Source: Gemmatimonadaceae bacterium (GTDB taxonomy: Bacteria > Gemmatimonadota > Gemmatimonadetes > Gemmatimonadales > Gemmatimonadaceae). Taken from it: 64,000 nucleotides of DNA. Position 1 is the stretch's first letter. Each line of letters starts with the position of its first letter. Position numbers and translations under genes: made by a program. The stretch spans positions 114,724 to 178,723 of the forward strand of contig JAICWO010000004.1 in assembly GCA_025934775.1 (NCBI GenBank). The letters run 5' to 3'. This document shows positions 1 to 64,000 of this stretch, piece by piece. The notes beneath the pieces were generated by a model. The model saw only the letters and a program-made list of their open reading frames with translations. It ran no database searches and was not told the DNA's origin.

Positions 1-177
1 CTTCTCGTAGACCGCGATGTCGGCGATGCGCCCCGACATGATCGCCGGCCCGATCGATCGGAAGTGCAATTGTTGGAATTGCTGGGCGATGGGAACGGCC
101 GATTGCGCGAGCAGCGCCGGCGCGGCGAGCGCCATCGCGGCGAGAGAGGTCAGCGCGGCACGACGAGTGGGAATCAT
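1..177 (-). CDS. N-terminal part of a secreted BNR/sortilin(VPS10)-like repeat protein; the gene runs off the left edge
   Basis: Reverse-strand ATG at 177 preceded by GGAGG. Translation is MIPTRRAALTSLAAMALAAPALLAQS AVPIAQQFQQLHFRSIGPAIMSGRIADIAVYEK, a signal peptide followed by the FRxIGPAxMxGRIxDIAV opening I associate with this family. The track ORF 17..205(+) is its antisense shadow. Confidence 0.5.
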   Translation of the reverse strand, partial: MIPTRRAALTSLAAMALAAPALLAQSAVPIAQQFQQLHFRSIGPAIMSGRIADIAVYEK

Positions 178-284
178 CGAGGCCTCCGGACGACGCCGGA
201 TGTGAGGGGTGGGTGGGGGTCGAAAGCGCGCTGATTGTAACTCGGCGGTTCAGGGCCGTCTACCGTTCCGCCCGCGCGCTAGTC

Positions 285-489
285 GGCACGGGACACACGG
301 GAAACTACACGGGAATAACGGATCGCTCCTCTCGTTGTTGGGAGGTATGAAGACCGCTCCGGACGTCACGAGAAGGCCAGCCAGCCCGACGCCGTTGCAA
401 GAGTTCATTCCCGGCTCGTTGCGCCACGCATTCTTTCGCCGAACGGAGCGCGCCGTGTACCCCGTGCGGTTCTCCGTTCATTCCGTGCC
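285..489. repeat. CACGG-unit inverted array, copy 1 (arms 285-325 and 451-489, about 125-nt spacer)
   Basis: + arm is GGCACGGGACACACGGGAAACTACACGGGAATAACGG. The reverse complement of the right arm is GGCACGGAATGAACGGAGAACCGCACGGGGTACACGG. Each arm has about 4 tandem units of about 9 nt ending in ACGG. The same design occurs at 18527-18630 and 20389-20488. Confidence 0.6.
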
Positions 490-552
490 GAATCGCAACG
501 GAAGCTCGCGAGCACTCGTGCCGGGTCGCGACGTGAATCGTCTCTTCGAGAC

Positions 553-1131
553 ATGATCACCACGACAAGCGCCGTCCCATCGCTCGCGCTCGGAGCTCTC
601 TTCGTCATCGGCACCGGATGCACGAAGGACGCGGCCCGAGAGTCCGCCAACAAGAGCGCAACGAGTGTCGACACCGCGGCCGCGGTGCAATCGTCGTCTC
701 CATCGGCGCCGCGGAACGCGTCGCTCGTCGGCCTCGCGTACACCAGCCTTCCACCCGGAATGACACTCGTCTCAGGCGCCGTGATTCCCACGAGTGGCGC
801 TCAGACGTTCGACGTCGCCCACGTCGCCACGCCGGCCGGCGACCGGCTGTTGCTCGAGAGCGCGGGTCCGAAAATCGCCGGCGCCGCGAGTCATCTCATC
901 GTCGCCGACCTCGCGCTGCCGCCGATGTCGGCGAACGAGCGGCTCGTCATGGCATCGTGCGACGTGAACGGCAAGCTCGATCCGCGCGTCATGGCGGTCG
1001 TCGAGATTCTCCCCGATCGCGCGCAGTTCACGCGCGTGCGACAGGCATGGCGCGCCGATCTCGACGGGAAGCGGTTCGAGATCATTCCCGTCGACGGGAT
1101 CGTGTGTGAGGAGCCGGGCTCCGGCGTTTGA
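553..1131 (+). CDS. hypothetical lipoprotein
   Basis: 192-aa ORF with signal peptide and lipobox (LFVIGTGC), and non-repetitive composition. No family recognised. Confidence 0.6.
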   Translation: MITTTSAVPSLALGALFVIGTGCTKDAARESANKSATSVDTAAAVQSSSPSAPRNASLVGLAYTSLPPGMTLVSGAVIPTSGAQTFDVAHVATPAGDRLLLESAGPKIAGAASHLIVADLALPPMSANERLVMASCDVNGKLDPRVMAVVEILPDRAQFTRVRQAWRADLDGKRFEIIPVDGIVCEEPGSGV

Positions 1132-1165
1132 TCGCGTCGATTTTCGCGCGCCTCAATTTCCACGC

Positions 1166-1194
1166 TTGACAACTCTCTCATGCCGGCATAGCTT
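1166..1194 (+). promoter_or_regulatory. sigma70-like promoter candidate (TTGACA-N17-TAGCTT)
   Basis: Perfect -35 hexamer at 1166-1171, a 17-nt spacer, and TAGCTT at 1189-1194, inside a gene-free region. No annotated gene lies immediately downstream. Confidence 0.4.
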
Positions 1195-1566
1195 GGCCGA
1201 CCTGGGAGTCGCGTCCCGATGTATCACGTCGTTTCTCCGCGCCTCGCGCGCGGCCACGACCTCGATGTCCGTTCCATCGAGATGATCATCGGCGACGCGA
1301 TTTTTCTTTTCTGAACCTTTCGGCTCCTGCAATCCGTACGCAGCACGCGATGATCACAGCCACCTCGTACGCCCTCCGCCTGACGCAACCGGCTGGCTTC
1401 GGCCAGCTCGGCGCGAGCTGGACCACGCCCATGGGTGTGGCGCAGATCGAGCGCGCGGCGGTCCCGGACGTTCGAGATACGCAGCCGGACTACAGAGACA
1501 GCGCAGGCGTTGGAGACGGCGGACGGAGTTGACCGCGTCCGCACGATCCAACCCAGGGAGCGAGAG

Positions 1567-1603
1567 CAACGCCCCGCCTGCGCAGTGAGCAGGCGGGGCG
1601 TTG
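1567..1603. terminator. 15-bp GC-rich hairpin (terminator-like, no U tract)
   Basis: CAACGCCCCGCCTGC-GCAGTGA-GCAGGCGGGGCGTTG. It lies about 400 nt downstream of the 1166-1194 promoter candidate. Confidence 0.45.
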
Positions 1604-1985
1604 TCGTTCGAGTCACTCACAAGGAGGGCATTGATAAACCCACTTCACCAGATCACCGATCGTCCGACCGCGAAGCATGGCGCCCGAGTAGCTGGACACG
1701 CGACTCCCCTACTCGATCAGCGTCCTCTGCTTCCGGTCGCGACGACACACCGGAATCGGCGCGTATGGGCAATGGCCGCGCGCCGCCGGGATCCGTAGCT
1801 CAAGCATCACGTCAGAGCGCGGCGCCGCCGCACGATCATCCCATGGCCCGAAAGGCGGGACCGTGCGGACACACGGCGCCGAGATGCGGGTGAAACCCCG
1901 CCGGCCCGGTCTCTCCGCTCGTATGCGATCGCCTTGTCGTCGGCAGTATGCTTCGGCGAACGCCGGCCACCACGTCCGCTCCCAC

Positions 1986-2669
1986 GTGCAGATCCCGCTG
2001 CTCCATCAGGCGCCACCGACTCCGCTGCTCCTCCACGCGCTCGACCTGATCGGGTGCGCGGTGTTCGCGATCTCCGGTGCGCTCGCCGCGGGACGCAAGC
2101 GTCTCGATCTCATTGGCGTCGTCGTGCTCGGACTCGTCACCGCCGTGGGCGGCGGCACCATTCGCGACGTGCTCCTCGATCGCCATCCAATCTTCTGGCT
2201 CGCCGATCCGATGTACGTGCTCGTGATCGTCGCCTCCGCGCTCGCGACGGTCGCGTACGCGCGCTGGCGGCATCCCTCGGCCAAGGCGCTGCTCTACGCC
2301 GACGCGGTGGGGCTCGCGATGTTCAGCATCACCGGCGCGCAGATCGCCGAGCGTGCGGGGCTGCCCGCGGTCGCCGGCATCGTACTCGGCACGGTGACCG
2401 GCTCCGCCGGCGGCGCCGTGCGCGACATCCTGAGCGCCGAGATACCGCTCGTGCTGCGGCGCGGGAATCTGTACGCGACCGCCGCCATTCTCGGCACGTC
2501 AGTGTACTTCGTCCTGCGAGCCGCCGATGCGCCCCGACCCGTCGCCACGTGGTTGGGGATGATCGTCATCGCGGCGGTGCGTCTGGCATCGATCGCGTTT
2601 CGACTGCAGCTTCCCGTGTTCGCGCTCGAGGGCGATGGCGTGCCCGCGCCGCGGGATCGAACGTCCTGA
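1986..2669 (+). CDS. TRIC/UPF0126 (YadS-like) trimeric cation-channel family membrane protein
   Basis: LDLIGCAVFAISGALAAGRKRLDLIGVVVLGLVTAVGGGTIRDVLL, plus a second half with GSAGGAVRD, gives the duplicated UPF0126 signature. In-frame GTG at 1986 is chosen as start; the track ORF begins at 1863 with an Arg-rich extension. Confidence 0.8.
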   Translation: MQIPLLHQAPPTPLLLHALDLIGCAVFAISGALAAGRKRLDLIGVVVLGLVTAVGGGTIRDVLLDRHPIFWLADPMYVLVIVASALATVAYARWRHPSAKALLYADAVGLAMFSITGAQIAERAGLPAVAGIVLGTVTGSAGGAVRDILSAEIPLVLRRGNLYATAAILGTSVYFVLRAADAPRPVATWLGMIVIAAVRLASIAFRLQLPVFALEGDGVPAPRDRTS

Positions 2670-2743
2670 GGCTGGTATTCGTAGCTGAAGTTGTGCGCAG
2701 TGCTCGGACGAACGATCGTCATCCACATTCCTTCTCTCCTGGT

Positions 2744-3199
2744 ATGACCTACAGCTCTCTGCAGAAGACCGTCGCTGTACTCGTCGCTGCCGCCGCCGTT
2801 GCGGCGTGTCACAAGAGCGCGCCGATGGCCGGACCGACGCCCGCCGGCGCGCCGATGGCGACGGCCGCCGTCAAGGGCGCAAACGCGCTGCCCGCCGGCG
2901 TGACCGTGGCGATGGTCGCGATGGGAGACTCGATCTTCCACGCGCGCTCGTGCGCACGCTGCCACGGCCCCAATGCCAAAGGCGCGCAGGGTGGTCCCGA
3001 CCTCACGACGAGCACGCACCTGCACGTGAACGGCAGCTATGAGGATTTCGTCCGCATCATCACCACGGGCGTGCCGCATGATTCCGTCAAGATCGCGACG
3101 CATCGCGGGATGCCGGCGCGCGGCGGTGGTCCGGTGCAGTTGACCGATCCGCAGATCCAGGCCGTCGCGGCATACGTCTATACGCTGAGCCACAAGTAG
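2744..3199 (+). CDS. class I c-type cytochrome lipoprotein
   Basis: In-frame ATG at 2744 inside track ORF 1934..3199. Signal peptide/lipobox (AAVAAC), heme motif CARCH, and a distal Met (HRGMPA). Confidence 0.8.
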   Translation: MTYSSLQKTVAVLVAAAAVAACHKSAPMAGPTPAGAPMATAAVKGANALPAGVTVAMVAMGDSIFHARSCARCHGPNAKGAQGGPDLTTSTHLHVNGSYEDFVRIITTGVPHDSVKIATHRGMPARGGGPVQLTDPQIQAVAAYVYTLSHK

Positions 3200-3960
3200 T
3201 GCACACGAGTCGAGTCGTTGCGGCCGCCGCGATGATCGCGAGCGCGATCTCCTCGCTGCACGCGCAGGTCGACACGCGGTGGCCGCAGCACTCGATGGAC
3301 CGACCCCGCCCGCCGGTGGTGACGCCCGCTCCGTTCGTGAACGAAGCGCATCCCTCCGACGCGATCGTTTTGTTCGACGGCAAGTCGCTCGCGAATTGGG
3401 AATCCGCGGACAGTGCGGGCCACCCCGCGCGGTGGAAGCTCGCCGGCGGCTCCATGGAAGTGGTCCCCGGCACCGGCTCGATCCAGACGAAGCAGGCGTT
3501 CGGCGACGTGCAGCTCCACGTGGAATGGAGCCCTCCGACGCCGGTCAAGGGCGAAGGGCAGGAGCGCGGCAACAGCGGCGTGTTTCTCATGGGCCGCTAC
3601 GAGCTCCAGGTCCTGGATTCGTATCACAATGATACTTATCCGGACGGACAGGCCGGCGCGATCTTCGGTCAGTTCCCGCCGCTCGCGAACGCCAGCCGCC
3701 CGCCCGGCGAGTGGCAGACGTACGACGTCATCTTCCATCGCCCCCGCTGGGATGCCGGCGGCAAGCTGCTCTCACCGGCGCGCTTCACCGTTTTCCAGAA
3801 CGGCGTGCTCGTGCAGGACAATGTCGCGCTCAGCGGACCCACGGCGTACCAGCACCGGCCGCCGTACGCGAAGCACGCGGACGCGCTGCCGTTGATGCTG
3901 CAGAATCATGGCGATGCGGTGCGGTTTCGGAATATCTGGGTGAGGAAGATCGAGCCGTAG
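3199..3960 (+). CDS. DUF1080 (3-keto-disaccharide hydrolase-like) secreted protein
   Basis: The signal peptide ends SLHAQ. Characteristic ...W....G.......G.L.TK..FGDFQL..EW-like block (QTKQAFGDVQLHVEW), NSGVFLMGRYELQVLDS, and C-terminal FRNIWVRKI. The GTG start overlaps the cytochrome c stop (TAGTG). Confidence 0.85.
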   Translation: MHTSRVVAAAAMIASAISSLHAQVDTRWPQHSMDRPRPPVVTPAPFVNEAHPSDAIVLFDGKSLANWESADSAGHPARWKLAGGSMEVVPGTGSIQTKQAFGDVQLHVEWSPPTPVKGEGQERGNSGVFLMGRYELQVLDSYHNDTYPDGQAGAIFGQFPPLANASRPPGEWQTYDVIFHRPRWDAGGKLLSPARFTVFQNGVLVQDNVALSGPTAYQHRPPYAKHADALPLMLQNHGDAVRFRNIWVRKIEP

Positions 3961-4004
3961 GGGAGGGGTGGCGGCGATGAGCCGCGATCTCGACGTCGCT
4001 CGGC

Positions 4005-4123
4005 GAGACCAGTTTCGAGATTGCGAGACGCGGGCCTCGAGACGCCAGTCGGATTGTGAGTCGCGCACCGAACAATCTGACTCGATTCTCGCATCTCGAG
4101 TCTCGAGTCTCGCGACTGGTCTT
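4005..4123. repeat. inverted array of about 7-nt CGAGA units (REP-like) between convergent gene ends
   Basis: Left: TTCGAGA TTGCGAGA ...CCTCGAGA. Right: TCTCGCA TCTCGAG TCTCGAG TCTCGCG. Outer ends GAGACCAGT (4005-4013) and ACTGGTCTT (4115-4123) are complementary. Confidence 0.55.
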
Positions 4124-4173
4124 GCCCTCGAGCTCGCGATCCCTCCGAGCAAAACGATGCGTGCCCGAGAGCC

Positions 4174-5070
4174 TTACAGCTCCAGGTCGTGGTCTATCCC
4201 CCACAACCCCGCGTACTTGAGAAACGCCGCGAACGCCCCGATCGCCGACGCGATGAATCCGGGCACCCCGTCGCGCCATCCGCTCCACAATATGTAATCT
4301 CTAAAGAACCGCCACGCGGGCCGCACGGTGAAGTCCGACACGCGCGCCCGCCGCCCGCGCGCGTGCAGATCGCGCGCGCCCCACCGCGCGTAGGTGATCA
4401 CCTTGGAGACGTGGTGCATCACGCCGCGATACGGGTGATGCAGCAGCATGCCCTGCAGACGGCCGACGGGCTGCGTGGAGACGATGTGCTCGTGCACGCG
4501 GGTGATCTCGTACCGGTGCTCGCGCGTGAAGACTCGCGTCTTCCAGTCGCGGCCGTACGGACCGTGCCGCAGCTCGCGGCCGAGATACCAGTTTCGTGAT
4601 CGCACGCGATAGGCTCCGAAGGCCGGATTCGCCTCGCGCGCGAGCCGGTCGAGCTCCTCGCGCAGCTCCGGTGTCACGCGCTCGTCGGCGTCCATCGTGA
4701 GGACCCACAGATGGCGCGCCGCCTCGATGCCGGCGTTCCGCTGATCGGCGATCGTTCGCTCGGTGACGCTCATGACGCGCGCGCCGGCGCGCGCCGCCAG
4801 CGCGTCCGTTCCGTCGGACGAGCCGCCGTCGACCACGATGACTTCGCCTGCCCACGCGAGGTCGGCCACCAATTCGGCGATCCGCGCCGCTTCGTTCAGC
4901 GTCGGGATCACGACCGTGACCGGAACGTGTGCAAGCGACGCCGCGCCGCGCGTCTCCTGGCCGACACTCTGAACGGGGGAGCCATGCGACGTGTCCGGAC
5001 CGCGGTCCTTCCACTGCTCTGTGCCGCCTTGGCCGGGCCCGCTCCCACGCGTCACATCGGCCACGCACAC
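4174..5070 (-). CDS. family 2 glycosyltransferase
   Basis: VTVVIPTLNEAARI...VIVVDGGSSDGT...DADE motif set. The true start is uncertain: there is no canonical start between the first codon and the VIPT strand, so about 45 low-complexity residues precede the fold. Confidence 0.8.
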   Translation of the reverse strand: MCVADVTRGSGPGQGGTEQWKDRGPDTSHGSPVQSVGQETRGAASLAHVPVTVVIPTLNEAARIAELVADLAWAGEVIVVDGGSSDGTDALAARAGARVMSVTERTIADQRNAGIEAARHLWVLTMDADERVTPELREELDRLAREANPAFGAYRVRSRNWYLGRELRHGPYGRDWKTRVFTREHRYEITRVHEHIVSTQPVGRLQGMLLHHPYRGVMHHVSKVITYARWGARDLHARGRRARVSDFTVRPAWRFFRDYILWSGWRDGVPGFIASAIGAFAAFLKYAGLWGIDHDLEL

Positions 5071-5403
5071 TCCTGGAGTGAGATCACGCTCGAGATCGAG
5101 TCGCTCGAGGCCGGCCCCGTTACGACGCGAGTCGTGGTCGAAACGGCACCGCCCGCAACCCTCGGCAAGCGGGCCCGCGCAGATTCGACGACGGGACTGA
5201 CGCCCCTGTTAATCCCGCTCGACTCTGCGGCGCAGGTGATTCGCGTGACGACGGTCCACGACCGTGCGGTGCGACTGCGCGTGCGGGCCGGCGGCCGCGA
5301 CCTCCAACAGCCATCGCTCGCGTGGGGACGCGATCTCGAGCTGCGACGGGCCGGCGACCACTACGACGTGGTCGCTCGGCCGATCCTGATCACGCCGCGT
5401 TGA
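4984..5403 (+). CDS. hypothetical secreted protein (weak)
   Basis: In-frame ATG at 4984 gives MRRVRTAVLPLLCAALAG... with a signal-like N-terminus and moderately high GC3. However, it overlaps the divergent GT2 5' end by 87 nt and the bacilliredoxin 3' end by 14 nt. Confidence 0.3.
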   Translation: MRRVRTAVLPLLCAALAGPAPTRHIGHAHSWSEITLEIESLEAGPVTTRVVVETAPPATLGKRARADSTTGLTPLLIPLDSAAQVIRVTTVHDRAVRLRVRAGGRDLQQPSLAWGRDLELRRAGDHYDVVARPILITPR

Positions 5404-5836
5404 CGGGAGCGCAATACCGGTTGAATGCGTTCACGAGATCGTGCGCGATCTCATCGGGCCCACGGCCCTCGATCTGCCAACGCTCGAGCATGAACACCAG
5501 CTCGCCGTTCTTGAGCAGCGCGATCTGCGGCGACGACGGCCCATACCCGGTGAAGTAGCTGCGCGCCCGCGCCGTGGCGTCGGCGTCCTGCCCCGCGAAC
5601 ACCGTCGTCAGGTGATCGGGTTTGATCGGGTTCTCGAGCGCGATCGCCGTCGCGGGGCGCGCCATGCGCGCCGAGCAGCCGCACACGGAATTCACGACGA
5701 CGAGCGTCGTACCGGGCTGCTTGACCGCCGCGTCGACCTCCTCCGGCGTGCGCAATTCGTCCACGCCGAGGCGCGTCAGCTCCTGGCGCATCGGGGTGAC
5801 GAGACGTTCATCGTACATCTGTTGCGGAAGGCGCAT
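5390..5836 (-). CDS. bacilliredoxin (BrxA/BrxB, DUF1094/YphP family)
   Basis: PMRQELTRLGVDEL...TTLVVVNSVCGCSARMARPA, with the family's CGC redox motif, over the full length (148 aa). Confidence 0.8.
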   Translation of the reverse strand: MRLPQQMYDERLVTPMRQELTRLGVDELRTPEEVDAAVKQPGTTLVVVNSVCGCSARMARPATAIALENPIKPDHLTTVFAGQDADATARARSYFTGYGPSSPQIALLKNGELVFMLERWQIEGRGPDEIAHDLVNAFNRYCAPVNAA

Positions 5837-5887
5837 GGGTCCGTCCTGCTCTGCTGGCTGTTGTTGTGAAACGAATATTACTGAATC

Positions 5888-6247
5888 CTACTCCTCGCGC
5901 ACGAGCGCGAGGATCGCCGCCTGCGGGACGACCAGATAGCGCTCGCCCTCGAACGTGATCTCCACCGCCGCCTTGCGAAAGAAGAGGGCGTAGTCGCCCG
6001 TGCGTGCTTGCATCGGGACGAATCGCGTCTCTCGTGCCGGAGCGCGCCACGGCTCGTCGCTATTCGAGTCCGGACTCGGCATGGGCAGCCCCGGCCCGGT
6101 CGCCACGATCTTGCCGCCCTGCACAGCCTGGTTGTCGATCGCCGTCGGCGGCAGGTAGAGTCCCACGGTCGTGCGCTCTTCGCCATCCTCCACGTGCACG
6201 AGCACGCGGTCGCCAACGACGATGAGCTCTTTGTCCTTTCTGATCAT
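5888..6247 (-). CDS. GroES/Cpn10-like small protein with an inserted loop
   Basis: In-frame ATG at 6247 inside track ORF 5888..7657. The pattern DRVLV..E......GLYLP......QGGKIVATGPG ... GDYALF......EI..EGERYLVV....ILA follows the Cpn10 beta-barrel pattern. Confidence 0.55.
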   Translation of the reverse strand: MIRKDKELIVVGDRVLVHVEDGEERTTVGLYLPPTAIDNQAVQGGKIVATGPGLPMPSPDSNSDEPWRAPARETRFVPMQARTGDYALFFRKAAVEITFEGERYLVVPQAAILALVREE

Positions 6248-6288
6248 GTCGAATCCGGCTCGAGGTGCGTGGTCCTGACAGGTGAAAG

Positions 6289-7632
6289 TTATTCGCTCGG
6301 AGAAGCGGCCGGGACCGGTGAGCCGCGCATCACGCGAAATGCCGGATAGCTCACCAGCACGATGAGCAGCGCCCAGGCGCTGTTCCGGGTGTCGGTCGCG
6401 ATCGCGCTCGCGAGAAAAGCGAGCGATCCGAGCAGCACGAAGCCGGTCGTCCACGGATGCGCCCAGGCGCGATACGGGCGCACCGCCGCCGGCTCGCGCC
6501 TCCGCAGCACGAACACCGCGAGAAACGACAGCGAGTAGTCGGCGACGAAGAAGAACGCGGCGATCGCGATGATGCTCTCGAACGTGCCGGTCGCGAGGAA
6601 GGCCACGCTCACCACGCCGCTCGCCACGAGCGCCGTGACCGGCGTCCCGCCGTCGTTCACGCGCGTCGCCGCCGCCAGGCCGAGTCCGTCGCGGCTCACC
6701 GAATAGAGCACGCGCGACGAGATGAGCAAACACGCATTGACCGCGCTCGGCAGCGAGATGATCACCACGAGCCGCACGAGCAGCTCGCCGCGCGAACCGA
6801 AGATCGCGTTGGCCACCGTGCCCGCCGCGAGCGGCGACCCCGCGATGGCGGACGTCGGGAGTGCACGCAGAAAGGCGAGGTTGATCAGAAGGTAGATCGC
6901 CGCGACGCTCGCGAGGCCATAAAACATCGAGCGGGGGATCTGCCGCGCCGGATCGTCCAGCTCCTCGGAGAAATAGATCGGCCCCGACCAGCCGTCGTAG
7001 GTGTAGATCACCGATTGCGCCGCGAGGAGGAACGCGGCGAAGGCGGATACGTGCAACGCGGCGTTCGCGGGCGCGGTGGCGACTGGCGTGACGGCGTGGC
7101 CGCCGAACGCGAAGCACGCCGCGACGAGCGCGAGCAGCGCGAGGGCTTTGGCGAGACTCGTCACCTGCTGCGCGCGATCGCCGAGCTTCGTGCCGCGCAC
7201 CAGGAGCGCGGTGAACATGATCACGACGGCGATCGCCAGCGGCGACGCGAGCCCTGGGCGCAGCCGTGCGACACTGACGATCGATTCGCCGATCACGATC
7301 GCGATCGCCGCCGTCGACGCGCAGGTCGAGATCCAGTCCAGCCATCCGACGAAAAAGCCCGCGTAATCGCCGAACGCGTGGCGCACGAATACGTACTGGC
7401 CGCCGCTGCGCGGCAGCATCGTGCCGAGCTCGGCGAGCGCGTTCGCACCGAGGGCCGCGTACAGCGCGCCGAGCAGCCAGATCCCGATGAACGCCCAGGG
7501 GCTGGGCAGAAGGCCCGCGATGTCGCCGGGCGTTCGCAGAATTCCGCCGCCGATCGAGTTGCCGATGGTCACAGCGAGCCCGAACGAGAGCCCGAGTACG
7601 CGGAGCAGCCCCTGCGGCCGATGCATCGGCAA
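6289..7632 (-). CDS. APC-superfamily amino acid/polyamine permease
   Basis: 447 aa and about 12 TM segments. N-terminal block GLAVTIGNSIGGGILRTPG and LPRSGGQYVF are typical of APC transporters. Confidence 0.85.
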   Translation of the reverse strand: MPMHRPQGLLRVLGLSFGLAVTIGNSIGGGILRTPGDIAGLLPSPWAFIGIWLLGALYAALGANALAELGTMLPRSGGQYVFVRHAFGDYAGFFVGWLDWISTCASTAAIAIVIGESIVSVARLRPGLASPLAIAVVIMFTALLVRGTKLGDRAQQVTSLAKALALLALVAACFAFGGHAVTPVATAPANAALHVSAFAAFLLAAQSVIYTYDGWSGPIYFSEELDDPARQIPRSMFYGLASVAAIYLLINLAFLRALPTSAIAGSPLAAGTVANAIFGSRGELLVRLVVIISLPSAVNACLLISSRVLYSVSRDGLGLAAATRVNDGGTPVTALVASGVVSVAFLATGTFESIIAIAAFFFVADYSLSFLAVFVLRRREPAAVRPYRAWAHPWTTGFVLLGSLAFLASAIATDTRNSAWALLIVLVSYPAFRVMRGSPVPAASPSE

Positions 7633-7678
7633 AGGATGCGGCCGCGCGCTGCCCCACGCCAGGGAAATCGCTACGCCA

Positions 7679-7972
7679 TCATCCGATCGCCAGCGTGCCC
7701 GCGGCCGAGTCGTACGTCACGGGATACGAGTGCATGTTGCTCGTCGGTTGTCCGCCGATCCACTGTCCCTGCTTGTCGAACGTTGCGCCGTGGCGCGGAC
7801 ACTGGAATCCGTTCGTGAACACGCCGATCGTTGCGCCCTGGTGCGGGCAGATGAGCGAGAACGCCGAGAACGTATCCGTGCTCTCGCGCACGATCGCGAT
7901 CGGCGTTCCGTTGATGTTCGTCGTCGCGACACCGCCCACCGAGTTCAACGCCGGGAACTGCGACACCGACAC
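7679..7972 (-). CDS. Rieske [2Fe-2S] domain (as an intact ORF starting at GTG 7972)
   Basis: CPHQG ...(17 aa)... CPRHG cluster-binding boxes. See the pseudogene entry for the out-of-frame Tat signal upstream. Confidence 0.7.
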   Translation of the reverse strand: MSVSQFPALNSVGGVATTNINGTPIAIVRESTDTFSAFSLICPHQGATIGVFTNGFQCPRHGATFDKQGQWIGGQPTSNMHSYPVTYDSAAGTLAIG

Positions 7973-8169
7973 GGTTGTGTTGATGCTCTGCGGCGAGAGT
8001 TCTCGGTCGGCGTCGCACAGGCGGCGAGCGCCATGGCGGCGAGCGCGGCCGCGCCCTGCGTTAGAAAAATTCGACGGTCGATGGCGCGCTCGGCCGCGTG
8101 CTCACTGGCCCGAGCGCACGAGCACGCCTCACACGCCGCACCATCCGTCTGTGATTGCTGCTGCTCCAT
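7679..8169 (-). pseudogene. Tat-signal Rieske lipoprotein, apparently interrupted by a 2-nt (TG) frameshift near 8016-8019
   Basis: ATG at 8169 has a GGAGG 6 nt upstream and encodes ...AIDRRIFLTQGAAALAAMALAAC (twin-Arg motif plus lipobox). The Rieske frame is open across the junction (..LCDADRELSPQSINTTVSVSQFPAL..). Removing one TG from CCTGTGCG joins the two frames. Confidence 0.5.
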
Positions 8170-8313
8170 GTCGCACCTCCGCTGCTGCTGAACTGGACCG
8201 TCATTCGCAGGTCGAATGCCCGCGCGCCAATGCACGCGTGCAATTCGCGATGTCACTTTCGACGGTAGCAACAGGACACAGATGCACGCGGCAGCCCTCA
8301 CGCGCGCTTCGCG

Positions 8314-8862
8314 TCAGGGCGAACTCTCCGGCAGCCACGGGGCGAGCCGCGCGCGGAGATGCCGGAGGGCTTTCCCCATCTGCGACTCCACGGTCTTCAC
8401 GGAAATGCCCAGCGTGCTTGCGATCTCCGCGTATCGCAGCCCTTGCGCGCGGCTCAGCTCGAACACTTGCCGGCAGGCGGGCGGCAATTCCGCCACCGCG
8501 CTCGCGAGTGCCGTGCGGAGCTCCGCGGTCACGGCGAGTGAAGGCCCCGGCGCGGGCACCGCTTCCTCCGGCGTGAGCTCGGGCTCGGCGCGCTGGCGCA
8601 CGCGCGCGTGTCGGAGCTGGTTGAGCGAACGATTGCGCACGGATCGCAGCAGGTACGCGCGCAGCGATTCGTGAATCGCGAGCTCCGCGTGCCGGCGCCA
8701 CAGCTCGAGCATCACATCCTGCGCGACGTCCTCCGCGGTCGCGCGATCGTGCAACACGGTCTGCGCGAACGCGACCAGGTGCGCGTAATGCGCGCGGAAG
8801 ATCGCGTCGAAGGCCGACTGATCTCCTGACCGGAGCCGCTCGAGCAACGGGCGTTCGTCCAT
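8314..8862 (-). CDS. ECF (group 4) sigma-70 family RNA polymerase sigma factor
   Basis: Region 2 (FDAIFRAHYAHLVAFA...AEDVAQDVMLELW) and region 4 HTH (LRYAEIASTLGISVKTVESQM). Confidence 0.9.
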   Translation of the reverse strand: MDERPLLERLRSGDQSAFDAIFRAHYAHLVAFAQTVLHDRATAEDVAQDVMLELWRRHAELAIHESLRAYLLRSVRNRSLNQLRHARVRQRAEPELTPEEAVPAPGPSLAVTAELRTALASAVAELPPACRQVFELSRAQGLRYAEIASTLGISVKTVESQMGKALRHLRARLAPWLPESSP

Positions 8863-9005
8863 CGCGGATGTGCGTCAGTCGGTGGAGAGGGGGATGCGCG
8901 GCGCGGCGGCGGGTTCTCTGTTCACGCCGCGAAGAGCCCCGTATACTCCGGGCCGGGACCGATGATCCGGGTCGGGGTATACTAGCGATTGCGTGTCGAT
9001 AGGGC

Positions 9006-10052
9006 ATGATGAACGATGCACCGGAGGAGGGGCCGAACGCGATGGGAGCCGCGCCCGATTGGGACGCGCTGGGGCGCTATCTCGCCGGCGAAAGTCCCGA
9101 CGAAGAAGCGCGCAGCGTGCGCGCGTGGCTCGACGCGCATCCGGCCGAGCGTGCGCTCCTCGACGGGCTGCGGAGCGACGAAGCCAGCCTCCCCGTCGAC
9201 GCAGTAGACGTCGACGGCGCGCTCGCGAAGGTGCATGCGCGGATGCGCAACCAAATGGTTGCACTTCCAGAGCAGCGTGCCATTCGTCGATCGTGGCCCG
9301 CATATACGCTCACTGCGCTCGCCGCCGCGGCGGTCCTCGTCGCGATCGTGCTGTCGCGTCCCGCGGCAAAATCCGCGGCGCCGGCCGCGGCGACCACGTA
9401 CGCCACGGCGATCGGTCAGCGCGATTCGATTCAGCTCGCGGATGGCACGCGCGTCATTCTCGGACCGGCGAGCCGCCTCGTGGTGCCGGCGGGTTATGGA
9501 TCGAGCACGCGCGTCGTCGAGCTGACCGGCGACGCGTACTTCGACGTGCATCACGACGCGGCCAAACCGTTCGGCGTGCGCGTCTCGGACGCGTACATCG
9601 AGGACCTCGGCACATTGTTCAATGTCGAGAGCGATGCCGGCGATACGACGAACGTCTCCGTGCTCGGCGGCAGCATTCGTTTGCGGGGAACCGAATCGAG
9701 CGGCGGCGGGATAGTCCTCGTGGCTGGAGAGCGCGGGCTGGTGGCGGACGGCGGAGCCGCCGTTCTCGATCGCGGACGGGCGAGCGAGGACGACGTCGCG
9801 TGGGCGGCGGGACGGCTCGTGTTCCGCGACGCGTCGCTCGTGAGGGTGGCAGGCGAGTTGCGTCGCTGGTACGGCGTCCGCCTCGTCTTCGCCGATTCGA
9901 CGTTGACCCATCGCCGGCTCACTGCGTCGTTCCAGGGCGAGCCGGTCGATCAGGTCATGCGGACCATTGGGCTGACGCTCGGTGTAGATGTGAAGCTGCA
10001 AGGGGACAGCGCGATCGTTTCCACCAATCACGGATCCTCCGTATCGCGGTGA
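9006..10052 (+). CDS. FecR-family anti-sigma factor / transmembrane sensor
   Basis: N-terminal W..L.RYLAGE....E...V..WL motif, a single TM (LTALAAAAVLVAIVL), and a FecR domain (GTRVILGPASRL...GDAYFDV). Confidence 0.85.
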   Translation: MMNDAPEEGPNAMGAAPDWDALGRYLAGESPDEEARSVRAWLDAHPAERALLDGLRSDEASLPVDAVDVDGALAKVHARMRNQMVALPEQRAIRRSWPAYTLTALAAAAVLVAIVLSRPAAKSAAPAAATTYATAIGQRDSIQLADGTRVILGPASRLVVPAGYGSSTRVVELTGDAYFDVHHDAAKPFGVRVSDAYIEDLGTLFNVESDAGDTTNVSVLGGSIRLRGTESSGGGIVLVAGERGLVADGGAAVLDRGRASEDDVAWAAGRLVFRDASLVRVAGELRRWYGVRLVFADSTLTHRRLTASFQGEPVDQVMRTIGLTLGVDVKLQGDSAIVSTNHGSSVSR

Positions 10053-12523
10053 TTTCGACGGAAGGTTGGCTGCCGCGCTGCCGCCCCATCGCGGCGGCGA
10101 TGTTCGCACTCGCACTGCCGACATTCGCCCGGGCTCAGGCCTGTAGCGCGAACGCCGATTCGAGCGTGATCGCGGAGCACACCCGCTGGTCTCCCCCGCT
10201 CGACCGCCGCATCTCGCTCCGCCCCGCTGCGATCCCGCTGCGCGACGCGCTCGACCACATCGCGACGAGCGCCGGCGTGCGCCTCTCGTACAGCGCCGAC
10301 CTGCTTCCCCTGGATCGCGTCGTGTGCCTCGGCGCCAAGGGCGAAGCCGCGGGCGACGTGCTGCGCGACCTCCTGCGCGACACGCGCACGGCGCCAATTG
10401 CGGTGGGCGGCGATCTGATCGCGATCGCGCCAACGCCGTCCAACGTCCCGGAGTTCAAGGCCCAGGCGGTCGCGCCCGTGAACGTGCTCGATCGCGTGCT
10501 CGTGACGGGGAGCGGCGTGCAGTCCCGCGCCCGCGCCGCGACGATGGATCTGGACGTGATCGACGGACGGCGGTTGGTCCGCGACAACACGACGTCGCTC
10601 GGTGAAGCGTTGAGCGACTACGCCGCCGGCATGTGGAGTTGGCCGCAATCGCCGGCCAGCATGATCACCTCGTTCGGGAGCATGCGCGGCGCGAGCTCGT
10701 TCGGGGTGAGCGCGCCCAAGATCTACGTCGACGGCATCGAGGTCGCGAACCCGCTCCTCGTGAGCCGGCTCTCCCCCGACGCGGTCGATCACATCGACGT
10801 CATCCGCGGACCGGAAGGCTCGGCGCTGTATGGCGCGGACGCGATCAGCGGCGTGGTGAACATCGTCACGCGTTATGAGAATGCTGATGACGCCGGCGAA
10901 CGCCTCTCGCTCCTCTCGAGCGGCGGTGTGACGCAGAGCAGCTTCGCGCGCAATGCGTTCTCGCAGGCGCACGAGCTGTCGCTGTTCGGCGGCTCGCCGT
11001 CGCGGTCCGCCAGCCTGCACGTCTCCGGCGCCAGCGTCGGCGATTTCATTCCCGAGGGGCACAGCCGGCAGATTCTCGCCAACGCGAGCGGACGCTTGAT
11101 CACCTCGAGCGCGACGTTCTCCGGGTCGGCGCGTTTCTTCACGCAACAGGCCGGAACGCCCGAAAGCCCGCTCATCGGCGGCACCGGGGAGTCGTTCGAC
11201 GAAGATGCGGTCGGCCCGCGCAGCAGCGCGAGCCAGCAGTCCGTGCGGGAGTACACCATCGCGTCGAACGCCGTGGTCGCGGCGGGCGACCGGTGGACAG
11301 ACACGTTCGTCGCCGGCATCGATGGATACCGGCTCTCGAACGTCGAATCATCGTTCGCGCCCATTCCGAGCAGCGCTGACTCCGCATTGCGCGCCGCGGA
11401 GGGCGGCGCCGATCGCGCCACGCTTCGCGCGAGCAGCTCGACGGAGCTCGCGCCGAGTCAGCTCACCCACGCCAAGCTCACGCTCACCGCGGAGCACACC
11501 ACGCTGCGCGCGAGCACGCTCGCTGCCAACACGCGATTTCTGTCATCGACGGATGATTCGCGATACGTGCAGAGCTGGCAGAACGCGACGGGGCTGTCGG
11601 GCGAGGTCGAGATCGCGGCGGGCAGCACGCTGTTCTTGACCGGCGGCCTCCGTCTCGAGCACGACAGCCGTCTCGAGACGTCGCAATACGTCGCGGCGCT
11701 TCCCATGCTCGGCAGCGCGCTCCTCGAAGACGTCGGTCCGTTCACGGTCAAGCTGCGCAGCTCGTACGGACGCGGCATTCGCCCGCCGTCTACGATCGCG
11801 CATTCCACCGCGCCCGGACTCTCGATGCGCGCCGGCGCGCTCGGCGCCGAGATGCAGTCGGGACTCGAGTCAGGGCTCGACGTCTCGCTCGATCGCGCGC
11901 TCACGCTGCGCGTCACTCGGTTCGACCAGCGCGCGTCCGGACTGATTCAGCAAGTCGCCGTGGGCGCCGACTCCGAGCTCGCTACGCGGCACATGCTCTG
12001 GTCGTTGCAGAACGTCGGCGAGATCTCGAATCGCGGATGGGAGCTCGAGGGCTCGAGCGAGATCTCGCGTCTCGAGCTCGCGGGCACGCTCTCCCTGGTC
12101 GACAGCCGCGTGCGCCGACTCGCACCGGGCTACACCGGCGATCTTCAAACCGGCGACCGCATGCTCCAGGTTCCCGCGCAAACTGCTTCGCTCAACGCCA
12201 CCTGGAACGCGCGGCACTGGTTCGCGTCCATCGGCGCGTCGCGCGCGTTCGACTGGATCAACTACGACGAAGTCGCGTTCGCGCGCGATTACACGGGCGC
12301 GACGCGGCCCGCGCACGGGCTGCTCGGTGTCTCACTGCGCGAGTATTGGCGGCGCTACGACGGCGGTCTGCGGCTGCGCGCGCACGCGTCGCGCGACCTG
12401 CGGCGCAACATGTCCGTCGAGGTGAGCGCGGACAATCTGCTGGGCTATCAGCTCGACGAGCCGGACAACGCGACTGTGCTCCCCGGTCGCACGCTGATGA
12501 CCGGTTTCCGTCTCACGTTCTGA
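10049..12523 (+). CDS. TonB-dependent receptor with N-terminal STN (secretin/TonB N-terminal) signalling domain
   Basis: STN block (ISLRPAAIPLRDALDHIATSAGVRLSY), plug (IDVIRGPEGSALYGADAISGVVNIVTR), and terminal aromatic residue (FRLTF). GTG at 10049 overlaps the FecR stop (GTGA); ATG at 10100 is an alternative start. The upstream part of track ORF 8993.. is shadow. Confidence 0.85.
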   Translation: MISTEGWLPRCRPIAAAMFALALPTFARAQACSANADSSVIAEHTRWSPPLDRRISLRPAAIPLRDALDHIATSAGVRLSYSADLLPLDRVVCLGAKGEAAGDVLRDLLRDTRTAPIAVGGDLIAIAPTPSNVPEFKAQAVAPVNVLDRVLVTGSGVQSRARAATMDLDVIDGRRLVRDNTTSLGEALSDYAAGMWSWPQSPASMITSFGSMRGASSFGVSAPKIYVDGIEVANPLLVSRLSPDAVDHIDVIRGPEGSALYGADAISGVVNIVTRYENADDAGERLSLLSSGGVTQSSFARNAFSQAHELSLFGGSPSRSASLHVSGASVGDFIPEGHSRQILANASGRLITSSATFSGSARFFTQQAGTPESPLIGGTGESFDEDAVGPRSSASQQSVREYTIASNAVVAAGDRWTDTFVAGIDGYRLSNVESSFAPIPSSADSALRAAEGGADRATLRASSSTELAPSQLTHAKLTLTAEHTTLRASTLAANTRFLSSTDDSRYVQSWQNATGLSGEVEIAAGSTLFLTGGLRLEHDSRLETSQYVAALPMLGSALLEDVGPFTVKLRSSYGRGIRPPSTIAHSTAPGLSMRAGALGAEMQSGLESGLDVSLDRALTLRVTRFDQRASGLIQQVAVGADSELATRHMLWSLQNVGEISNRGWELEGSSEISRLELAGTLSLVDSRVRRLAPGYTGDLQTGDRMLQVPAQTASLNATWNARHWFASIGASRAFDWINYDEVAFARDYTGATRPAHGLLGVSLREYWRRYDGGLRLRAHASRDLRRNMSVEVSADNLLGYQLDEPDNATVLPGRTLMTGFRLTF

Positions 12524-13030
12524 TCAGGGCGCCGGCGCCGGTCCTTCGTCGTCCTCGTGCACGATCGTGCGCCGCACGAGCTGTACGACGCCGGCGAGGA
12601 TGAGTCCCCAGAGCACGATCGCCACGCCGCGATAGACCAGCGCGTGCAGCGTCATCCCCACGAAGTCGTCCCAGTGCGCGCGTACGCTCCCATTCGGCTC
12701 GCGGTGCACCGCGATGAGCAGCGCGCTCGTCGCCATCTCCGCACAGACCTCGACGAGCGCGAACGCCGGCGCGCGCCAGACGTACTGGTGCAGCGGATAG
12801 TTCGCCAGGTGCGCGGTGAGCATGCCGAGCAGCACGATCATTCCCACGGCGAAGGTGCCGCCGAGGTAGATCCAGTTGTTCGAGCCATGGGTGAGCACGA
12901 TCTGCCGGTACAGGCGGACGAACACACCCGTGACCAGCGCCATCTCCCAGAGTGTGTAGGAGAACCGGCGGAACGCCTTCGGCTCCTCGAGATGGAGCGC
13001 GATCGTCTGTCTAGGGAAGAAGCTCGGCAT
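12524..13030 (-). CDS. hypothetical integral membrane protein (4 TM)
   Basis: 168-aa ORF with a strong AAGGAGGTG Shine-Dalgarno upstream and four hydrophobic segments. No family recognised. Confidence 0.6.
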   Translation of the reverse strand: MPSFFPRQTIALHLEEPKAFRRFSYTLWEMALVTGVFVRLYRQIVLTHGSNNWIYLGGTFAVGMIVLLGMLTAHLANYPLHQYVWRAPAFALVEVCAEMATSALLIAVHREPNGSVRAHWDDFVGMTLHALVYRGVAIVLWGLILAGVVQLVRRTIVHEDDEGPAPAP

Positions 13031-13093
13031 GGCTCACCTCCTTAGACAAACGAATTCGCGAAAGGGTGGCAACGGACGCGAGCGTGACGATGG

Positions 13094-15409
13094 TCACTGC
13101 CAGCTTTGCGGTGCGCCGGCAGGCGCCGGGGCTCCCCGCATCACGGCGACGAGCGTCTCCTCGAGGCGCTCGAACGAGAACGGCTTCGTGAGCACCGGTT
13201 GTCGCGTAACCGCGGTTCGGGTGCTCGTCGTCACGACGTCTCCGGTGACGAATACCGTGCGCGCCGCGAGTCCTGGCCGCTCGCGTCGCAGCCGTTCGTG
13301 AAAGGCCGGCCCGTCCATCCCCGGCATGCGCAGATCGCAGACGATCGCGTCGACCGAGGCCGTGCGGACCATTTCCAGCCCCGCAATGCCGTCGGCCGCG
13401 GCGAGCACCGTGAATCCGCGCATCTCGCCGAACGCCTGCATCCCGCTGCGCAGCGACGGCTCGTCGTCGATGAACAGCAGGCGAATACCCGCGAGCGGAG
13501 AACGCAGCACGATCGGACCCGAATCGCGCGCGGAGTCGTCGCTCGGCTGCGCTTCGGCCGCGGGGAGCGCGACGCGGAATGTCGTGCCCGCGCCGGACGT
13601 GTTCGCGACTTCGATCTTCCCGCCGTGCGCGCTGATGATGCCGTAGCTCACGCTGAGACCCAGGCCCGTGCCTTCGCCCTCGCCCTTCGTGGTGAAGAAC
13701 GGCTCGAAGATGTGCGCGCGCGCCGCTTCGGGGATCCCCGGACCGGTGTCGCGCATGTCGAGCACCACGTCCTCGCCGTCGTGGCGTGTCGTGACGAACA
13801 ACGTGCCGCCGCCGAGGACCGCCATTGCCTGAATCGCGTTGGTCACGAGGTTGAGGCACACCTGCTGAAGCTGACGCGCGTCGCCAATGACCGATGGCAG
13901 CTCCGGCGCGAGATCCGCCTCGACGCTGATCTTGTTCGACGTGAGCTGGTAGCCGCGCAGCCGCAGCGTGCGCTGCACGACCATGTTGACGTCGAGTGGC
14001 TCGCGCTGCGGCTCACTGCGGCGCGCGAACGCGAGGAGATCGCGCACCACTTGGCTCGCGCGCAGCGTCTCCGACTTGATCACCTCGATGGAGTCGCGCT
14101 GCGCCGGCGATAGGCCGCCGTCGCGCAACAGGAGCTGCGCAAACGCGCTGATGCTGCTCAGTGGATTGTTCACCTCGTGCGCCACGCCGGCCACGAGCTC
14201 GCCGACCGCGGCGAGGCGATCCGACTCCATGAGCCGCACGCGCATGTCGCGCTCGCCCGTCGTGTCGCGGCCCACGAGCAGGATGCTCGGGGGATCCGCT
14301 TCCGGAAGACGACTCATCGCCAGCGCGACGATGCGCCGCGAGACCGTTCCGCGCGCCGCGTACTGGAACGCGACCTCGACGCGCGACGGCGTTCCGGCGA
14401 ACGTCGCGTCGAGCGCCGCTTGCAGCCGCTCGCGATCGCTGTCGACGACGAGATCGACGACTGGACGTCCGACGACCTGCAGCGGATCGCAGCCCGTCAC
14501 GTCGCGCACGGCGTCGTTCGCCTCGCGAATGCGGCCGCTTTGAAGAACTGTAAACACCGCGTCCGGCGCCGCGCGAAAGAGCGTTCGAAACCGCCACTCC
14601 GCCTGGCGCAGCGTCTCCACCAGCTCGGCGTTCTCGAGCGAGACCGAGAGGAGATCGCCCATCGCCTCGATCCGCTCGAGATCGAGCGGCGTGAAGACTC
14701 GCTCCTCGACCGTACCGACGACTACCGCGCCGATGCGCTCGCCGCGGCGCGCGATCGGCACGATGGCCACGCCCTTCAGCATGTCCTTCGTGCGCTCGTA
14801 GAGCTGCTCGTCGACCTGATCGAAGTGCGCCTGCACGTCCGTCACCGTCCATGCGGTGCCGGTTCGGATGACGCGGCCCATCGCCGATCCGGTGATCGGG
14901 ATCGCCATACCCTTGAGCGGCGCGCCCATACCTGTGCCGACGACGATGCGGATCTTGCCGTCGTCGCCGATCAGCCCGACGATGCCGCCGTCCGATTGCG
15001 CGATGTCAGCGACCGCCTCGAGGAACCGCTCGAGCACGCGCTGCGGATTGAGCTCGAGCGTGATCTGCTGGCCGAGCCACCACATGCGCTGCAGCACCCG
15101 CTGTGCGTCCTCGAGCTCCGACGTGCGCGACACTACCGCCTGCTCGAGCGTCGCGCTCAGTTGCCGCTCTTCGGCGACGCTCCGCATCAACGTATCGTTG
15201 GTCCGCCGCTCCGTGGCGAGCACCCACGCGCCATAGATCGTGAGCGCACCCCCGATCGCGGCGCACGTGAGCAGACCGATCAACACCCCGTCGCGCACGT
15301 GGTCCGGCCATAGCCGCAACAGCAACGCCGTCCCCACGATCACGACCAGAAACTGACCGATCGTGACCAGGCGCGTCGCGCGTGAGGTATGGGTGAATAT
15401 CCGGCGCAT
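13094..15409 (-). CDS. hybrid sensor histidine kinase (TM-GAF-PAS-HisKA-HATPase-REC)
   Basis: H box [12 protein letters not shown] box [11 protein letters not shown] boxes DTGPGI / GTGLGLSV, and a C-terminal receiver (LLFIDDEP...[10 protein letters not shown]...TKPF). Confidence 0.9.
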
Positions 15410-15469
15410 CGAGGGGGGAAAGCGGGGCGCGGGGAACGCGGGGAGAGGGAGGGATCGTCGACCGTTCGG

Positions 15470-16564
15470 CTACGTCAGAAACTCGTGCAGCAGCGAGTGG
15501 AAATGATGGACTCCGTTCTCGCGCGCGGCTGAGTAGCGCCCACGATCATAGACGCGCGAGCGCAGGTTCCGTTGCACCGTCTCACAGATCTCCACGTCCT
15601 CGTCCTGGATCTCGTCGCTGAACGCGACCAGGCGCGACCACGCGGAATCGGTCGCCGGATCCGCGGGCGGGTTCGCCGCGAACCATTCGAACACCACGAC
15701 CGTGCGATCGTGCGCGACGGGGAGCACGACGTTGGTCTGCATCTGCCCCATGTACACGTTCAACATGACGTTCGGAAAGATCCAGCCGTACACCGCTTCC
15801 GGCACCTCGGCGCGCGACGGATCGTAGCGACGCTCGGCGCTGGCCGCAGACGCCGACGGGACCGGGCGGAGCGGTGCATGCTGTATCGATGAATAGCGGT
15901 GTGGCTCGACGCGGTAGCTGTCGTAGTCGATCTCCTTGTGCAGCGAGGGGTGGACCACGGGGATGTGGTAGCCCTCGAGATAATTATCGACATAGACCTT
16001 CCAGTTGCACGCGAGCTCGTACTCCTTGCGCATCACGTAGCGCATCGATTCGCACCGGAACGGCGCCACGCGCGCCGGGATGTCCTCCAGAAAGTCCGCG
16101 AGCGGCGCCGCTTTGCCGTCGAGGTTCGCGAACACGAGCGGACCCCACGTGTCGACGGCGACCGGCCGCAGTCGCATGTCCTCGGGCGTGAATCGCTCGA
16201 CGCCCTCCATTTCCGGCGCGCGCAGCAGCTCACCGTTGAGCGTGTACGTCCACCCGTGGTACTTGCACTGGAGCGTTTGCCGCTTGCCGCAGCCATGCGC
16301 GACGGGACCGGCCCGATGCAGGCAGACGTTGTAGAACCCGCGCAGCGTGTCGCCGTCGCGCAGCACGACGATCGAGTCGTTGCCGATTTCCGCCGTGAAA
16401 AACTGCCCGGTCTCGGCGACTTGATCGATCCGGCCGACGAGCTGCCATGAATGCGCGAACACACGCTCGCGCTCGAGCTCGAGGTAGACGGGATCGACGT
16501 AGAGTCGCGCCGGGATGGTGGAGGCGCGCCGGATATCGGGATCGAAGGGAAACACTAAAGCCAT
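15470..16564 (-). CDS. Rieske non-heme iron oxygenase, alpha-subunit type (choline monooxygenase-like)
   Basis: CLHRAGP...CKYHGW Rieske boxes followed by the catalytic-domain motif NWKVYVDNYLEGYHIPVVH. Confidence 0.85.
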   Translation of the reverse strand: MALVFPFDPDIRRASTIPARLYVDPVYLELERERVFAHSWQLVGRIDQVAETGQFFTAEIGNDSIVVLRDGDTLRGFYNVCLHRAGPVAHGCGKRQTLQCKYHGWTYTLNGELLRAPEMEGVERFTPEDMRLRPVAVDTWGPLVFANLDGKAAPLADFLEDIPARVAPFRCESMRYVMRKEYELACNWKVYVDNYLEGYHIPVVHPSLHKEIDYDSYRVEPHRYSSIQHAPLRPVPSASAASAERRYDPSRAEVPEAVYGWIFPNVMLNVYMGQMQTNVVLPVAHDRTVVVFEWFAANPPADPATDSAWSRLVAFSDEIQDEDVEICETVQRNLRSRVYDRGRYSAARENGVHHFHSLLHEFLT

Positions 16565-16595
16565 GTGAGGCTGCGCCGGCCGGCTTCAGACGCGG

Positions 16596-18539
16596 TCATG
16601 GGAGCGCGAACGCCACCAACTTCGCGCCTCGCGCCGCTCCCGTCGCAATCACCACGAACTGCTTTCCTCCCGCGGTGCGGTACGTCATCGGCGTCGCGTA
16701 TCCATTCTGCCCGAGCTCCGCCGACCACAACACCTGTCCGCTCCGCGCATCCACCGCGTACAGCGTCGAGCCGCCGCCGGTCAGAAACACCAAGCCGCCC
16801 GCCGTCACGATCGGTCCCGGCGCGCCGGCAACGCCGAGCATCGGCGGAAGGGTCACTCCTTTTAGTATCGGATTGTTACGAATCGACGGCGTGTCGCCGA
16901 TCGGGACGTTCCACGCCGTCTCGCCGGTGTTGAGATCGATCGCCGCGAGCGTGCCGTACGGCGGCTTGTTGATCGGGAGCGGCGGAACGCGCGCGCCGCT
17001 GTCGCTTGGAAAAGTGAGGCGGAGTCCCTGCTGCGTGAGGTCCGCCGTGTACGCCGCATCTACCGTGTCGGACTTGGGAGGTTGATAGATCTTGTACAGC
17101 GCGGGGCTGTTCGTGGCTTTGATGTAGAGCATCCCCGTCGTCGGGTCGAACGCGCCGCCGCCCCAGCCGGCGCCGCCGATCGCGCCCGGCATCACGATCG
17201 TCCCGCCCATCGACGGCGGCGTGAAGAGCGGGCCGAGGCGATAGTCCTTCGTCGCGTCGAGCGCGCGTGCGCGAATCGCCGGCGTGAAGTCGATCACGTC
17301 GCCGAAGCCGAAGCCCTGCTTCGCGAACGGCGCCGGCTTCGTCGGCACCGGCTGCGACTGCGCCGCCTTCTCACCCGGTACGTCGCTCTGTGGCACCGAG
17401 TGCTCCACAATCGGCCAGATCGGCTTGCCCGTCACGCGGTCGAACACGAACAGAAAGCCGGTCTTCGCCGGCACCGCGACGATGTCGCGCTCCGCGCCGT
17501 CCACGCGAACCGTGCCGAGTACGGGGGCGGCGGGAAGATCGTAATCCCACAACCCGTGATGCACGGTCTGGAATGACCAGACGCGTTTGCCGTGACGCGC
17601 GTCGAGACAGACGATGGATTCCGCGTCCAGATCATCGCCCAGCCGCGCGCCGCCGTACCAATCGTTGCTCGGGGTGCTCACCGGGAGATACACGAGACCG
17701 CGCTTGTCGTCGACGCTGAACGGCGCCCACACGTTGGTGTGGCCCGTCGTCTTCCACGAATCGTCGTGCCACGTGTCGGCACCGTCGTCGTGCGGCCCGC
17801 GCGGAACCGGACTCCAATCCCAGACGCGCTTGCCGGACTTCACGTCGAACGCTTGCACGTCGCCCGGTGGATCATTGGGGTAGATCAGCCGATCGGCGAC
17901 GCCGTTGCCGACGATGACGAGATTGCGCCAGACCACCGGCGGCGACGTCTCGGTGTAGTGCAGCTTGTTCACCGGCTTTCCGTTTCGCGCCAGCTCGCGC
18001 GTCAGATCCACCACGCCGGTGTCGCCGAACGACTTGATCGGCGCGCCGGTCGATGCATCGAGGGCGATCAGGTTCCAGCGGCTGTTCATGAAGATTCGCC
18101 GCTGGTGACCGTCACTCCACGTGGCGACGCCGCGATGCACGAAGCCAGTGCCGTTCGACGGCTGACCGGTCGCGTACACCTTGGGATCGTACGACCACAG
18201 CTCGCGTCCCGTGTTCGCGTCCAGCGCGACGACACGATTGAACGACGTGCTCAGAAAGAGCGTGTCGCCGATCATGAGCGGGGTCGCCTCGAAGCTGCCC
18301 GGCCGCGCGGACGGGTTCGTGGTCGGCACTTCCCCCGTCGCCCACTCCCACGCTTTCTGCAGCGACTTCACGTTGTCGCGGTTGATCTGCGTGAGGGTCG
18401 AGTATTTCGTCGAGCCGAGGTCGCCGCCGTAGGCGGGCCACTCGACGCGTTGCGCGTTCGCGATCGCGCTTGCAAGCATCAGCGCGCCGAGCACGCCGCC
18501 ACTGAGGTGCATGGCCACGCGTCGAAGGACACGGAGCAC
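16596..18539 (-). CDS. PQQ-dependent dehydrogenase (glucose/quinate/shikimate family beta-propeller)
   Basis: EWPAYGGDLGSTKYS opening and repeated W-motif propeller blades over about 640 aa. Start is ambiguous: GTG 18539 gives VLRVLRRVAMHLSGG..ANAQ, ATG 18512 and the track start 18611 are alternatives. The 5' end overlaps repeat copy 2. Confidence 0.85.
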   Translation of the reverse strand: MLRVLRRVAMHLSGGVLGALMLASAIANAQRVEWPAYGGDLGSTKYSTLTQINRDNVKSLQKAWEWATGEVPTTNPSARPGSFEATPLMIGDTLFLSTSFNRVVALDANTGRELWSYDPKVYATGQPSNGTGFVHRGVATWSDGHQRRIFMNSRWNLIALDASTGAPIKSFGDTGVVDLTRELARNGKPVNKLHYTETSPPVVWRNLVIVGNGVADRLIYPNDPPGDVQAFDVKSGKRVWDWSPVPRGPHDDGADTWHDDSWKTTGHTNVWAPFSVDDKRGLVYLPVSTPSNDWYGGARLGDDLDAESIVCLDARHGKRVWSFQTVHHGLWDYDLPAAPVLGTVRVDGAERDIVAVPAKTGFLFVFDRVTGKPIWPIVEHSVPQSDVPGEKAAQSQPVPTKPAPFAKQGFGFGDVIDFTPAIRARALDATKDYRLGPLFTPPSMGGTIVMPGAIGGAGWGGGAFDPTTGMLYIKATNSPALYKIYQPPKSDTVDAAYTADLTQQGLRLTFPSDSGARVPPLPINKPPYGTLAAIDLNTGETAWNVPIGDTPSIRNNPILKGVTLPPMLGVAGAPGPIVTAGGLVFLTGGGSTLYAVDARSGQVLWSAELGQNGYATPMTYRTAGGKQFVVIATGAARGAKLVAFALP

Positions 18540-18630
18540 ACGGGTGCCACTGGGATTCACGGAATGAGTGGTGGGAGTCGGCATCGTCGTTCTCCGTGTT
18601 GCTCCGTGCATCCCGTGTGTTCAGTGCCCC
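18527..18630. repeat. CACGG-unit inverted array, copy 2 (compact, about 104 nt)
   Basis: + arm is GGACACGGAGCACACGGGTGCCACTGGGATTCACGG. The reverse complement of the right arm is GGCACTGAACACACGGGATGCACGGAGCAACACGG. The arms are 17 nt apart. Confidence 0.6.
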
Positions 18631-18730
18631 ACGAGGCGGAGCGGTAACGCGCAACGGCGCTCGGAGCGCCGAGTCAGACGATGCCGCCGGGACACTCGCA
18701 CCGCCAGAGCCGCGGGACGAAGGGTGTCGA

Positions 18731-19573
18731 CTACTTGATCCAGTGCCCGATCCGCGACCACCGAATATCGGTGATCGCCGGCAGCGGCCGATCGCTCACG
18801 GCACCATTGCACGGATCCGTCGGATCGCCGCCGGGCTTGTACGAGTAGTACACGAACAGCGGCCGGCCGCGAATGTTGTCGCGCGGCACCAGGCCCCAGT
18901 ACCGGCTGTCCTTGGAGCAGTAGCGATTGTCGCCCATCATGAAATAGTGATTGGGCGGGATGAGCAGCGGGCCCCAGTTGTCATGAATCGGCTGCGCGGG
19001 CGGCTGGCCGAAGCGCGTGCCCTTCACCTCGAACTTGTGCTGCCACTCGAAATCGGGATCGATCGAGTTCGCGGTCGCGGCATCGCCCTGCCACGCGCCC
19101 GACGTGAATCCCAACCGCTGCGGAATGCCGTTGAGATAGACGGTGCCGGCGCGCATGTAGATCGTGTCTCCCGGCATGCCGATCAAGCGCTTCACGAGCG
19201 TCGGCGTGGCTTCGCGTCCCGCGGCCACTTCGTCCGCCTGGTAGGGCGACTCGAACACGACCACGTCGTTGTGCTTGGGGCTGGCGTAGCCCGGCAAATG
19301 AGCATTCGTGAATGGGATCGTCGGCCCGTAGGCGAGCTTGTTCACGAACAGCCAGTCGCCGATCTGGAGCGTGGGGATCATGCTCCCCGACGGGATGCGA
19401 TACGCCTCGACGAATAACGTCTTGACGAAGAGATAGATCAGAATCGCGCCGGCGAGCGATTTGAAGTTCTCCCAGAGCCAGCGACTCGCGGGCTGCGACG
19501 ACTTCTTCTTTCCGCCGCTTCGCGCCTGCGCGACGACGTTGGGCTTGGCCGGCTTTTGTGCTCGTTTCGCCAT
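18731..19573 (-). CDS. lepB: signal peptidase I
   Basis: Catalytic Ser box IPSGSMIPTL, Lys box (VKRLIGMPGD), and GDNRYCSKDSRYWG. Confidence 0.9.
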   Translation of the reverse strand: MAKRAQKPAKPNVVAQARSGGKKKSSQPASRWLWENFKSLAGAILIYLFVKTLFVEAYRIPSGSMIPTLQIGDWLFVNKLAYGPTIPFTNAHLPGYASPKHNDVVVFESPYQADEVAAGREATPTLVKRLIGMPGDTIYMRAGTVYLNGIPQRLGFTSGAWQGDAATANSIDPDFEWQHKFEVKGTRFGQPPAQPIHDNWGPLLIPPNHYFMMGDNRYCSKDSRYWGLVPRDNIRGRPLFVYYSYKPGGDPTDPCNGAVSDRPLPAITDIRWSRIGHWIK

Positions 19574-19699
19574 GGATGAGATTGAATCTACTGCTCCTAC
19601 GGCGAATGCGGAGCACGTGTTCCATTCACCCGCGCGTGAGAGAAATGCAACGGGGGGACGCGCCCATGGCGCGTCCCCCCGCGTGCAATCCGTCGCCGA

Positions 19700-20077
19700 C
19701 TACTTCAGGTGCTTGTTGACGAGCTTGGTCATCTCGAACATCGAGACCTTGCCCTTGCCGCCGAACACCGGCTTGAGCTTGTCGTCGGCGTTGATCATGC
19801 GACGCTCTTTCGCGTCCTGGAGGTTGTTGCGCTTGATGTACCCCCAGAGCTTCTTCGTGATCTCGGTACGGGGCATCGGGTTGTTGCCGACGACCGCGCC
19901 GAGCGCCGCATCCGGCTGCATCGGCTTCATGAACGCCGCGTTCGGCGTCCGCTTCGCACCGCCCTTCTTCGCCGCTTTCTTGGTCGACTTCTTCGCGGCC
20001 TTCGCGGCTTTCTTGGCGCCGCCCTTCTTCGCGCCGCCTTTCTTGGCGGCTTTCTTTCCACCCTTCTTTGCAGCCAT
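19700..20077 (-). CDS. SWIB/MDM2-domain protein with N-terminal Lys/Ala-rich (histone H1-like) tail
   Basis: ATG at 20077 preceded by GGGAGAG. Tail is MAAKKGGKKAAKKGGAKKGGAKKAAKAAKK.... The SWIB core is MPRTEITKKLWGYIKRNNLQD...MFEMTKLVNKHL. Confidence 0.8.
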   Translation of the reverse strand: MAAKKGGKKAAKKGGAKKGGAKKAAKAAKKSTKKAAKKGGAKRTPNAAFMKPMQPDAALGAVVGNNPMPRTEITKKLWGYIKRNNLQDAKERRMINADDKLKPVFGGKGKVSMFEMTKLVNKHLK

Positions 20078-20130
20078 TCTCTCTCCCGGTAGATGGAATG
20101 GTTGGGGTTTGTCGCTCTGAAGTTCGCCGA

Positions 20131-20334
20131 TTTTCACTATGAAAACCGCGAGCTTCGAGGGCGAAAAGTATAATCATCGGCCCACAACGCAATAGGGAAA
20201 TTGCATTTTTCCCCTATGAAGAACGACACTTTCCCCTATGAAAACGGCCCGCGTTCACTCGGAACGGGGCCGTTTTCCACTCTGAGCGACGTCCACTTTC
20301 ACTCGCCGACGCAATGATTTCCCCTATGAAAATC
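20131..20334. repeat. cluster of AT-rich 15-nt direct repeats TTTCCCCTATGAAAA
   Basis: Identical copies at 20230-20244 and 20318-20332, one-mismatch copy at 20208-20222, diverged copy at 20131-20146 (TTTTCACTATGAAAAC), and inverted partial ATAGGGAAA at 20192-20200. TATAAT at 20169-20174. Confidence 0.7.
20241..20276. terminator. bidirectional intrinsic-terminator-like hairpin (AAAA-stem-loop-TTTT)
   Basis: AAAACGGCCCGCGTTC-ACTCG-GAACGGGGCCGTTTT: 12 GC-rich bp plus one bulge, flanked by A4/T4. Confidence 0.6.
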
Positions 20335-20388
20335 GCGTGTCCGTCGCGCCTGCATGCTTCGTTTGGCGCGCACGATCCCGCGTCCTTC

Positions 20389-20488
20389 GGCACGGATCAC
20401 ACTGGGAAAACGGAGTACACGGCAGGTTTCGTGTCGCCACTTTTTCCGTATGCTCCGTCGATCCCGTGTGCTCCGTGCCCACACGATT
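20389..20488. repeat. CACGG-unit inverted array, copy 3 (compact, about 100 nt)
   Basis: + arm is GGCACGGATCACACTGGGAAAACGGAGTACACGG. The reverse complement of the right arm is GGCACGGAGCACACGGGATCGACGGAGCATACGG. It ends 15 nt from the stop of the hydrolase gene. Confidence 0.6.
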
Positions 20489-20502
20489 GCGCACCGCGGT
20501 CC

Positions 20503-22077
20503 CTACTGGAATTGCGCACTCAACCAATCCGCGATCGCGCCCAACACCTCTCTGCGCACGTGTAGCGACGGCAGCGATGGATACCGCAGCGCCCCGCTCG
20601 CATCCATCGGCGCGCCATTGGGATCGGCGAGAAAGAGGTGATCCGTCTCGGGGAACATTCGCACCGTCACGTGCGTATTGCCGCCCGCTCGAAATGCCGC
20701 CGCGAGCTTCGCCGCCTCGCTCGGCGGCACCTGACGATCCGTCTCTCCCTGCAGAATGAGCACGGGCGTCTTCACGCGCCGCGCCGTCGTGCTGGGATCG
20801 TGCGCGAGGAAGAACTGCTCCCAACCGGGCTTCGCCGCGATGCTGTCGAGCGCGCGCCGCTCGAGCGCGAAGATCGAGTCGCGCGCGGCGCCCGTGAGAT
20901 GGCGCAGACTGTCGACCGCATACGTGAACTGATCCATCACGATCTCGCGCCCGGTCGACGCCGGCCCCGCCATGAGCACGATCGCGCGAATCGTCGGGTC
21001 CGTCGCGGCAATCATCGGAGCGATCTCGCCGCCTTCGCTGTGTCCGACGAGCGCGATCCGCGAGCCGTCGATCTCGGGACGCTTGCGTAGATACGCGACA
21101 CCGGCGCGAATGTCGTTCGCGAAATCGGCGCTCGTCGCCGTCAGCGGACCGACGTCAGATCCGTTCATGCCGCGGTCGTCGAGCCGCAACACCGCGATGC
21201 CACGCCGCCCGAGCGTGTCGGCGAGATCGCGGAACGGACGATAGCCCGGAATCGCCGGCGATTCTTCGTCGCGATCCTCCGGCCCCGAGCCGGTGATCGT
21301 CACCACGGCCGGCGCACGGCCCGTCGCGCGTGCTTTGGGGAGCGTGAGCGTGCCCGAGAGACGAAGTCCCTGCGGCGTGTGCACCACCACTTCTTCCGCG
21401 GTGTACGGCGCGTCCGGCGGTGCATTGTATCGGTCGGGCGCGACGATCTTCGCATTGTCGTCGCGCACGATGCGGAGATGCTGCGCGGGGACCGCGCCCT
21501 CGATCAAGCGTCCGTCACGCGAGAGCCGCAGTTGCATCGTGACGCCGGCGTACGAGAGCGTCACCGAATCGGGTGGCGCGAACGTCGCGCCGAGGGGAAT
21601 CGTGCGGCCGCCGTTCGTCGCGAAGAGCAGCATCGTCGATTTCGGCGTTCCGTCCGACAGATCGCGCGCGCGAATCGCCATCTGCTCGATGAACACCGCC
21701 GACGGATTGAGCGTGAGCATCACGCCGTTCACCGCGGGAACGCGAACGGCGCCGTGGCCGGCGTCGACGATCACCGTGTCGCCAGCGAGCGTGAAGCTCG
21801 CCGGCCCGCCGATCGTGTCGCTCGACGACGCGAACACGCGCGTCTCGAGCCGCGCGATTACCCCGCGCGCGCCGAGCGTCGCATGGTAGTGGACGCGCGA
21901 GCCGCGCATGCGATCGACGAACTCCCCGTCGAGCGTCGTCGGCGTGCGCGTCGCCTGCTCGGCGAAGATCGTGTCGGCATTCGAGATCAGGTAATAGCCT
22001 TCGTGCATGGGCTGCTGCTGTGCTCGCGCGAGCGTGGGCAGCAGCAGGGCCGCGATGGCCAGATGGGCGTAGCTCAT
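20503..22077 (-). CDS. secreted alpha/beta-hydrolase (S9/dienelactone-hydrolase-like) with N-terminal beta-rich domain
   Basis: In-frame ATG at 22077 (MSYAHLAIAALLLPTLARAQ) inside track ORF 20503..22701. Nucleophile elbow GHSEGG, and later GETDRQV and ETDHLF (Asp/His). Confidence 0.85.
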   Translation of the reverse strand: MSYAHLAIAALLLPTLARAQQQPMHEGYYLISNADTIFAEQATRTPTTLDGEFVDRMRGSRVHYHATLGARGVIARLETRVFASSSDTIGGPASFTLAGDTVIVDAGHGAVRVPAVNGVMLTLNPSAVFIEQMAIRARDLSDGTPKSTMLLFATNGGRTIPLGATFAPPDSVTLSYAGVTMQLRLSRDGRLIEGAVPAQHLRIVRDDNAKIVAPDRYNAPPDAPYTAEEVVVHTPQGLRLSGTLTLPKARATGRAPAVVTITGSGPEDRDEESPAIPGYRPFRDLADTLGRRGIAVLRLDDRGMNGSDVGPLTATSADFANDIRAGVAYLRKRPEIDGSRIALVGHSEGGEIAPMIAATDPTIRAIVLMAGPASTGREIVMDQFTYAVDSLRHLTGAARDSIFALERRALDSIAAKPGWEQFFLAHDPSTTARRVKTPVLILQGETDRQVPPSEAAKLAAAFRAGGNTHVTVRMFPETDHLFLADPNGAPMDASGALRYPSLPSLHVRREVLGAIADWLSAQFQ

Positions 22078-22709
22078 CTCTTGGTTTCCTCTCTCCAGGC
22101 GAAATACGAGTACACGACGGCGGCGAGCGACGAGCCCGCTCCGAACACGACGATCGCGGGCAGCGCGACCAGCGGCGGCAGAAATGCGGCGATCACGATC
22201 AGGACGCCCGCCGCCACGAACAGGCGGCCGCCGACGCGATGCGTGCGCTCCCAGACGCGATCGTTGCTCAGCGTCCACGGTGTCCGGATGCCGAACCACC
22301 AGTTGGGCCTCGCGCGCGGCATCACGTTGCCGATGACGACGAGCATGAGGCCGATCGCCGCCGGAATCACGCGTTCGATCGCAACGTGCGCGCCGAGCGC
22401 CGCGGCGATGCTCGACCCGTGCGCGAGCAAGACGATCGTGAGCGCGGCGTTCACGACGAGGTCGTAGGTCCCTTCCATTTTCGCGTAGTTCGCGCGCCGC
22501 GGATCGATCCTCGGCAGCCCGCGCAGGAAGGCCCACATCACGAGCAGCAGCGCGGGAAAGAGCACGGTCGCGAACAGCCGCGAGCCATATCCGTTTGGCT
22601 GCCCGTGGATGTTCCAGTGGATCGGGACGCGATCGGGCAGCCGCGGGTAGGCGTACACGGACACGATGATGGAGAGCACGACCAGCAGCGCCGGATACCA
22701 CTTACGCAT
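22074..22709 (-). CDS. SdpI/YhfL-family membrane protein (DUF1648 + SdpI domains)
   Basis: YPRLPDRVPIHWNIHGQPNGYG opening and the NWWFGIRTPWTLSNDRVWERTHR block, with 6 TM. Its stop overlaps the hydrolase start (ATGA). Confidence 0.8.
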   Translation of the reverse strand: MRKWYPALLVVLSIIVSVYAYPRLPDRVPIHWNIHGQPNGYGSRLFATVLFPALLLVMWAFLRGLPRIDPRRANYAKMEGTYDLVVNAALTIVLLAHGSSIAAALGAHVAIERVIPAAIGLMLVVIGNVMPRARPNWWFGIRTPWTLSNDRVWERTHRVGGRLFVAAGVLIVIAAFLPPLVALPAIVVFGAGSSLAAVVYSYFAWREETKR

Positions 22710-22989
22710 TTCGTTTTCCTCCGGGTTTGCGGTTGGGCTTCACCCATTCGAGAATCTGCTCGACGATGTCGTCGACCACGGTGGTGTTGAGCTCGTAGAC
22801 GATCTGCTGCCCGTTCCGCTCGGAGAGGATGAGCTCCGCCTCGCGCAGCACGGCGAGATGGCGCGAGATCGTCGCCCACGACGTGGGGAATCGTTGCGCG
22901 ATCTCCCCGGACGTGCGGGGGCCGTCGCGCAGCAGGCGCAGGATCTCGCGCCGGGTGGGATCGGCGAGCGCTTTGAAGGCAGATTGCAT
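22702..22989 (-). CDS. ArsR/SmtB-family (SdpR-like) transcriptional repressor
   Basis: FKALADPTRREILRLL...SGEIAQRFPTSWATISRHLAVLREAELI winged-HTH. 8-nt overlap with the SdpI-like gene. Confidence 0.9.
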   Translation of the reverse strand: MQSAFKALADPTRREILRLLRDGPRTSGEIAQRFPTSWATISRHLAVLREAELILSERNGQQIVYELNTTVVDDIVEQILEWVKPNRKPGGKRNA

Positions 22990-23002
22990 ACTTAGCTAAG
23001 TA
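22989..23002. promoter_or_regulatory. 14-bp perfect palindrome TACTTAGCTAAGTA abutting the ArsR start codon (operator candidate)
   Basis: Perfect dyad in an AT-rich tract (22985-23012). It includes the A of the ATG. No Shine-Dalgarno lies between it and the start. Confidence 0.5.
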
Positions 23003-23058
23003 CGTAAATATGGGGCGCGGAGTTTCAGGAGGGAGAGGTTCGAGCACCTCTCGCGGCG

Positions 23059-23955
23059 TTAGACCCGCGCGAACGTCGCCAGCAGCGCCATCATCTGCAC
23101 GTCGTACGGATCGGGTGTCGGATCGTCTTCGCCCACGTCGGCCGCGAGCTGCGGCGTCTCGAGAATGAGCGGAATCCCCTGCGAGCGCCGATCGGCGAAC
23201 AACCGCCGGAACGGCTCCGCGCCAATCTGCCCATCGCCGATCAGCACGTGGCGGTCCTTGTTCGACGCCAACGCGCCTTCGCTGTCGTTCAAGTGCACGA
23301 AGCCCGGCGCCTCGCCCGTCTCCTCCTCGAACTCGTCCAGCACGCGCGCCACCGCATCGTCGCCCGCGCGCAGATCGTATCCCGACGCGTACAGGTGGCA
23401 GGTGTCGAGCCCGTAGCCGGTGCGATGCCGCAGCGCTTTCGGCACGTGCAGCAGAATCGATCCCACTTCCGCCGCCGTTTTCGCGAACGTGCGCCCCGCG
23501 CCCGCCGTGTTCTCCACGAGCACGCGCGTGTGCCCGTCCGGCACGCTCTCGAGCGCGTGCACGATCGCCATCGCCACACGCTCCGCCGCCGCTTCGCGAT
23601 TGTCGTCGGTCGCGGCGCCGGGATGAAAGCAGATCGCGCCGATCCCGAGCGCAGTCGAGCGCTCCAGCTCTTTCGCGAGGCCGGCGCGTGCGCGCGACGA
23701 CTTCTCTTCATCGGGCGTCGCGGTGTTCAGCACGTAGGCCGCGTGCGCCACCACGTGCTTGGGATCGATCTCCGTTTCCGCGAGCGCGGCCTTGAACCGC
23801 TCCACGCGCTCCGGTTTGATCGACGACTTGTCGCCGTAGAACTTCGGGATCGTGGTGAAGATCTGCAGCGCCCGCATCCCGGCCGCGCCCGCTCGACGAG
23901 CGGCCATGTGGATGCCGCCGTTGTCGATCGTGTGCGCGCCGAAGTAGTGGGTCAC
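23059..23955 (-). CDS. nfo: deoxyribonuclease IV (endonuclease IV, AP endonuclease family 2)
   Basis: GAHT...AHAAYVLN...ICFHPG...VLVENTAG...DTCHLYASGYD...VHLNDS...DRHVLIG metal-ligand blocks in the canonical order. Confidence 0.9.
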   Translation of the reverse strand: MTHYFGAHTIDNGGIHMAARRAGAAGMRALQIFTTIPKFYGDKSSIKPERVERFKAALAETEIDPKHVVAHAAYVLNTATPDEEKSSRARAGLAKELERSTALGIGAICFHPGAATDDNREAAAERVAMAIVHALESVPDGHTRVLVENTAGAGRTFAKTAAEVGSILLHVPKALRHRTGYGLDTCHLYASGYDLRAGDDAVARVLDEFEEETGEAPGFVHLNDSEGALASNKDRHVLIGDGQIGAEPFRRLFADRRSQGIPLILETPQLAADVGEDDPTPDPYDVQMMALLATFARV

Positions 23956-24659
23956 GTCCCGGTTTCCTTCCAGAGGTTGAGCATTCGCGAGCCGCCAACG
24001 TAATCAACACTCTCCGGATTCTTCAGTCGTCGCAAGCGGCGCACGACTTCCGCGATCCGGAGCGCCTGCTCGTGGATGACGTCGAGCAGCTCGTTGCGCT
24101 CGCCTTTCTCCTCGAGCTCCATGATCATGAGCTCCGCGTTCCCGAGGAGCGCGGAGAGCGGATTGTTGATCTCGTGCTGCAGAGCGAGGGTCGCTTCGCC
24201 GATGCCCGCGAGCCATCTCGCCTTCGAGAGCTCCGCCTCCGCGTTCCGGCGCGCCGCGTCCTGCGCGATGCGCCGCCGCGCGACGATCAGTCGCGCGCGC
24301 AGATCCTCGGGCGTCGTCGGCTTGGCGATGAACTCGTCGGCGCCCGCGTCGAGCACGCGCTCGAGCGACTCGGGCTGATCGCGCGTCGTGAGAAACAGGA
24401 CGAACGCTTCACGCTTGTCGTCGCGCTCGCGAATCCGCCGGCACACATCGAGTCCGTCGATCTCCGGCATCTCCGCGTCCAGAATGACGAGATCCGGATG
24501 CGCGGATTGAAACTTCTCCCATGCCTCGCGCCCGTTCGCCGCGACCTCGCAGTGATGGCCGAGCTCCGCCAGCACGGCGACGACCAGCAGGCGCGCGATC
24601 GGATCATCGTCCGCGACGAGCGCCTTGAGCGGCGCCGGCCGCGCATCGGCGAGCGTCAT
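23952..24659 (-). CDS. response-regulator receiver fused to a HisKA/DHp domain, with no ATP-binding domain
   Basis: REC (LVADDDP...LILDAEMPEIDG...AKPT), then coiled coil plus H box LQHEINNPLSALLGNAEL. The ORF ends about 55 aa later, with no N/G boxes. Confidence 0.85.
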   Translation of the reverse strand: MTLADARPAPLKALVADDDPIARLLVVAVLAELGHHCEVAANGREAWEKFQSAHPDLVILDAEMPEIDGLDVCRRIRERDDKREAFVLFLTTRDQPESLERVLDAGADEFIAKPTTPEDLRARLIVARRRIAQDAARRNAEAELSKARWLAGIGEATLALQHEINNPLSALLGNAELMIMELEEKGERNELLDVIHEQALRIAEVVRRLRRLKNPESVDYVGGSRMLNLWKETGT

Positions 24660-25432
24660 GGCAGGCGGCCAATCCGCACCACGCGCGCGCCGCTCGTATC
24701 ACTCGATGCCGGCGTTCGCCACGACACCGCGATCGCATCGCCCGCGAGCGCCACGGCGGGATCGACGCCCGAATCATCGTCGCGTGTCGCGGTCGTGTGC
24801 GCCTCGAAGATGTGCCCCTGCGTGTTCGAGAGCGCGAGCTCGATGCGCGGCCGCGTGCCGTTCGGCTCCTCATACGCCAACGCGACACGATCACCTTCGG
24901 CCGCGAGCGCGGTCGTGACGAGGTGATCCCCGTAGATCACGGCGACGGGTGAGTGCAACATGTTGCCCATGAAGTGCGCGAACCAAACCGCGGTGCCGTC
25001 CGAAGCGGACATGGAATACGCGACGTACACGTCGTCTCCCACCGCCGTGACCGACGGCGGCGGGCGATCGCATCCGCGCGTGCTGACGTCCGAAGTATCG
25101 ACCGGAGCGGATTTTCCCCAAGTCGCCCCTCCGTCGCGCGACGCGGCGGTGTAAATCACCGCGCTCGAGTCGCGCCGCATGCTCCACCACGCCACGAAGA
25201 GCTCGGAGATGCCGCGTGCCGAGCGGATCGACGAGGCGCAGAGCCCTGGCGCGTTCGGAACGGACGGCAGCGCGATCGAATCGGCGACGAATCGCGCATG
25301 CCCGGCACTGTCGACGACGAGCCGGCGTGCACCGGAGGCCTGCCCGATCGGTACGGGATCGGACCAGTCCACCGGCGGTTTGTCGCACGCGCCGAGCAGG
25401 ACGAGCCCGAGCACAAACGGAAGAGAACGCAT
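24656..25432 (-). CDS. BNR/Asp-box (sialidase-fold-like) lipoprotein
   Basis: Lipobox LLGAC and canonical Asp-box SRDGGATW, with beta-rich composition. Its stop overlaps the downstream start (ATGA). Confidence 0.65.
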   Translation of the reverse strand: MRSLPFVLGLVLLGACDKPPVDWSDPVPIGQASGARRLVVDSAGHARFVADSIALPSVPNAPGLCASSIRSARGISELFVAWWSMRRDSSAVIYTAASRDGGATWGKSAPVDTSDVSTRGCDRPPPSVTAVGDDVYVAYSMSASDGTAVWFAHFMGNMLHSPVAVIYGDHLVTTALAAEGDRVALAYEEPNGTRPRIELALSNTQGHIFEAHTTATRDDDSGVDPAVALAGDAIAVSWRTPASSDTSGARVVRIGRLP

Positions 25433-25542
25433 CGTCGGAGATTAGCCGAACCGGCGGCGCGCTCAAAGCACGCGTGTTCCGGTGCGCGCGGGGGAGTCCT
25501 TAACTTCCGTTGAGCATTGCACCACGTCACTCGAGGAACCCC

Positions 25543-27297
25543 ATGGCTGCCCCTGTCACCACCGCCACCACCGCCAAATCGAGCGCGCGTACCGTCCCCG
25601 CACCGGAGCGCGGCGCCGCAACTTCTGAACAGGCCGAGCGCACCATCGCTCCGCGCTCGGCGCCGCTCGCCGGCTTCAGCGGAACGCGCCGCGTCCCGCC
25701 ACCCGTCAACGAGCCGGTCAAGAGCTACGCGCCGGGATCGCCGGAGCGCGAGGCGCTCAAGGCACGCCTGAAGGAGATGTCGAACGAGCGCGCCGACATT
25801 CCGATCATCATCGGCGGCAAGGACATTCGGACCGGCGCGATCGCGCACGCCGTGATGCCGCACGATCACAAGCACGTGCTCGCCGACTGGCACAAGGCGA
25901 GCACCGCGCACGTGCTCCAGGCGGTGGATGCGGCGCGCGCGGCGCGCGCCGAGTGGAGCAACTGGGCATGGGAGGATCGCGCGGCGGTGTTCCTCAAGGC
26001 CGCGGAGCTGCTCGCGACGACGTGGCGCGCCACGCTCAACGCCGCCACGATGCTCGGCCAGTCGAAGACCGTGTTTCAGGCGGAGATCGACGCCGCGTGC
26101 GAGCTGATCGACTTCTGGCGGTTCAACCCGGCGTACGCGCAACAGCTCTACGACGAGCAGCCGCTTTCGAACAACACGATGTGGAACCAGCTCGACTATC
26201 GAGCGCTCGAGGGGTTCGTCTACGCGGTGACGCCGTTCAACTTCACGTCGATCGGCGGCAATCTGCCGACCGCGCCCGCGCTGATGGGCAACGCGGTGAT
26301 CTGGAAACCGGCGTCGACGGCGATGCTGTCCGCATACTACATCGTGCGGCTGCTCGAGGCGGCGGGCCTTCCTCCCGGCGTGATCAACCTCGTGCCGGGC
26401 GATCCGTCTGAGATCTCGAACGTGCTCTTGTCGCACCGCGAGCTCGCGGGCGTGCACTTCACCGGAAGCACGGGCGTCTTCAACAGCATGTGGAAGACGA
26501 TCGGCGCGAATATGTCGCAGTATGCTACTTATCCGCGCATCGTGGGCGAGACCGGCGGCAAGGACTTCATTCTCGCGCACCCGTCGGCCGATCGCCAAGC
26601 GCTCGCGGTCGCGATCGCGCGCGGCGGCTTCGAGTACCAGGGGCAGAAGTGCTCGGCGGCGAGCCGCGTGTACATCCCGCGCTCCATCTGGCCCGACGTC
26701 CGCGACCGCATCGTCGGCATGATGGACGACATGCGCATGGGCGATCCGACGGACTTCCGCAACTTCCTGAGCGCGGTGATCGACGAGAAAGCGTTCAAGA
26801 AGATCAGCGGCTACGTCGAGGACGCGCGGAAGAACGCGACGGTCGTTTCCGGCGGCGTCGCGAAGGGCGACGAGGGCTACTACATCCGCCCGACGCTCGT
26901 CGAGTCGCGCGAGCCCGGCTACCGGCTCCTGTGCGAGGAGATCTTCGGACCCGTCGTGACCGCATATGTCTACGACGACTCGAAGTGGAACGAGACGCTC
27001 GAGATCATCGATACCACGTCGCCGTACGCACTCACGGGCGCGGTCTTCGCGAATGACCGCGCGGCGGTGCGCGAGGCGGCAATGGCGCTGCGCAACGCGG
27101 CCGGCAACTTCTACGTGAATGACAAGCCGACGGGCGCCGTGGTGGGGCAGCAGCCGTTCGGCGGCGCGCGCGGCTCGGGGACGAACGACAAGGCGGGCTC
27201 GAAGCTCAATCTCGTGCGCTGGACCAGCGCGCGCGCCGTGAAGGAGACGTTCTCGCCGCCGCTGGACTACACGTATCCGTTCATGGCGGAGGAGTAA
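25543..27297 (+). CDS. pruA: L-glutamate gamma-semialdehyde (1-pyrroline-5-carboxylate) dehydrogenase
   Basis: ATG at 25543 after GAGGAA. ALDH blocks include FNFTSIGGNL, ETGGKDF, EYQGQKCSAASR (catalytic Cys), EEIFGPV, and C-terminal GARGSGTNDKAGS typical of PruA. Confidence 0.9.
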   Translation: MAAPVTTATTAKSSARTVPAPERGAATSEQAERTIAPRSAPLAGFSGTRRVPPPVNEPVKSYAPGSPEREALKARLKEMSNERADIPIIIGGKDIRTGAIAHAVMPHDHKHVLADWHKASTAHVLQAVDAARAARAEWSNWAWEDRAAVFLKAAELLATTWRATLNAATMLGQSKTVFQAEIDAACELIDFWRFNPAYAQQLYDEQPLSNNTMWNQLDYRALEGFVYAVTPFNFTSIGGNLPTAPALMGNAVIWKPASTAMLSAYYIVRLLEAAGLPPGVINLVPGDPSEISNVLLSHRELAGVHFTGSTGVFNSMWKTIGANMSQYATYPRIVGETGGKDFILAHPSADRQALAVAIARGGFEYQGQKCSAASRVYIPRSIWPDVRDRIVGMMDDMRMGDPTDFRNFLSAVIDEKAFKKISGYVEDARKNATVVSGGVAKGDEGYYIRPTLVESREPGYRLLCEEIFGPVVTAYVYDDSKWNETLEIIDTTSPYALTGAVFANDRAAVREAAMALRNAAGNFYVNDKPTGAVVGQQPFGGARGSGTNDKAGSKLNLVRWTSARAVKETFSPPLDYTYPFMAEE

Positions 27298-27315
27298 GGC
27301 TCCGCCGCGCGCTCG

Positions 27316-27729
27316 TCACACGCCCGCGACACGAAAGCCGCTCGCGCGTGCGGCGAGCGCGAGACCGCGGTCGTGTGTGGCGATGAGCAGATCGCCGTTC
27401 GCCTCGCGCCACAAATCCGCGCTCGCGAGGTGAATGGCGTCGACGGTGCCGAGCGGCACCGGCATCGGCTGGGAAGCGCGATGCAGCACCGCGGGGCTCA
27501 CGTCGACGATCCGCAGGCTTTCGAGAACTCGAAATACCGCCTCGCGCCGGATGACGCCGTCATCCGGCGCCAGATCGCCGCTGATCTGCAGCCGGTCGAG
27601 GGTGCGCAGGCACTCCACCTCGAGCAATCCGCTGGACACGCCGAACGTGATGCGGCGCCACTCGGCGAGCTGATTGGGCTGGCCGAGCACGAGCCGCAGC
27701 GCGACCGACGAATCGATGTACGCCTTCAT
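27316..27729 (-). CDS. vapC: PIN-domain toxin (VapC-like)
   Basis: 137 aa. Acidic PIN residues are in the expected places (YIDSS.., ..LEVE.., ..TVDAIHLA.., ..ATHD). Confidence 0.8.
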   Translation of the reverse strand: MKAYIDSSVALRLVLGQPNQLAEWRRITFGVSSGLLEVECLRTLDRLQISGDLAPDDGVIRREAVFRVLESLRIVDVSPAVLHRASQPMPVPLGTVDAIHLASADLWREANGDLLIATHDRGLALAARASGFRVAGV

Positions 27730-27995
27730 CGCGTGCGCCGGTCCTCGAGCAGGAGCTCGACCGCATCCACGCGCAGCTTGGCCGGCGGCGGGAGCGGAAT
27801 GTCGCCGAGCGAACCGTACGCGTGCGTGGGCTCGCGAACGACGAGCCGGTCGGACGTCGCGGCATACGGCACGACGCGCGCGATCGGCGTGTCGCGATCC
27901 GCGATCGTGACTTCCTGGCCCTTCTTCACGGCGCGCAGGTACTCGCTCATCCGCGCCTTGAACTCGGCAACTCCAATCGGACGTTTCTTCGACAT
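27726..27995 (-). CDS. Phd/YefM-type antitoxin
   Basis: MSKKRPIGVAEFKARMSEYLRAVKKGQEVTIADRDTPIARVVP. 4-nt overlap with the PIN gene. Upstream in-frame ATGs at 28017/28023 are possible starts. Confidence 0.75.
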   Translation of the reverse strand: MSKKRPIGVAEFKARMSEYLRAVKKGQEVTIADRDTPIARVVPYAATSDRLVVREPTHAYGSLGDIPLPPPAKLRVDAVELLLEDRRTR

Positions 27996-28088
27996 GGTCA
28001 CATGATAGTCATCCATGGTCATTTCGGCAACTCGGGCGTGGCGCCGTCGATAACGTAGAGCCTCGGAGCGCGGTATCTTCGGCGCACC

Positions 28089-29093
28089 ATGCTCATTCTC
28101 TCTCAATCGGACGTCGAGCGCCTGCTGCCGATGAACGTGTGCATCGTGCTCATGGAGCGCGCGCTCACATCGCTGGCGCAGGGCGAGACGATCCTTCCGC
28201 TGCGCACGGTCGTGCGGCTTTCGGACGGCCACAACGCGTTCGCTGTGATGCCGGCCGTCATCACTTCGCCGATGACCATCGGAGCGAAGGTGATCACGGT
28301 CTTTCCCGGCAATCGCGGGACGGCGCTCGATTCGCACCAGGGCGCCGTGCTGCTGTTCGACCCCGCGAACGGCCAGCTCGCCGCGGTGATCAACGCCACC
28401 GCGATCACGACGACGCGCACCGCCGCCGTGTCGGCGCTCGCCACGCGGGTGCTCGCGCGCGCCGACGCGACGCGGCTCGTGATCATCGGCGCGGGCGTGC
28501 AGGCGCACGCACATCTCGACGCGATCCGCCAGGTGAGGACGATCACGTCGCTGCGCGTGGTGAGCAGGAACGCGGAGAACGCGGCCAAGCTCGCCGAACG
28601 GGCGCGGGCGCACTATGGGATCGCCGACGCCGCGGCCAGCACGACGGCGGCGGACGCGGTGCGCGAGGCCGACATCGTGTGCACCACCACTTCCTCGACG
28701 ACGCCCGTGTTGCACGGCGACTGGCTCGCGCCCGGGACGCACGTCAATGCGATCGGTGCGTGTACCCCGAACGCGCGCGAGCTCGATTCCGCGGCGGTAG
28801 TGCGATCGCGGTTGTACGTCGATCGCCGCGAATCGGCGCTCGCGGAGCCGGGCGACATCGTGACGCCGCTGCACGACGGCGAGATCGGACCAGAACACGT
28901 CGTCGCGGAGTTGGGCGAGCTGTTGATCGGACGCGGCGAGGGCCGGCGCAACGCGCAGGACATCACACTTTTCAAATCGCTTGGACTCGCGATCGAAGAT
29001 CTCGCCGCCGCATGGTTCGTGATGACGGAAGGCGCGGCCATTCACGCGGGCACATCGATCGATTTTGGCGGCGTGCGGCATGTCACTGCTTGA
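28089..29093 (+). CDS. ornithine cyclodeaminase / mu-crystallin family NAD(P)-dependent enzyme
   Basis: Family-typical blocks: GAKVITVFPGN, AITTTRTAAVSALATR, and Rossmann motif LVIIGAGVQA. Confidence 0.85.
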   Translation: MLILSQSDVERLLPMNVCIVLMERALTSLAQGETILPLRTVVRLSDGHNAFAVMPAVITSPMTIGAKVITVFPGNRGTALDSHQGAVLLFDPANGQLAAVINATAITTTRTAAVSALATRVLARADATRLVIIGAGVQAHAHLDAIRQVRTITSLRVVSRNAENAAKLAERARAHYGIADAAASTTAADAVREADIVCTTTSSTTPVLHGDWLAPGTHVNAIGACTPNARELDSAAVVRSRLYVDRRESALAEPGDIVTPLHDGEIGPEHVVAELGELLIGRGEGRRNAQDITLFKSLGLAIEDLAAAWFVMTEGAAIHAGTSIDFGGVRHVTA

Positions 29094-30039
29094 GCCGCTG
29101 ACGATCGACGACGTGCGCGCGGCGCGCGAGCGCATCGCGGAGACGATCACGCGGACGCCGCTCCTCCGGCTGCACGTGGACGCCCCGATGGAGATCTATC
29201 TCAAGCTCGAGAATCTCCAGCCGATCGGCTCGTTCAAGCTGCGCGGCGCCACGAACGCGATGCGCACGCTCTCCGCCCCGTCGCTGGCACGCGGCGTCTA
29301 CACGGCGAGCGCCGGCAACATGGCGCAGGGCGTCGCGTGGGGTGCGCGCGCGCTCGGCGTGCCCTGCACCGTCGTGATGCCCGACTCGGCGCCACGCACC
29401 AAGGTCGAGGCCACCGAGCGGCTCGGCGCGCGAGTCGTGTCGCTCAGCTACGAGGATTGGTGGCAGACGCTCGCGGACCACGGGCGCCCGGGAATCGACG
29501 GCACGTTCATCCATCCGGTCGCCGACCGCGCGGTGATCGCCGGCAACGGCACGATCGGTTTAGAGATCGTTGAAGACCTGCCGGACGTGGACGCGGTGCT
29601 CGTGCCGGTGGGAGGCGGCGGGTTGATCTGCGGCATCGCCACGGCGGTGCGCGCGCTCACGCCTCGCGCCCGCATCATCGGCTGCGAGGTGTCGACGTCG
29701 ACGCCGCTCACGGCCGCGTTCGACGCCAACGCGCCGGTCTCGGTGGAGCGCACGCCGAGCTTCGTCGACGGGATCGGCGGGCGCGGCGTGCTTCCGGCCA
29801 TGTGGCCGCTCCTACGCGCGCTCGTTCACGACACGCGGGTCGCGCCGCTCGCCGACGTGATCGCGGCGGTACGGCTCCTTGCCGAGCGCGCGCGCGTGGT
29901 CGCCGAGGGCGCGGGTGCGACGCCGGTTGCGGCGGCGCTCGGCGCGGCGCCGGCGTGGCGCAGAGTGATCTGCGTCGTTTCGGGCGGCAACATCGACTCG
30001 AGCGTGCTCGCGCGCATTCTCAATGGAGAGACGGTGTAA
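29080..30039 (+). CDS. fold-type II PLP enzyme (threonine/serine dehydratase or racemase-like)
   Basis: ATG at 29080. PLP-Lys motif GSFKLRGA, then ASAGNMAQGVA and a GGGGL loop. Overlaps the upstream OCD-family gene by 14 nt. Confidence 0.85.
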   Translation: MSLLEPLTIDDVRAARERIAETITRTPLLRLHVDAPMEIYLKLENLQPIGSFKLRGATNAMRTLSAPSLARGVYTASAGNMAQGVAWGARALGVPCTVVMPDSAPRTKVEATERLGARVVSLSYEDWWQTLADHGRPGIDGTFIHPVADRAVIAGNGTIGLEIVEDLPDVDAVLVPVGGGGLICGIATAVRALTPRARIIGCEVSTSTPLTAAFDANAPVSVERTPSFVDGIGGRGVLPAMWPLLRALVHDTRVAPLADVIAAVRLLAERARVVAEGAGATPVAAALGAAPAWRRVICVVSGGNIDSSVLARILNGETV

Positions 30040-30174
30040 TTCGTCGTGCATGGATCGCGACATATGTTCAGCCCGGGACTGGCACCCAACCTGCCTCTAG
30101 GGGCTGTGCGCGGCGACGCGCGATCGCCCGGCAACACCTGGGGGCATTCGGCGATCCGATGTGGCGGGGCTTTG

Positions 30175-30441
30175 ATGCGAACAGTGACGGACGAGCACGG
30201 AACCGAATGGACGGTCTTCGAAGTGAGGCGGCAGGGCTCGAGCTCGCGGTGGTCCTATTTGCCGGCGGGGTTCGAGTCCGGCTGGCTCTGCTTCGAGTCG
30301 AGGCTGGGAAAGAAGCGCCTCACGCCCGTGCCCGGCGGCTGGCGGCGCGCGCCGGATGACGATGTCATCCAGATGCTCAGGCGCGCCACGCCGGTAAATC
30401 GCACGGCGTTGGGCGGCGAGGATCGCGCCAACGCCGACTGA
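30175..30441 (+). CDS. small hypothetical protein
   Basis: In-frame ATG at 30175 (MRTVTDEHGTEWTVFEV...). Globular-looking, 88 aa. No family recognised. Confidence 0.4.
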   Translation: MRTVTDEHGTEWTVFEVRRQGSSSRWSYLPAGFESGWLCFESRLGKKRLTPVPGGWRRAPDDDVIQMLRRATPVNRTALGGEDRANAD

Positions 30442-30450
30442 GCCGCGCCG

Positions 30451-33400
30451 CTACGGCTTAGGCGCCGGCTTCCCCTTTCCGATCGAGCGGTAGTACTCCT
30501 CCACGTTCTGGCGGTACTCCGGCGGCACGTCGCCCGAGCGCTCGAGGAGCAGCTTGGTGTTGTCGTCCTCGCCCAAGCGCTTGCGCAATCCAAATTCGAA
30601 TTCTTTTAATCCGTCGACCACTTGAGCCCGCAGCTGCGTGCTCGAGTTTTCGAGCGCCGCGGGATCGGTGAGCTGGCGAAGCCCCGCAATGGCGCGATCG
30701 AGCTCGGCAGTCGGAAGGCCCTGACGCTGGAGATCGCGCCGAAGCGCCTCGGCGTCGGAAAGGCGCTGCTGTGCTTCGCGACTGAACTGCGCGGCATCAC
30801 CGGGCGTGAGCCGCGCACCGTTGGGCGTGCTCCGGCCGCCCGGAGCTCCGCTGGCATTCGGCGCGCCGCCGTTTCCGAGCTGGCCGCCCTGGCGCTGGCC
30901 TTCGCCGCGGCCTGCGCCGTTGCCTTGCTGCTGACCGCCTTGCGCTTGGCCTTGTTGGCCTTGTTGGCCTTGTTGGCCTTGTTGCGGTTGCTGCGTCCGT
31001 ACTCCTTGCTGCCCGGAGCGGCCTTGCTGATTCTGTGATGCACGCTGGCCGCGTTGGCCATCGCGCGAGCCGGCCGTATCGTTGCGCTCGCCGGATTGCG
31101 CATCACGTAACCCACGGCTCGTGCCCTGTCGGCTCGCGCTGTCAGCGCGCTGCTCGGCTTCGCGCAGACGCTCGTTCATCGACTCGACGCCCTGAACGAG
31201 GTCGCGCGCGCGATCGGCGGCCTGCGCGCTCTGCTGGCGACCGTTGGCGCTTTGTGCGGCGCCTTGGGCTTGCTGAAGCTGTTGGCCGAGGTTGGCGATG
31301 TCCGAGCTGATGCTCTGCTCCGCCTGATTCATCCACTCGGGCGGCGCCGTGCGAGTCTGCTGCTGCGTGTAGCGCAGCTTCTCCTCGAGCTTGCGGCCGC
31401 GCAGCGAGTCCGCGGCGCTCGCGAGCGCGCGGGCAACGTCGCGCTGATCGCGCTGGCCGGTGGCAGCCATGCGGTCGAGCGCCGACTTCAAACTCTTCAC
31501 CTCGTCGGCCATCGCGCCCTTCTGCTGCGCGATCGACTCCTGGACCTGCTGCTGTTGTTGCGCGGCGCTCCCGCCGCCCTGCGCAAGCTTGGAGACGTCG
31601 GACTGCACCTGCTTCTCCTGATCGGCAAGCTGCTGCGCGGTGCGCATCGCGTCGTTCAGATCGCGCTCGCCGCGTCCCGACTTCTGTTGATCGAGCAGCC
31701 GCCGCGCTTGCTCGAGATTATCGAGCGCCTGCGCTGACTCGGCACCGCGCTGGCCGTTCGCCGCCGCGCGCCGCATTGCGCTGGCTGCGTCCTGGAGCCG
31801 CCGCGCCGCATCCGCCATGGCTTGCGACTGCTGCTCGCGCGCGAGGCGCTCGAGCTGGCGCGCCTGCTCCTCCGTCTGTTGCGCGAGATCGCGCTGGCTC
31901 TGTCCACCCGACGCACCGCCGCCGCCGCGCTGGCCGAGGCTGTCGGCCTTGCGCTGCAACCGCTCGTTCTCCTGCTGCTGGCGTGCGGCGAGCTGCCGGA
32001 GCTTCTCGAGGGTTTCATCAACCTGGTTGTCCGATTGCTGCTGTTGCTGCTGCTGCTGTGCGTGCTGCACGGTTTCATACTGATTGCGCAGCTTGTCGCG
32101 CTGGAGCTCGAAGATGTCGGCGAGGTCCTGCGCGTTCGTGCGATTGCCGCCTCCGCCACCGCCGCCGCCCTGATTGCCCATGGAAACCTGAATGTCGCGG
32201 AACACGGCGTCGGCGCGCTGAAGCTGCTGGAGCGCGCGCTGCTCGGGTTGCATCGCGGCCTTCGGCGCCTTGGACGACAGCTCCTGGACCGCCGAATCCA
32301 TTTCGCTGCCAGCCTTGTCGAGAATGTCGGAGATCTTCTTCCAATTGCTGTCAGAGCCGGCGATGCCGCGTTGATTGAGCCGCGCCACGAGCTGCCCGAC
32401 CTGATTCTTCAGACGCTGCTGTGAGAGCTGAATCGTAGACACGTTCTCGCCGAGGGCTTTGGCGTCCGTCTGTGCGCTGTCGCGCACGGTCTTGAACGTG
32501 GCGGCGATGATCTCGCGCTGCTGCTGCGAGAGTTGGCCGGCATCGTTTTGCTGTCCGCCACCGCCGCCACCGCCTCCGCCGCCCTGTTGCTGGCGGTAAT
32601 CCTGCTCGTAAGGGCGGACGTTGAGGAAATAGATATCCGTCGTTGCCGTTTGCGCGCCGCTCACGGCGTCGTTGTCCGTCGCACGCGCGTAATACGACAC
32701 GACGTCGCCGGGCTGGAGCTTCATGTCTTCCAGCATCAGCGTGTGGCCGGCGGAGAGATCGCGAAGCGCGCGCGCGCCGTCGTGGAGCGAGACGATGTGC
32801 TCGGGGCCGCCGTTCACGGAATACACGAGATCGAGCTTCGCGACGCCGTAGTCATCCTGCGCTCGCGCTTCGGTGTACACCTCGTCCACCGAGAGTACGC
32901 GCTCGTCGCGGCCAGGCTTGGTGAACTGCACCGTCGGGGGCCGGTCGGGGATGACGTCGATCAAATAGCTCAGCGAGCCGGCGACCATCGTTCCATCGGC
33001 CGCGCGCAGCTCGACTTTATAGAATCCTGGTTTCTCGACGCGAAGCATCGCCATGAGACGGCCGTCGGGCAGCGGGACGAGCTTGAGCGTGTCGCCGCCG
33101 TCTACCACGATGCGCCCGGCGGCGGCAGGCACCGTCGACGTGAGGCGGATGCGCACCATCGTGCCCGCGAGCGCGGCGATGTCGCCCGTGCTATCCACAT
33201 CGGTCGGCGGCAGCTCGGTGTACGCGGGCGGCCGGTATTGCAGATCGATCCGCTTCACGTACGGCAGATTGGCGACGTCGATCGTGAACGCGTCCGAGCG
33301 CACACCCGATGCTTCGACCGCGTACTGCGTCTTCCCGCCGATGTCGAACAGCCGGTAGGCGTATCGTCCGGTGCTGTCGGCGAGCATCGGGACACGCGTC

Positions 33401-34134
33401 CAATTCACGGAATCGGCGGAGCGCACGAGCAGCTCCACGCGTTCGGCGGCGAATCCGTTCAGCCGGGCCTCGATCAGCTCGTCGCCGCCCTTGGCGATGG
33501 TGGCGTTGCCCGGCGTGACCGCGATGCTGAACATCGCTGCCGGATTCACGGCTCGCCACGGCGTGGCGACGAGGGCCGCGCCGTGTCGCACGACCGACGG
33601 CCCGAACACCGTCAGGATCGTCACGATCGCGGCGACCGCGGCAAAGATGCCGGCGTTCGTGCGCAGCTCGCCCGCATCGACGGTCCGGCCGTCATCGACG
33701 GAGTGCACGCGCTCGAGCGCGCCGCGCGTGAGTCGCTCGATGAGCGCGGGCGAGCGCATCGCGCCCATGGCCGCCGCCGAATCGGCTCGCATCTCGACCG
33801 CGGTGACGACCGCGGCCTTTAGAGAACGCTCATGCTCCTCGAGATACAGCGCGACCTGCTCGTCGCGCAGCGTGGGGAGGAGGGGGAGGACGATGCACCA
33901 GATCGCGGTCCCCGCGATCGCGGCCAGCACGACGATGCGCGCGACGAGCACCACGGCGCCGTCGAACTTGAAGAGCTGCATCGCGTACGCCGCGGCAACG
34001 AGCACGATCCACGCGACCGCGATCGTGACGGCCGCCCCGCGCAGCAGCTTCTTCGCGCGATAGCGCGCGCGTACGCCGCGGACGACGCCGAGGAGCTGCG
34101 TCTGCTCGGGGCCAAAGCCATGAGCGCTTTCCAT
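30451..34134 (-). CDS. DUF4175-like giant membrane protein: N-terminal TM hairpin, Ig/beta-rich ectodomain, about 650-aa Q/G-rich coiled coil
   Basis: GGGGGAG Shine-Dalgarno 7 nt upstream. TM helices near residues 35-90 and 165-185. Contains poly-G and poly-Q runs and a (QGQ)n tract, and ends in a conserved-looking tail PPEYRQNVEEYYRSIG. It is the last gene of the MoxR operon. Confidence 0.8.
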   Translation of the reverse strand: MESAHGFGPEQTQLLGVVRGVRARYRAKKLLRGAAVTIAVAWIVLVAAAYAMQLFKFDGAVVLVARIVVLAAIAGTAIWCIVLPLLPTLRDEQVALYLEEHERSLKAAVVTAVEMRADSAAAMGAMRSPALIERLTRGALERVHSVDDGRTVDAGELRTNAGIFAAVAAIVTILTVFGPSVVRHGAALVATPWRAVNPAAMFSIAVTPGNATIAKGGDELIEARLNGFAAERVELLVRSADSVNWTRVPMLADSTGRYAYRLFDIGGKTQYAVEASGVRSDAFTIDVANLPYVKRIDLQYRPPAYTELPPTDVDSTGDIAALAGTMVRIRLTSTVPAAAGRIVVDGGDTLKLVPLPDGRLMAMLRVEKPGFYKVELRAADGTMVAGSLSYLIDVIPDRPPTVQFTKPGRDERVLSVDEVYTEARAQDDYGVAKLDLVYSVNGGPEHIVSLHDGARALRDLSAGHTLMLEDMKLQPGDVVSYYARATDNDAVSGAQTATTDIYFLNVRPYEQDYRQQQGGGGGGGGGGQQNDAGQLSQQQREIIAATFKTVRDSAQTDAKALGENVSTIQLSQQRLKNQVGQLVARLNQRGIAGSDSNWKKISDILDKAGSEMDSAVQELSSKAPKAAMQPEQRALQQLQRADAVFRDIQVSMGNQGGGGGGGGNRTNAQDLADIFELQRDKLRNQYETVQHAQQQQQQQQSDNQVDETLEKLRQLAARQQQENERLQRKADSLGQRGGGGASGGQSQRDLAQQTEEQARQLERLAREQQSQAMADAARRLQDAASAMRRAAANGQRGAESAQALDNLEQARRLLDQQKSGRGERDLNDAMRTAQQLADQEKQVQSDVSKLAQGGGSAAQQQQQVQESIAQQKGAMADEVKSLKSALDRMAATGQRDQRDVARALASAADSLRGRKLEEKLRYTQQQTRTAPPEWMNQAEQSISSDIANLGQQLQQAQGAAQSANGRQQSAQAADRARDLVQGVESMNERLREAEQRADSASRQGTSRGLRDAQSGERNDTAGSRDGQRGQRASQNQQGRSGQQGVRTQQPQQGQQGQQGQQGQAQGGQQQGNGAGRGEGQRQGGQLGNGGAPNASGAPGGRSTPNGARLTPGDAAQFSREAQQRLSDAEALRRDLQRQGLPTAELDRAIAGLRQLTDPAALENSSTQLRAQVVDGLKEFEFGLRKRLGEDDNTKLLLERSGDVPPEYRQNVEEYYRSIGKGKPAPKP
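30948..30983. repeat. perfect 9-bp tandem repeat (GGCCTTGTT)x4 inside the giant gene
   Basis: Four exact copies, encoding QGQQGQQGQQGQ on the minus strand. Confidence 0.9.
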
Positions 34135-34161
34135 CGTTTTTCTCCCCCAAACGCCTGTCGT

Positions 34162-36240
34162 TCAGCTCGTCGCGCGCGACAGCCGGTTCGAGACGGTCGT
34201 CTCGGCGGCCAGCAACAACAATGCGACGAGCAGCAAATACCACCAAACCCGCTGGCGCCGCTCCTGGTCCTGCGGCGTCGATGTCTCGAGATCAGATGAT
34301 GCCGCCGACTGCGCGCCCGACCCGGTGACCGCGGCGACGAGATCCTGCGGCGTGAAGTGCGTGAGGTCGCTCTCGGAGGCGTCGAGATTCACGGCCATGG
34401 GACGTCCACCGCCGACCGGCGTGTCGCGGCCACGAAGCTCGTAGAAGCCTTGCTCCGCGAGCGGGACGAGATGTCCCACTCCGGTCGCCGTCGCTCGAAT
34501 CTTCGCGCCAGACGGCGTCTGGACCACGAACTCGCTCGCGCTATCCGCGGCACCGCGCGTGAAAGCTGCGGTCAGCTCCTCGTGCCGCGAGAGATCGAGC
34601 ACCTCTCCGGCGGTGTACCACGGCCGCGGATCCGCGTATCGGCCGGCGTGCTGCGCGAGCTGATGCACGAAGGGCAAGAAGACCGGCTGCAACGGAAGGC
34701 TCGTCCAGTAGGCGTCCATCGTCGAGGCCCACTCGAGGATTTTGCCGCGGCCGACGGTGCGTTCCACGAGCGCCGGGGCGCCATCGTCGAACCGGGCGAG
34801 CACGCTCGCACCGGCGGACGGTGAGAGCGCGCGATAGCGGAAGAAGCGCGCGGTGGAGAAATCGCCGCTCCGCGGCGCATTGAAGATCTCGAATATCGGG
34901 TGCGCGTAGTCGATCGACGACAGTGTGCCGCCCGCGTCCGCGGTGCGATCGATCGTCGCGCCGGCGCTCGCCGGCATCACCGTCCGCCAATCGGCCGGGA
35001 GGGCATTCGCGCCGTTGGCTCCGGCGATGACGAGCAAGCCGCTCCCGGATTGCACGAGGTTCCGAAGCTGTGCGCCAACCGGGCCGCCCGGCGGCGCGAC
35101 CTCGTCGAGGATCACGAGCGCGCGGCCGTCGATGTCGCGCGGCGTGAGCGCCGAGGCGGACTTCACGTCGACGCGGAACGACGGCCGGTCCCCGATCGCG
35201 AGCGCGCGGCTGAGAAAGAGCGACTGATTGTCGCGCGCGCCCGACGGCTCGACGAGGAGCACGGGAACGGCGTCGTCGGGCGCGAGCGTGAAGTCGAAGA
35301 TGTCGTCCTCGGGGAGCGAGTCCGGCGTGAGCCGCACGCTGCCGCGCGTCGCGCCGTTCGGCACGGCGATGGAGGCGAACGCGATCTGTTTGGCGCCGTG
35401 CGCCGGAATCGACGCCGATTGCGTCTGCACCGTGCGGCCGCCGACGGCGAGACTCACGCTCACCGGCTTGTCGGGGGCGCCAGTGTTCGTCACGCGCGCG
35501 GCGACGATCACGTGGTCGCGCGGTCCGGCGCTGTCTCGGTCAGTCGTGACTCGAGACACGGCGAGGTCTGGCGACGCGGCGGCGGCGACGTCGATCGGCG
35601 TGATCGCGGTGCCGCGCGGGAACCCCACTTCATCGTGCGTCGTCCAGCCGGTCTTTTGAAAATCAGAAACGAGCACCACCTCGCGCCGCGGGAGCTTGGA
35701 CGAGGCGATGATCTGCGACGCGAGCTTGAGCGCGGCGCCGTATCGCGTGCCTTCGCTCGTCAACTTCGCCGCATCGATCGCCGCGGCGACGGCGGCGGGT
35801 GCCGCGTTGGGCGGCGTGGCGACTGCGGCATCGTTCGCGAACAGCACGAGCGTGGCGCGATCGTCCGGCGCCAGCGTGCCCACCGCCTTCTTCGCCGCGG
35901 CGCGGGCGCTCGTCCACCGCGAGCCGTAGCCCATGCTCGCGGAATGGTCGAGCAGGATCACGACCTCGCGCGCGCCGCTCGTCGCGACGGCCGGCTGCGT
36001 GCGCTCGAAGAACGGACGCGCGAAGGCGGCGGCGAGCAGCGCGAACGCGAGGCAGCGCAGAATTAGTAGCAATAGGTGTCTAATTTTCTGCCGGCGGACC
36101 GATTTGTACGGAATCCGCTGGAGGAACATCAGCGACGGGAACTCCACCACGACGCGCTTCTCCCGGTGGATCAGGTGAATGATCACCGGAACCGCGATCG
36201 CGGCGAGGCCGAGGAGGAAGGCCGGAGCGAGGAAGCTCAC
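34162..36240 (-). CDS. BatA-N-terminal (double-TM) + von Willebrand factor A domain membrane protein
   Basis: VSFLAPAFLLGLAAIAVPVIIHLI opening (aerotolerance-regulator N-terminal signature), MIDAS DHSAS, and a C-terminal TM. Confidence 0.85.
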   Translation of the reverse strand: MSFLAPAFLLGLAAIAVPVIIHLIHREKRVVVEFPSLMFLQRIPYKSVRRQKIRHLLLLILRCLAFALLAAAFARPFFERTQPAVATSGAREVVILLDHSASMGYGSRWTSARAAAKKAVGTLAPDDRATLVLFANDAAVATPPNAAPAAVAAAIDAAKLTSEGTRYGAALKLASQIIASSKLPRREVVLVSDFQKTGWTTHDEVGFPRGTAITPIDVAAAASPDLAVSRVTTDRDSAGPRDHVIVAARVTNTGAPDKPVSVSLAVGGRTVQTQSASIPAHGAKQIAFASIAVPNGATRGSVRLTPDSLPEDDIFDFTLAPDDAVPVLLVEPSGARDNQSLFLSRALAIGDRPSFRVDVKSASALTPRDIDGRALVILDEVAPPGGPVGAQLRNLVQSGSGLLVIAGANGANALPADWRTVMPASAGATIDRTADAGGTLSSIDYAHPIFEIFNAPRSGDFSTARFFRYRALSPSAGASVLARFDDGAPALVERTVGRGKILEWASTMDAYWTSLPLQPVFLPFVHQLAQHAGRYADPRPWYTAGEVLDLSRHEELTAAFTRGAADSASEFVVQTPSGAKIRATATGVGHLVPLAEQGFYELRGRDTPVGGGRPMAVNLDASESDLTHFTPQDLVAAVTGSGAQSAASSDLETSTPQDQERRQRVWWYLLLVALLLLAAETTVSNRLSRATS

Positions 36241-36248
36241 CGAAACAC

Positions 36249-37196
36249 CTATCGCACCCGATTGAAGCGTTGCCGCGCGGCGAGGTACGCGAACAACGCG
36301 CGATCGAGCGGCTTGGACGTATCGAACAGCGCGTAGTCCGCGCGCGCTTCGCCGACGCGCTTCGACAGATCCGTCGTGTGCTCGCGGACGAGCTCGCGAT
36401 ACTGCTTGCGCAAGTACTCGGGAATGACGGGCATCTTCTCGCCCGTTTCCATATCGATGAAGTTGCTCGAGTCGGCGAACGGAAAATCGAGCTCGCGGGG
36501 ATCGAGCACGTGGAAGACGATCATGTCGTTGCCGCGTCCGCGCACGTAGCCGAGCGCGTCGACCACCTCGGCCGCGTCCTCGTAGAGGTCGGAGATGAGG
36601 AGCACGAGACTCCGCCGCCGCAGCGTCTCCGAGAGCTTCTGGAGCGGCGGCAGCAGGCGCGACTTCCCCGCCTGCACGCGGCCGTCGCGCGCGCGATGCT
36701 CGACGCGATCGAGGGCGTGGAGTATCTGCTGCAGGTGCTTGGCGGACGGCGGCACGTAATCGACGACGTCGTTGTCAATCGTCGCCAGCCCGACGCGATC
36801 GCGCTGGGTGCTCGAGAAGTACGCGAGACAGGCGGCCAGATAACAGGCGTACGAGAGTTTCGAGATGCGACCATCGTCCGCGGTCGCGCCGTAGCGCATC
36901 GAGGGCGAGACGTCGACGATGATCAGAAAATTCGTATTCGTCTCGGCCTCGAACTCCTTGACGAAATACTTATCGGTCCGCGCCCACAACCGCCAATCGA
37001 TGCGCCGGATGTCGTCGCCCGGCATGTACGCCCGGTGCTCGGCGAAATCGGTCGATGCGCCGAGGTGCGGCGAGCGGTGCAAGCCGTTGATGAATCCTTC
37101 GACCACGGTCTTGGCGAGCAGCTCGAGATTCCCGATCCGCGCCAGAACGGACGGATCGAGGAACGAGGTCGAGGGCGTGAGCGCGGCCAGGCTCAC
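36249..37196 (-). CDS. DUF58 protein (VWA-like MoxR partner)
   Basis: GTG at 37196 overlaps the MoxR stop (GTGA). Signature DFAEHRAYMPGDDIRRIDWRLWARTDKYFVKEFE and DVSPSM. Confidence 0.85.
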   Translation of the reverse strand: MSLAALTPSTSFLDPSVLARIGNLELLAKTVVEGFINGLHRSPHLGASTDFAEHRAYMPGDDIRRIDWRLWARTDKYFVKEFEAETNTNFLIIVDVSPSMRYGATADDGRISKLSYACYLAACLAYFSSTQRDRVGLATIDNDVVDYVPPSAKHLQQILHALDRVEHRARDGRVQAGKSRLLPPLQKLSETLRRRSLVLLISDLYEDAAEVVDALGYVRGRGNDMIVFHVLDPRELDFPFADSSNFIDMETGEKMPVIPEYLRKQYRELVREHTTDLSKRVGEARADYALFDTSKPLDRALFAYLAARQRFNRVR

Positions 37197-38227
37197 CGCA
37201 TCCCGCTCGCCGGAACGGGCACGACCTTCACGAGCTTCTCGATGATCTCGTCGGTCGTGATCCGCTCCGATTCGGCGTGAAAGTTCGTGAGCACGCGGTG
37301 CCGCAGCACGGGCTTTGCCAGCGCGCGAATGTCTTCGAAGCTCACGTTGTAGCGACCGTCCATCAGCGCGCGCGCCTTGCCGCCGAGGATGAGCTGCTGC
37401 GGCGCGCGCGTGCTCGCGCCGTACGAGACCCATTGCTTGATGAAGTCCGGCGCGTTCGGGCCGGGACGACTCATGCGCGCCATGCTCACCGCGTAGCGCG
37501 CGACCGGCTCGGCGATCGGCACGCGGCGCACGAGCTGTTGGAACGCGCTGATGTCCGCACCCGTGACCGCGTGCTGAAAGCGGTGCGACTGCACCGACGT
37601 CGTCCGGGTCGCGACCTGCACCTCCTGATCCTCGGGCAGGTAGTCCATGATGATGTTGAACATGAAGCGATCGAGCTGCGCTTCGGGGAGCGGATAGGTG
37701 CCCTCGAGCTCGATCGGGTTCTGCGTCGCGAAGACGTGAAACGGCTCGTCGAGCGTGTACGTCTTGCCCTGGACCGTGACGCGGTGCTCCTGCATCGCTT
37801 CGAGGAGCGCCGACTGCGTCTTGGGCGGCGTGCGATTGATCTCGTCGGCGAGGACGATGTTCGCGAAGATCGGCCCGGGTGTGAACACCATGCGGCGACG
37901 TCCCGTTTCGGGATCGTCCTGGATGATGTCGGTGCCGGTGATGTCGCTCGGCATCAGATCGGGCGTGAACTGAATGCGCGAGAACTTGAGGTCGAGCACC
38001 TGCGCGACGGTGTTGATGAGCAGCGTCTTGGCGAGGCCGGGCACGCCGACGATGAGACTGTTGCCGCCGGTGAAGAGCGACAGCAGCACCAGCTCGATCA
38101 CCTGTTCCTGACCGACGATGAGCTTGCGCAGCTCGGCGATGATCTGGTCGTGTCCGGCCTTGAGTCGGTCCGCGAGAGCCAGATCGTCGCTGGAGTCGAG
38201 CGCGGGAGTCGAGATGGTGGTCGCCAT
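37193..38227 (-). CDS. moxR: MoxR-family AAA+ ATPase
   Basis: In-frame ATG at 38227. Walker A GVPGLAKT, Walker B LADEINR, plus IQFTPDLMPSDITG and VFATQNPIELEGTYPLPEAQLDRF. Confidence 0.95.
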   Translation of the reverse strand: MATTISTPALDSSDDLALADRLKAGHDQIIAELRKLIVGQEQVIELVLLSLFTGGNSLIVGVPGLAKTLLINTVAQVLDLKFSRIQFTPDLMPSDITGTDIIQDDPETGRRRMVFTPGPIFANIVLADEINRTPPKTQSALLEAMQEHRVTVQGKTYTLDEPFHVFATQNPIELEGTYPLPEAQLDRFMFNIIMDYLPEDQEVQVATRTTSVQSHRFQHAVTGADISAFQQLVRRVPIAEPVARYAVSMARMSRPGPNAPDFIKQWVSYGASTRAPQQLILGGKARALMDGRYNVSFEDIRALAKPVLRHRVLTNFHAESERITTDEIIEKLVKVVPVPASGMR

Positions 38228-38238
38228 GAGTGTCGGAG

Positions 38239-39081
38239 TCAGTGGGTCAACGCGTAGATGATGTAGTTGATGCCGAGCTTGTAGATCTGGTTCGCCTGAT
38301 CGACCGGCACGAAGCCCGTGCCGGACCACTGCCACGACTCGCCGATGTCGTCGTCGACGTTGGCGATGACCATCATGCGCTTGGTGGGATCGTTGTTCTC
38401 GTACACGGTCCAGTAGGTCGGCGGCCGCGTGCCGTACGCCGACGTCGACGGCCAGGTGACGGCCGTTTTCATGTCGATGTCGAAGAACGAATGGAAGATC
38501 GGCTCGTTCCCGGTGAGCTGGACCCAGCGCGCGCCCGGAATGGCTTTGGCCATGAGCTCCTGGAGGTGCGACCAGTCGTTCTCACCGCGCCAGCCCTCGC
38601 GGAAGTCGTCGAAGATCATGAACCCGCCCTTGAGCAGGTAATTGCGAAAGCCGGCGAGCTCCTTGTCGTTGGGGAACCAGCCGCCCGGCTCCGACATGTA
38701 GCTCACCGGGTACTTGAAGAGGGCGGGGTCGTCGAGCGCGACGAGCGCGCTGCCGACGATCGGCCCTGCCTGCACGAACGGGTTCACGTTCGTGATGTCG
38801 CGAAGGATCTTCACCAAATTCTCATCAGCATCCACGTAATCGTGCGACCACCCCGGCCCCTCGCGCCCGGCGAAGTGCGCGTATCCGCGATACCGGATCC
38901 GCGCGAAGGTGAAGCGGCCGTCGTACACCGGATTGCCGTGGAAGTCCGGCGGCTGGTACATGTCGTCCGGGCCGCCGAAATACTGGTTGTAGTATCCGCC
39001 GCCGCGCCGCTGGGCGCCGGCCGGAGCCAGCGCCGATGCAACGAGGGCCAGCGCGAGCGCGCTGTGTCCGAGAGCTCTCAC
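38239..39081 (-). CDS. DUF4159 secreted protein
   Basis: Signal peptide ..APAGAQ. Blocks FTFARIRY, GWSHDY, ALFKYPVSYMSEPG, GGFMIFDDF, INYIIYALTH. The GTG start overlaps the upstream stop (GTGA). Confidence 0.8.
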   Translation of the reverse strand: MRALGHSALALALVASALAPAGAQRRGGGYYNQYFGGPDDMYQPPDFHGNPVYDGRFTFARIRYRGYAHFAGREGPGWSHDYVDADENLVKILRDITNVNPFVQAGPIVGSALVALDDPALFKYPVSYMSEPGGWFPNDKELAGFRNYLLKGGFMIFDDFREGWRGENDWSHLQELMAKAIPGARWVQLTGNEPIFHSFFDIDMKTAVTWPSTSAYGTRPPTYWTVYENNDPTKRMMVIANVDDDIGESWQWSGTGFVPVDQANQIYKLGINYIIYALTH

Positions 39082-41822
39082 GGCTTTCCTCCTCCGGCCT
39101 GCTTCACGCGCGCGTCGTAGAGCGTGAGCAGGAGCGTTTGCGCTTTCTCGTAATTGGGTGCGGCCTCGAGCGCGCGAAGCACGCTCGTGCGCGCGTGCAC
39201 GTCGTCACCCGCCTCGTGCTGCGCCTCGGCGAGCTGATAGAGCGCGTCGGCCTTGTCGACTGGCCCGAGCGCCACGATCGCCTCGCGCTCGCGCACGGCG
39301 CGCTGCTTCTGCCCCGCGGCGCGCGACAGCTCGGCGAGGCGCTGGTGCATCGCGATGTCGAACGGATTGATGAAGATGGCGCGGTCCATCGCGTTCGCCG
39401 CGGCGGCGGTGTCGCCGAGCTGCAGGCGCAGCTTCGCGAGCTCCATCAGTCCGTCGTAGTTCGTTTCGGTGAGCGACATCCATTTGTCGATGACGTCCGC
39501 TTCCTTGCGCGTGTCGGCTTTCTTCTTGTATGCCTTCGCGAGCAGCGCGTATGGACTGTCGTCGCCGCCGTATTCTGGGAACAGCGCACGGGCGCGCTCG
39601 AGCACCGGAATGGCGAGATCGGTCTGTTGGCGTGTCAGCAGCGCGGTGCCGACGAGGAGCTGCGTGCCGAAGTCGTTCGGCGCTTTCGCGGCGAGCGACT
39701 CGAGCTGCTCGGTCGCCATTTCCGCGGAAATGTGCGGCGGCTCGGCGGTGACGGACGGCAGCACCCCCGCGAATCGTGTACGGAGATAGTCGTCGAATTT
39801 CTTGTCGAACGACTCGAGACTGGTGTGCAGCACGCGCTGGAACACCTGATCCGTCATCAAGCCGTCCTTGTAGCCGCGCAGCATCGCGAGCAGCGCCGGC
39901 TCGCCGTAGTCGCGCGCGATCAGCTCGCAGACGAGCGAGGCCTCGTAATATGAGAACTGTACTTGCGCGGGATACGCCGGATGCATGAAGCCGTCGTTCA
40001 TGCGGCTCACCGGCACCAGCTTGCCCGCCTTGAACGCCGCGAGGAAATCCGGCGTCACGTTGAATCCCCACCCGGGCGCGAGTCCGTGATGCTCCTCGTA
40101 GACCGACAATCCTTCAGAGAGCCAGCGCGGCACACGATTGTCGGTGAGTCCAAGCGTGAACGTGTGCGCGAGCTCGTGCCAGACGGTCGATCCCCAGTTG
40201 AAGGGTCCGGCATCCTTCGCGGCCGGCGAGTCGAACGCGAGGGTGGTCCCGAAGCTCACGCCGAGCGCTCCGAGCCCGGCGAGTCCCACCGTGCGTACGG
40301 AAAAGTCCGCGTGGCTGCGATAGACCTCGATCCGCACCGGGGGCGGCGGCAGGTAGTCGTACTTTTTGGAGAACGTCGCGTAGGCGCGCTCGGCCAGATC
40401 CTTCAGATAGATGGAGAGGACGGGGGCTTCATCCTTTTCGATCATGAACTGGAAATGCTCGCTCGGGATCAGGTCGTAGTTCTTGTAGGTGTCGAGCAAG
40501 TCGAGCGTGTTCTTGACCCACACGTTGTAGGGATCGCCCTTGAACGCGGTGTCGAGACTCGCTTTCCCGTCGTCGATTTTCCCGAGACGAAGCTGGTTCA
40601 TGCCGAGCAGGCTCCACGCCCGCCAATCGCGGCCATCGAGCGACACGCTCTGTCTGGCGAAATCCGCCGCTTCCCTATACAGGCGCACTTGGCCCGCGAG
40701 CTCGGCGAGCGTCGCGTAGAACTCGGCGTCGCTGGGGTTGACGGAGAGCGCGCGCCGTTTGGCCGCGTCGAAGGCAGCCTGATCGTGTGAGAGAAATTTG
40801 ATTGCCGCCGCGACGGCGAGTGCGCGGCGCGCCGTGGGATTCACCTTCAGCGCGCGATCGATGTCCCGCTCGGCACCGGCGTAATCCTCGAGCGAGAGGA
40901 GCATCTCGCCGTGGAGCGTGCGGGCCTCCACGTAATCAGGATTCACCTCGAGCGCGGCGCGCAGGAGCGAGTCGCCGCCCGCCTGCCCGTCCGCTTCGCG
41001 GCGCTCCGCGGCGCCGACGAGCGCGCGCGGATCGCGCGGATTGTTGTCGAGCACCTGCGTGAAGGTCTTCTCCGCGTCGTCGAAGTTGTACTTCTTCAGG
41101 AATAACTCGCCGAGCTTGTCCTTCGCGTCTTCATTCAGCGGATCGAGCTCGATCGCGCGGTCGAACGCCTTGAGCGCATCCTTGAACAGCTCGGGGTCCT
41201 TGTCGCCGAGATACTCGACTGCCGTTGCGACATCCACCAGCTCGGCGCTCGTCAGATTGTCGCCCGCCGATGCGTTATAGACGTCGATGAAGCGATCGAA
41301 TTCTTTCATCGCCGAGTCGCGCTCGCCGCGATCGTAGCGCAATTCAGCCAGGTGCAGCGCGGCGGTGAGACTGTCGCTCGCGTGTTCGGCTCGCGCCCGC
41401 ACGAACGCGCTCTCGGCGTCGGCGCGCTGTCCGCGAACGAGGAACACCTCGCCGAGCGTGTTCCACATCTCCTTCCCCTGCACGCCACTCGTCGCGCGGC
41501 GTGCGGTGCGTTCGGCATCGTCGTACTTGCCAGTCGTGAGATAGGCGCGCACGAGACCGCGCTGCGCATCGATCCAGGCGCTGTCGGACGGCGCGACCTT
41601 GGAGAGGATGACGATGGCGCTGTCGTATTGGCCGGTGTGAAGCGCCTCGCGGCCGTCGTCGATGGACTGGGCGGCGAGCGGGGCGACGGCCAGGAGTGTC
41701 ATTCCGAGCGCAGTCGCGAACCGGCGCAGTCGAGGAATCCGGGCTCGTGGAAGAACGATGCCCAACGAGCCCGGATTTCTCGACTCGCTGCGCTCGCTCG
41801 GAATGACATGAACCGGACTCAC
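39078..41822 (-). CDS. TPR-repeat protein with central gluzincin-type HExxH-18-E domain
   Basis: About 7 TPR units sit N-terminal and about 5 C-terminal to WHELAHTFTLGLTDNRVPRWLSEGLSVYEE (HELAH is encoded at 40164-40178). Start is ambiguous: GTG 41822 (GTGA-coupled), an internal TTG, or ATG 41702. The first 40 codons are a palindromic repeat. Confidence 0.8.
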   Translation of the reverse strand: MSPVHVIPSERSESRNPGSLGIVLPRARIPRLRRFATALGMTLLAVAPLAAQSIDDGREALHTGQYDSAIVILSKVAPSDSAWIDAQRGLVRAYLTTGKYDDAERTARRATSGVQGKEMWNTLGEVFLVRGQRADAESAFVRARAEHASDSLTAALHLAELRYDRGERDSAMKEFDRFIDVYNASAGDNLTSAELVDVATAVEYLGDKDPELFKDALKAFDRAIELDPLNEDAKDKLGELFLKKYNFDDAEKTFTQVLDNNPRDPRALVGAAERREADGQAGGDSLLRAALEVNPDYVEARTLHGEMLLSLEDYAGAERDIDRALKVNPTARRALAVAAAIKFLSHDQAAFDAAKRRALSVNPSDAEFYATLAELAGQVRLYREAADFARQSVSLDGRDWRAWSLLGMNQLRLGKIDDGKASLDTAFKGDPYNVWVKNTLDLLDTYKNYDLIPSEHFQFMIEKDEAPVLSIYLKDLAERAYATFSKKYDYLPPPPVRIEVYRSHADFSVRTVGLAGLGALGVSFGTTLAFDSPAAKDAGPFNWGSTVWHELAHTFTLGLTDNRVPRWLSEGLSVYEEHHGLAPGWGFNVTPDFLAAFKAGKLVPVSRMNDGFMHPAYPAQVQFSYYEASLVCELIARDYGEPALLAMLRGYKDGLMTDQVFQRVLHTSLESFDKKFDDYLRTRFAGVLPSVTAEPPHISAEMATEQLESLAAKAPNDFGTQLLVGTALLTRQQTDLAIPVLERARALFPEYGGDDSPYALLAKAYKKKADTRKEADVIDKWMSLTETNYDGLMELAKLRLQLGDTAAAANAMDRAIFINPFDIAMHQRLAELSRAAGQKQRAVREREAIVALGPVDKADALYQLAEAQHEAGDDVHARTSVLRALEAAPNYEKAQTLLLTLYDARVKQAGGGKP
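41698..41807. repeat. 110-nt palindromic (REP/MITE-like) element with termini GTCATTCCGAGCG / CGCTCGGAATGAC
   Basis: Perfect 13-nt termini, and inner arms TCGAGGAATCCGGGCTCG / CGAGCCCGGATTTCTCGA (17/18 bp). 18-nt loop. The left arm carries a 14-nt insertion. Confidence 0.7.
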
Positions 41823-42823
41823 TTCGCCCCTCGCTCGATCCCGCGGATCGTTTGCGCCTTGCGCGCGAGCTGAACGAGCACCGCCTCGAGCGCGTCGTCG
41901 TATGCGTCGGGCTGCATCGTCGGCTTCTTGGCGATCAGAGAGTCCACCCGATCCTCGAGCGCGTACTTCTCCTTGTAGAGCTGCGCGAGCTGCGGATCGT
42001 TGGCGCCGGCCTGCGAGACGAAGCGGTCGTCGAGAAAGAACCGGCGCGCGAGCACGCCTTCGCCGGTGCGGCCGTCGGGATCGGCGACGCCTTGTTTGTT
42101 GCCAACATCATCGAGCTGCGCGTGCTCCGTCTGCAGCTTGGAATCGTTGTCGTAGACGCGCTTCGTCTCGACGACCGCGTAGCGAAACGCCTCGAGGAGC
42201 GACACGCGGCCGTCCTTGTCGGTATCGGCGACGTCCTTCGTCATGGCGTCGACGAAGAAGCGGGCGAACTCCGATTCGTTGCGCTCGAGCGCGCTCTTGG
42301 TCGCGGTGATGATCACCCGATTGGGAGCGGCGAGCACCGGGAGCACGTCGCCGCTCGCGCTGGTCAGGTCGACGAACGCGACTTTCTGGGTGGGGAATTT
42401 GGCGAGCAGCTTGGCGAAATCGGCGGCCGAGAGATCGGGGCCCGGGAGGCTGATCTTGGAATCCTCGTGCTCGCCGCTCCCGTGGCCGACGAGCACGAGG
42501 ACGATTTGGTCGCCGGCGCCGGCGCGGCGCGCCTCGCGATCGATCGCCGCCTCGACGCGCTCGCGCGTGGATTGCCCGCGGAAGTACGGCAGCGTCGACG
42601 CGCTGTCCTCGCCGAGCCAGGTGATTAATGAATCTGGTATACCAAAACGCTTATGCGCCGACTCCGCGAGGGCGCTCGAGAGGGTCGCGAACGACTGGCT
42701 GTACTTCGGCTCGCCGCCCAGGCCGCTCACGATCACGAGATGCGTCTGCGCGGCGAGCGGCGCCGCGCCGAGCGCGATGCTCGCGAGCGCGAATCGAACG
42801 GCGCGCGCCGCGCGGCGCGTCAT
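41819..42823 (-). CDS. secreted caspase/legumain-fold-like protein (His-Gly present, Cys position is Ser) with canonical EF-hand loop
   Basis: In-frame ATG at 42823 overlaps the upstream stop (ATGA). Signal peptide ..APLAAQ. Contains VLVLVGHGSGE and FVDLTSASGD, and an EF-hand loop DTDKDGRVSLLE. Confidence 0.6.
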   Translation of the reverse strand: MTRRAARAVRFALASIALGAAPLAAQTHLVIVSGLGGEPKYSQSFATLSSALAESAHKRFGIPDSLITWLGEDSASTLPYFRGQSTRERVEAAIDREARRAGAGDQIVLVLVGHGSGEHEDSKISLPGPDLSAADFAKLLAKFPTQKVAFVDLTSASGDVLPVLAAPNRVIITATKSALERNESEFARFFVDAMTKDVADTDKDGRVSLLEAFRYAVVETKRVYDNDSKLQTEHAQLDDVGNKQGVADPDGRTGEGVLARRFFLDDRFVSQAGANDPQLAQLYKEKYALEDRVDSLIAKKPTMQPDAYDDALEAVLVQLARKAQTIRGIERGAK

Positions 42824-45153
42824 GCGAGGCCCCGCGCCTTGCGATACGCCCATTCGCCGCTCACGAGCGCTATGAGGAGCAGCAGCATCGCCGGCATGTC
42901 CCAGAGCTCCATCTGGTTCACGACCGTGATGCCGTGCTTGCTCAGCGCGACGTCGTCGGCGAGATGCGACACGGTCGCCGGCGTGTAGAACTTGCCGCCC
43001 GTCTCGGTCGCGATGCGCTGCAGCAGCGGCGCGCGCATCTCGGCGTCGACGAACTCGGTGTTCAGCGGCGCCACGCGCAGGTGGCTGGTGTCGCTCAGCG
43101 CGACGCCGTTCGGGAGCGACGCGTCGACGAGGATGGTATAGTCGCCGGCGCGATCCGGCGTGAACGTCGCGCGATACTCGCCGTCGTGATCGATCGCCCA
43201 GTCGAGCGGGAGATCGCGCGCGGCGCCGCTGTCGCCGGCCACGTGCGCCACCACCTTCGCATCGTTGCGCGGAACGAAGATGCTGTCCGCGACGGTCGCG
43301 CGCAGCGACACGGGCGTGTTCGGATTCGCCTGATCGGTGGGCGTCGACACGACGACCTGCCCCGGGACGTCGCTCGTCAACCAGCGCGTGAGCTGCCGCC
43401 AGAAGCGCGAATACGCGTCGTCGTTCGGCGGGGAGTTGGGATCCATCTGCCAGCTCCACGAATCCTGAATCGGGAACGCTACCGACAGACCACGCCCATA
43501 CCGCTGATACACGAGCACGGGTTGCTCATAAGAGTTTACTGGTGCACCCGGATCGCCCGCGCGACCGCCGGGCGGCGTCGCGCCGGTGACGAGCGTGATC
43601 GCGCCCGGCTTGATGCCGCGAATACGGTTCACGGTCGTCACGGTCGGCAGCTTGGTCCAGCGCGTCATCGACGCGTTCGGCGTCGCCGCGATCTGCGCCA
43701 CGGCACTGCTCGCGCCGTCGGGCGTGAGCGCCGTCTTGAGATCGGCGAAGAACGTGAGTGAGTCAGGAACTGCCGGGCCGCTCACGATCACGGGCATCAC
43801 ATCGGCGAGCGCGGTCCCGGCGTAGCCGCCCTCGGCGAACGCGCGACGACCGCCGAGCATCAGCAGACCACCGCCGCGCACGCTCACGAAATCGGCGAGC
43901 ATCGAGAGCTGATCGTGCGTGAAGAAGCTCGCCTCGATGCTGCCGAGAATGATTGCGCGATAGCGGAACAACTCGGCGCGGGTCTTCGGAAAGCCCGCGG
44001 CGAGATCGGTCGCGCTGTCGATGTCGAGGCGGAGGAATTTCTTATCCGCCGTGCGCAGCAGGGTGACGAGCTGGATGTTCGAGTCGGCCGCGACGGCGGC
44101 ACGAATGAAGCGCGTCTCGTAGCGGGGCTCGCCTTCTATATAGAGAATCTTCTCGCGCCCGTCGCGCACGTCGACGAGCGTGGAGTGTGCGTTGTTCTCG
44201 GCCACCTGCTCGCCCTGCTGCACCGGGATGCGGAAGGTGAACGCGCGCGCACCGGCGTGGTCGGCGGTCACCGTGACGCGAACCGGTGCGACGTCGCCGT
44301 CGCGCGGGAGCACGATCGTATCCTGCGAGACGATATGTCCGCTGTCCTCGATGACGAGCGGCACGCGTTGGCCGCCGTAGCCGCGCTGGCGAATCATCAC
44401 GTCGGCCACGAGCGCGCCACCCTTCAACACGGAGTGCGACGCCTCGACGCGCTGGATCTCGATGTCCTTGTCGAACTGCTCGGCGCCCAGTCCGACCGTG
44501 AAGATCGGCACCGAGCGCGCGCGCAGTGACAGCAGTTCGTCGCCGATCGGGGCGCGCGAGTTGTCGGCGCCGTCGCTCACGACGACGAGACCCGACAGCG
44601 GCACCGCATCGAGCTCCTGACGCGCCTGCTCGATCGCGTCGCCGATGTGCGTTTCGTTCGACGCGTAGCGCAGCTCGGCGACGCTGTCGATGCGCTGGGC
44701 CGCGGCCGAAAAGCGGAACAGCCGAACCGTGAACTTCTTCCGGAGCGACTGGAGCAGCGCGCTGTCAGGGCCGCCGAGTGCATGCGCAACCCAGTCGCTC
44801 CGCGGTTTGCCGTCACGGTCCGTGATCCGCATGCTGCGCGAATCGTCGATCAACACGCCGACGTAGTTGCGTTGCGGCACGGCCGCGGAGAGCAGCAGCA
44901 TCGGCCGGAACAAGCAGACGACGAGCAGCAAGAGACTCGCGGCGCGCAATCCGCCGAGCACCCACCGATCGCGGCGCGAGCTCTTGCCGCGCACGGTTCC
45001 GTAGCTCAGCACCGCGGGGATGCCGATCAACGCCGCGGCGATGAGCAACAGCTTCACGGAGCCGGGGGCGCCAAAGGCGAGGGTCCCCTGTGCGTACTCC
45101 GCCGGCCGGTACTTGAAGAGGAACGCGAAGATTCCTTCGAGCCAATGGGCCAT
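42820..45153 (-). CDS. membrane-anchored VWA + class-I glutamine-amidotransferase-like domain protein
   Basis: N-terminal TM pair, MIDAS DDSRS, and a later block RAIILGSIEASFFT..GGGLLMLGG (GATase1-like, no obvious Cys nucleophile). C-terminal TM. It is the first gene of the operon. Confidence 0.8.
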   Translation of the reverse strand: MAHWLEGIFAFLFKYRPAEYAQGTLAFGAPGSVKLLLIAAALIGIPAVLSYGTVRGKSSRRDRWVLGGLRAASLLLLVVCLFRPMLLLSAAVPQRNYVGVLIDDSRSMRITDRDGKPRSDWVAHALGGPDSALLQSLRKKFTVRLFRFSAAAQRIDSVAELRYASNETHIGDAIEQARQELDAVPLSGLVVVSDGADNSRAPIGDELLSLRARSVPIFTVGLGAEQFDKDIEIQRVEASHSVLKGGALVADVMIRQRGYGGQRVPLVIEDSGHIVSQDTIVLPRDGDVAPVRVTVTADHAGARAFTFRIPVQQGEQVAENNAHSTLVDVRDGREKILYIEGEPRYETRFIRAAVAADSNIQLVTLLRTADKKFLRLDIDSATDLAAGFPKTRAELFRYRAIILGSIEASFFTHDQLSMLADFVSVRGGGLLMLGGRRAFAEGGYAGTALADVMPVIVSGPAVPDSLTFFADLKTALTPDGASSAVAQIAATPNASMTRWTKLPTVTTVNRIRGIKPGAITLVTGATPPGGRAGDPGAPVNSYEQPVLVYQRYGRGLSVAFPIQDSWSWQMDPNSPPNDDAYSRFWRQLTRWLTSDVPGQVVVSTPTDQANPNTPVSLRATVADSIFVPRNDAKVVAHVAGDSGAARDLPLDWAIDHDGEYRATFTPDRAGDYTILVDASLPNGVALSDTSHLRVAPLNTEFVDAEMRAPLLQRIATETGGKFYTPATVSHLADDVALSKHGITVVNQMELWDMPAMLLLLIALVSGEWAYRKARGLA

Positions 45154-45242
45154 GTGTAGACTACGACCGCGTCGCCATCAGGGTTGAGACACGCGAGCAG
45201 CAGCGACGGTTCCGTGACACAGGGCCACTACATTTTCCCTAC

Positions 45243-46151
45243 ATGAATGCACGCTACCTCACCGCCGACGTGTTCACGGACCACCGTTTCGGCGGCAACC
45301 AGCTCGCCGTGTTTCCGGATGCTCGGGAAATTCCTCCTGAGCTAATGCCACAGATCGCACGAGAGTTCAACTACTCGGAGACGACGTTCGTGCTGCCGCC
45401 TGCCGACCCGAGCCATACGGCGCGCGTGCGCATCTTCACGCCCGGCGGTGAGTTGCAGTTCGCCGGACACCCAACGATCGGCACCGCGCACGTGCTGGCG
45501 ACGCTCGGCACGGTGCAACTGACTGGCGGCGTGACGCCGATCGTGTTCGAGGAAGGGGTCGGCCCCGTTCCCGTCACGATTCGCGCCACGGGCGGCAAAC
45601 CGGAATTCGCGCAGCTCACGGCGGCGAAGGTGCCGGAAGCCGGTCCGCCGCCGCCGAGCGCGGCCGAGCTCGCGGGGGTATTATCGCTCGATACGAACGA
45701 TGTGCTCGACGGCGTGATGAAGCCGGAAGCGGTGTCCTGCGGCACACCGTTCCTCTTCGTGCCCGTGCGCGACCGCGCGGCCGTGGGGCGCGCGCGGCTC
45801 AACATCGATCGCTGGGAACGCGCGCTCGAGGGCTACGTGACGGACAAGGTGTTCGTCTTCGCGATGGAGGCAGAGCACGCGGGGCACGATGTTCGCGCGC
45901 GCATGTTCGCCCCCGGCATCGGTGTGGCCGAGGATCCGGCGACCGGCAGCGCGTGCGTCGCGCTCGCAGGCTATCTCGCGTGGCGCGATCCGCGCGCGGA
46001 CGACACGCTTCGTTGGATCGTGGAGCAGGGTTTCGAGATGGGTCGCCCCAGCATTCTCGAGATCGAAGCGGAGAAGCGCGCGGGCGTGGTGACCGCGGCG
46101 CGTGTCGGCGGCCGAACGGTCGTGGTGTGCGACGGGACGATGACGTTGTGA
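45243..46151 (+). CDS. PhzF-family isomerase
   Basis: DVFTDHRFGGNQLAVF...EFNYSETTFV...RIFTPGGELQFAGHPTIGTAHVL. Confidence 0.9.
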   Translation: MNARYLTADVFTDHRFGGNQLAVFPDAREIPPELMPQIAREFNYSETTFVLPPADPSHTARVRIFTPGGELQFAGHPTIGTAHVLATLGTVQLTGGVTPIVFEEGVGPVPVTIRATGGKPEFAQLTAAKVPEAGPPPPSAAELAGVLSLDTNDVLDGVMKPEAVSCGTPFLFVPVRDRAAVGRARLNIDRWERALEGYVTDKVFVFAMEAEHAGHDVRARMFAPGIGVAEDPATGSACVALAGYLAWRDPRADDTLRWIVEQGFEMGRPSILEIEAEKRAGVVTAARVGGRTVVVCDGTMTL

Positions 46152-46163
46152 GGACTGGAGCGG

Positions 46164-46907
46164 ATGACGATCGAATCGACGGGTGACCTGGACGGCATGC
46201 GCGCGGTGGGCAAGCTGGTCGCACGCGCGCTGCGCGAGATGCGCGACGCGGCGCGGCCGGGGATGACGACGGAGCAGCTCGACGACGTGGGCGCCGGCTT
46301 TCTCCGGAAGCACGGCGCGCGCTCGGCGCCGCAGCTCACGTACGATTTTCCTGGATTCAACTGCATCAGCGTGAACGACGAGATCGTGCACGGGGTGCCG
46401 GGCCCGCGAAAGCTCAAGGCAGGCGACGTAGTGAAGATCGACGTCACCGCGGAGCTCGACGGCTACATCGCCGACGCGGCGATCACCGTGGTGCTCGCGC
46501 CGCAGAATCCGCGCGCGGTCTCGTTGATCGAGTGCGCGAAGGCGGCGTTCGAGCGCGGAATCGCAGCCGCGCGGCCTGGTGCGCGCGTGTCGGAGATCGG
46601 CCGCGCGGTGGAAACCGAAGTCGAGCGCTGGGGCCACGCCGTGGTGCGCGACATGTGCGGCCATGGTGTGGGCCGGGCGCTGCATGAACGGCCGTCGGTG
46701 CCGAACTTTTTCAGCCCGTTCACGCCGGGACGTCTCGCCGATGGACTCGTGATCGCGCTCGAGCCGATCATCAGCGAGTCGCCCACGCCGCTCATCGAAG
46801 ATGAAGATGGCTGGACGGTGCGGACGCTCACCGGCTGCCTCGCGGCGCACTACGAGCACACGATCGTCATTCGCGAGGGCGGCGCGGAGATCCTGACGGC
46901 CGCGTGA
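46164..46907 (+). CDS. map: type I methionine aminopeptidase
   Basis: Metal-ligand blocks VHGVPG, DVVKIDV..DGYIADAA, CGHGVGR, LEP and AHYEHT. Confidence 0.9.
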   Translation: MTIESTGDLDGMRAVGKLVARALREMRDAARPGMTTEQLDDVGAGFLRKHGARSAPQLTYDFPGFNCISVNDEIVHGVPGPRKLKAGDVVKIDVTAELDGYIADAAITVVLAPQNPRAVSLIECAKAAFERGIAAARPGARVSEIGRAVETEVERWGHAVVRDMCGHGVGRALHERPSVPNFFSPFTPGRLADGLVIALEPIISESPTPLIEDEDGWTVRTLTGCLAAHYEHTIVIREGGAEILTAA

Positions 46908-46920
46908 GCCGGCGCTAAGA

Positions 46921-47820
46921 CTAGCGCGATTTCAGCTCGTCCATTTCGTCGAGGCTGCGCGGCCAGTCTTCCTTGAGCAATCTCGAAAGCGCGCGATCGG
47001 CGAGCAGCCGGCCGTCGGTCTGGCAGGTGGCGCAGTAGTTCGTCTCGTTGTCGGCGTGTCGGATGCGCTGCACCGGGACACCGCAGACGGGACACGGTTG
47101 ACCATACCGGCCGTGCACCGCCATGTCGTCGCGAAACGCGGTCACCTTCTCGGGGAACACACCGGCGGTATCCGCGCGCAGTCGATCGGTCCACGCGACC
47201 AACGTTGCGCGGGCGGCCTCGTAGAGCCGCGCGATCTCGTCGTCGGCGAGTCGGGCCGTGAGCTTGACCGGCGAGAGCCGGGCGCGATGCAGGATCTCGT
47301 CGGAATACGCGTTGCCGATTCCGCTGAAGAGCCGCGGATCGGTGAGCGCTCGCTTGACGGTGTGATTCTCGGCGCGCAGCCGCGCGGCAAATGCCTCGAG
47401 CGTCGCATCGAGCACCTCGAGGCCGCCGCGCTCGAACGGCGCGAGCGCCGCGCGGCCGTGCACGAGGTGCAGCGACGCTCGCCGTTTGCTCCCGGCTTCG
47501 GTGAGCGTGAGCGTGCCATTCGGAAACTCGAATGCGGCGAGCGCGGCGCGTGATCCGGCCTTGCCGCCGCGCGCCTTCCAGTGCAGCCGGCCGGCGATCA
47601 TCAGATGGAGCACGAGGAAGAGATCGCCGTCGAGCTCGAAGACGATGCGTTTGCCGAGCCGCTCGATCCCGCACACGCGTGCGCCGGCGACCGCGGAGAG
47701 CGGGGGTTCGACGGTGCGCAGGAGGAACGGCGTGTTGAGCCGCACATCCTGAACTGGCTGGCCGACGAGGCGCTCGCGCAGCGCTTCTATGTAAACGGTG
47801 ATATCCGGGAGCTCGGGCAT
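46921..47820 (-). CDS. Fpg/Nei-family DNA glycosylase / AP lyase
   Basis: N-terminal MPELPD (catalytic Pro2/Glu3), an H2TH region, and a C-terminal zinc finger CPVCG...CATCQ. Confidence 0.9.
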
Positions 47821-47931
47821 GGTCTCGTGTGGCCGGTGCGCGGATCTGGATGCTAGCGCCGGTTGTCACTGGTTCGAAATGGGCCGGGCGCTCCCCCCCT
47901 GGACAACCTGATGCACCGTGGCGATATCTTA

Positions 47932-47950
47932 CCCCTGAAACCTTCAGGGG
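47932..47950. promoter_or_regulatory. inverted repeat CCCCTGAA-ACC-TTCAGGGG just upstream of padR (operator or SD-masking hairpin)
   Basis: Perfect 8-bp arms ending 6 nt before the PadR start. The right arm contains the only purine-rich SD-like AGGGGA. Confidence 0.45.
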
Positions 47951-47956
47951 AACACG

Positions 47957-48289
47957 TTGCTCGCCGCCGATCTCGACCTGCTGCAGGGGACGCTCGACCT
48001 GCTCATTCTCAAGACGCTCACCTGGGGACCGAAGCACGGCTACGCGGTCGCCTCGTGGATCCGCCAGACGACGGACGACCGCCTCCAGATCGAGGAGGGG
48101 GCGCTGTACACGGCGCTTCACCGGATGGAGAAGCGCGGCTGGCTCGAGTCCGAGTGGGGCCTCTCGGAGAACAACCGCCGAGCGAAGTACTACCAGCTCA
48201 CGACGCAGGGGCGCAAGCAGCTTCGCGCCAAAGCGGCGGTGTGGACCGAGTACGCCGGCGCGGTATTCAAAGTTCTCAAAACCACGTGA
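47957..48289 (+). CDS. PadR-family transcriptional regulator
   Basis: LLILKTLTWGPKHGYAVASWI...EGALYTALHRMEKRGWLESEWG...RAKYYQLT. Confidence 0.9.
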   Translation: MLAADLDLLQGTLDLLILKTLTWGPKHGYAVASWIRQTTDDRLQIEEGALYTALHRMEKRGWLESEWGLSENNRRAKYYQLTTQGRKQLRAKAAVWTEYAGAVFKVLKTT

Positions 48290-48297
48290 GGTGAACC

Positions 48298-51012
48298 GTG
48301 AGCCGCATCCCTGGACTGCGACGGTTGATGCGCATCGTGCGCAATGACACGGGTGTCGCGCGCGCCGTCGACGACGAGCTGCATTTCCACTTGGAGATGA
48401 CGATGCGCGAGCTGATCGACGCCGGCATGTCGCCGGACGATGCACGCCGCGAGGCGGGGCGGCGCTTCGGCGACGTGCAGCGCACGCGCGAGCGCCTCAC
48501 CGATCTCGACCGCGCGCTGCTCGGCCAGGAGCGGCGCGTGGAGCGCTGGAACGCGTTCGTGCAGGATCTCCGCTACGCGGTTCGCGGCATCCGGCAGAAG
48601 CCGGGGTTCGCGGCCGCGGTCGTCGTCACGCTCGGACTCGGCATCGGCGCGAACGCCGCGATGTTCCGCATCGTCGACCGGCTGCTCTTTCGGCCGCCGG
48701 CATATCTCGCGTCGCCCAACCTGGCCGGACGCATCTACTTCGAGCAGACGTTTCGCGACAAGCGCGCCGCGAATACGTACACGGGATACCGCCGCTACCT
48801 CGATCTGCGCGAGAACACGACCTCGTTCGATGCGATGGCGCCGTTCACCGTGAATTCGCTCGCGGTGGGTGAAGGCACCGATACGCACGAGATGAACCTT
48901 GGCGTCACCGGCGCCGACTTCTGGAAGCTGTTCGACGTGCGGCCGGTGCGTGGCCGGTTCTTCACCGCGCAGGAGGACAGGCCGCCCTACGGCGCGCACG
49001 TCGTGGTGCTCTCGTATGCGTTCTGGCAAACGCGCTTTGGTGGACGCGATCCGCTCGGCCAGCAGCTCCACATCGGACCGGCGAAGTACACGATCATCGG
49101 CGTGGCGCCGGAGCGGTTCACGGGCTTCAGCTCCGCGCCGGTGATCGGCTTCATCCCGATGACGGCGCAGATGGGCGACGCCAACCCGGACCTCAAGCAC
49201 CCGTGGTACGACACGTACTACATGTCGTGGTTCGAGATTTTCGCGCGCCGGAATTCCACGGTCACGCTCGCCGCGGCGAACGCCGACCTCACCCGCGCGC
49301 AGCAGCTCAGCTTCAAGAAGCAGGCGACGATCAGCAAGAATCTGTCATCGTTCGACATCGCAAGACCGTCGGCGTTCATCGGTCCGGTGCTGCTCAACCG
49401 CGGCCCGAATGAAGGGAAGGAGGCCAAGGTCGCGACGTGGCTGCTCGGGGTCGCCGGAATCGTGCTGCTGATCGCCTGCGCGAACGTGGCGAATCTGCTG
49501 CTCGCGCGTGCGCTCAAGCGCCGCCGCGAGATCGCGGTGCGCGTCGCGCTCGGCATCAGCCGGTGGCGCCTCTTCGCGCAATTGCTGACCGAGAGCCTGC
49601 TCCTCGCGGCACTCGCCGCCGTCGCGGCACTCGCGATCGCGCAGTGGGGCGGGGACGCGATGCGCCGCGTGCTCCTCGACGAAACGGCCCCGGGACCGAC
49701 CGCGTTCGCCGATTCCAGAATACTCATTGTCGTCGCGGCGCTGGCGGTGCTCACGGGCGTATTCTGCGGCCTGGCGCCAGTGCTCCAGGCCACGCGCGAG
49801 GATGTGGCGTCGGCGCTCAAGGCGGGATCGCGAGAGGGGACCGTCCATCGCTCGCGGCTGCGCGCCGGGCTCCTCGTGGCGCAGGCGGCGCTGTCGGTGT
49901 TGCTGCTCGTGGGCGCGGGGCTGTTCCTGCGCAGTCTCGCGAACGCCAACGGCGTACGACTCGGCTACGACGCCGATCGCCTCCTCTGGGTCGATCTGAA
50001 TGCGCGCGGCACCAAGCTCGATTCGGCGCAGCAGCGCGAGATCCGCCAGTCGCTGCTCGAGCGGGCCGCGCGGCTGCCGGGCGTCGAGGGCGCCGCGCGG
50101 GTGGTATCGGTTCCGTTCTGGATGACATGGGAAGAGGACCTGCGCGTCGCCGGCATCGATTCGGTGAGCAAGCTCGGCGACTTCACGTTGCAAGCGGTCA
50201 CACCCGGCTACTTCTCGACGAGCGGAACGCGGATCCTGCGCGGCCGCGGCATCACCGAAGAGGATCATGCGGGCGCTCCGCACGTCATGGTCGTCGACGA
50301 ATCGATGGCCGCGAAGCTCTGGCCCAACCAGAGTGCGCTCGGAAAGTGCGTGCGCTTAAACGCCGACACTGCGCCATGCAACACCGTCGTGGGTGTCGCC
50401 GAGGACATCCGCGGCAGCGACATCGGGAAGCGCGACATGCACTATTACCTATCGATCGCGCAGTTCCATCCCGAGACTGGCGGGCTATTCGTGCGAACCA
50501 GCGCGCCCGCCGCCGATCACGCGGAAGCGATTCGGCGCGGGCTCCAGCCGCTCATGCCGGGGGCGTCGTACGTCACGGTCACGCCGCTGTCCCAAGTCAT
50601 CGCGGGCGAGACACGTTCCTGGAAGATCGGCGCGACGATGTTCGCCGTGTTCGGCGTGCTCGCGCTCGTGATCGCGGCCATCGGACTGTACAGTGTCATC
50701 GCCTACAATGTCGCGCAGCGCACGCACGAGATGGGCGTCCGCGTGGCGCTCGGCGCGCAAGCGCGCAACGTGGTCGGTCTCGTGGTGCGTGAAGGACTGG
50801 TCATCGTACTGCCGGGAGTCGCACTCGGCGCGGCGATCGCACTGGTCGCGAGCCACTGGCTGCAGCCGTTGCTCTTTCAGACCTCGGCCAAAGATCCACC
50901 GACCATGGTGGGCGTCGCGGTCACGCTGATCCTGGTCGCGGTGCTCGCGAGCTGGATTCCGGCGTTGCGCGCGGCGCGTGTGGATCCGAGCGTAGCATTG
51001 CGCGCCGACTGA
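48298..51012 (+). CDS. duplicated FtsX/MacB-type permease (ADOP, duplicated orphan permease type)
   Basis: 904 aa. N-terminal cytoplasmic helix region, then two MacB-periplasmic plus FtsX 4-TM modules (LIACANVANLLLARA...; RTHEMGVRVALGA). It directly follows padR. Confidence 0.9.
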   Translation: MSRIPGLRRLMRIVRNDTGVARAVDDELHFHLEMTMRELIDAGMSPDDARREAGRRFGDVQRTRERLTDLDRALLGQERRVERWNAFVQDLRYAVRGIRQKPGFAAAVVVTLGLGIGANAAMFRIVDRLLFRPPAYLASPNLAGRIYFEQTFRDKRAANTYTGYRRYLDLRENTTSFDAMAPFTVNSLAVGEGTDTHEMNLGVTGADFWKLFDVRPVRGRFFTAQEDRPPYGAHVVVLSYAFWQTRFGGRDPLGQQLHIGPAKYTIIGVAPERFTGFSSAPVIGFIPMTAQMGDANPDLKHPWYDTYYMSWFEIFARRNSTVTLAAANADLTRAQQLSFKKQATISKNLSSFDIARPSAFIGPVLLNRGPNEGKEAKVATWLLGVAGIVLLIACANVANLLLARALKRRREIAVRVALGISRWRLFAQLLTESLLLAALAAVAALAIAQWGGDAMRRVLLDETAPGPTAFADSRILIVVAALAVLTGVFCGLAPVLQATREDVASALKAGSREGTVHRSRLRAGLLVAQAALSVLLLVGAGLFLRSLANANGVRLGYDADRLLWVDLNARGTKLDSAQQREIRQSLLERAARLPGVEGAARVVSVPFWMTWEEDLRVAGIDSVSKLGDFTLQAVTPGYFSTSGTRILRGRGITEEDHAGAPHVMVVDESMAAKLWPNQSALGKCVRLNADTAPCNTVVGVAEDIRGSDIGKRDMHYYLSIAQFHPETGGLFVRTSAPAADHAEAIRRGLQPLMPGASYVTVTPLSQVIAGETRSWKIGATMFAVFGVLALVIAAIGLYSVIAYNVAQRTHEMGVRVALGAQARNVVGLVVREGLVIVLPGVALGAAIALVASHWLQPLLFQTSAKDPPTMVGVAVTLILVAVLASWIPALRAARVDPSVALRAD

Positions 51013-51030
51013 CGGCGGCGCCCGAGAAGA

Positions 51031-51059
51031 AACGGGGAGCTCTGGTCGAGCTCCCCGTT
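51031..51059. terminator. bidirectional terminator-like hairpin between convergent genes
   Basis: AACGGGGAGCTC-TGGTC-GAGCTCCCCGTT, a perfect 12-bp stem. Confidence 0.65.
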
Positions 51060-51066
51060 CCGGTCG

Positions 51067-51309
51067 TCAGCTCCGGCTCCGGCTGCTGCTATGGCTCCGG
51101 TGTCCGCCCTTGCGCGACGACGAGTGGCTGGACGATTTGCCGCGGCCCGAGCCCGACTTCTTGCCGCCGTGATCCTGTTTGTTGACCGTGGCCCACGCAC
51201 GGCGCTCCGATTCCTTCTTGCCCACGCCCCGATCTTCGTAGCCTTGTTCGATGTGGTGGGCTTCGCGTTTCTGCTTCGAGCTGTACGAGCTCTTGTCGCC
51301 TTTCGGCAT
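51067..51309 (-). CDS. small conserved Lys/Ser/Gly-rich protein (MPKGDKSSY...RRAWATVNK family)
   Basis: ATG at 51309 preceded by GGAGGA. MPKGDKSSYSSKQKREAHHIEQGYEDRGVGKKESERRAWATVNKQDHGGKKSG matches a widespread small-protein pattern I recognise but cannot name. Confidence 0.7.
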   Translation of the reverse strand: MPKGDKSSYSSKQKREAHHIEQGYEDRGVGKKESERRAWATVNKQDHGGKKSGSGRGKSSSHSSSRKGGHRSHSSSRSRS

Positions 51310-51424
51310 AGTGTCCTCCGGATAGCGAGGGACCATCCCCTCACGATCATCGTTCGCAGAGCGCATGCCGAACGCGGCGTCGAACGTCGACTCACGGGCG
51401 CGGCCATTGACGCTCGGGTGGTTC

Positions 51425-51626
51425 AGGCGGAGGTTGTCGAAGGCGGAGGCTGTCGAAGGCGGAGGTTTGAGGCTGGAGGTTGGAGGTTTGACATGACCGG
51501 TGGTGCGTAGAGCATTGTCTAATAGCGCGATCCAACCGCCAGCCACTCGCTTGTAGCCTCGTGCGCTAAGTCTCCAACCTTCCGCCTCCAACCCTCCCGA
51601 CTCCAACCTCCAACCTCCAGCCTCCG
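51425..51626. repeat. inverted arrays: five GGAGG (51425-51491) facing five CCTCC (51571-51626)
   Basis: Left: AGGCGGAGGYTGTCGA x2, then AGGCGGAGGTTTGA and GGCTGGAGGTTGGAGGTTTGA. Right: CCAACCTTCCGCCTCCAACCCTCCCGACTCCAACCTCCAACCTCCAGCCTCC. A 20-nt exact complement (AACCTCCAACCTCCAGCCTC) links the arms. Confidence 0.8.
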
Positions 51627-51631
51627 ATTCA

Positions 51632-54511
51632 ATGTTGTCGCTCGCCACACTCACGCTCCTGCTGCAGGTCGCGACGGCTTCGTCGGCCGCATCCCAGCCT
51701 GCGCTGGCAGCGCGGAATCCCGCATTCGCTCGCGACGGACGACTCGCCGTGAGCGTGGAGGGCGATCTGTGGGTGAGAGCGACGGCTGGGCAATGGACAC
51801 GGATCACCTCGGGCGGCGCGTGGGATCGCGAGCCGGCGTGGACACCAGATGGCAGTGCGATCGTCTATTCATCCGACCAGTCCGGTACCTTCGCGCTCTG
51901 GCGTGTTGGCGTCGGACCGAGCGGCGCGACGGGCGAACCGACGCGGCTCACGACATCGACGCTCCCTGGTGGAGAGCCGATCGTGGCGCGCGACGGGCGA
52001 GTCGTCTTCGTGCGCGGCCGACTCGGTGCGGCGCGTCTGTGGGTGCTCGGCGCCGACGGGTCGGCATCACGATTCACGAAAGACACGGTGGTCGAAGAGT
52101 GGCCAGCGATCTCGGCGGACGGTGCACGGATCGCGTACGTCGCCGTCTCCGGTGCGTCGCGCACCCTCCGCATTCGAGATCTCTCGAGCGGCGCGGAATC
52201 GGTGGTGCTGAGCGATCCCCGCATCGAGCATCCGGCGTGGGCGCCGGCCGGCGATCGACTCTCCTGGACCGCGACCGGGCCTCGCGGCGCCGTGTACGTC
52301 ACGGCCGTCGACGGCCGATATACGAATCTCGTGAGCAGCCGGCACGCGGAGTCGGCTTGGAGCCCGGACGGCAAATCGCTCGCGCTCGCCGAGCTTCCCG
52401 CGAGTGAGGCGATCGCGCGCGTGGCGTACAACGGCGATCCGGATCGCACAGGCGATCGGGAGGCAAATCTCCTGGCGCCGAACACAGGCCATCTGTGGAC
52501 CGTCGAGGCGCCGAACGCGCCGGACGAAGCACTCGCCGAACAGGCGGCCGCGGCGATCGTGACGGATCGGGCGCAGCGAAACGCGGACGCCTTCGATCAG
52601 GTGTGGAATCGCACCGCGTCGCTGTACTACTCGTCGCCCGGCGCGGCGCCGCGACGCGCGCAGTGGGTCGCGCTCGCCGGCAAGTATCGTCCGCGCGCGC
52701 TCGCGGCAAAGGACGACGATGAGCTCGAGACCGTGCTGCACGAGATGCTCTCGCATCATCCAGCGTATCGTCAGCCAGCGATCGGGCGAGCCGCGGTATC
52801 GAGCGCGAATCCCGTCGCCACCGCAGCCGGCATCGAGATGCTCGCCAAGGGCGGCAACGTCGTTGACGCGGCGGTCGCGGTCTCGTTCGCGCTCGCCGTC
52901 GTAGAGCCGGACGCGAGTGGGCCGGGCGGCTATGGGCAGATGCTCGTCTACCGCAAAGGGATGGATCGTCCGCAGCTCATCGAGTTCATGACGCGCGTGC
53001 CGGAGGACGCGGGGCTCGAGAACACCAAGCTGCTGCAGAACGGCCGCCTCCCCGACGGCGGCCCGGCGGTGGTGAACGTGCCTGGCACCGTCGCAGCGAT
53101 GTATCTCGCATGGCAGAAGTACGGCAGCAAAAAGCTCGCGTGGTCGGATCTGCTGCAGCCGGCGATTCACGCCGCGCGCGACGGCTACGTCGTGAGCGAC
53201 GGCCTCGCGACGACGCTCGAGACCGAGCGCGACCAATTTCTGAAATATCCCGGCAGCCGTGCGCTCTTCTTCCGCAACGGCGAGCCGCTGCACGCGGGCG
53301 ACACGCTCGTGAACCGCGATCTCGCGTGGACGCTCGAACAGATCGCGAAAGGCGGCGCGGACGCGTTCTACAAAGGAGAGATCGCGCAGCGGCTGGTGAG
53401 CGACCTGCACGCGCACGGCAACGCGATGAAGCTCAGCGATCTCGCGCGGTACTACGCCGCCGAGCGGGAGCCCGTCGCCGGCGAGTATCGCGGGTACACG
53501 TTCTACTCGAGCGCGCCTCCGGTCTCCGGCGGTGCGGAGCTGGCGGCGAAGTTCAATCTGCTCGAGCAGTATCGCGATCCCAAGCCGTACACCGAGGACG
53601 CCGGGACGCTGCACGCGATGATCGCCGCCTGGCAGCTCGTGCCGAGTACACGGAACCGAATCGCCGATCCGGGACTGTGGCCGGTGAACATCGAGCCGTT
53701 CACGAGCAAGGACACGGCGCGCGTGCGGTGGGCGTGCTTCGATCCGAACAAGGCGATCGACCCGGCGGCGCTGCGCGGCGACACGCTCGTCTGCGGGAGC
53801 GCGCGTCACACGGCGAGCATCGAGCTGTCGCGCCCGCCGCAGTGCGAGTCCCACGGCTACGGCGCGCACCAGGCCTCCTCCTGCCGCTCGGCGGGCACGA
53901 CGGCCTTCACCGTCGCCGACGCGGCCGGCAACGTCGTCGCGGTCACGCAGACGCTCGGCACCTGGGGCGGCAACTTCTACGTGACGCCGGAACTAGGATT
54001 TTTATATAACGATAAACTATCCTCCTACGCGACGGACCCCGGCGCGTACGGCGCGCGGCTGCCGTTCGCGCGCCACGGCAGCACGATCGCCCCGACGATC
54101 GTCTTCGAGGGCCGCGGCGCGGCGAGTCATCCGGTGATGGCGCTCGGCGCGGCGGGGAACGCCTGGATCACGTCAGCGGTGTATCAGACGCTGGAGGGCA
54201 TGATCGACCAGCACCTCGATCCGCAGGCCGCGCTCGAGCTTCCGAGATTCCTCATCAGCGGCGGTTTCGGCGGCCGAGTTGGGCGTGGCGGCGCGGGCGC
54301 GGCGCCGCCGACCGGCGCGACGATCCAGCTCGAGGACGGGTTTTCCCCCGCGGTCATGAAGCGGCTCGAGGCACTCGGCTATCGCACGCAGATCGTGTCG
54401 CTCATGGGCGAGTTGCGGGAGGGGTACGGTGCCGCGGTGAAGATCGAGAACGGGCACGTGCTCGCGGGTGCGGATCCGCGTCGCGCCGGCGCCGCCGCGG
54501 CGATTCCTTGA
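51632..54511 (+). CDS. ggt: gamma-glutamyltransferase fused to an N-terminal TolB-like PD40 beta-propeller
   Basis: PD40 repeats (PAWTPDGSAIVYSSD, PAISADGARIAYV, PAWAPAGDRLSW, SAWSPDGKSLAL), then the GGT large subunit (ANPVATAAGIEMLAKGGNVVDAAVA) and a Thr nucleophile context (AGTTAFTVADAAGNVVAVTQT). Confidence 0.85.
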   Translation: MLSLATLTLLLQVATASSAASQPALAARNPAFARDGRLAVSVEGDLWVRATAGQWTRITSGGAWDREPAWTPDGSAIVYSSDQSGTFALWRVGVGPSGATGEPTRLTTSTLPGGEPIVARDGRVVFVRGRLGAARLWVLGADGSASRFTKDTVVEEWPAISADGARIAYVAVSGASRTLRIRDLSSGAESVVLSDPRIEHPAWAPAGDRLSWTATGPRGAVYVTAVDGRYTNLVSSRHAESAWSPDGKSLALAELPASEAIARVAYNGDPDRTGDREANLLAPNTGHLWTVEAPNAPDEALAEQAAAAIVTDRAQRNADAFDQVWNRTASLYYSSPGAAPRRAQWVALAGKYRPRALAAKDDDELETVLHEMLSHHPAYRQPAIGRAAVSSANPVATAAGIEMLAKGGNVVDAAVAVSFALAVVEPDASGPGGYGQMLVYRKGMDRPQLIEFMTRVPEDAGLENTKLLQNGRLPDGGPAVVNVPGTVAAMYLAWQKYGSKKLAWSDLLQPAIHAARDGYVVSDGLATTLETERDQFLKYPGSRALFFRNGEPLHAGDTLVNRDLAWTLEQIAKGGADAFYKGEIAQRLVSDLHAHGNAMKLSDLARYYAAEREPVAGEYRGYTFYSSAPPVSGGAELAAKFNLLEQYRDPKPYTEDAGTLHAMIAAWQLVPSTRNRIADPGLWPVNIEPFTSKDTARVRWACFDPNKAIDPAALRGDTLVCGSARHTASIELSRPPQCESHGYGAHQASSCRSAGTTAFTVADAAGNVVAVTQTLGTWGGNFYVTPELGFLYNDKLSSYATDPGAYGARLPFARHGSTIAPTIVFEGRGAASHPVMALGAAGNAWITSAVYQTLEGMIDQHLDPQAALELPRFLISGGFGGRVGRGGAGAAPPTGATIQLEDGFSPAVMKRLEALGYRTQIVSLMGELREGYGAAVKIENGHVLAGADPRRAGAAAAIP

Positions 54512-54674
54512 CTCCGAACGGCTGTCTCACGCGAGAGACACCGCCGTCACCGCAAAGAGACGCGGATTGTGATTAACCGCACAAATCACGGGTTAACTCC
54601 TGGCCTTGGGCGTGCCTCTTCTACGTCTCGCGTATCGCGCGCATGGGCGCGCGAGCGCACAAGCGGGAGGACCT

Positions 54675-55319
54675 GTGCGAACGACCATCAAATGGACGCT
54701 AGTGTCGCTAGCCGTAGTCGCGGCTGCGTGCAGCAAGGGAAAGCAGCAGAACGCGACCGCGCTGAGCGACGATCTGAAGCGCGATCTGCAGCTCGCGACG
54801 CAGACTCAGAATATTCAGATCAGTCCGGACGAGGTGACGCCGCAGGCCAAACAGGCGCCGGCCGTCCGGCTGAAGAGCGCGCCCCATGGGACCAAGGTGG
54901 TTCGCGGCGAGCATCCGAAGGTGAAGGCGTCGCCCAAGCCGGTGGAAGTCGCGGAAGCGAAGACCGACATCCCGCAGGTCGAGGTGACGCAGGCCGCGCC
55001 GGCTCCATCGCAGACGCAGGCGCCCGACGCGCCGCCAATGGCTCGCCCGTCGCCGATTCCGTCGAGCACGTACCCGGGCTCTTCGCCGGGCGCGGGCCAG
55101 GGGAACGGCCGGACTCGCGGTGATGGCGGCGGTCCGGGCATCGGCGCCACGATCGGCGGAATTCTTGGCGGAATCCTGATCGGCGGCGACGACGACCACT
55201 GCGAGCCGCCAGGCCGGCGGGGCCGCCGCGGAACGGTGGGCGGCGTCTACGGCGGCGGCGGCTCGTGGCCGATGGGCGGCGGCATGGGCGGCCGCATCCC
55301 GGTGATCATCCGGCCATAA
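54675..55319 (+). CDS. lipoprotein with Pro/Ala-rich linker and Gly-rich C-terminus
   Basis: GTG at 54675 after GGGAGGA. Lipobox VVAAAC. C-terminus is GGILGGILIGGDDDHCEPPGRRG...GGGGSWPMGGGMGG. Confidence 0.5.
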   Translation: MRTTIKWTLVSLAVVAAACSKGKQQNATALSDDLKRDLQLATQTQNIQISPDEVTPQAKQAPAVRLKSAPHGTKVVRGEHPKVKASPKPVEVAEAKTDIPQVEVTQAAPAPSQTQAPDAPPMARPSPIPSSTYPGSSPGAGQGNGRTRGDGGGPGIGATIGGILGGILIGGDDDHCEPPGRRGRRGTVGGVYGGGGSWPMGGGMGGRIPVIIRP

Positions 55320-55342
55320 GCAATAACTCATTCACGTTTGAT

Positions 55343-55371
55343 CAATCGCCGCGGCTCAGCCGCGGCGATTG
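55343..55371 (+). terminator. terminator-like hairpin (13-bp perfect stem)
   Basis: CAATCGCCGCGGC-TCA-GCCGCGGCGATTG, 24 nt after the stop at 55319. Confidence 0.6.
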
Positions 55372-55529
55372 TCGTATCGGGGAGCCCGCCAGGCGGCGAG
55401 CCGGCGCCGTGCTTCCTTGCCTGACGGGATGGCGGGTCGGGACCCGGGGTCTCAAACTAAAGCCACGCTGCGGCTGTCGAACCAGGACGTTCGCGCCGCG
55501 CCGACTTCTCCGCCCACCCCGCTTGCCCG

Positions 55530-57959
55530 ATGGAAGCCATCCTTCGCGACATCAGCTACAGCCTGCGCCGCCTGCGCAAGGCGCCCGTGTTCACCGCGAT
55601 CGTGATCGTCACGCTCGCCCTCGGGATCGGGGCGAACACGGCGATCTTCACGGTCGTGAACACGGTGCTCCTCCGGCCGCTTCCCTACCGCGCTCCCGAG
55701 CAGCTCGTCACGATCGAACACTATTATCCCGACCTGAACGGGATGGAGGCGCCTGTCTCGGCGCGCGGCTTTCGCGATTATCGCGACAAGACGCACAGCT
55801 TCGCGGCGGTTGGCGTCGAAGCCGCGTTCGGAGCGAACCTGACGGGATCCGGCACACCCGAACGCGTGCCCGGCGTGCGCGTCTCCGGCGACTGGTTCCG
55901 GACGCTCGGCGTCTCGCCGCTCGCAGGCCGCACGCTGACGCGTGACGACGACGTCCCCGGACGCGAGCACGTCGTGGTGCTGTCGTACGGGATGTGGCTT
56001 CGCCTCTTCGCCGGCCGCAACGTGCTCGGCCAGCAGGTCGAGCTGAACGACGAACCGTATCAGATCGTCGGTGTGACGCCAGAGGGGTTTCACGCCTTTT
56101 TCTCGCGCAACGCCGAGTTCTTCGTGCCGCTCGCGCTCGACGCGGCGGCGTTCAATCGCGGCTACACCAGCGAATATCTGAACGCGGTCGCGCGCCTGGC
56201 GAGCGGCGTCACCCTCGAGCGGGCGCAAGCCGAGATGACGACGTTCGCCACGAATCTCAAGCGCGCGAACCCGACCAGCTTCAGCCCGCACTGGACGATT
56301 AAGGTCCGGTCGCTCGACGACATCACGACGGCGAAGATCCGCCCCGCGCTGCTCGTCCTGCTCGGCGCCGTGGGGTTCGTGCTGCTCATCGCCTGCGCGA
56401 ACGTCGCGAACCTGCTGCTGGCGCGCGCGGCGATTCGCATCAAGGAGATCGCGATCCGCGCGGCGCTCGGCGCCGAGCGCGGCGCGCTCGTTCGACAGTT
56501 GCTCACGGAGAGCGTGCTCCTCTCGATCACGGGCGGCATCCTCGGGCTCGGACTCGCGCAGTTCAGTGTCAAGTCGCTCGTCGCGCTCAACCCGAGCCTG
56601 CCGCGCGCATCGGAGATTCACGTCGACGCGCGCGTCATGGTGTTCACGCTCCTCGTCTCGGTGATCACCGGGCTGCTGTTCGGCCTCGCGCCGTCGCTCC
56701 AGGCGTCCCGCGCGAACTTGCAGGAGACGCTGCGCGACGGGACGCGCGGCGGCATGGCCGACTTCGCCGGACGCGGGCTGCGCCGCGGACTCGTCGTGGC
56801 GGAAGTGGCGCTCGCGCTCACGCTGCTCACGGGCGCGGGGCTGCTCATCCAGAGCGTCGTTCGGCTGCAGAACGTGAGTCCGGGCTTCGATCCGCACAAC
56901 GTGCTCGTCTTCAATCTCAATCTTCCCGACGTGAAGTACGCGAACGACACGGCGCGCGTGCTGTTCACGCAGGAGCTCTTGCCCAGGCTCAACGCGCTGC
57001 CGGGTGTTCGCGCGGCCGGGATCACGTCGGTCATTCCATTCGGCGGCGGGTGGTCGACGTCGAGCTTCGAGATCGAGGGACTCACCGTCGCGCCCGGACA
57101 GAACGGGCCGTGGGGGGACATTCGCGTCGTGTCGCCCGAGTTCTTCTCGGCGCTGCGGATCCCGCTCCGCCGCGGGCGGCTGTTCAATCGCGACGACACG
57201 CCGGCGTCGCCGCGAGTCGCGGTGATCGATGAGCAATTCGTGAAGAAGTATTTTCCGAATACCGATCCGATCGGAAAGCGGATCACGTTCGGGCCGCAGC
57301 GTGGACAGACGGATTCGACGTGGATCACGATCGTGGGCGTGGTTGGGCACGCCGCGCACGAGGGGCTCGATGCCGAGCCGCGCATCCAGTACTACTTCCC
57401 CGTCGCGCAGGCGCCGCTCCGGCAGATGACCGTCGCCATGCGCACCGCGGGCGATCCGATGTCGGCGCTGTCCGCGGCGCGGCAAGCGGTGCAGTCGGTC
57501 GATCGCGAGCTGCCGCTGTCGAACGTGAACACGCTCGACACGCTCGTCGAGAATTCGGTCGGGCAGCGGCGGCTGTCGATGATCCTTCTCGCGGGCTTCT
57601 CGATCATCGCTCTCGTGCTCGCGTCGATCGGCATCTACGGCGTGATGAGCTACGCGGTCACGCAACGCACGCGCGAGCTGGGCATCCGCATGGCGCTCGG
57701 CGCCGCGCGGACGCGGGTGCTGGGCCTCGTCGTTGGTCAGGGGATGGCGCTCACCGGCGCCGGCGTGGCGATCGGCCTCGTCGCCGCGTTCGGGCTCACG
57801 CGTCTGCTCGGGAGTCAGTTGTACGGCGTCGCCGCCACGGATCCGGTGACGTTCGTGGCGACGGCGGGCGCGCTCATCGCGGTCGCATTGGCGGCGACGC
57901 TCGTTCCGGCGCTTCGCGCCACGCGCGTCGATCCCGTCGTGGCACTGCGCGACGAGTAG
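55530..57959 (+). CDS. second duplicated FtsX/MacB-type permease (ADOP type), with no adjacent PadR or ATPase
   Basis: 809 aa. LRRLRKAPVFTAIVIVTLALGIGANTAIF opening and two FtsX modules (LIACANVANLLLARA; RTRELGIRMALGA). Confidence 0.9.
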   Translation: MEAILRDISYSLRRLRKAPVFTAIVIVTLALGIGANTAIFTVVNTVLLRPLPYRAPEQLVTIEHYYPDLNGMEAPVSARGFRDYRDKTHSFAAVGVEAAFGANLTGSGTPERVPGVRVSGDWFRTLGVSPLAGRTLTRDDDVPGREHVVVLSYGMWLRLFAGRNVLGQQVELNDEPYQIVGVTPEGFHAFFSRNAEFFVPLALDAAAFNRGYTSEYLNAVARLASGVTLERAQAEMTTFATNLKRANPTSFSPHWTIKVRSLDDITTAKIRPALLVLLGAVGFVLLIACANVANLLLARAAIRIKEIAIRAALGAERGALVRQLLTESVLLSITGGILGLGLAQFSVKSLVALNPSLPRASEIHVDARVMVFTLLVSVITGLLFGLAPSLQASRANLQETLRDGTRGGMADFAGRGLRRGLVVAEVALALTLLTGAGLLIQSVVRLQNVSPGFDPHNVLVFNLNLPDVKYANDTARVLFTQELLPRLNALPGVRAAGITSVIPFGGGWSTSSFEIEGLTVAPGQNGPWGDIRVVSPEFFSALRIPLRRGRLFNRDDTPASPRVAVIDEQFVKKYFPNTDPIGKRITFGPQRGQTDSTWITIVGVVGHAAHEGLDAEPRIQYYFPVAQAPLRQMTVAMRTAGDPMSALSAARQAVQSVDRELPLSNVNTLDTLVENSVGQRRLSMILLAGFSIIALVLASIGIYGVMSYAVTQRTRELGIRMALGAARTRVLGLVVGQGMALTGAGVAIGLVAAFGLTRLLGSQLYGVAATDPVTFVATAGALIAVALAATLVPALRATRVDPVVALRDE

Positions 57960-57970
57960 CGCGCACGAGC

Positions 57971-58010
57971 AAATGCGGGTATGGCAATCGTTGCCATACC
58001 CGCATTTTTT
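57971..58010. terminator. bidirectional intrinsic terminator
   Basis: AAATGCGGGTATGGCAA-TCG-TTGCCATACCCGCATTTTTT between convergent genes. Confidence 0.8.
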
Positions 58011-58046
58011 CACTCCGGTTCGCTTGTTACCGCTGTTACCGCACGA

Positions 58047-58817
58047 TTACGGCTTCTTCGTCACCACACCTTTCACCGCGCCCGTGACGGAACCCGTCAC
58101 GCCAGCCGCGGCACCAGCGGCTCCGTGCGCAGCCGCGTTCACGCCCGCCGTTGCGCTGCCGGCCGCGCTTCCCGCTGCACCACTCGCCGTTCCGCTGGCT
58201 GCGCCACTCGCCGCGGCGTCCGGCTTGCCCGCGGTCGCGCCGGCGTCCGCGCTGCCGGTGAGCGAGGTGAGCACGTCATCGCTCGCGCTCGCGTCGAGCT
58301 TGGACTGGATCTGCGCCAGCGCCTTGTCCACCGGCTGGCCGTTCGCTTCGAGTTTGGTCAACACGTTGAATGCGACGGTGAGCGAGCGATCGGCCGGCGC
58401 GTGCTTGGCGAGCGCTTCGATCTGTGCGTCGCTCGCGCCGCGCTCCATCGCCTGCGCGCCGGCGGTGATCTCCTCCGGCTGCGGGTTGGCGCGTCCAGCG
58501 TGCACCATCGCCGACTGCGAAGCTTCCAGGCGCGTTTCAGTCTGCGCGACGGCGTCCGCGACCTGCGCGTCGCTCGCCGATTTCGCCTGACCTTCGGCCA
58601 CGCGCTCGCGCATCGACTGATCGGGCAGGTGCTTCGCGCTCGCCGCCTTGAACGCGGCGTCGATCTTCGCGCGACTCTCGGCCGAGTAACTCGCCGGAAC
58701 GTTCACATTCGTCTGCGCGCTGACCGAAGCCGACGCGGAGGTGGAGGTGGACGCCTGTTGTGCGGCGAGCATGCCCGGAATGAGGGCGGCGGTGATCGTC
58801 AGAGTGTTGATCTTCAT
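58047..58817 (-). CDS. hypothetical secreted Ala/Ser/Gly-rich protein
   Basis: ATG at 58817 after GGGAGG. Signal peptide MKINTLTITAALIPGMLAAQ, a helical Ala/Gln/Asp-rich core, and a low-complexity A/G/S tail. Confidence 0.55.
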   Translation of the reverse strand: MKINTLTITAALIPGMLAAQQASTSTSASASVSAQTNVNVPASYSAESRAKIDAAFKAASAKHLPDQSMRERVAEGQAKSASDAQVADAVAQTETRLEASQSAMVHAGRANPQPEEITAGAQAMERGASDAQIEALAKHAPADRSLTVAFNVLTKLEANGQPVDKALAQIQSKLDASASDDVLTSLTGSADAGATAGKPDAAASGAASGTASGAAGSAAGSATAGVNAAAHGAAGAAAGVTGSVTGAVKGVVTKKP

Positions 58818-58862
58818 GGTACCTCCCAATGAAGCAGTTCGTTCGACGCGCGATGCGACGGG

Positions 58863-60041
58863 CTATCGCGCGGTGGTGCGCGGCGTGTCGCTCACGATGA
58901 GCCACGCCGATTTGCCGCCGAAGTCATCATCGGCCTGAGCGGCGCCTTCGGGGATCGCCCACGTCGCACCATTGACGCGGAACGAGTAGCGGTATTGTCC
59001 GGGTGGAATGCGCAGATCCACGAACCAGACGCCATTCGTCGCGCGGCGCGCGGCGATCGGATGCCAGTTCGTGAAATCGCCGAGGACCTCGACGCGGGCC
59101 GCGAACTCGGCGCGGATCGCGAGTCGCGTCATTCCCGCGGGGGGTGCGCCGACGCCGTGCGGCTCGTCGACCGCGCGAGGCGATGCGCGTCCGGTGCGCA
59201 GCGACAGCCCCACGTTCAAGTAGTGACCCGCCGGCGTGCCGATGAGGTGGTCCGACGGGTAAGCGCCACCGCTCAACTGCAACGCCGTCGCAGACGTGAC
59301 GGCGATCGACACGAGCGCGCTGCCGAACGTGGTGCGGGCGCCTGGTTCGCTGCGAACGCCGATCGTTCCGCCAATGGCGACGATGCCTTTGAGCACCGAC
59401 GCCGAGGCGCTTCGATCGGTATAGTGGATCGAGTCGACGCCCATCGCCTCCTGCCGGACGCCGACGATCATCGTCTCGCCGTCATCGCTCGCGAGGCGCG
59501 CGTTGGCGCCGAACAGGGCCCCCGCCGCGGTGCGCGATGCGCTGACCGAGCGCGTCGCGACCGACGGCGCCCCAAGGAGGCCCGGGTCGCCGGGCGCGGC
59601 GACCGTCGACGTGACCGCGGCGAGCTGGCCGCGCGCGCCGACGTATCCGGTGATCGGTCCGGCGGAGAGCTCCAGCGCCGGAAGCGCGGAGGCGGTGCTA
59701 TAAGAGAATTGGTATGACGTATTCGTATATCCTGCATCGGCATCGAGCGTGACCGCGGCGAAGCGCGAGAGCGGCAGGCGCGCGGCCAGGCTCGGGCCGC
59801 CGCCAAGCGACCATTGCTGGTTGTCGAAGCGCGTGGCGGTTGCGTCAAGCCCGAGCACGATCCGTGGATCGGGCGTGAACGCGACCGCCGGATTCACCGT
59901 CACGGCGCGCGACGTGATGCCGCGTATGTCAGTGGCGGAGCCGCCGACGACCGACACCGAGCCTTGCGCCTGCTGACTCATGAGCGGCGATGAGAGCGCG
60001 CCATACAGCAGCACAACGAGTACGACTCGTGTGGCCTGCAT
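58863..60041 (-). CDS. secreted beta-rich protein with C-terminal glycogen-binding (AMPK-beta/CBM48-like) module
   Basis: In-frame ATG at 60041 (MQATRVVLVVLLYGALSSPLMSQQ). The C-terminus VEVLGDFTNWHPIAARRATNGVWFVDLRIPPGQYRYSFRVNG resembles the GxFNxW...G.W...L..G.Y.YKF..DG pattern. Confidence 0.6.
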   Translation of the reverse strand: MQATRVVLVVLLYGALSSPLMSQQAQGSVSVVGGSATDIRGITSRAVTVNPAVAFTPDPRIVLGLDATATRFDNQQWSLGGGPSLAARLPLSRFAAVTLDADAGYTNTSYQFSYSTASALPALELSAGPITGYVGARGQLAAVTSTVAAPGDPGLLGAPSVATRSVSASRTAAGALFGANARLASDDGETMIVGVRQEAMGVDSIHYTDRSASASVLKGIVAIGGTIGVRSEPGARTTFGSALVSIAVTSATALQLSGGAYPSDHLIGTPAGHYLNVGLSLRTGRASPRAVDEPHGVGAPPAGMTRLAIRAEFAARVEVLGDFTNWHPIAARRATNGVWFVDLRIPPGQYRYSFRVNGATWAIPEGAAQADDDFGGKSAWLIVSDTPRTTAR

Positions 60042-60258
60042 CGTGTCCCTCGTGAAAGTGGTACGCCGAGGTCGACACGCGAGCGGCGGGCCCTCGCGCC
60101 AGGAACGGAGAACGATCACCCGTGGCGAGTGACGGCTGTCACGCGAAGCCGCACGCCGCGCCGAGCTCGGCAAGGATTTCGATCGGCCCGGAACGAGCTG
60201 TGCTGGCCGGCGATTCGCGGTCTCGCTCTTGCGCTCGATATGCGTAGGAGGAACGAGC

Positions 60259-60843
60259 ATGACCGAGCCATCGAGCTACAATTCGAGTTCTTGGGTCGAG
60301 GAGACCGGGGCGGGGACCGGCGACGCGAGGGAGAACGATCCGCGCGACGCGGGATTCACCGACGAGCAGGATCGCGTCTTCCGATCACACTTTCAGCATG
60401 TGAATCGACTCGCCGACCGGAGCTACGAGCAGGTGCGGCCCGCGTACCGGCTTGGCTTCGAGGCGGCGCGAGACCACGCGGCGAGCGGGCGCTCGTTCGA
60501 CGAGGTCGAGAAGGACCTCGAGGGCGGTTGGCTCAACGTGCGCGTGGGCGACGGCGACTGGGCGTCAGTCCGAGAGCTCGCACACGCCGCGTTCGACACC
60601 GGGCGCCAGGGGCGCATCGGCCGCACGACCGCTGCGGGGACGACGATCTCGCACGATCGGCCGAGCTTCTCCGACCCGGTGCCGGACAACACCGATCCGA
60701 CGGCGCCGGAGAGTCCGGAGCAGACGCTGGAGTATCAACATCAGAACAGCGGCGACGACGAGTGGCTGCCGCCGGATTTGCGGACCGATGATCCGTTCGC
60801 GCCGCCGGGCGCGGTGGATTCGCCGACGGACGCGGAGTTCTGA
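60259..60843 (+). CDS. acidic hypothetical protein with YE..RPAYRLGFEAA...SFDEVE.DLE.GW core
   Basis: ATG at 60259 after AGGAGGAA. The central block resembles a widespread uncharacterised repeat module (PAYRYG...W.E.E..L...W). Confidence 0.55.
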   Translation: MTEPSSYNSSSWVEETGAGTGDARENDPRDAGFTDEQDRVFRSHFQHVNRLADRSYEQVRPAYRLGFEAARDHAASGRSFDEVEKDLEGGWLNVRVGDGDWASVRELAHAAFDTGRQGRIGRTTAAGTTISHDRPSFSDPVPDNTDPTAPESPEQTLEYQHQNSGDDEWLPPDLRTDDPFAPPGAVDSPTDAEF

Positions 60844-60886
60844 GGCGCGGTGTCGGCCAGTAAGTTACTGGTCTCCTCATCTCCGA

Positions 60887-61237
60887 ATGATGAACAGACT
60901 GTTGTTGCAAACGTGTCTCGCGGCGTCATTCGCGCTCGTCGCGTGCGGAGGCGATGCGCCCGTTACAACATGTCAGGCGGACTTGGAAATCCATATCTCG
61001 CCAGGGGACACCACCATTTCCGTGGGCCAGCAGTTTGCTGCGATGGTTCACCTCTTCGGATGTCACGGTACACTGCCGCTGACGGATACTTTCACGTGGC
61101 ATTCTCAGGACACCACCGTCGCCACGGTCGACTCTACATCCGGGATCGTTACGGGCGTGGGACATGGTCACACCCTCGTGTTCCCGAACGGCAAGCACTA
61201 TAGCATCGAGCTTCCCGTGAGCGTCACCGTCCGCTAA
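60887..61237 (+). CDS. small lipoprotein with bacterial Ig-like (Big_2-like) domain
   Basis: In-frame ATG at 60887. Lipobox ALVAC. Contains ISPGDTTISVGQQF...WHSQDTTVATVDSTSGIVTGVGHGHT. Confidence 0.6.
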   Translation: MMNRLLLQTCLAASFALVACGGDAPVTTCQADLEIHISPGDTTISVGQQFAAMVHLFGCHGTLPLTDTFTWHSQDTTVATVDSTSGIVTGVGHGHTLVFPNGKHYSIELPVSVTVR

Positions 61238-61330
61238 CTCCGCGTCTCTGCGGTGAATCCTCCGCCATGATGGCCACGGTTGCGAACAGGCGGTGGGGAG
61301 CACAATCTCCCGCACCGCCTCTTCCATTCC

Positions 61331-62977
61331 ATGACCTCACGACGCGACTTCATTCGCTCCACCGCCGGCGCATCCGCTCTCCTCGCCGGATTTCCCGCGC
61401 TCGTTCTCCGCTCGCGCGCGGACGCGGATCTCGTCATCCGACACGGCACCGTCTTCGACGGCACCGGCGCCGCGGGACGCGAGGCCGACGTCGCGATCAC
61501 CGGCGATCGCATCAGCAGCGTCGCGCGCACCATCGTGCAGCGCGGCCGGGTGGAGATCGACGCGCGGGGGCTCGCCGTGGCGCCGGGATTCATCGACATC
61601 CACTCGCACGGCGACGGCACGTTGTGGAGCGACCCGAACGCCGAATCCGTGATCCGGCAGGGTGTGACGACGATCGTCGTCGGCCAGGACGGCTCGTCGC
61701 GCGCGCCGCGTGCAACCGGCGGCGGACGCGAAGATGACGCGCGGCGGCAGTTCGGGACGATGGCCGAGTTGTGGGCGGCGCTCCGCGCGATCGGCCCAGC
61801 GGTGAACGTCGCCTCGATGGTGGGACTCGGCACGGTGCGCGACGTGGTGATCGGCGGCGACAATCGTCCGGCCACCGCGGCCGAGCTCGCGCGCATGCGG
61901 GCGCTCGTCGAGGCCGCGCTCCGCGATGGCGCCTGCGGCGCATCGACGGGGCTCGAGTACACGCCCGGTGCGTTCGCGTCGCGCGAGGAGCTGATCGAGC
62001 TCTGCCGGCCGCTCCGGCAGCGCGGGCTGCCGTACGCGACGCACATGCGCAACGAGGACGATCGCCTGCTCGAGGCAATCGACGAAGCGATCGCCGTCGC
62101 GAGCGGCGCCGGGTGTCCTTTAGAGATATCTCATCTCAAGGCGGAAGGCCCGCGCAACTGGTCCAAGCAGGACGCCGCCTTTGCCCGGATCGACGCCGGC
62201 CGGAAGGCGGGCACGGACATCACGTTCGACTGCTACCCGTACGTGGCGTTCCAGACCGGGCTCACGAACCTGTTCCCCGTCTGGAGCCGCAACGGCAGCA
62301 CCGATGCCTTCCTCGCCCGGCTGCACGATCCGTCGACCGCGGCACGCATCCGTACCGAGTCACTCGCCAAGGTCGATCTCATCGGCGGGTGGGACAACGT
62401 GATGATCTCGAACGTATCCAACGCCGCCGACCGCGACGCCGAAGGCGCGCGCCTCGGCGCGTACGCGAAAAGTCACAACACGGATCCGTACGACATGGCG
62501 GTCGCGCTGCTCGAGCGGAACCGCGGCGACGTCGGGATGGTCGGCTTCGCGATGAGCGAGGAGAACGTCGACAAGATCTACGCGAACCCGCTGAGCATGG
62601 TGTGTAGCGATGGCGGCGCATTCGCGGTGAGCGGCCCCGCGCACGTGGGGCATCCCCATCCGCGCGGGCTCGGCACGTTCCCGCGCGTCCTCTCGCGGTA
62701 TGTGCGCGAGCGGAAGGTGCTCACGCTCGAGCAGGCGATCCACAAGATGACCGGCATGACCGCGGCGCGTGTGCATCTGCGGGACCGCGGCCGGATCGCG
62801 CCCAACGCCGCCGCGGACGTCGTCGTCTTCGATCCGGCGACGGTGAGCGACACCGCGACATACGCCGACCCATTCCAGTATCCGGTTGGGATCAGCACGG
62901 TGATCGTGAACGGCGCGATCGCGCTGCGCGATGGGCAGCGCGACACGCGCGCGGGGCGGCCGCTTCCGGTCGCCTGA
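61331..62977 (+). CDS. Tat-exported D-aminoacylase (N-acyl-D-amino-acid deacylase) family amidohydrolase
   Basis: ATG at 61331. Twin-Arg signal SRRDFIRSTAG, then GFIDIHSHGD, GVTT.V.GQDG and a YATHMRNE block. Confidence 0.85.
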   Translation: MTSRRDFIRSTAGASALLAGFPALVLRSRADADLVIRHGTVFDGTGAAGREADVAITGDRISSVARTIVQRGRVEIDARGLAVAPGFIDIHSHGDGTLWSDPNAESVIRQGVTTIVVGQDGSSRAPRATGGGREDDARRQFGTMAELWAALRAIGPAVNVASMVGLGTVRDVVIGGDNRPATAAELARMRALVEAALRDGACGASTGLEYTPGAFASREELIELCRPLRQRGLPYATHMRNEDDRLLEAIDEAIAVASGAGCPLEISHLKAEGPRNWSKQDAAFARIDAGRKAGTDITFDCYPYVAFQTGLTNLFPVWSRNGSTDAFLARLHDPSTAARIRTESLAKVDLIGGWDNVMISNVSNAADRDAEGARLGAYAKSHNTDPYDMAVALLERNRGDVGMVGFAMSEENVDKIYANPLSMVCSDGGAFAVSGPAHVGHPHPRGLGTFPRVLSRYVRERKVLTLEQAIHKMTGMTAARVHLRDRGRIAPNAAADVVVFDPATVSDTATYADPFQYPVGISTVIVNGAIALRDGQRDTRAGRPLPVA

Positions 62978-63685
62978 TCAGGTCGAGCGGATGTAGCTGC
63001 ACCCCGCTTCCTGCGCGCGGTGCACCGCGTACACGCCGCTCGGCTGCAGGATCAAACCCGGGACGAGATTGGCTTTGAGGTCCTCGTACACGGCGTCCGC
63101 CGTCTGATGCGTGCGTCCGGCGATGATCGTGCTCATGCCGCGGGTGGCGAGATCGCAGCCCAAGAGAATGTTGCCGTGCGAGGCGAGCCAGGAGAGCGTG
63201 CCGCGCGGGCGGTCGCTCGCGTCGGAGCCGGAGCCGGCGTTCGCGCTCGACGCCCCGAGATACGGATTGCGCACCGCCCATCGCTTCGTGCGGTCGTCCT
63301 TGACCTTTTCCTCTTTACCAAACTCATATTTTGCCCACATCGCGTCGTTGAACGCCATCGGGATCGCGGCGTGGCGGATGACGAGCACCGACATCACGTC
63401 GCTCCCGGCGCCGATCGCCGCGCGCATGCCGGTGATGTAGCTGGCCGCGTGGCTCACGGCGAGACCATCCTCGATCTCCGGGGAGTCGAACACCGCTTTG
63501 TGCTTCGTCGTGAGCCGGCCGAACCAGGAGTCGTCCCAATGTGTGGGTGCCGGCGGCGGCGCGATCGGTTGGGGGGCGGATTGGTTGGCGGCCAGCGGCC
63601 CCGCGCATGCCGTCCCGGCGAGCACGATGGCCGACGCGGCGATCTGACCGAGAAATTCGCGACGTGGCGTGGTGGTCTCTGACAT
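62978..63685 (-). CDS. Tat-signal hypothetical periplasmic protein
   Basis: In-frame ATG at 63685 (MSETTTPRREFLGQIAASAIVLAGTACAG). Globular remainder, no family recognised. Its stop abuts the convergent stop (TGATCA). Confidence 0.55.
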   Translation of the reverse strand: MSETTTPRREFLGQIAASAIVLAGTACAGPLAANQSAPQPIAPPPAPTHWDDSWFGRLTTKHKAVFDSPEIEDGLAVSHAASYITGMRAAIGAGSDVMSVLVIRHAAIPMAFNDAMWAKYEFGKEEKVKDDRTKRWAVRNPYLGASSANAGSGSDASDRPRGTLSWLASHGNILLGCDLATRGMSTIIAGRTHQTADAVYEDLKANLVPGLILQPSGVYAVHRAQEAGCSYIRST

Positions 63686-63765
63686 GAGTAGGGTCGGTGC
63701 GGTGAAGAAGGTGGCACCCAACGATACATTGCGGAGCAGCTCACGTCACCGACGATTTTTCAGCC

Positions 63766-64000
63766 GTGTCATCGAATCCAGCGACGTCATCACGCTCGAA
63801 CGCGCCCCACACGGCGGACGGCCACTTCCGAAACCCGTGGCCCGCCGCGCAACTGCACGGCTTCAAGGATTTCCTGCGCTGGCGGATTCGGGAGCGCGCG
63901 CGCATCGCGCCATCACCGGCGCCTGGCTCGCTGCCGAGCAAGCACGCGGCGATCATCGCGCCCCGCGCGGCGCGTGGATACCGGTCGATCACGTGGGTCG
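63766..64000 (+). CDS. N-terminal part of an MBL-fold (NAPE-PLD-like) metallo-hydrolase; runs off the right edge
   Basis: Open frame from GTG 63766: ...GHFRNPWPAAQLHGFKDFLRWRIRE...YRSITWV, resembling the F.NPW...... ITW(I/V)GH opening of this family. It is not in the ORF track because it has no stop within the window. Confidence 0.4.
   Translation, partial: MSSNPATSSRSNAPHTADGHFRNPWPAAQLHGFKDFLRWRIRERARIAPSPAPGSLPSKHAAIIAPRAARGYRSITWV

Follow-up and report, generated by a model that had tools for sequence, protein, structure and literature searches.

The 64,000-nt stretch of DNA considered here, which I will call the window, contains between two divergent genes a spacer in which five copies of GGAGG face five copies of CCTCC. 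The locus raises the question whether Shine-Dalgarno (SD) cores and their complements have been arrayed there to control translation or whether they are there for some other reason. Downstream lies a gene on the + strand (51632..54511) encoding a 959-aa fusion of a PD40 propeller with a gamma-glutamyltranspeptidase (Pfam PF07676 and PF01019), referred to below as ggt, whose start codon is conserved in relatives. Divergent from it, on the − strand (51067..51309), is a gene whose translation is a Lys/Ser-rich protein of 80 aa (MPKGDK...); a Pfam search with this protein found no match. The initial annotation of the locus proposed SD sequestration, a sponge RNA, or another palindromic array family. 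It is the last of these that proved right: the arms are dispersed tandem arrays of 7-nt units, arranged in inverted pairs.

Rereading the sequence confirmed the elements initially described: GGAGG at 51429, 51445, 51461, 51475, and 51482, CCTCC at 51585, 51593, 51607, 51614, and 51621, an exact complement of 20 nt between the arms (51469-51488 and 51605-51624), and TTGACA at 51488-51493 by a comparatively AT-rich centre. A repeat search detected inverted-repeat pairs between the arms (I1-I7) and gave 23 nt, at 96%, as the longest imperfect pairing. The left arm, read on the + strand, consists of an outer part (51425..51472), in which the 16-nt unit AGGCGGAGGYTGTCGA is repeated 2.7 times (TRF period 16, 92% matches), and an inner part (51461..51491) of about four GGAGGTT-type heptamers (TRF period 7, 4.0 copies of GGAGGTT). 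The centre (51492..51571) is a unique sequence of 80 nt that hit only itself when searched against the genome. The right arm (51572..51626, + strand) has 7.6 copies of CTCCAAC-type heptamers (TRF period 7/14) and ends 6 nt 5' of the ggt start, the final CCTCC ending at 51625 and the sequence GATTCA filling the gap to the ATG at 51632. As originally stated, that ATG lacks an SD and the small gene possesses one, GGAGGA.

The clustering of GGAGG and CCTCC at the ggt locus is more than chance. With up to one mismatch allowed, GGAGGNNGGAGG occurs 11 times in the window, as compared to 4.85 ± 1.99 times in shuffled sequences, none of which (0/100) reached 11, and 8 of the 11 occurrences fall in the array locus.

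The window comes from a Gemmatimonadaceae MAG of 4.88 Mb (67% GC, 99.3% complete), labeled G000 where it must be told apart from other genomes. The initial suggestion of a genome-wide search for clustered arrays was followed, with the result that only 15 clusters have four or more of either motif, while doublets of GGAGG or CCTCC at 7-nt spacing occur at 34 loci, in most of which a G-rich array is followed, after a short centre, by a C-rich one. TRF found 330 period-7 arrays of at least three copies, totaling 11 kb, and no other period covers as many bases. Chief among the units are GGAGAGT (79 arrays), the CCACGGT group (about 38), and GGAGGTT/GGAGGCT (25), along with AGAGAGT and CGAGAGT. Most members of the family have a unit, GGAGAGT or CCACGGT for instance, that spells no full SD or anti-SD. 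Matches to the arms of the ggt copy turned up at more than 15 further loci, and its 80-nt centre has no second copy in the genome. Copies of the family have the short unit alone in common, and their loops are diverse.

Two further arrays, more decayed, lie elsewhere in the window. A dehydrogenase gene has at its 5' end (18512-18620) an inverted CACGG/CCGTG array, again with the G-rich arm first, and positions 4081-4112 hold a C-type array of 4.6 copies of CTCGAGT.

The arrangement of the arrays follows a strict rule. Strong G/C skew is found in 131 arrays genome-wide, spread across many contigs, and 113 of them lie outside crude gene calls. Among these skewed arrays there are 42 adjacent pairs, every one with the G-rich array on the left and the C-rich array on the right and none reversed. 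Since a pair is palindromic, this order is the same on whichever strand it is read. In all 42 pairs the arms are complementary, and their duplexes are calculated at −23 to −76 kcal/mol. Hairpins behind stop codons that are not built of repeats are only weakly G-first (153:126), which makes strict polarity a peculiarity of the arrays.

Placement of the pairs was judged by a crude, self-trained gene call (3504 genes). Same-strand spacers hold 14 pairs on the − strand (1104 such junctions genome-wide) and 10 on the + strand (1060 junctions), and convergent spacers hold 11 (649 junctions). Divergent spacers, with 644 junctions, have a single pair, or two if one counts the ggt locus, which was scored as a + strand spacer because the crude gene call missed the small gene. 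Six more pairs lie within crude gene calls. Divergent spacers thus host only 1-2 of the 42 pairs, as compared to a background of 19%. Among 54 cases, 40 have a G-type arm that begins between −3 and +8 nt relative to a stop codon. C-type arms are found either 20-58 nt from the stop or directly 5' of the next start codon, the latter in up to about 30 genes. The hosts include the operon-internal spacers rplB-rpsS and rplL-rpoB.

By these standards the copy at ggt is atypical. Its position is a divergent 5' region, not the usual place after a stop codon, and its centre is unusually long, about 80-98 nt. Its long, unique centre and the additional 16-nt outer unit set it apart from a textbook member of the family. 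With this reservation, the ggt locus is probably a member of a dispersed class of intergenic palindromes of Gemmatimonadaceae soil bacteria, similar to REP elements, whose arms are tandem arrays of units of about 7 nt (TGGAGNN-type in the G-rich arrays of this genome), GGAGG being the flavor that the unit happens to have.

The initial annotation counted a lack of the arrays at orthologous loci among the findings that would speak against its functional readings, and this lack is what was observed. I recovered nine related ggt-fusion loci and four further views from genomes of the same genus, and the arrays are absent from all of them. The orthologous loci of seven relatives have, instead of arrays, GGAG 5-8 nt 5' of the ATG, and it is the position of this SD that the C-arm occupies in G000. 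Even the closest relative, L001, lacks the arrays, although its ggt product is 85% identical in amino acid sequence and it has the same divergent small gene and synteny (both conserved in L009 as well). The spacer in L001 is 170 nt in length. Homology to it takes in the leader of the small gene, stops at the first GGAGGTTG, and begins again at the ATG, and the interruption marks about 190 nt as specific to the lineage of G000. This stretch replaces the short leader with its GGAG that relatives possess. The comparison shows that the array element is lineage-specific at this locus and has displaced the SD of ggt. Covariation between the arms, also proposed as a check, cannot exist if relatives have no arms.

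I considered whether the 80-nt centre represents an ancestral 5'UTR bracketed by arms that grew independently, but the best score was matched by 36 of 500 shuffles and is not significant, and the idea was dropped. A metagenome scan with a 26-mer from the ggt start found no match. Scanning with a 16-mer from the leader of the small gene gave at least 119 matches, and none of the 80 loci fetched was homologous to the ggt locus.

Two hairpins accompany the small gene. In its − strand leader, just 5' of the SD, is GAGGG-GAUGGU-CCCUC (window 51321-51345), identical in L001. Between the small gene and an FtsX-type permease gene is a bidirectional, terminator-like hairpin (51029-51061; ACGGGGAGCTC / GAGCTCCCCGT), of an ordinary kind and likewise kept in L001.

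These comparisons bear directly on the possibility of dedicated translational control, according to which CCUCC in the leader would bind the GGAGG tracts or the small gene's GGAGGA by base pairing and so gate ribosomes at one or both of the divergent genes. It is true that the C-arm stops just short of an SD-less start, that a long duplex between the arms is possible, and that the organism does use SDs, as judged by a peak of GGAG at −14 to −9 across the genome (a 16S rRNA gene was not found in the assembly). Sequestration, however, presupposes something to sequester, and ggt has no SD here to mask, whereas its orthologs have an ordinary GGAG and no arrays. Masking of the small gene's SD fares no better, since L001 keeps the same SD and the same leader hairpin without arrays. 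Furthermore, upwards of 30 unrelated junctions have the same kind of array, most of them following a stop codon, and the units used by sister species (TAGGGTN, GGTCTCN, TTGCTGG) do not resemble an SD. I regard dedicated control as very improbable, and an SD-sequestering riboregulator in particular was rejected because of the missing SD and the absence of arrays in relatives.

The proposal of a sponge RNA, transcribed from the G-arm and binding ribosomes or the GGA-binding protein CsrA, has in its favor that every G-type unit contains GGA and that the genome does encode CsrA, a point on which the initial annotation had advised a check. The one csrA gene found (C35:131267-131422, in L010) lies between flgK and motA, which indicates a flagellar CsrA in a FliW-type context. 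At a permissive threshold, Rfam returned nothing better than E = 1, only chance matches to miRNA-like hairpins, and thus no match to the CsrB/RsmZ families. The GGA motifs would lie in a long stem and not in hairpin loops, the consensus scans gave neither promoter nor terminator to delimit a small RNA, and sister genomes have units that lack GGA altogether. A CsrB/RsmZ-type sponge was rejected on the basis of the Rfam result, the GGA motifs in the stem, and the flagellar context of csrA; the sponge reading as a whole seems to me scarcely credible.

How, then, might ggt be expressed? Upstream of the gene is a promoter-like element (51407..51435, + strand) composed of TTGACG (51407-51412), a 17-nt spacer, and GAGGTT (51430-51435), the last of which doubles as the first GGAGGTT of the array. 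The TTGAC[GT]-N17 arrangement recurs in all five of the relatives that were read (overall, TTGAC[GT]-N17-xAxxxT), with a second box of GAG[GC]TT in L001, L003, and L009, CATCCT in L004, and GACCTT in L002. A scan for consensus sigma-70 promoters called none, this element included, and its function as a promoter is putative.

Were ggt transcribed from the conserved upstream element, the entire array element would become its 5' leader. The initial annotation had foreseen a long GGAGG:CCUCC duplex if transcription crosses both arms, and in silico this holds, at −81 kcal/mol. The leader that begins at the conserved element is predicted to fold at −81.3 kcal/mol (z = −2.3; for the opposite strand, z = −3.0), with the long stem ending just 5' of an AU-rich ggt start. 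With the start so placed, translation of ggt would have to begin without an SD. The stem leader may then set translation at a lower, SD-independent level, with no switching.

A second candidate, weaker, lies at the edge of the centre: TTGACA (51488-93) followed after 16 nt by GAGCAT (51510-15). If this were the promoter, then the ggt mRNA would carry only the G-poor CCUCC/CUCCAAC arm, an unstructured leader that would support SD-independent initiation, and C-type arrays in general would be leader modules. A locus elsewhere in the genome (C20:332848-332895) has just such an appearance. There, downstream of a near-consensus promoter (TTGACA-N17-TATTCT), the leader consists almost wholly of a C-type heptamer array that ends 4 nt 5' of the ATG of a small gene that has no SD and that presumably encodes a BlaI/CopY-like protein, judging from its N-terminus. 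C-type arrays also adjoin a gnd-like gene (C5:49540) and rpsS, both of which have well-defined starts, and the up to about 30 genes with a C-type arm just before the start point in the same direction. Several genes whose starts are secure have a C-type array at the SD position, and so a G-poor leader is evidently compatible with expression. At ggt itself, however, the centre offers a weak −10 candidate and no promoter called by the consensus scan, and the element conserved in relatives is the upstream one. I consider a promoter in the centre unlikely, although the C-arm-only leader that it would provide counts somewhat against the account that begins at the conserved upstream element.

An intrinsic terminator, a GC-rich hairpin followed by a U-tract, was also considered for the array itself and rejected: a terminator scan of 50900-51900 found no terminator-like site, and directly 3' of the C-arm comes GATTCAATG. 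More generally, arrays are found inside obligatory operons (rplB-rpsS and rplL-rpoB) and so cannot be efficient terminators everywhere, a restriction on what any account of the class may claim. By analogy with extragenic palindromes of the REP type, I suppose that members of the class act as RNA/DNA hairpins that are tolerated directly behind stop codons or that serve there as transcript punctuation. The arrays may grow and become homogeneous through slippage of the 7-nt unit and through copying between arms and between loci.

The rplB-rpsS spacer offers a view of the same position in many related genomes. Junctions from 15 genomes of the same genus (L016-L030) were pulled by means of RpsS. 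The spacer is compact, 14 nt, in seven genomes. Six have an inverted array at or close to the stop codon of rplB, and the unit differs in each: GGAGGTT type in G000, GAGAGGN / CCTCTAT in G160, GGTCYCA in G151, TAGGGTN in G159, the 8-mer GCTCGGCA in G153, and TTGCTGG in G154. A possible duplication of GAGA at the rplB-rpsS copy is indistinguishable from unit sequence. Exact arrays of three GGAGGYT or three GGAGAGT are almost private to G000 among 150 members of the Gemmatimonadaceae. Private and species-specific units imply a rapid turnover of units within a lasting architecture. Taken together, the absence of arrays at orthologous ggt loci and the different units in sister species indicate that GGAGG is the flavor of this genome's unit and not an SD/anti-SD design.

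Polarity persists through these changes of unit. A 345-kb sample of G159 contains three further families, TAGGGTN, GGCGTGG, and AGGGAAG, and the G-rich arm comes first in each pair seen there. A whole-genome pattern search for the GGTCTCN family in G155, G030, G095, and G151 found 202 matches to GGTCTC...GAGACC and none to the reverse. As GGTCTCN is neither G/C-skewed nor SD-like, avoidance of spurious SDs is not the whole reason for polarity. The polarity of the GGTCTCN arrays is explained neither by slippage nor by avoidance of spurious SDs, and it is a difficulty for the REP-like account as I have given it.

Some other features of the sister genomes deserve mention. The GGTCTCN copies of G151 have a common loop motif, GGTG-AAC-GGCG...GCCGTT-CACC; AACGGC/GCCGTT is not enriched in the loops of G000 (6/42, against a background of 7%). 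G044, also of the Gemmatimonadaceae, has 93 matches to three copies of GGAGGTY (a pattern that served as the reversed control), an independent and much larger family of SD-like arrays. Finally, C-type arrays occur within the coding region of a Lys-rich C-terminal tail, CGCCCAA at L018:310-340 (G143) and CGCCCCA at L023:233-264 (G159), the host being a ribosomal-protein gene upstream of rplW/rplB. Low-complexity coding tails can evidently be invaded.

One might also postulate a process in Gemmatimonadaceae, undescribed and indifferent to the unit, that makes or maintains hairpins, always sets the G/T-rich array 5' of its complement, docks on stop codons, and takes up a new unit in each species, even at rplB-rpsS. 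The SD-core unit would then have made the elements relevant to translation in this genome, with C-arm leaders replacing the SD at ggt, at the gnd-like and BlaI-like genes, and at others. I judge this quite unlikely. If it were true, the hairpins would not be passive products of slippage.

What can be said plainly is that the ggt element belongs to the family, that the family has a fixed polarity and complementary arms, that the element is absent at orthologous loci, and that ggt has lost its SD. The tempting regulatory story is unsupported at this locus, and the SD/anti-SD look is a by-product of an amplified 7-mer. Arrays that displace SDs and confuse start-codon calls are relevant to the annotation of such genomes. 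A single genus of Gemmatimonadaceae provides a natural comparative series, in which the same spacers are empty or filled with different units. The absolute polarity (42:0 in G000 and 202:0 for GGTCTCN in sister genomes), combined with the anchoring to stop codons, could make the origin and function of the class testable.

The class may be compared with several known repeat systems. REP sequences and BIMEs of enterobacteria and pseudomonads (including the REPIN-RAYT system) are dispersed, species-specific, imperfect palindromes, extragenic and often a few nucleotides from stop codons, found also inside operons, with a fixed orientation within pairs, and they form RNA hairpins. The arrays described here resemble them in being dispersed extragenic palindromes near stops and inside operons, with a fixed pair orientation. 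REP elements, however, have a fixed sequence of 20-40 nt, whereas the arms here are built of tandem copies of a short unit, and a conserved GTAG-type head is lacking. A search with PF01797 for a Y1 (RAYT) transposase found no match in this 99.3%-complete genome, the controls being positive in 6 of 14 genomes. Membership in REP/REPIN-RAYT proper was rejected because there is no such transposase and no conserved palindrome, with the unit alone held in common and loops that are diverse. As to MITEs, the ggt locus has inverted arms, and its internal core is unique.

TAACTGA heptamers, found as direct repeats in Beggiatoaceae, cyanobacteria, and Bacteroidetes (MacGregor 2015, PMC4679880), lie a few nucleotides 5' of starts that lack a canonical ribosome-binding site, including those of ribosomal-protein operons, much as the C-arm arrays here adjoin SD-less starts. 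The TAACTGA repeats, however, consist of a single unit across phyla, are almost never inverted (there is one indirect repeat), and have been proposed as protein-binding sites (PMC4679880). The present arrays come in inverted pairs, have units that are specific to a lineage, and are anchored to stop codons.

The closest parallel is to the heptamer repeats GGGAATC of Xanthomonas and GGGGAYT of Nostoc (Rehm et al. 2015, PMC4692102). Bacteria have been recognized since 2007 as having more heptamer repeats than expected, an excess that is still unexplained, and no function has been assigned to the Xanthomonas and Nostoc repeats (PMC4692102). Sites number about 185 per genome (about 100-200) and are mostly intergenic; the upstream ORF is 28 nt away on average, and only 7-8% of sites fall between divergent ORFs. 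Inverted pairs are frequent and convergent, G-rich on the plus strand and then on the minus strand, with 70-75 of them in Xanthomonas. In both organisms the number of units varies, length and sequence differ between related species, and the G-rich strand is the coding one downstream of stops and the non-coding one upstream of starts (PMC4692102).

It has been proposed for these heptamers that non-B DNA structure modulates transcription, which in the present case would mean a two-tetrad G-quadruplex on the G-arm, an i-motif, or a cruciform. Each unit of the left arm has at least GG with a 7-nt period in every lineage examined, GGAGGTTGGAGGTTGGAGG has GG runs with loops of 1-2 nt, and polarity and strand rule equal those of the reported G4-forming heptamers. 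Most units, however, offer one GG per 7 nt (GGAGAGT, GGACCGT, GGTCTCN), at best a weak two-tetrad structure, and the arms can be fully paired as duplex or hairpin. For these reasons non-B structure strikes me as distinctly improbable. The units considered here (GGAGGTT, GGAGAGT, GGACCGT) differ from those of Xanthomonas and Nostoc in having GG only, not GGG or GGGG, and so canonical G4 formation is doubtful.

The Gemmatimonadaceae arrays differ also in belonging to another phylum and in comprising several unit families per genome, species-specific within one genus. In G000 the unit is an SD core, and some genes in consequence have the complementary arm in place of an SD. In other respects the agreement with Xanthomonas and Nostoc is close. 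There are tandem 7-nt units (at ggt, 4.0 copies of GGAGGTT and 7.6 of CTCCAAC) at many dispersed sites that are mostly intergenic, scarce between divergent genes, and close to the upstream stop; the pairs are convergent without exception and follow the same strand rule, G-type after stops and C-type before starts. The class to which the ggt locus belongs has already been described in Xanthomonas, and the copy at ggt is not a purpose-built ribosome-binding-site switch.
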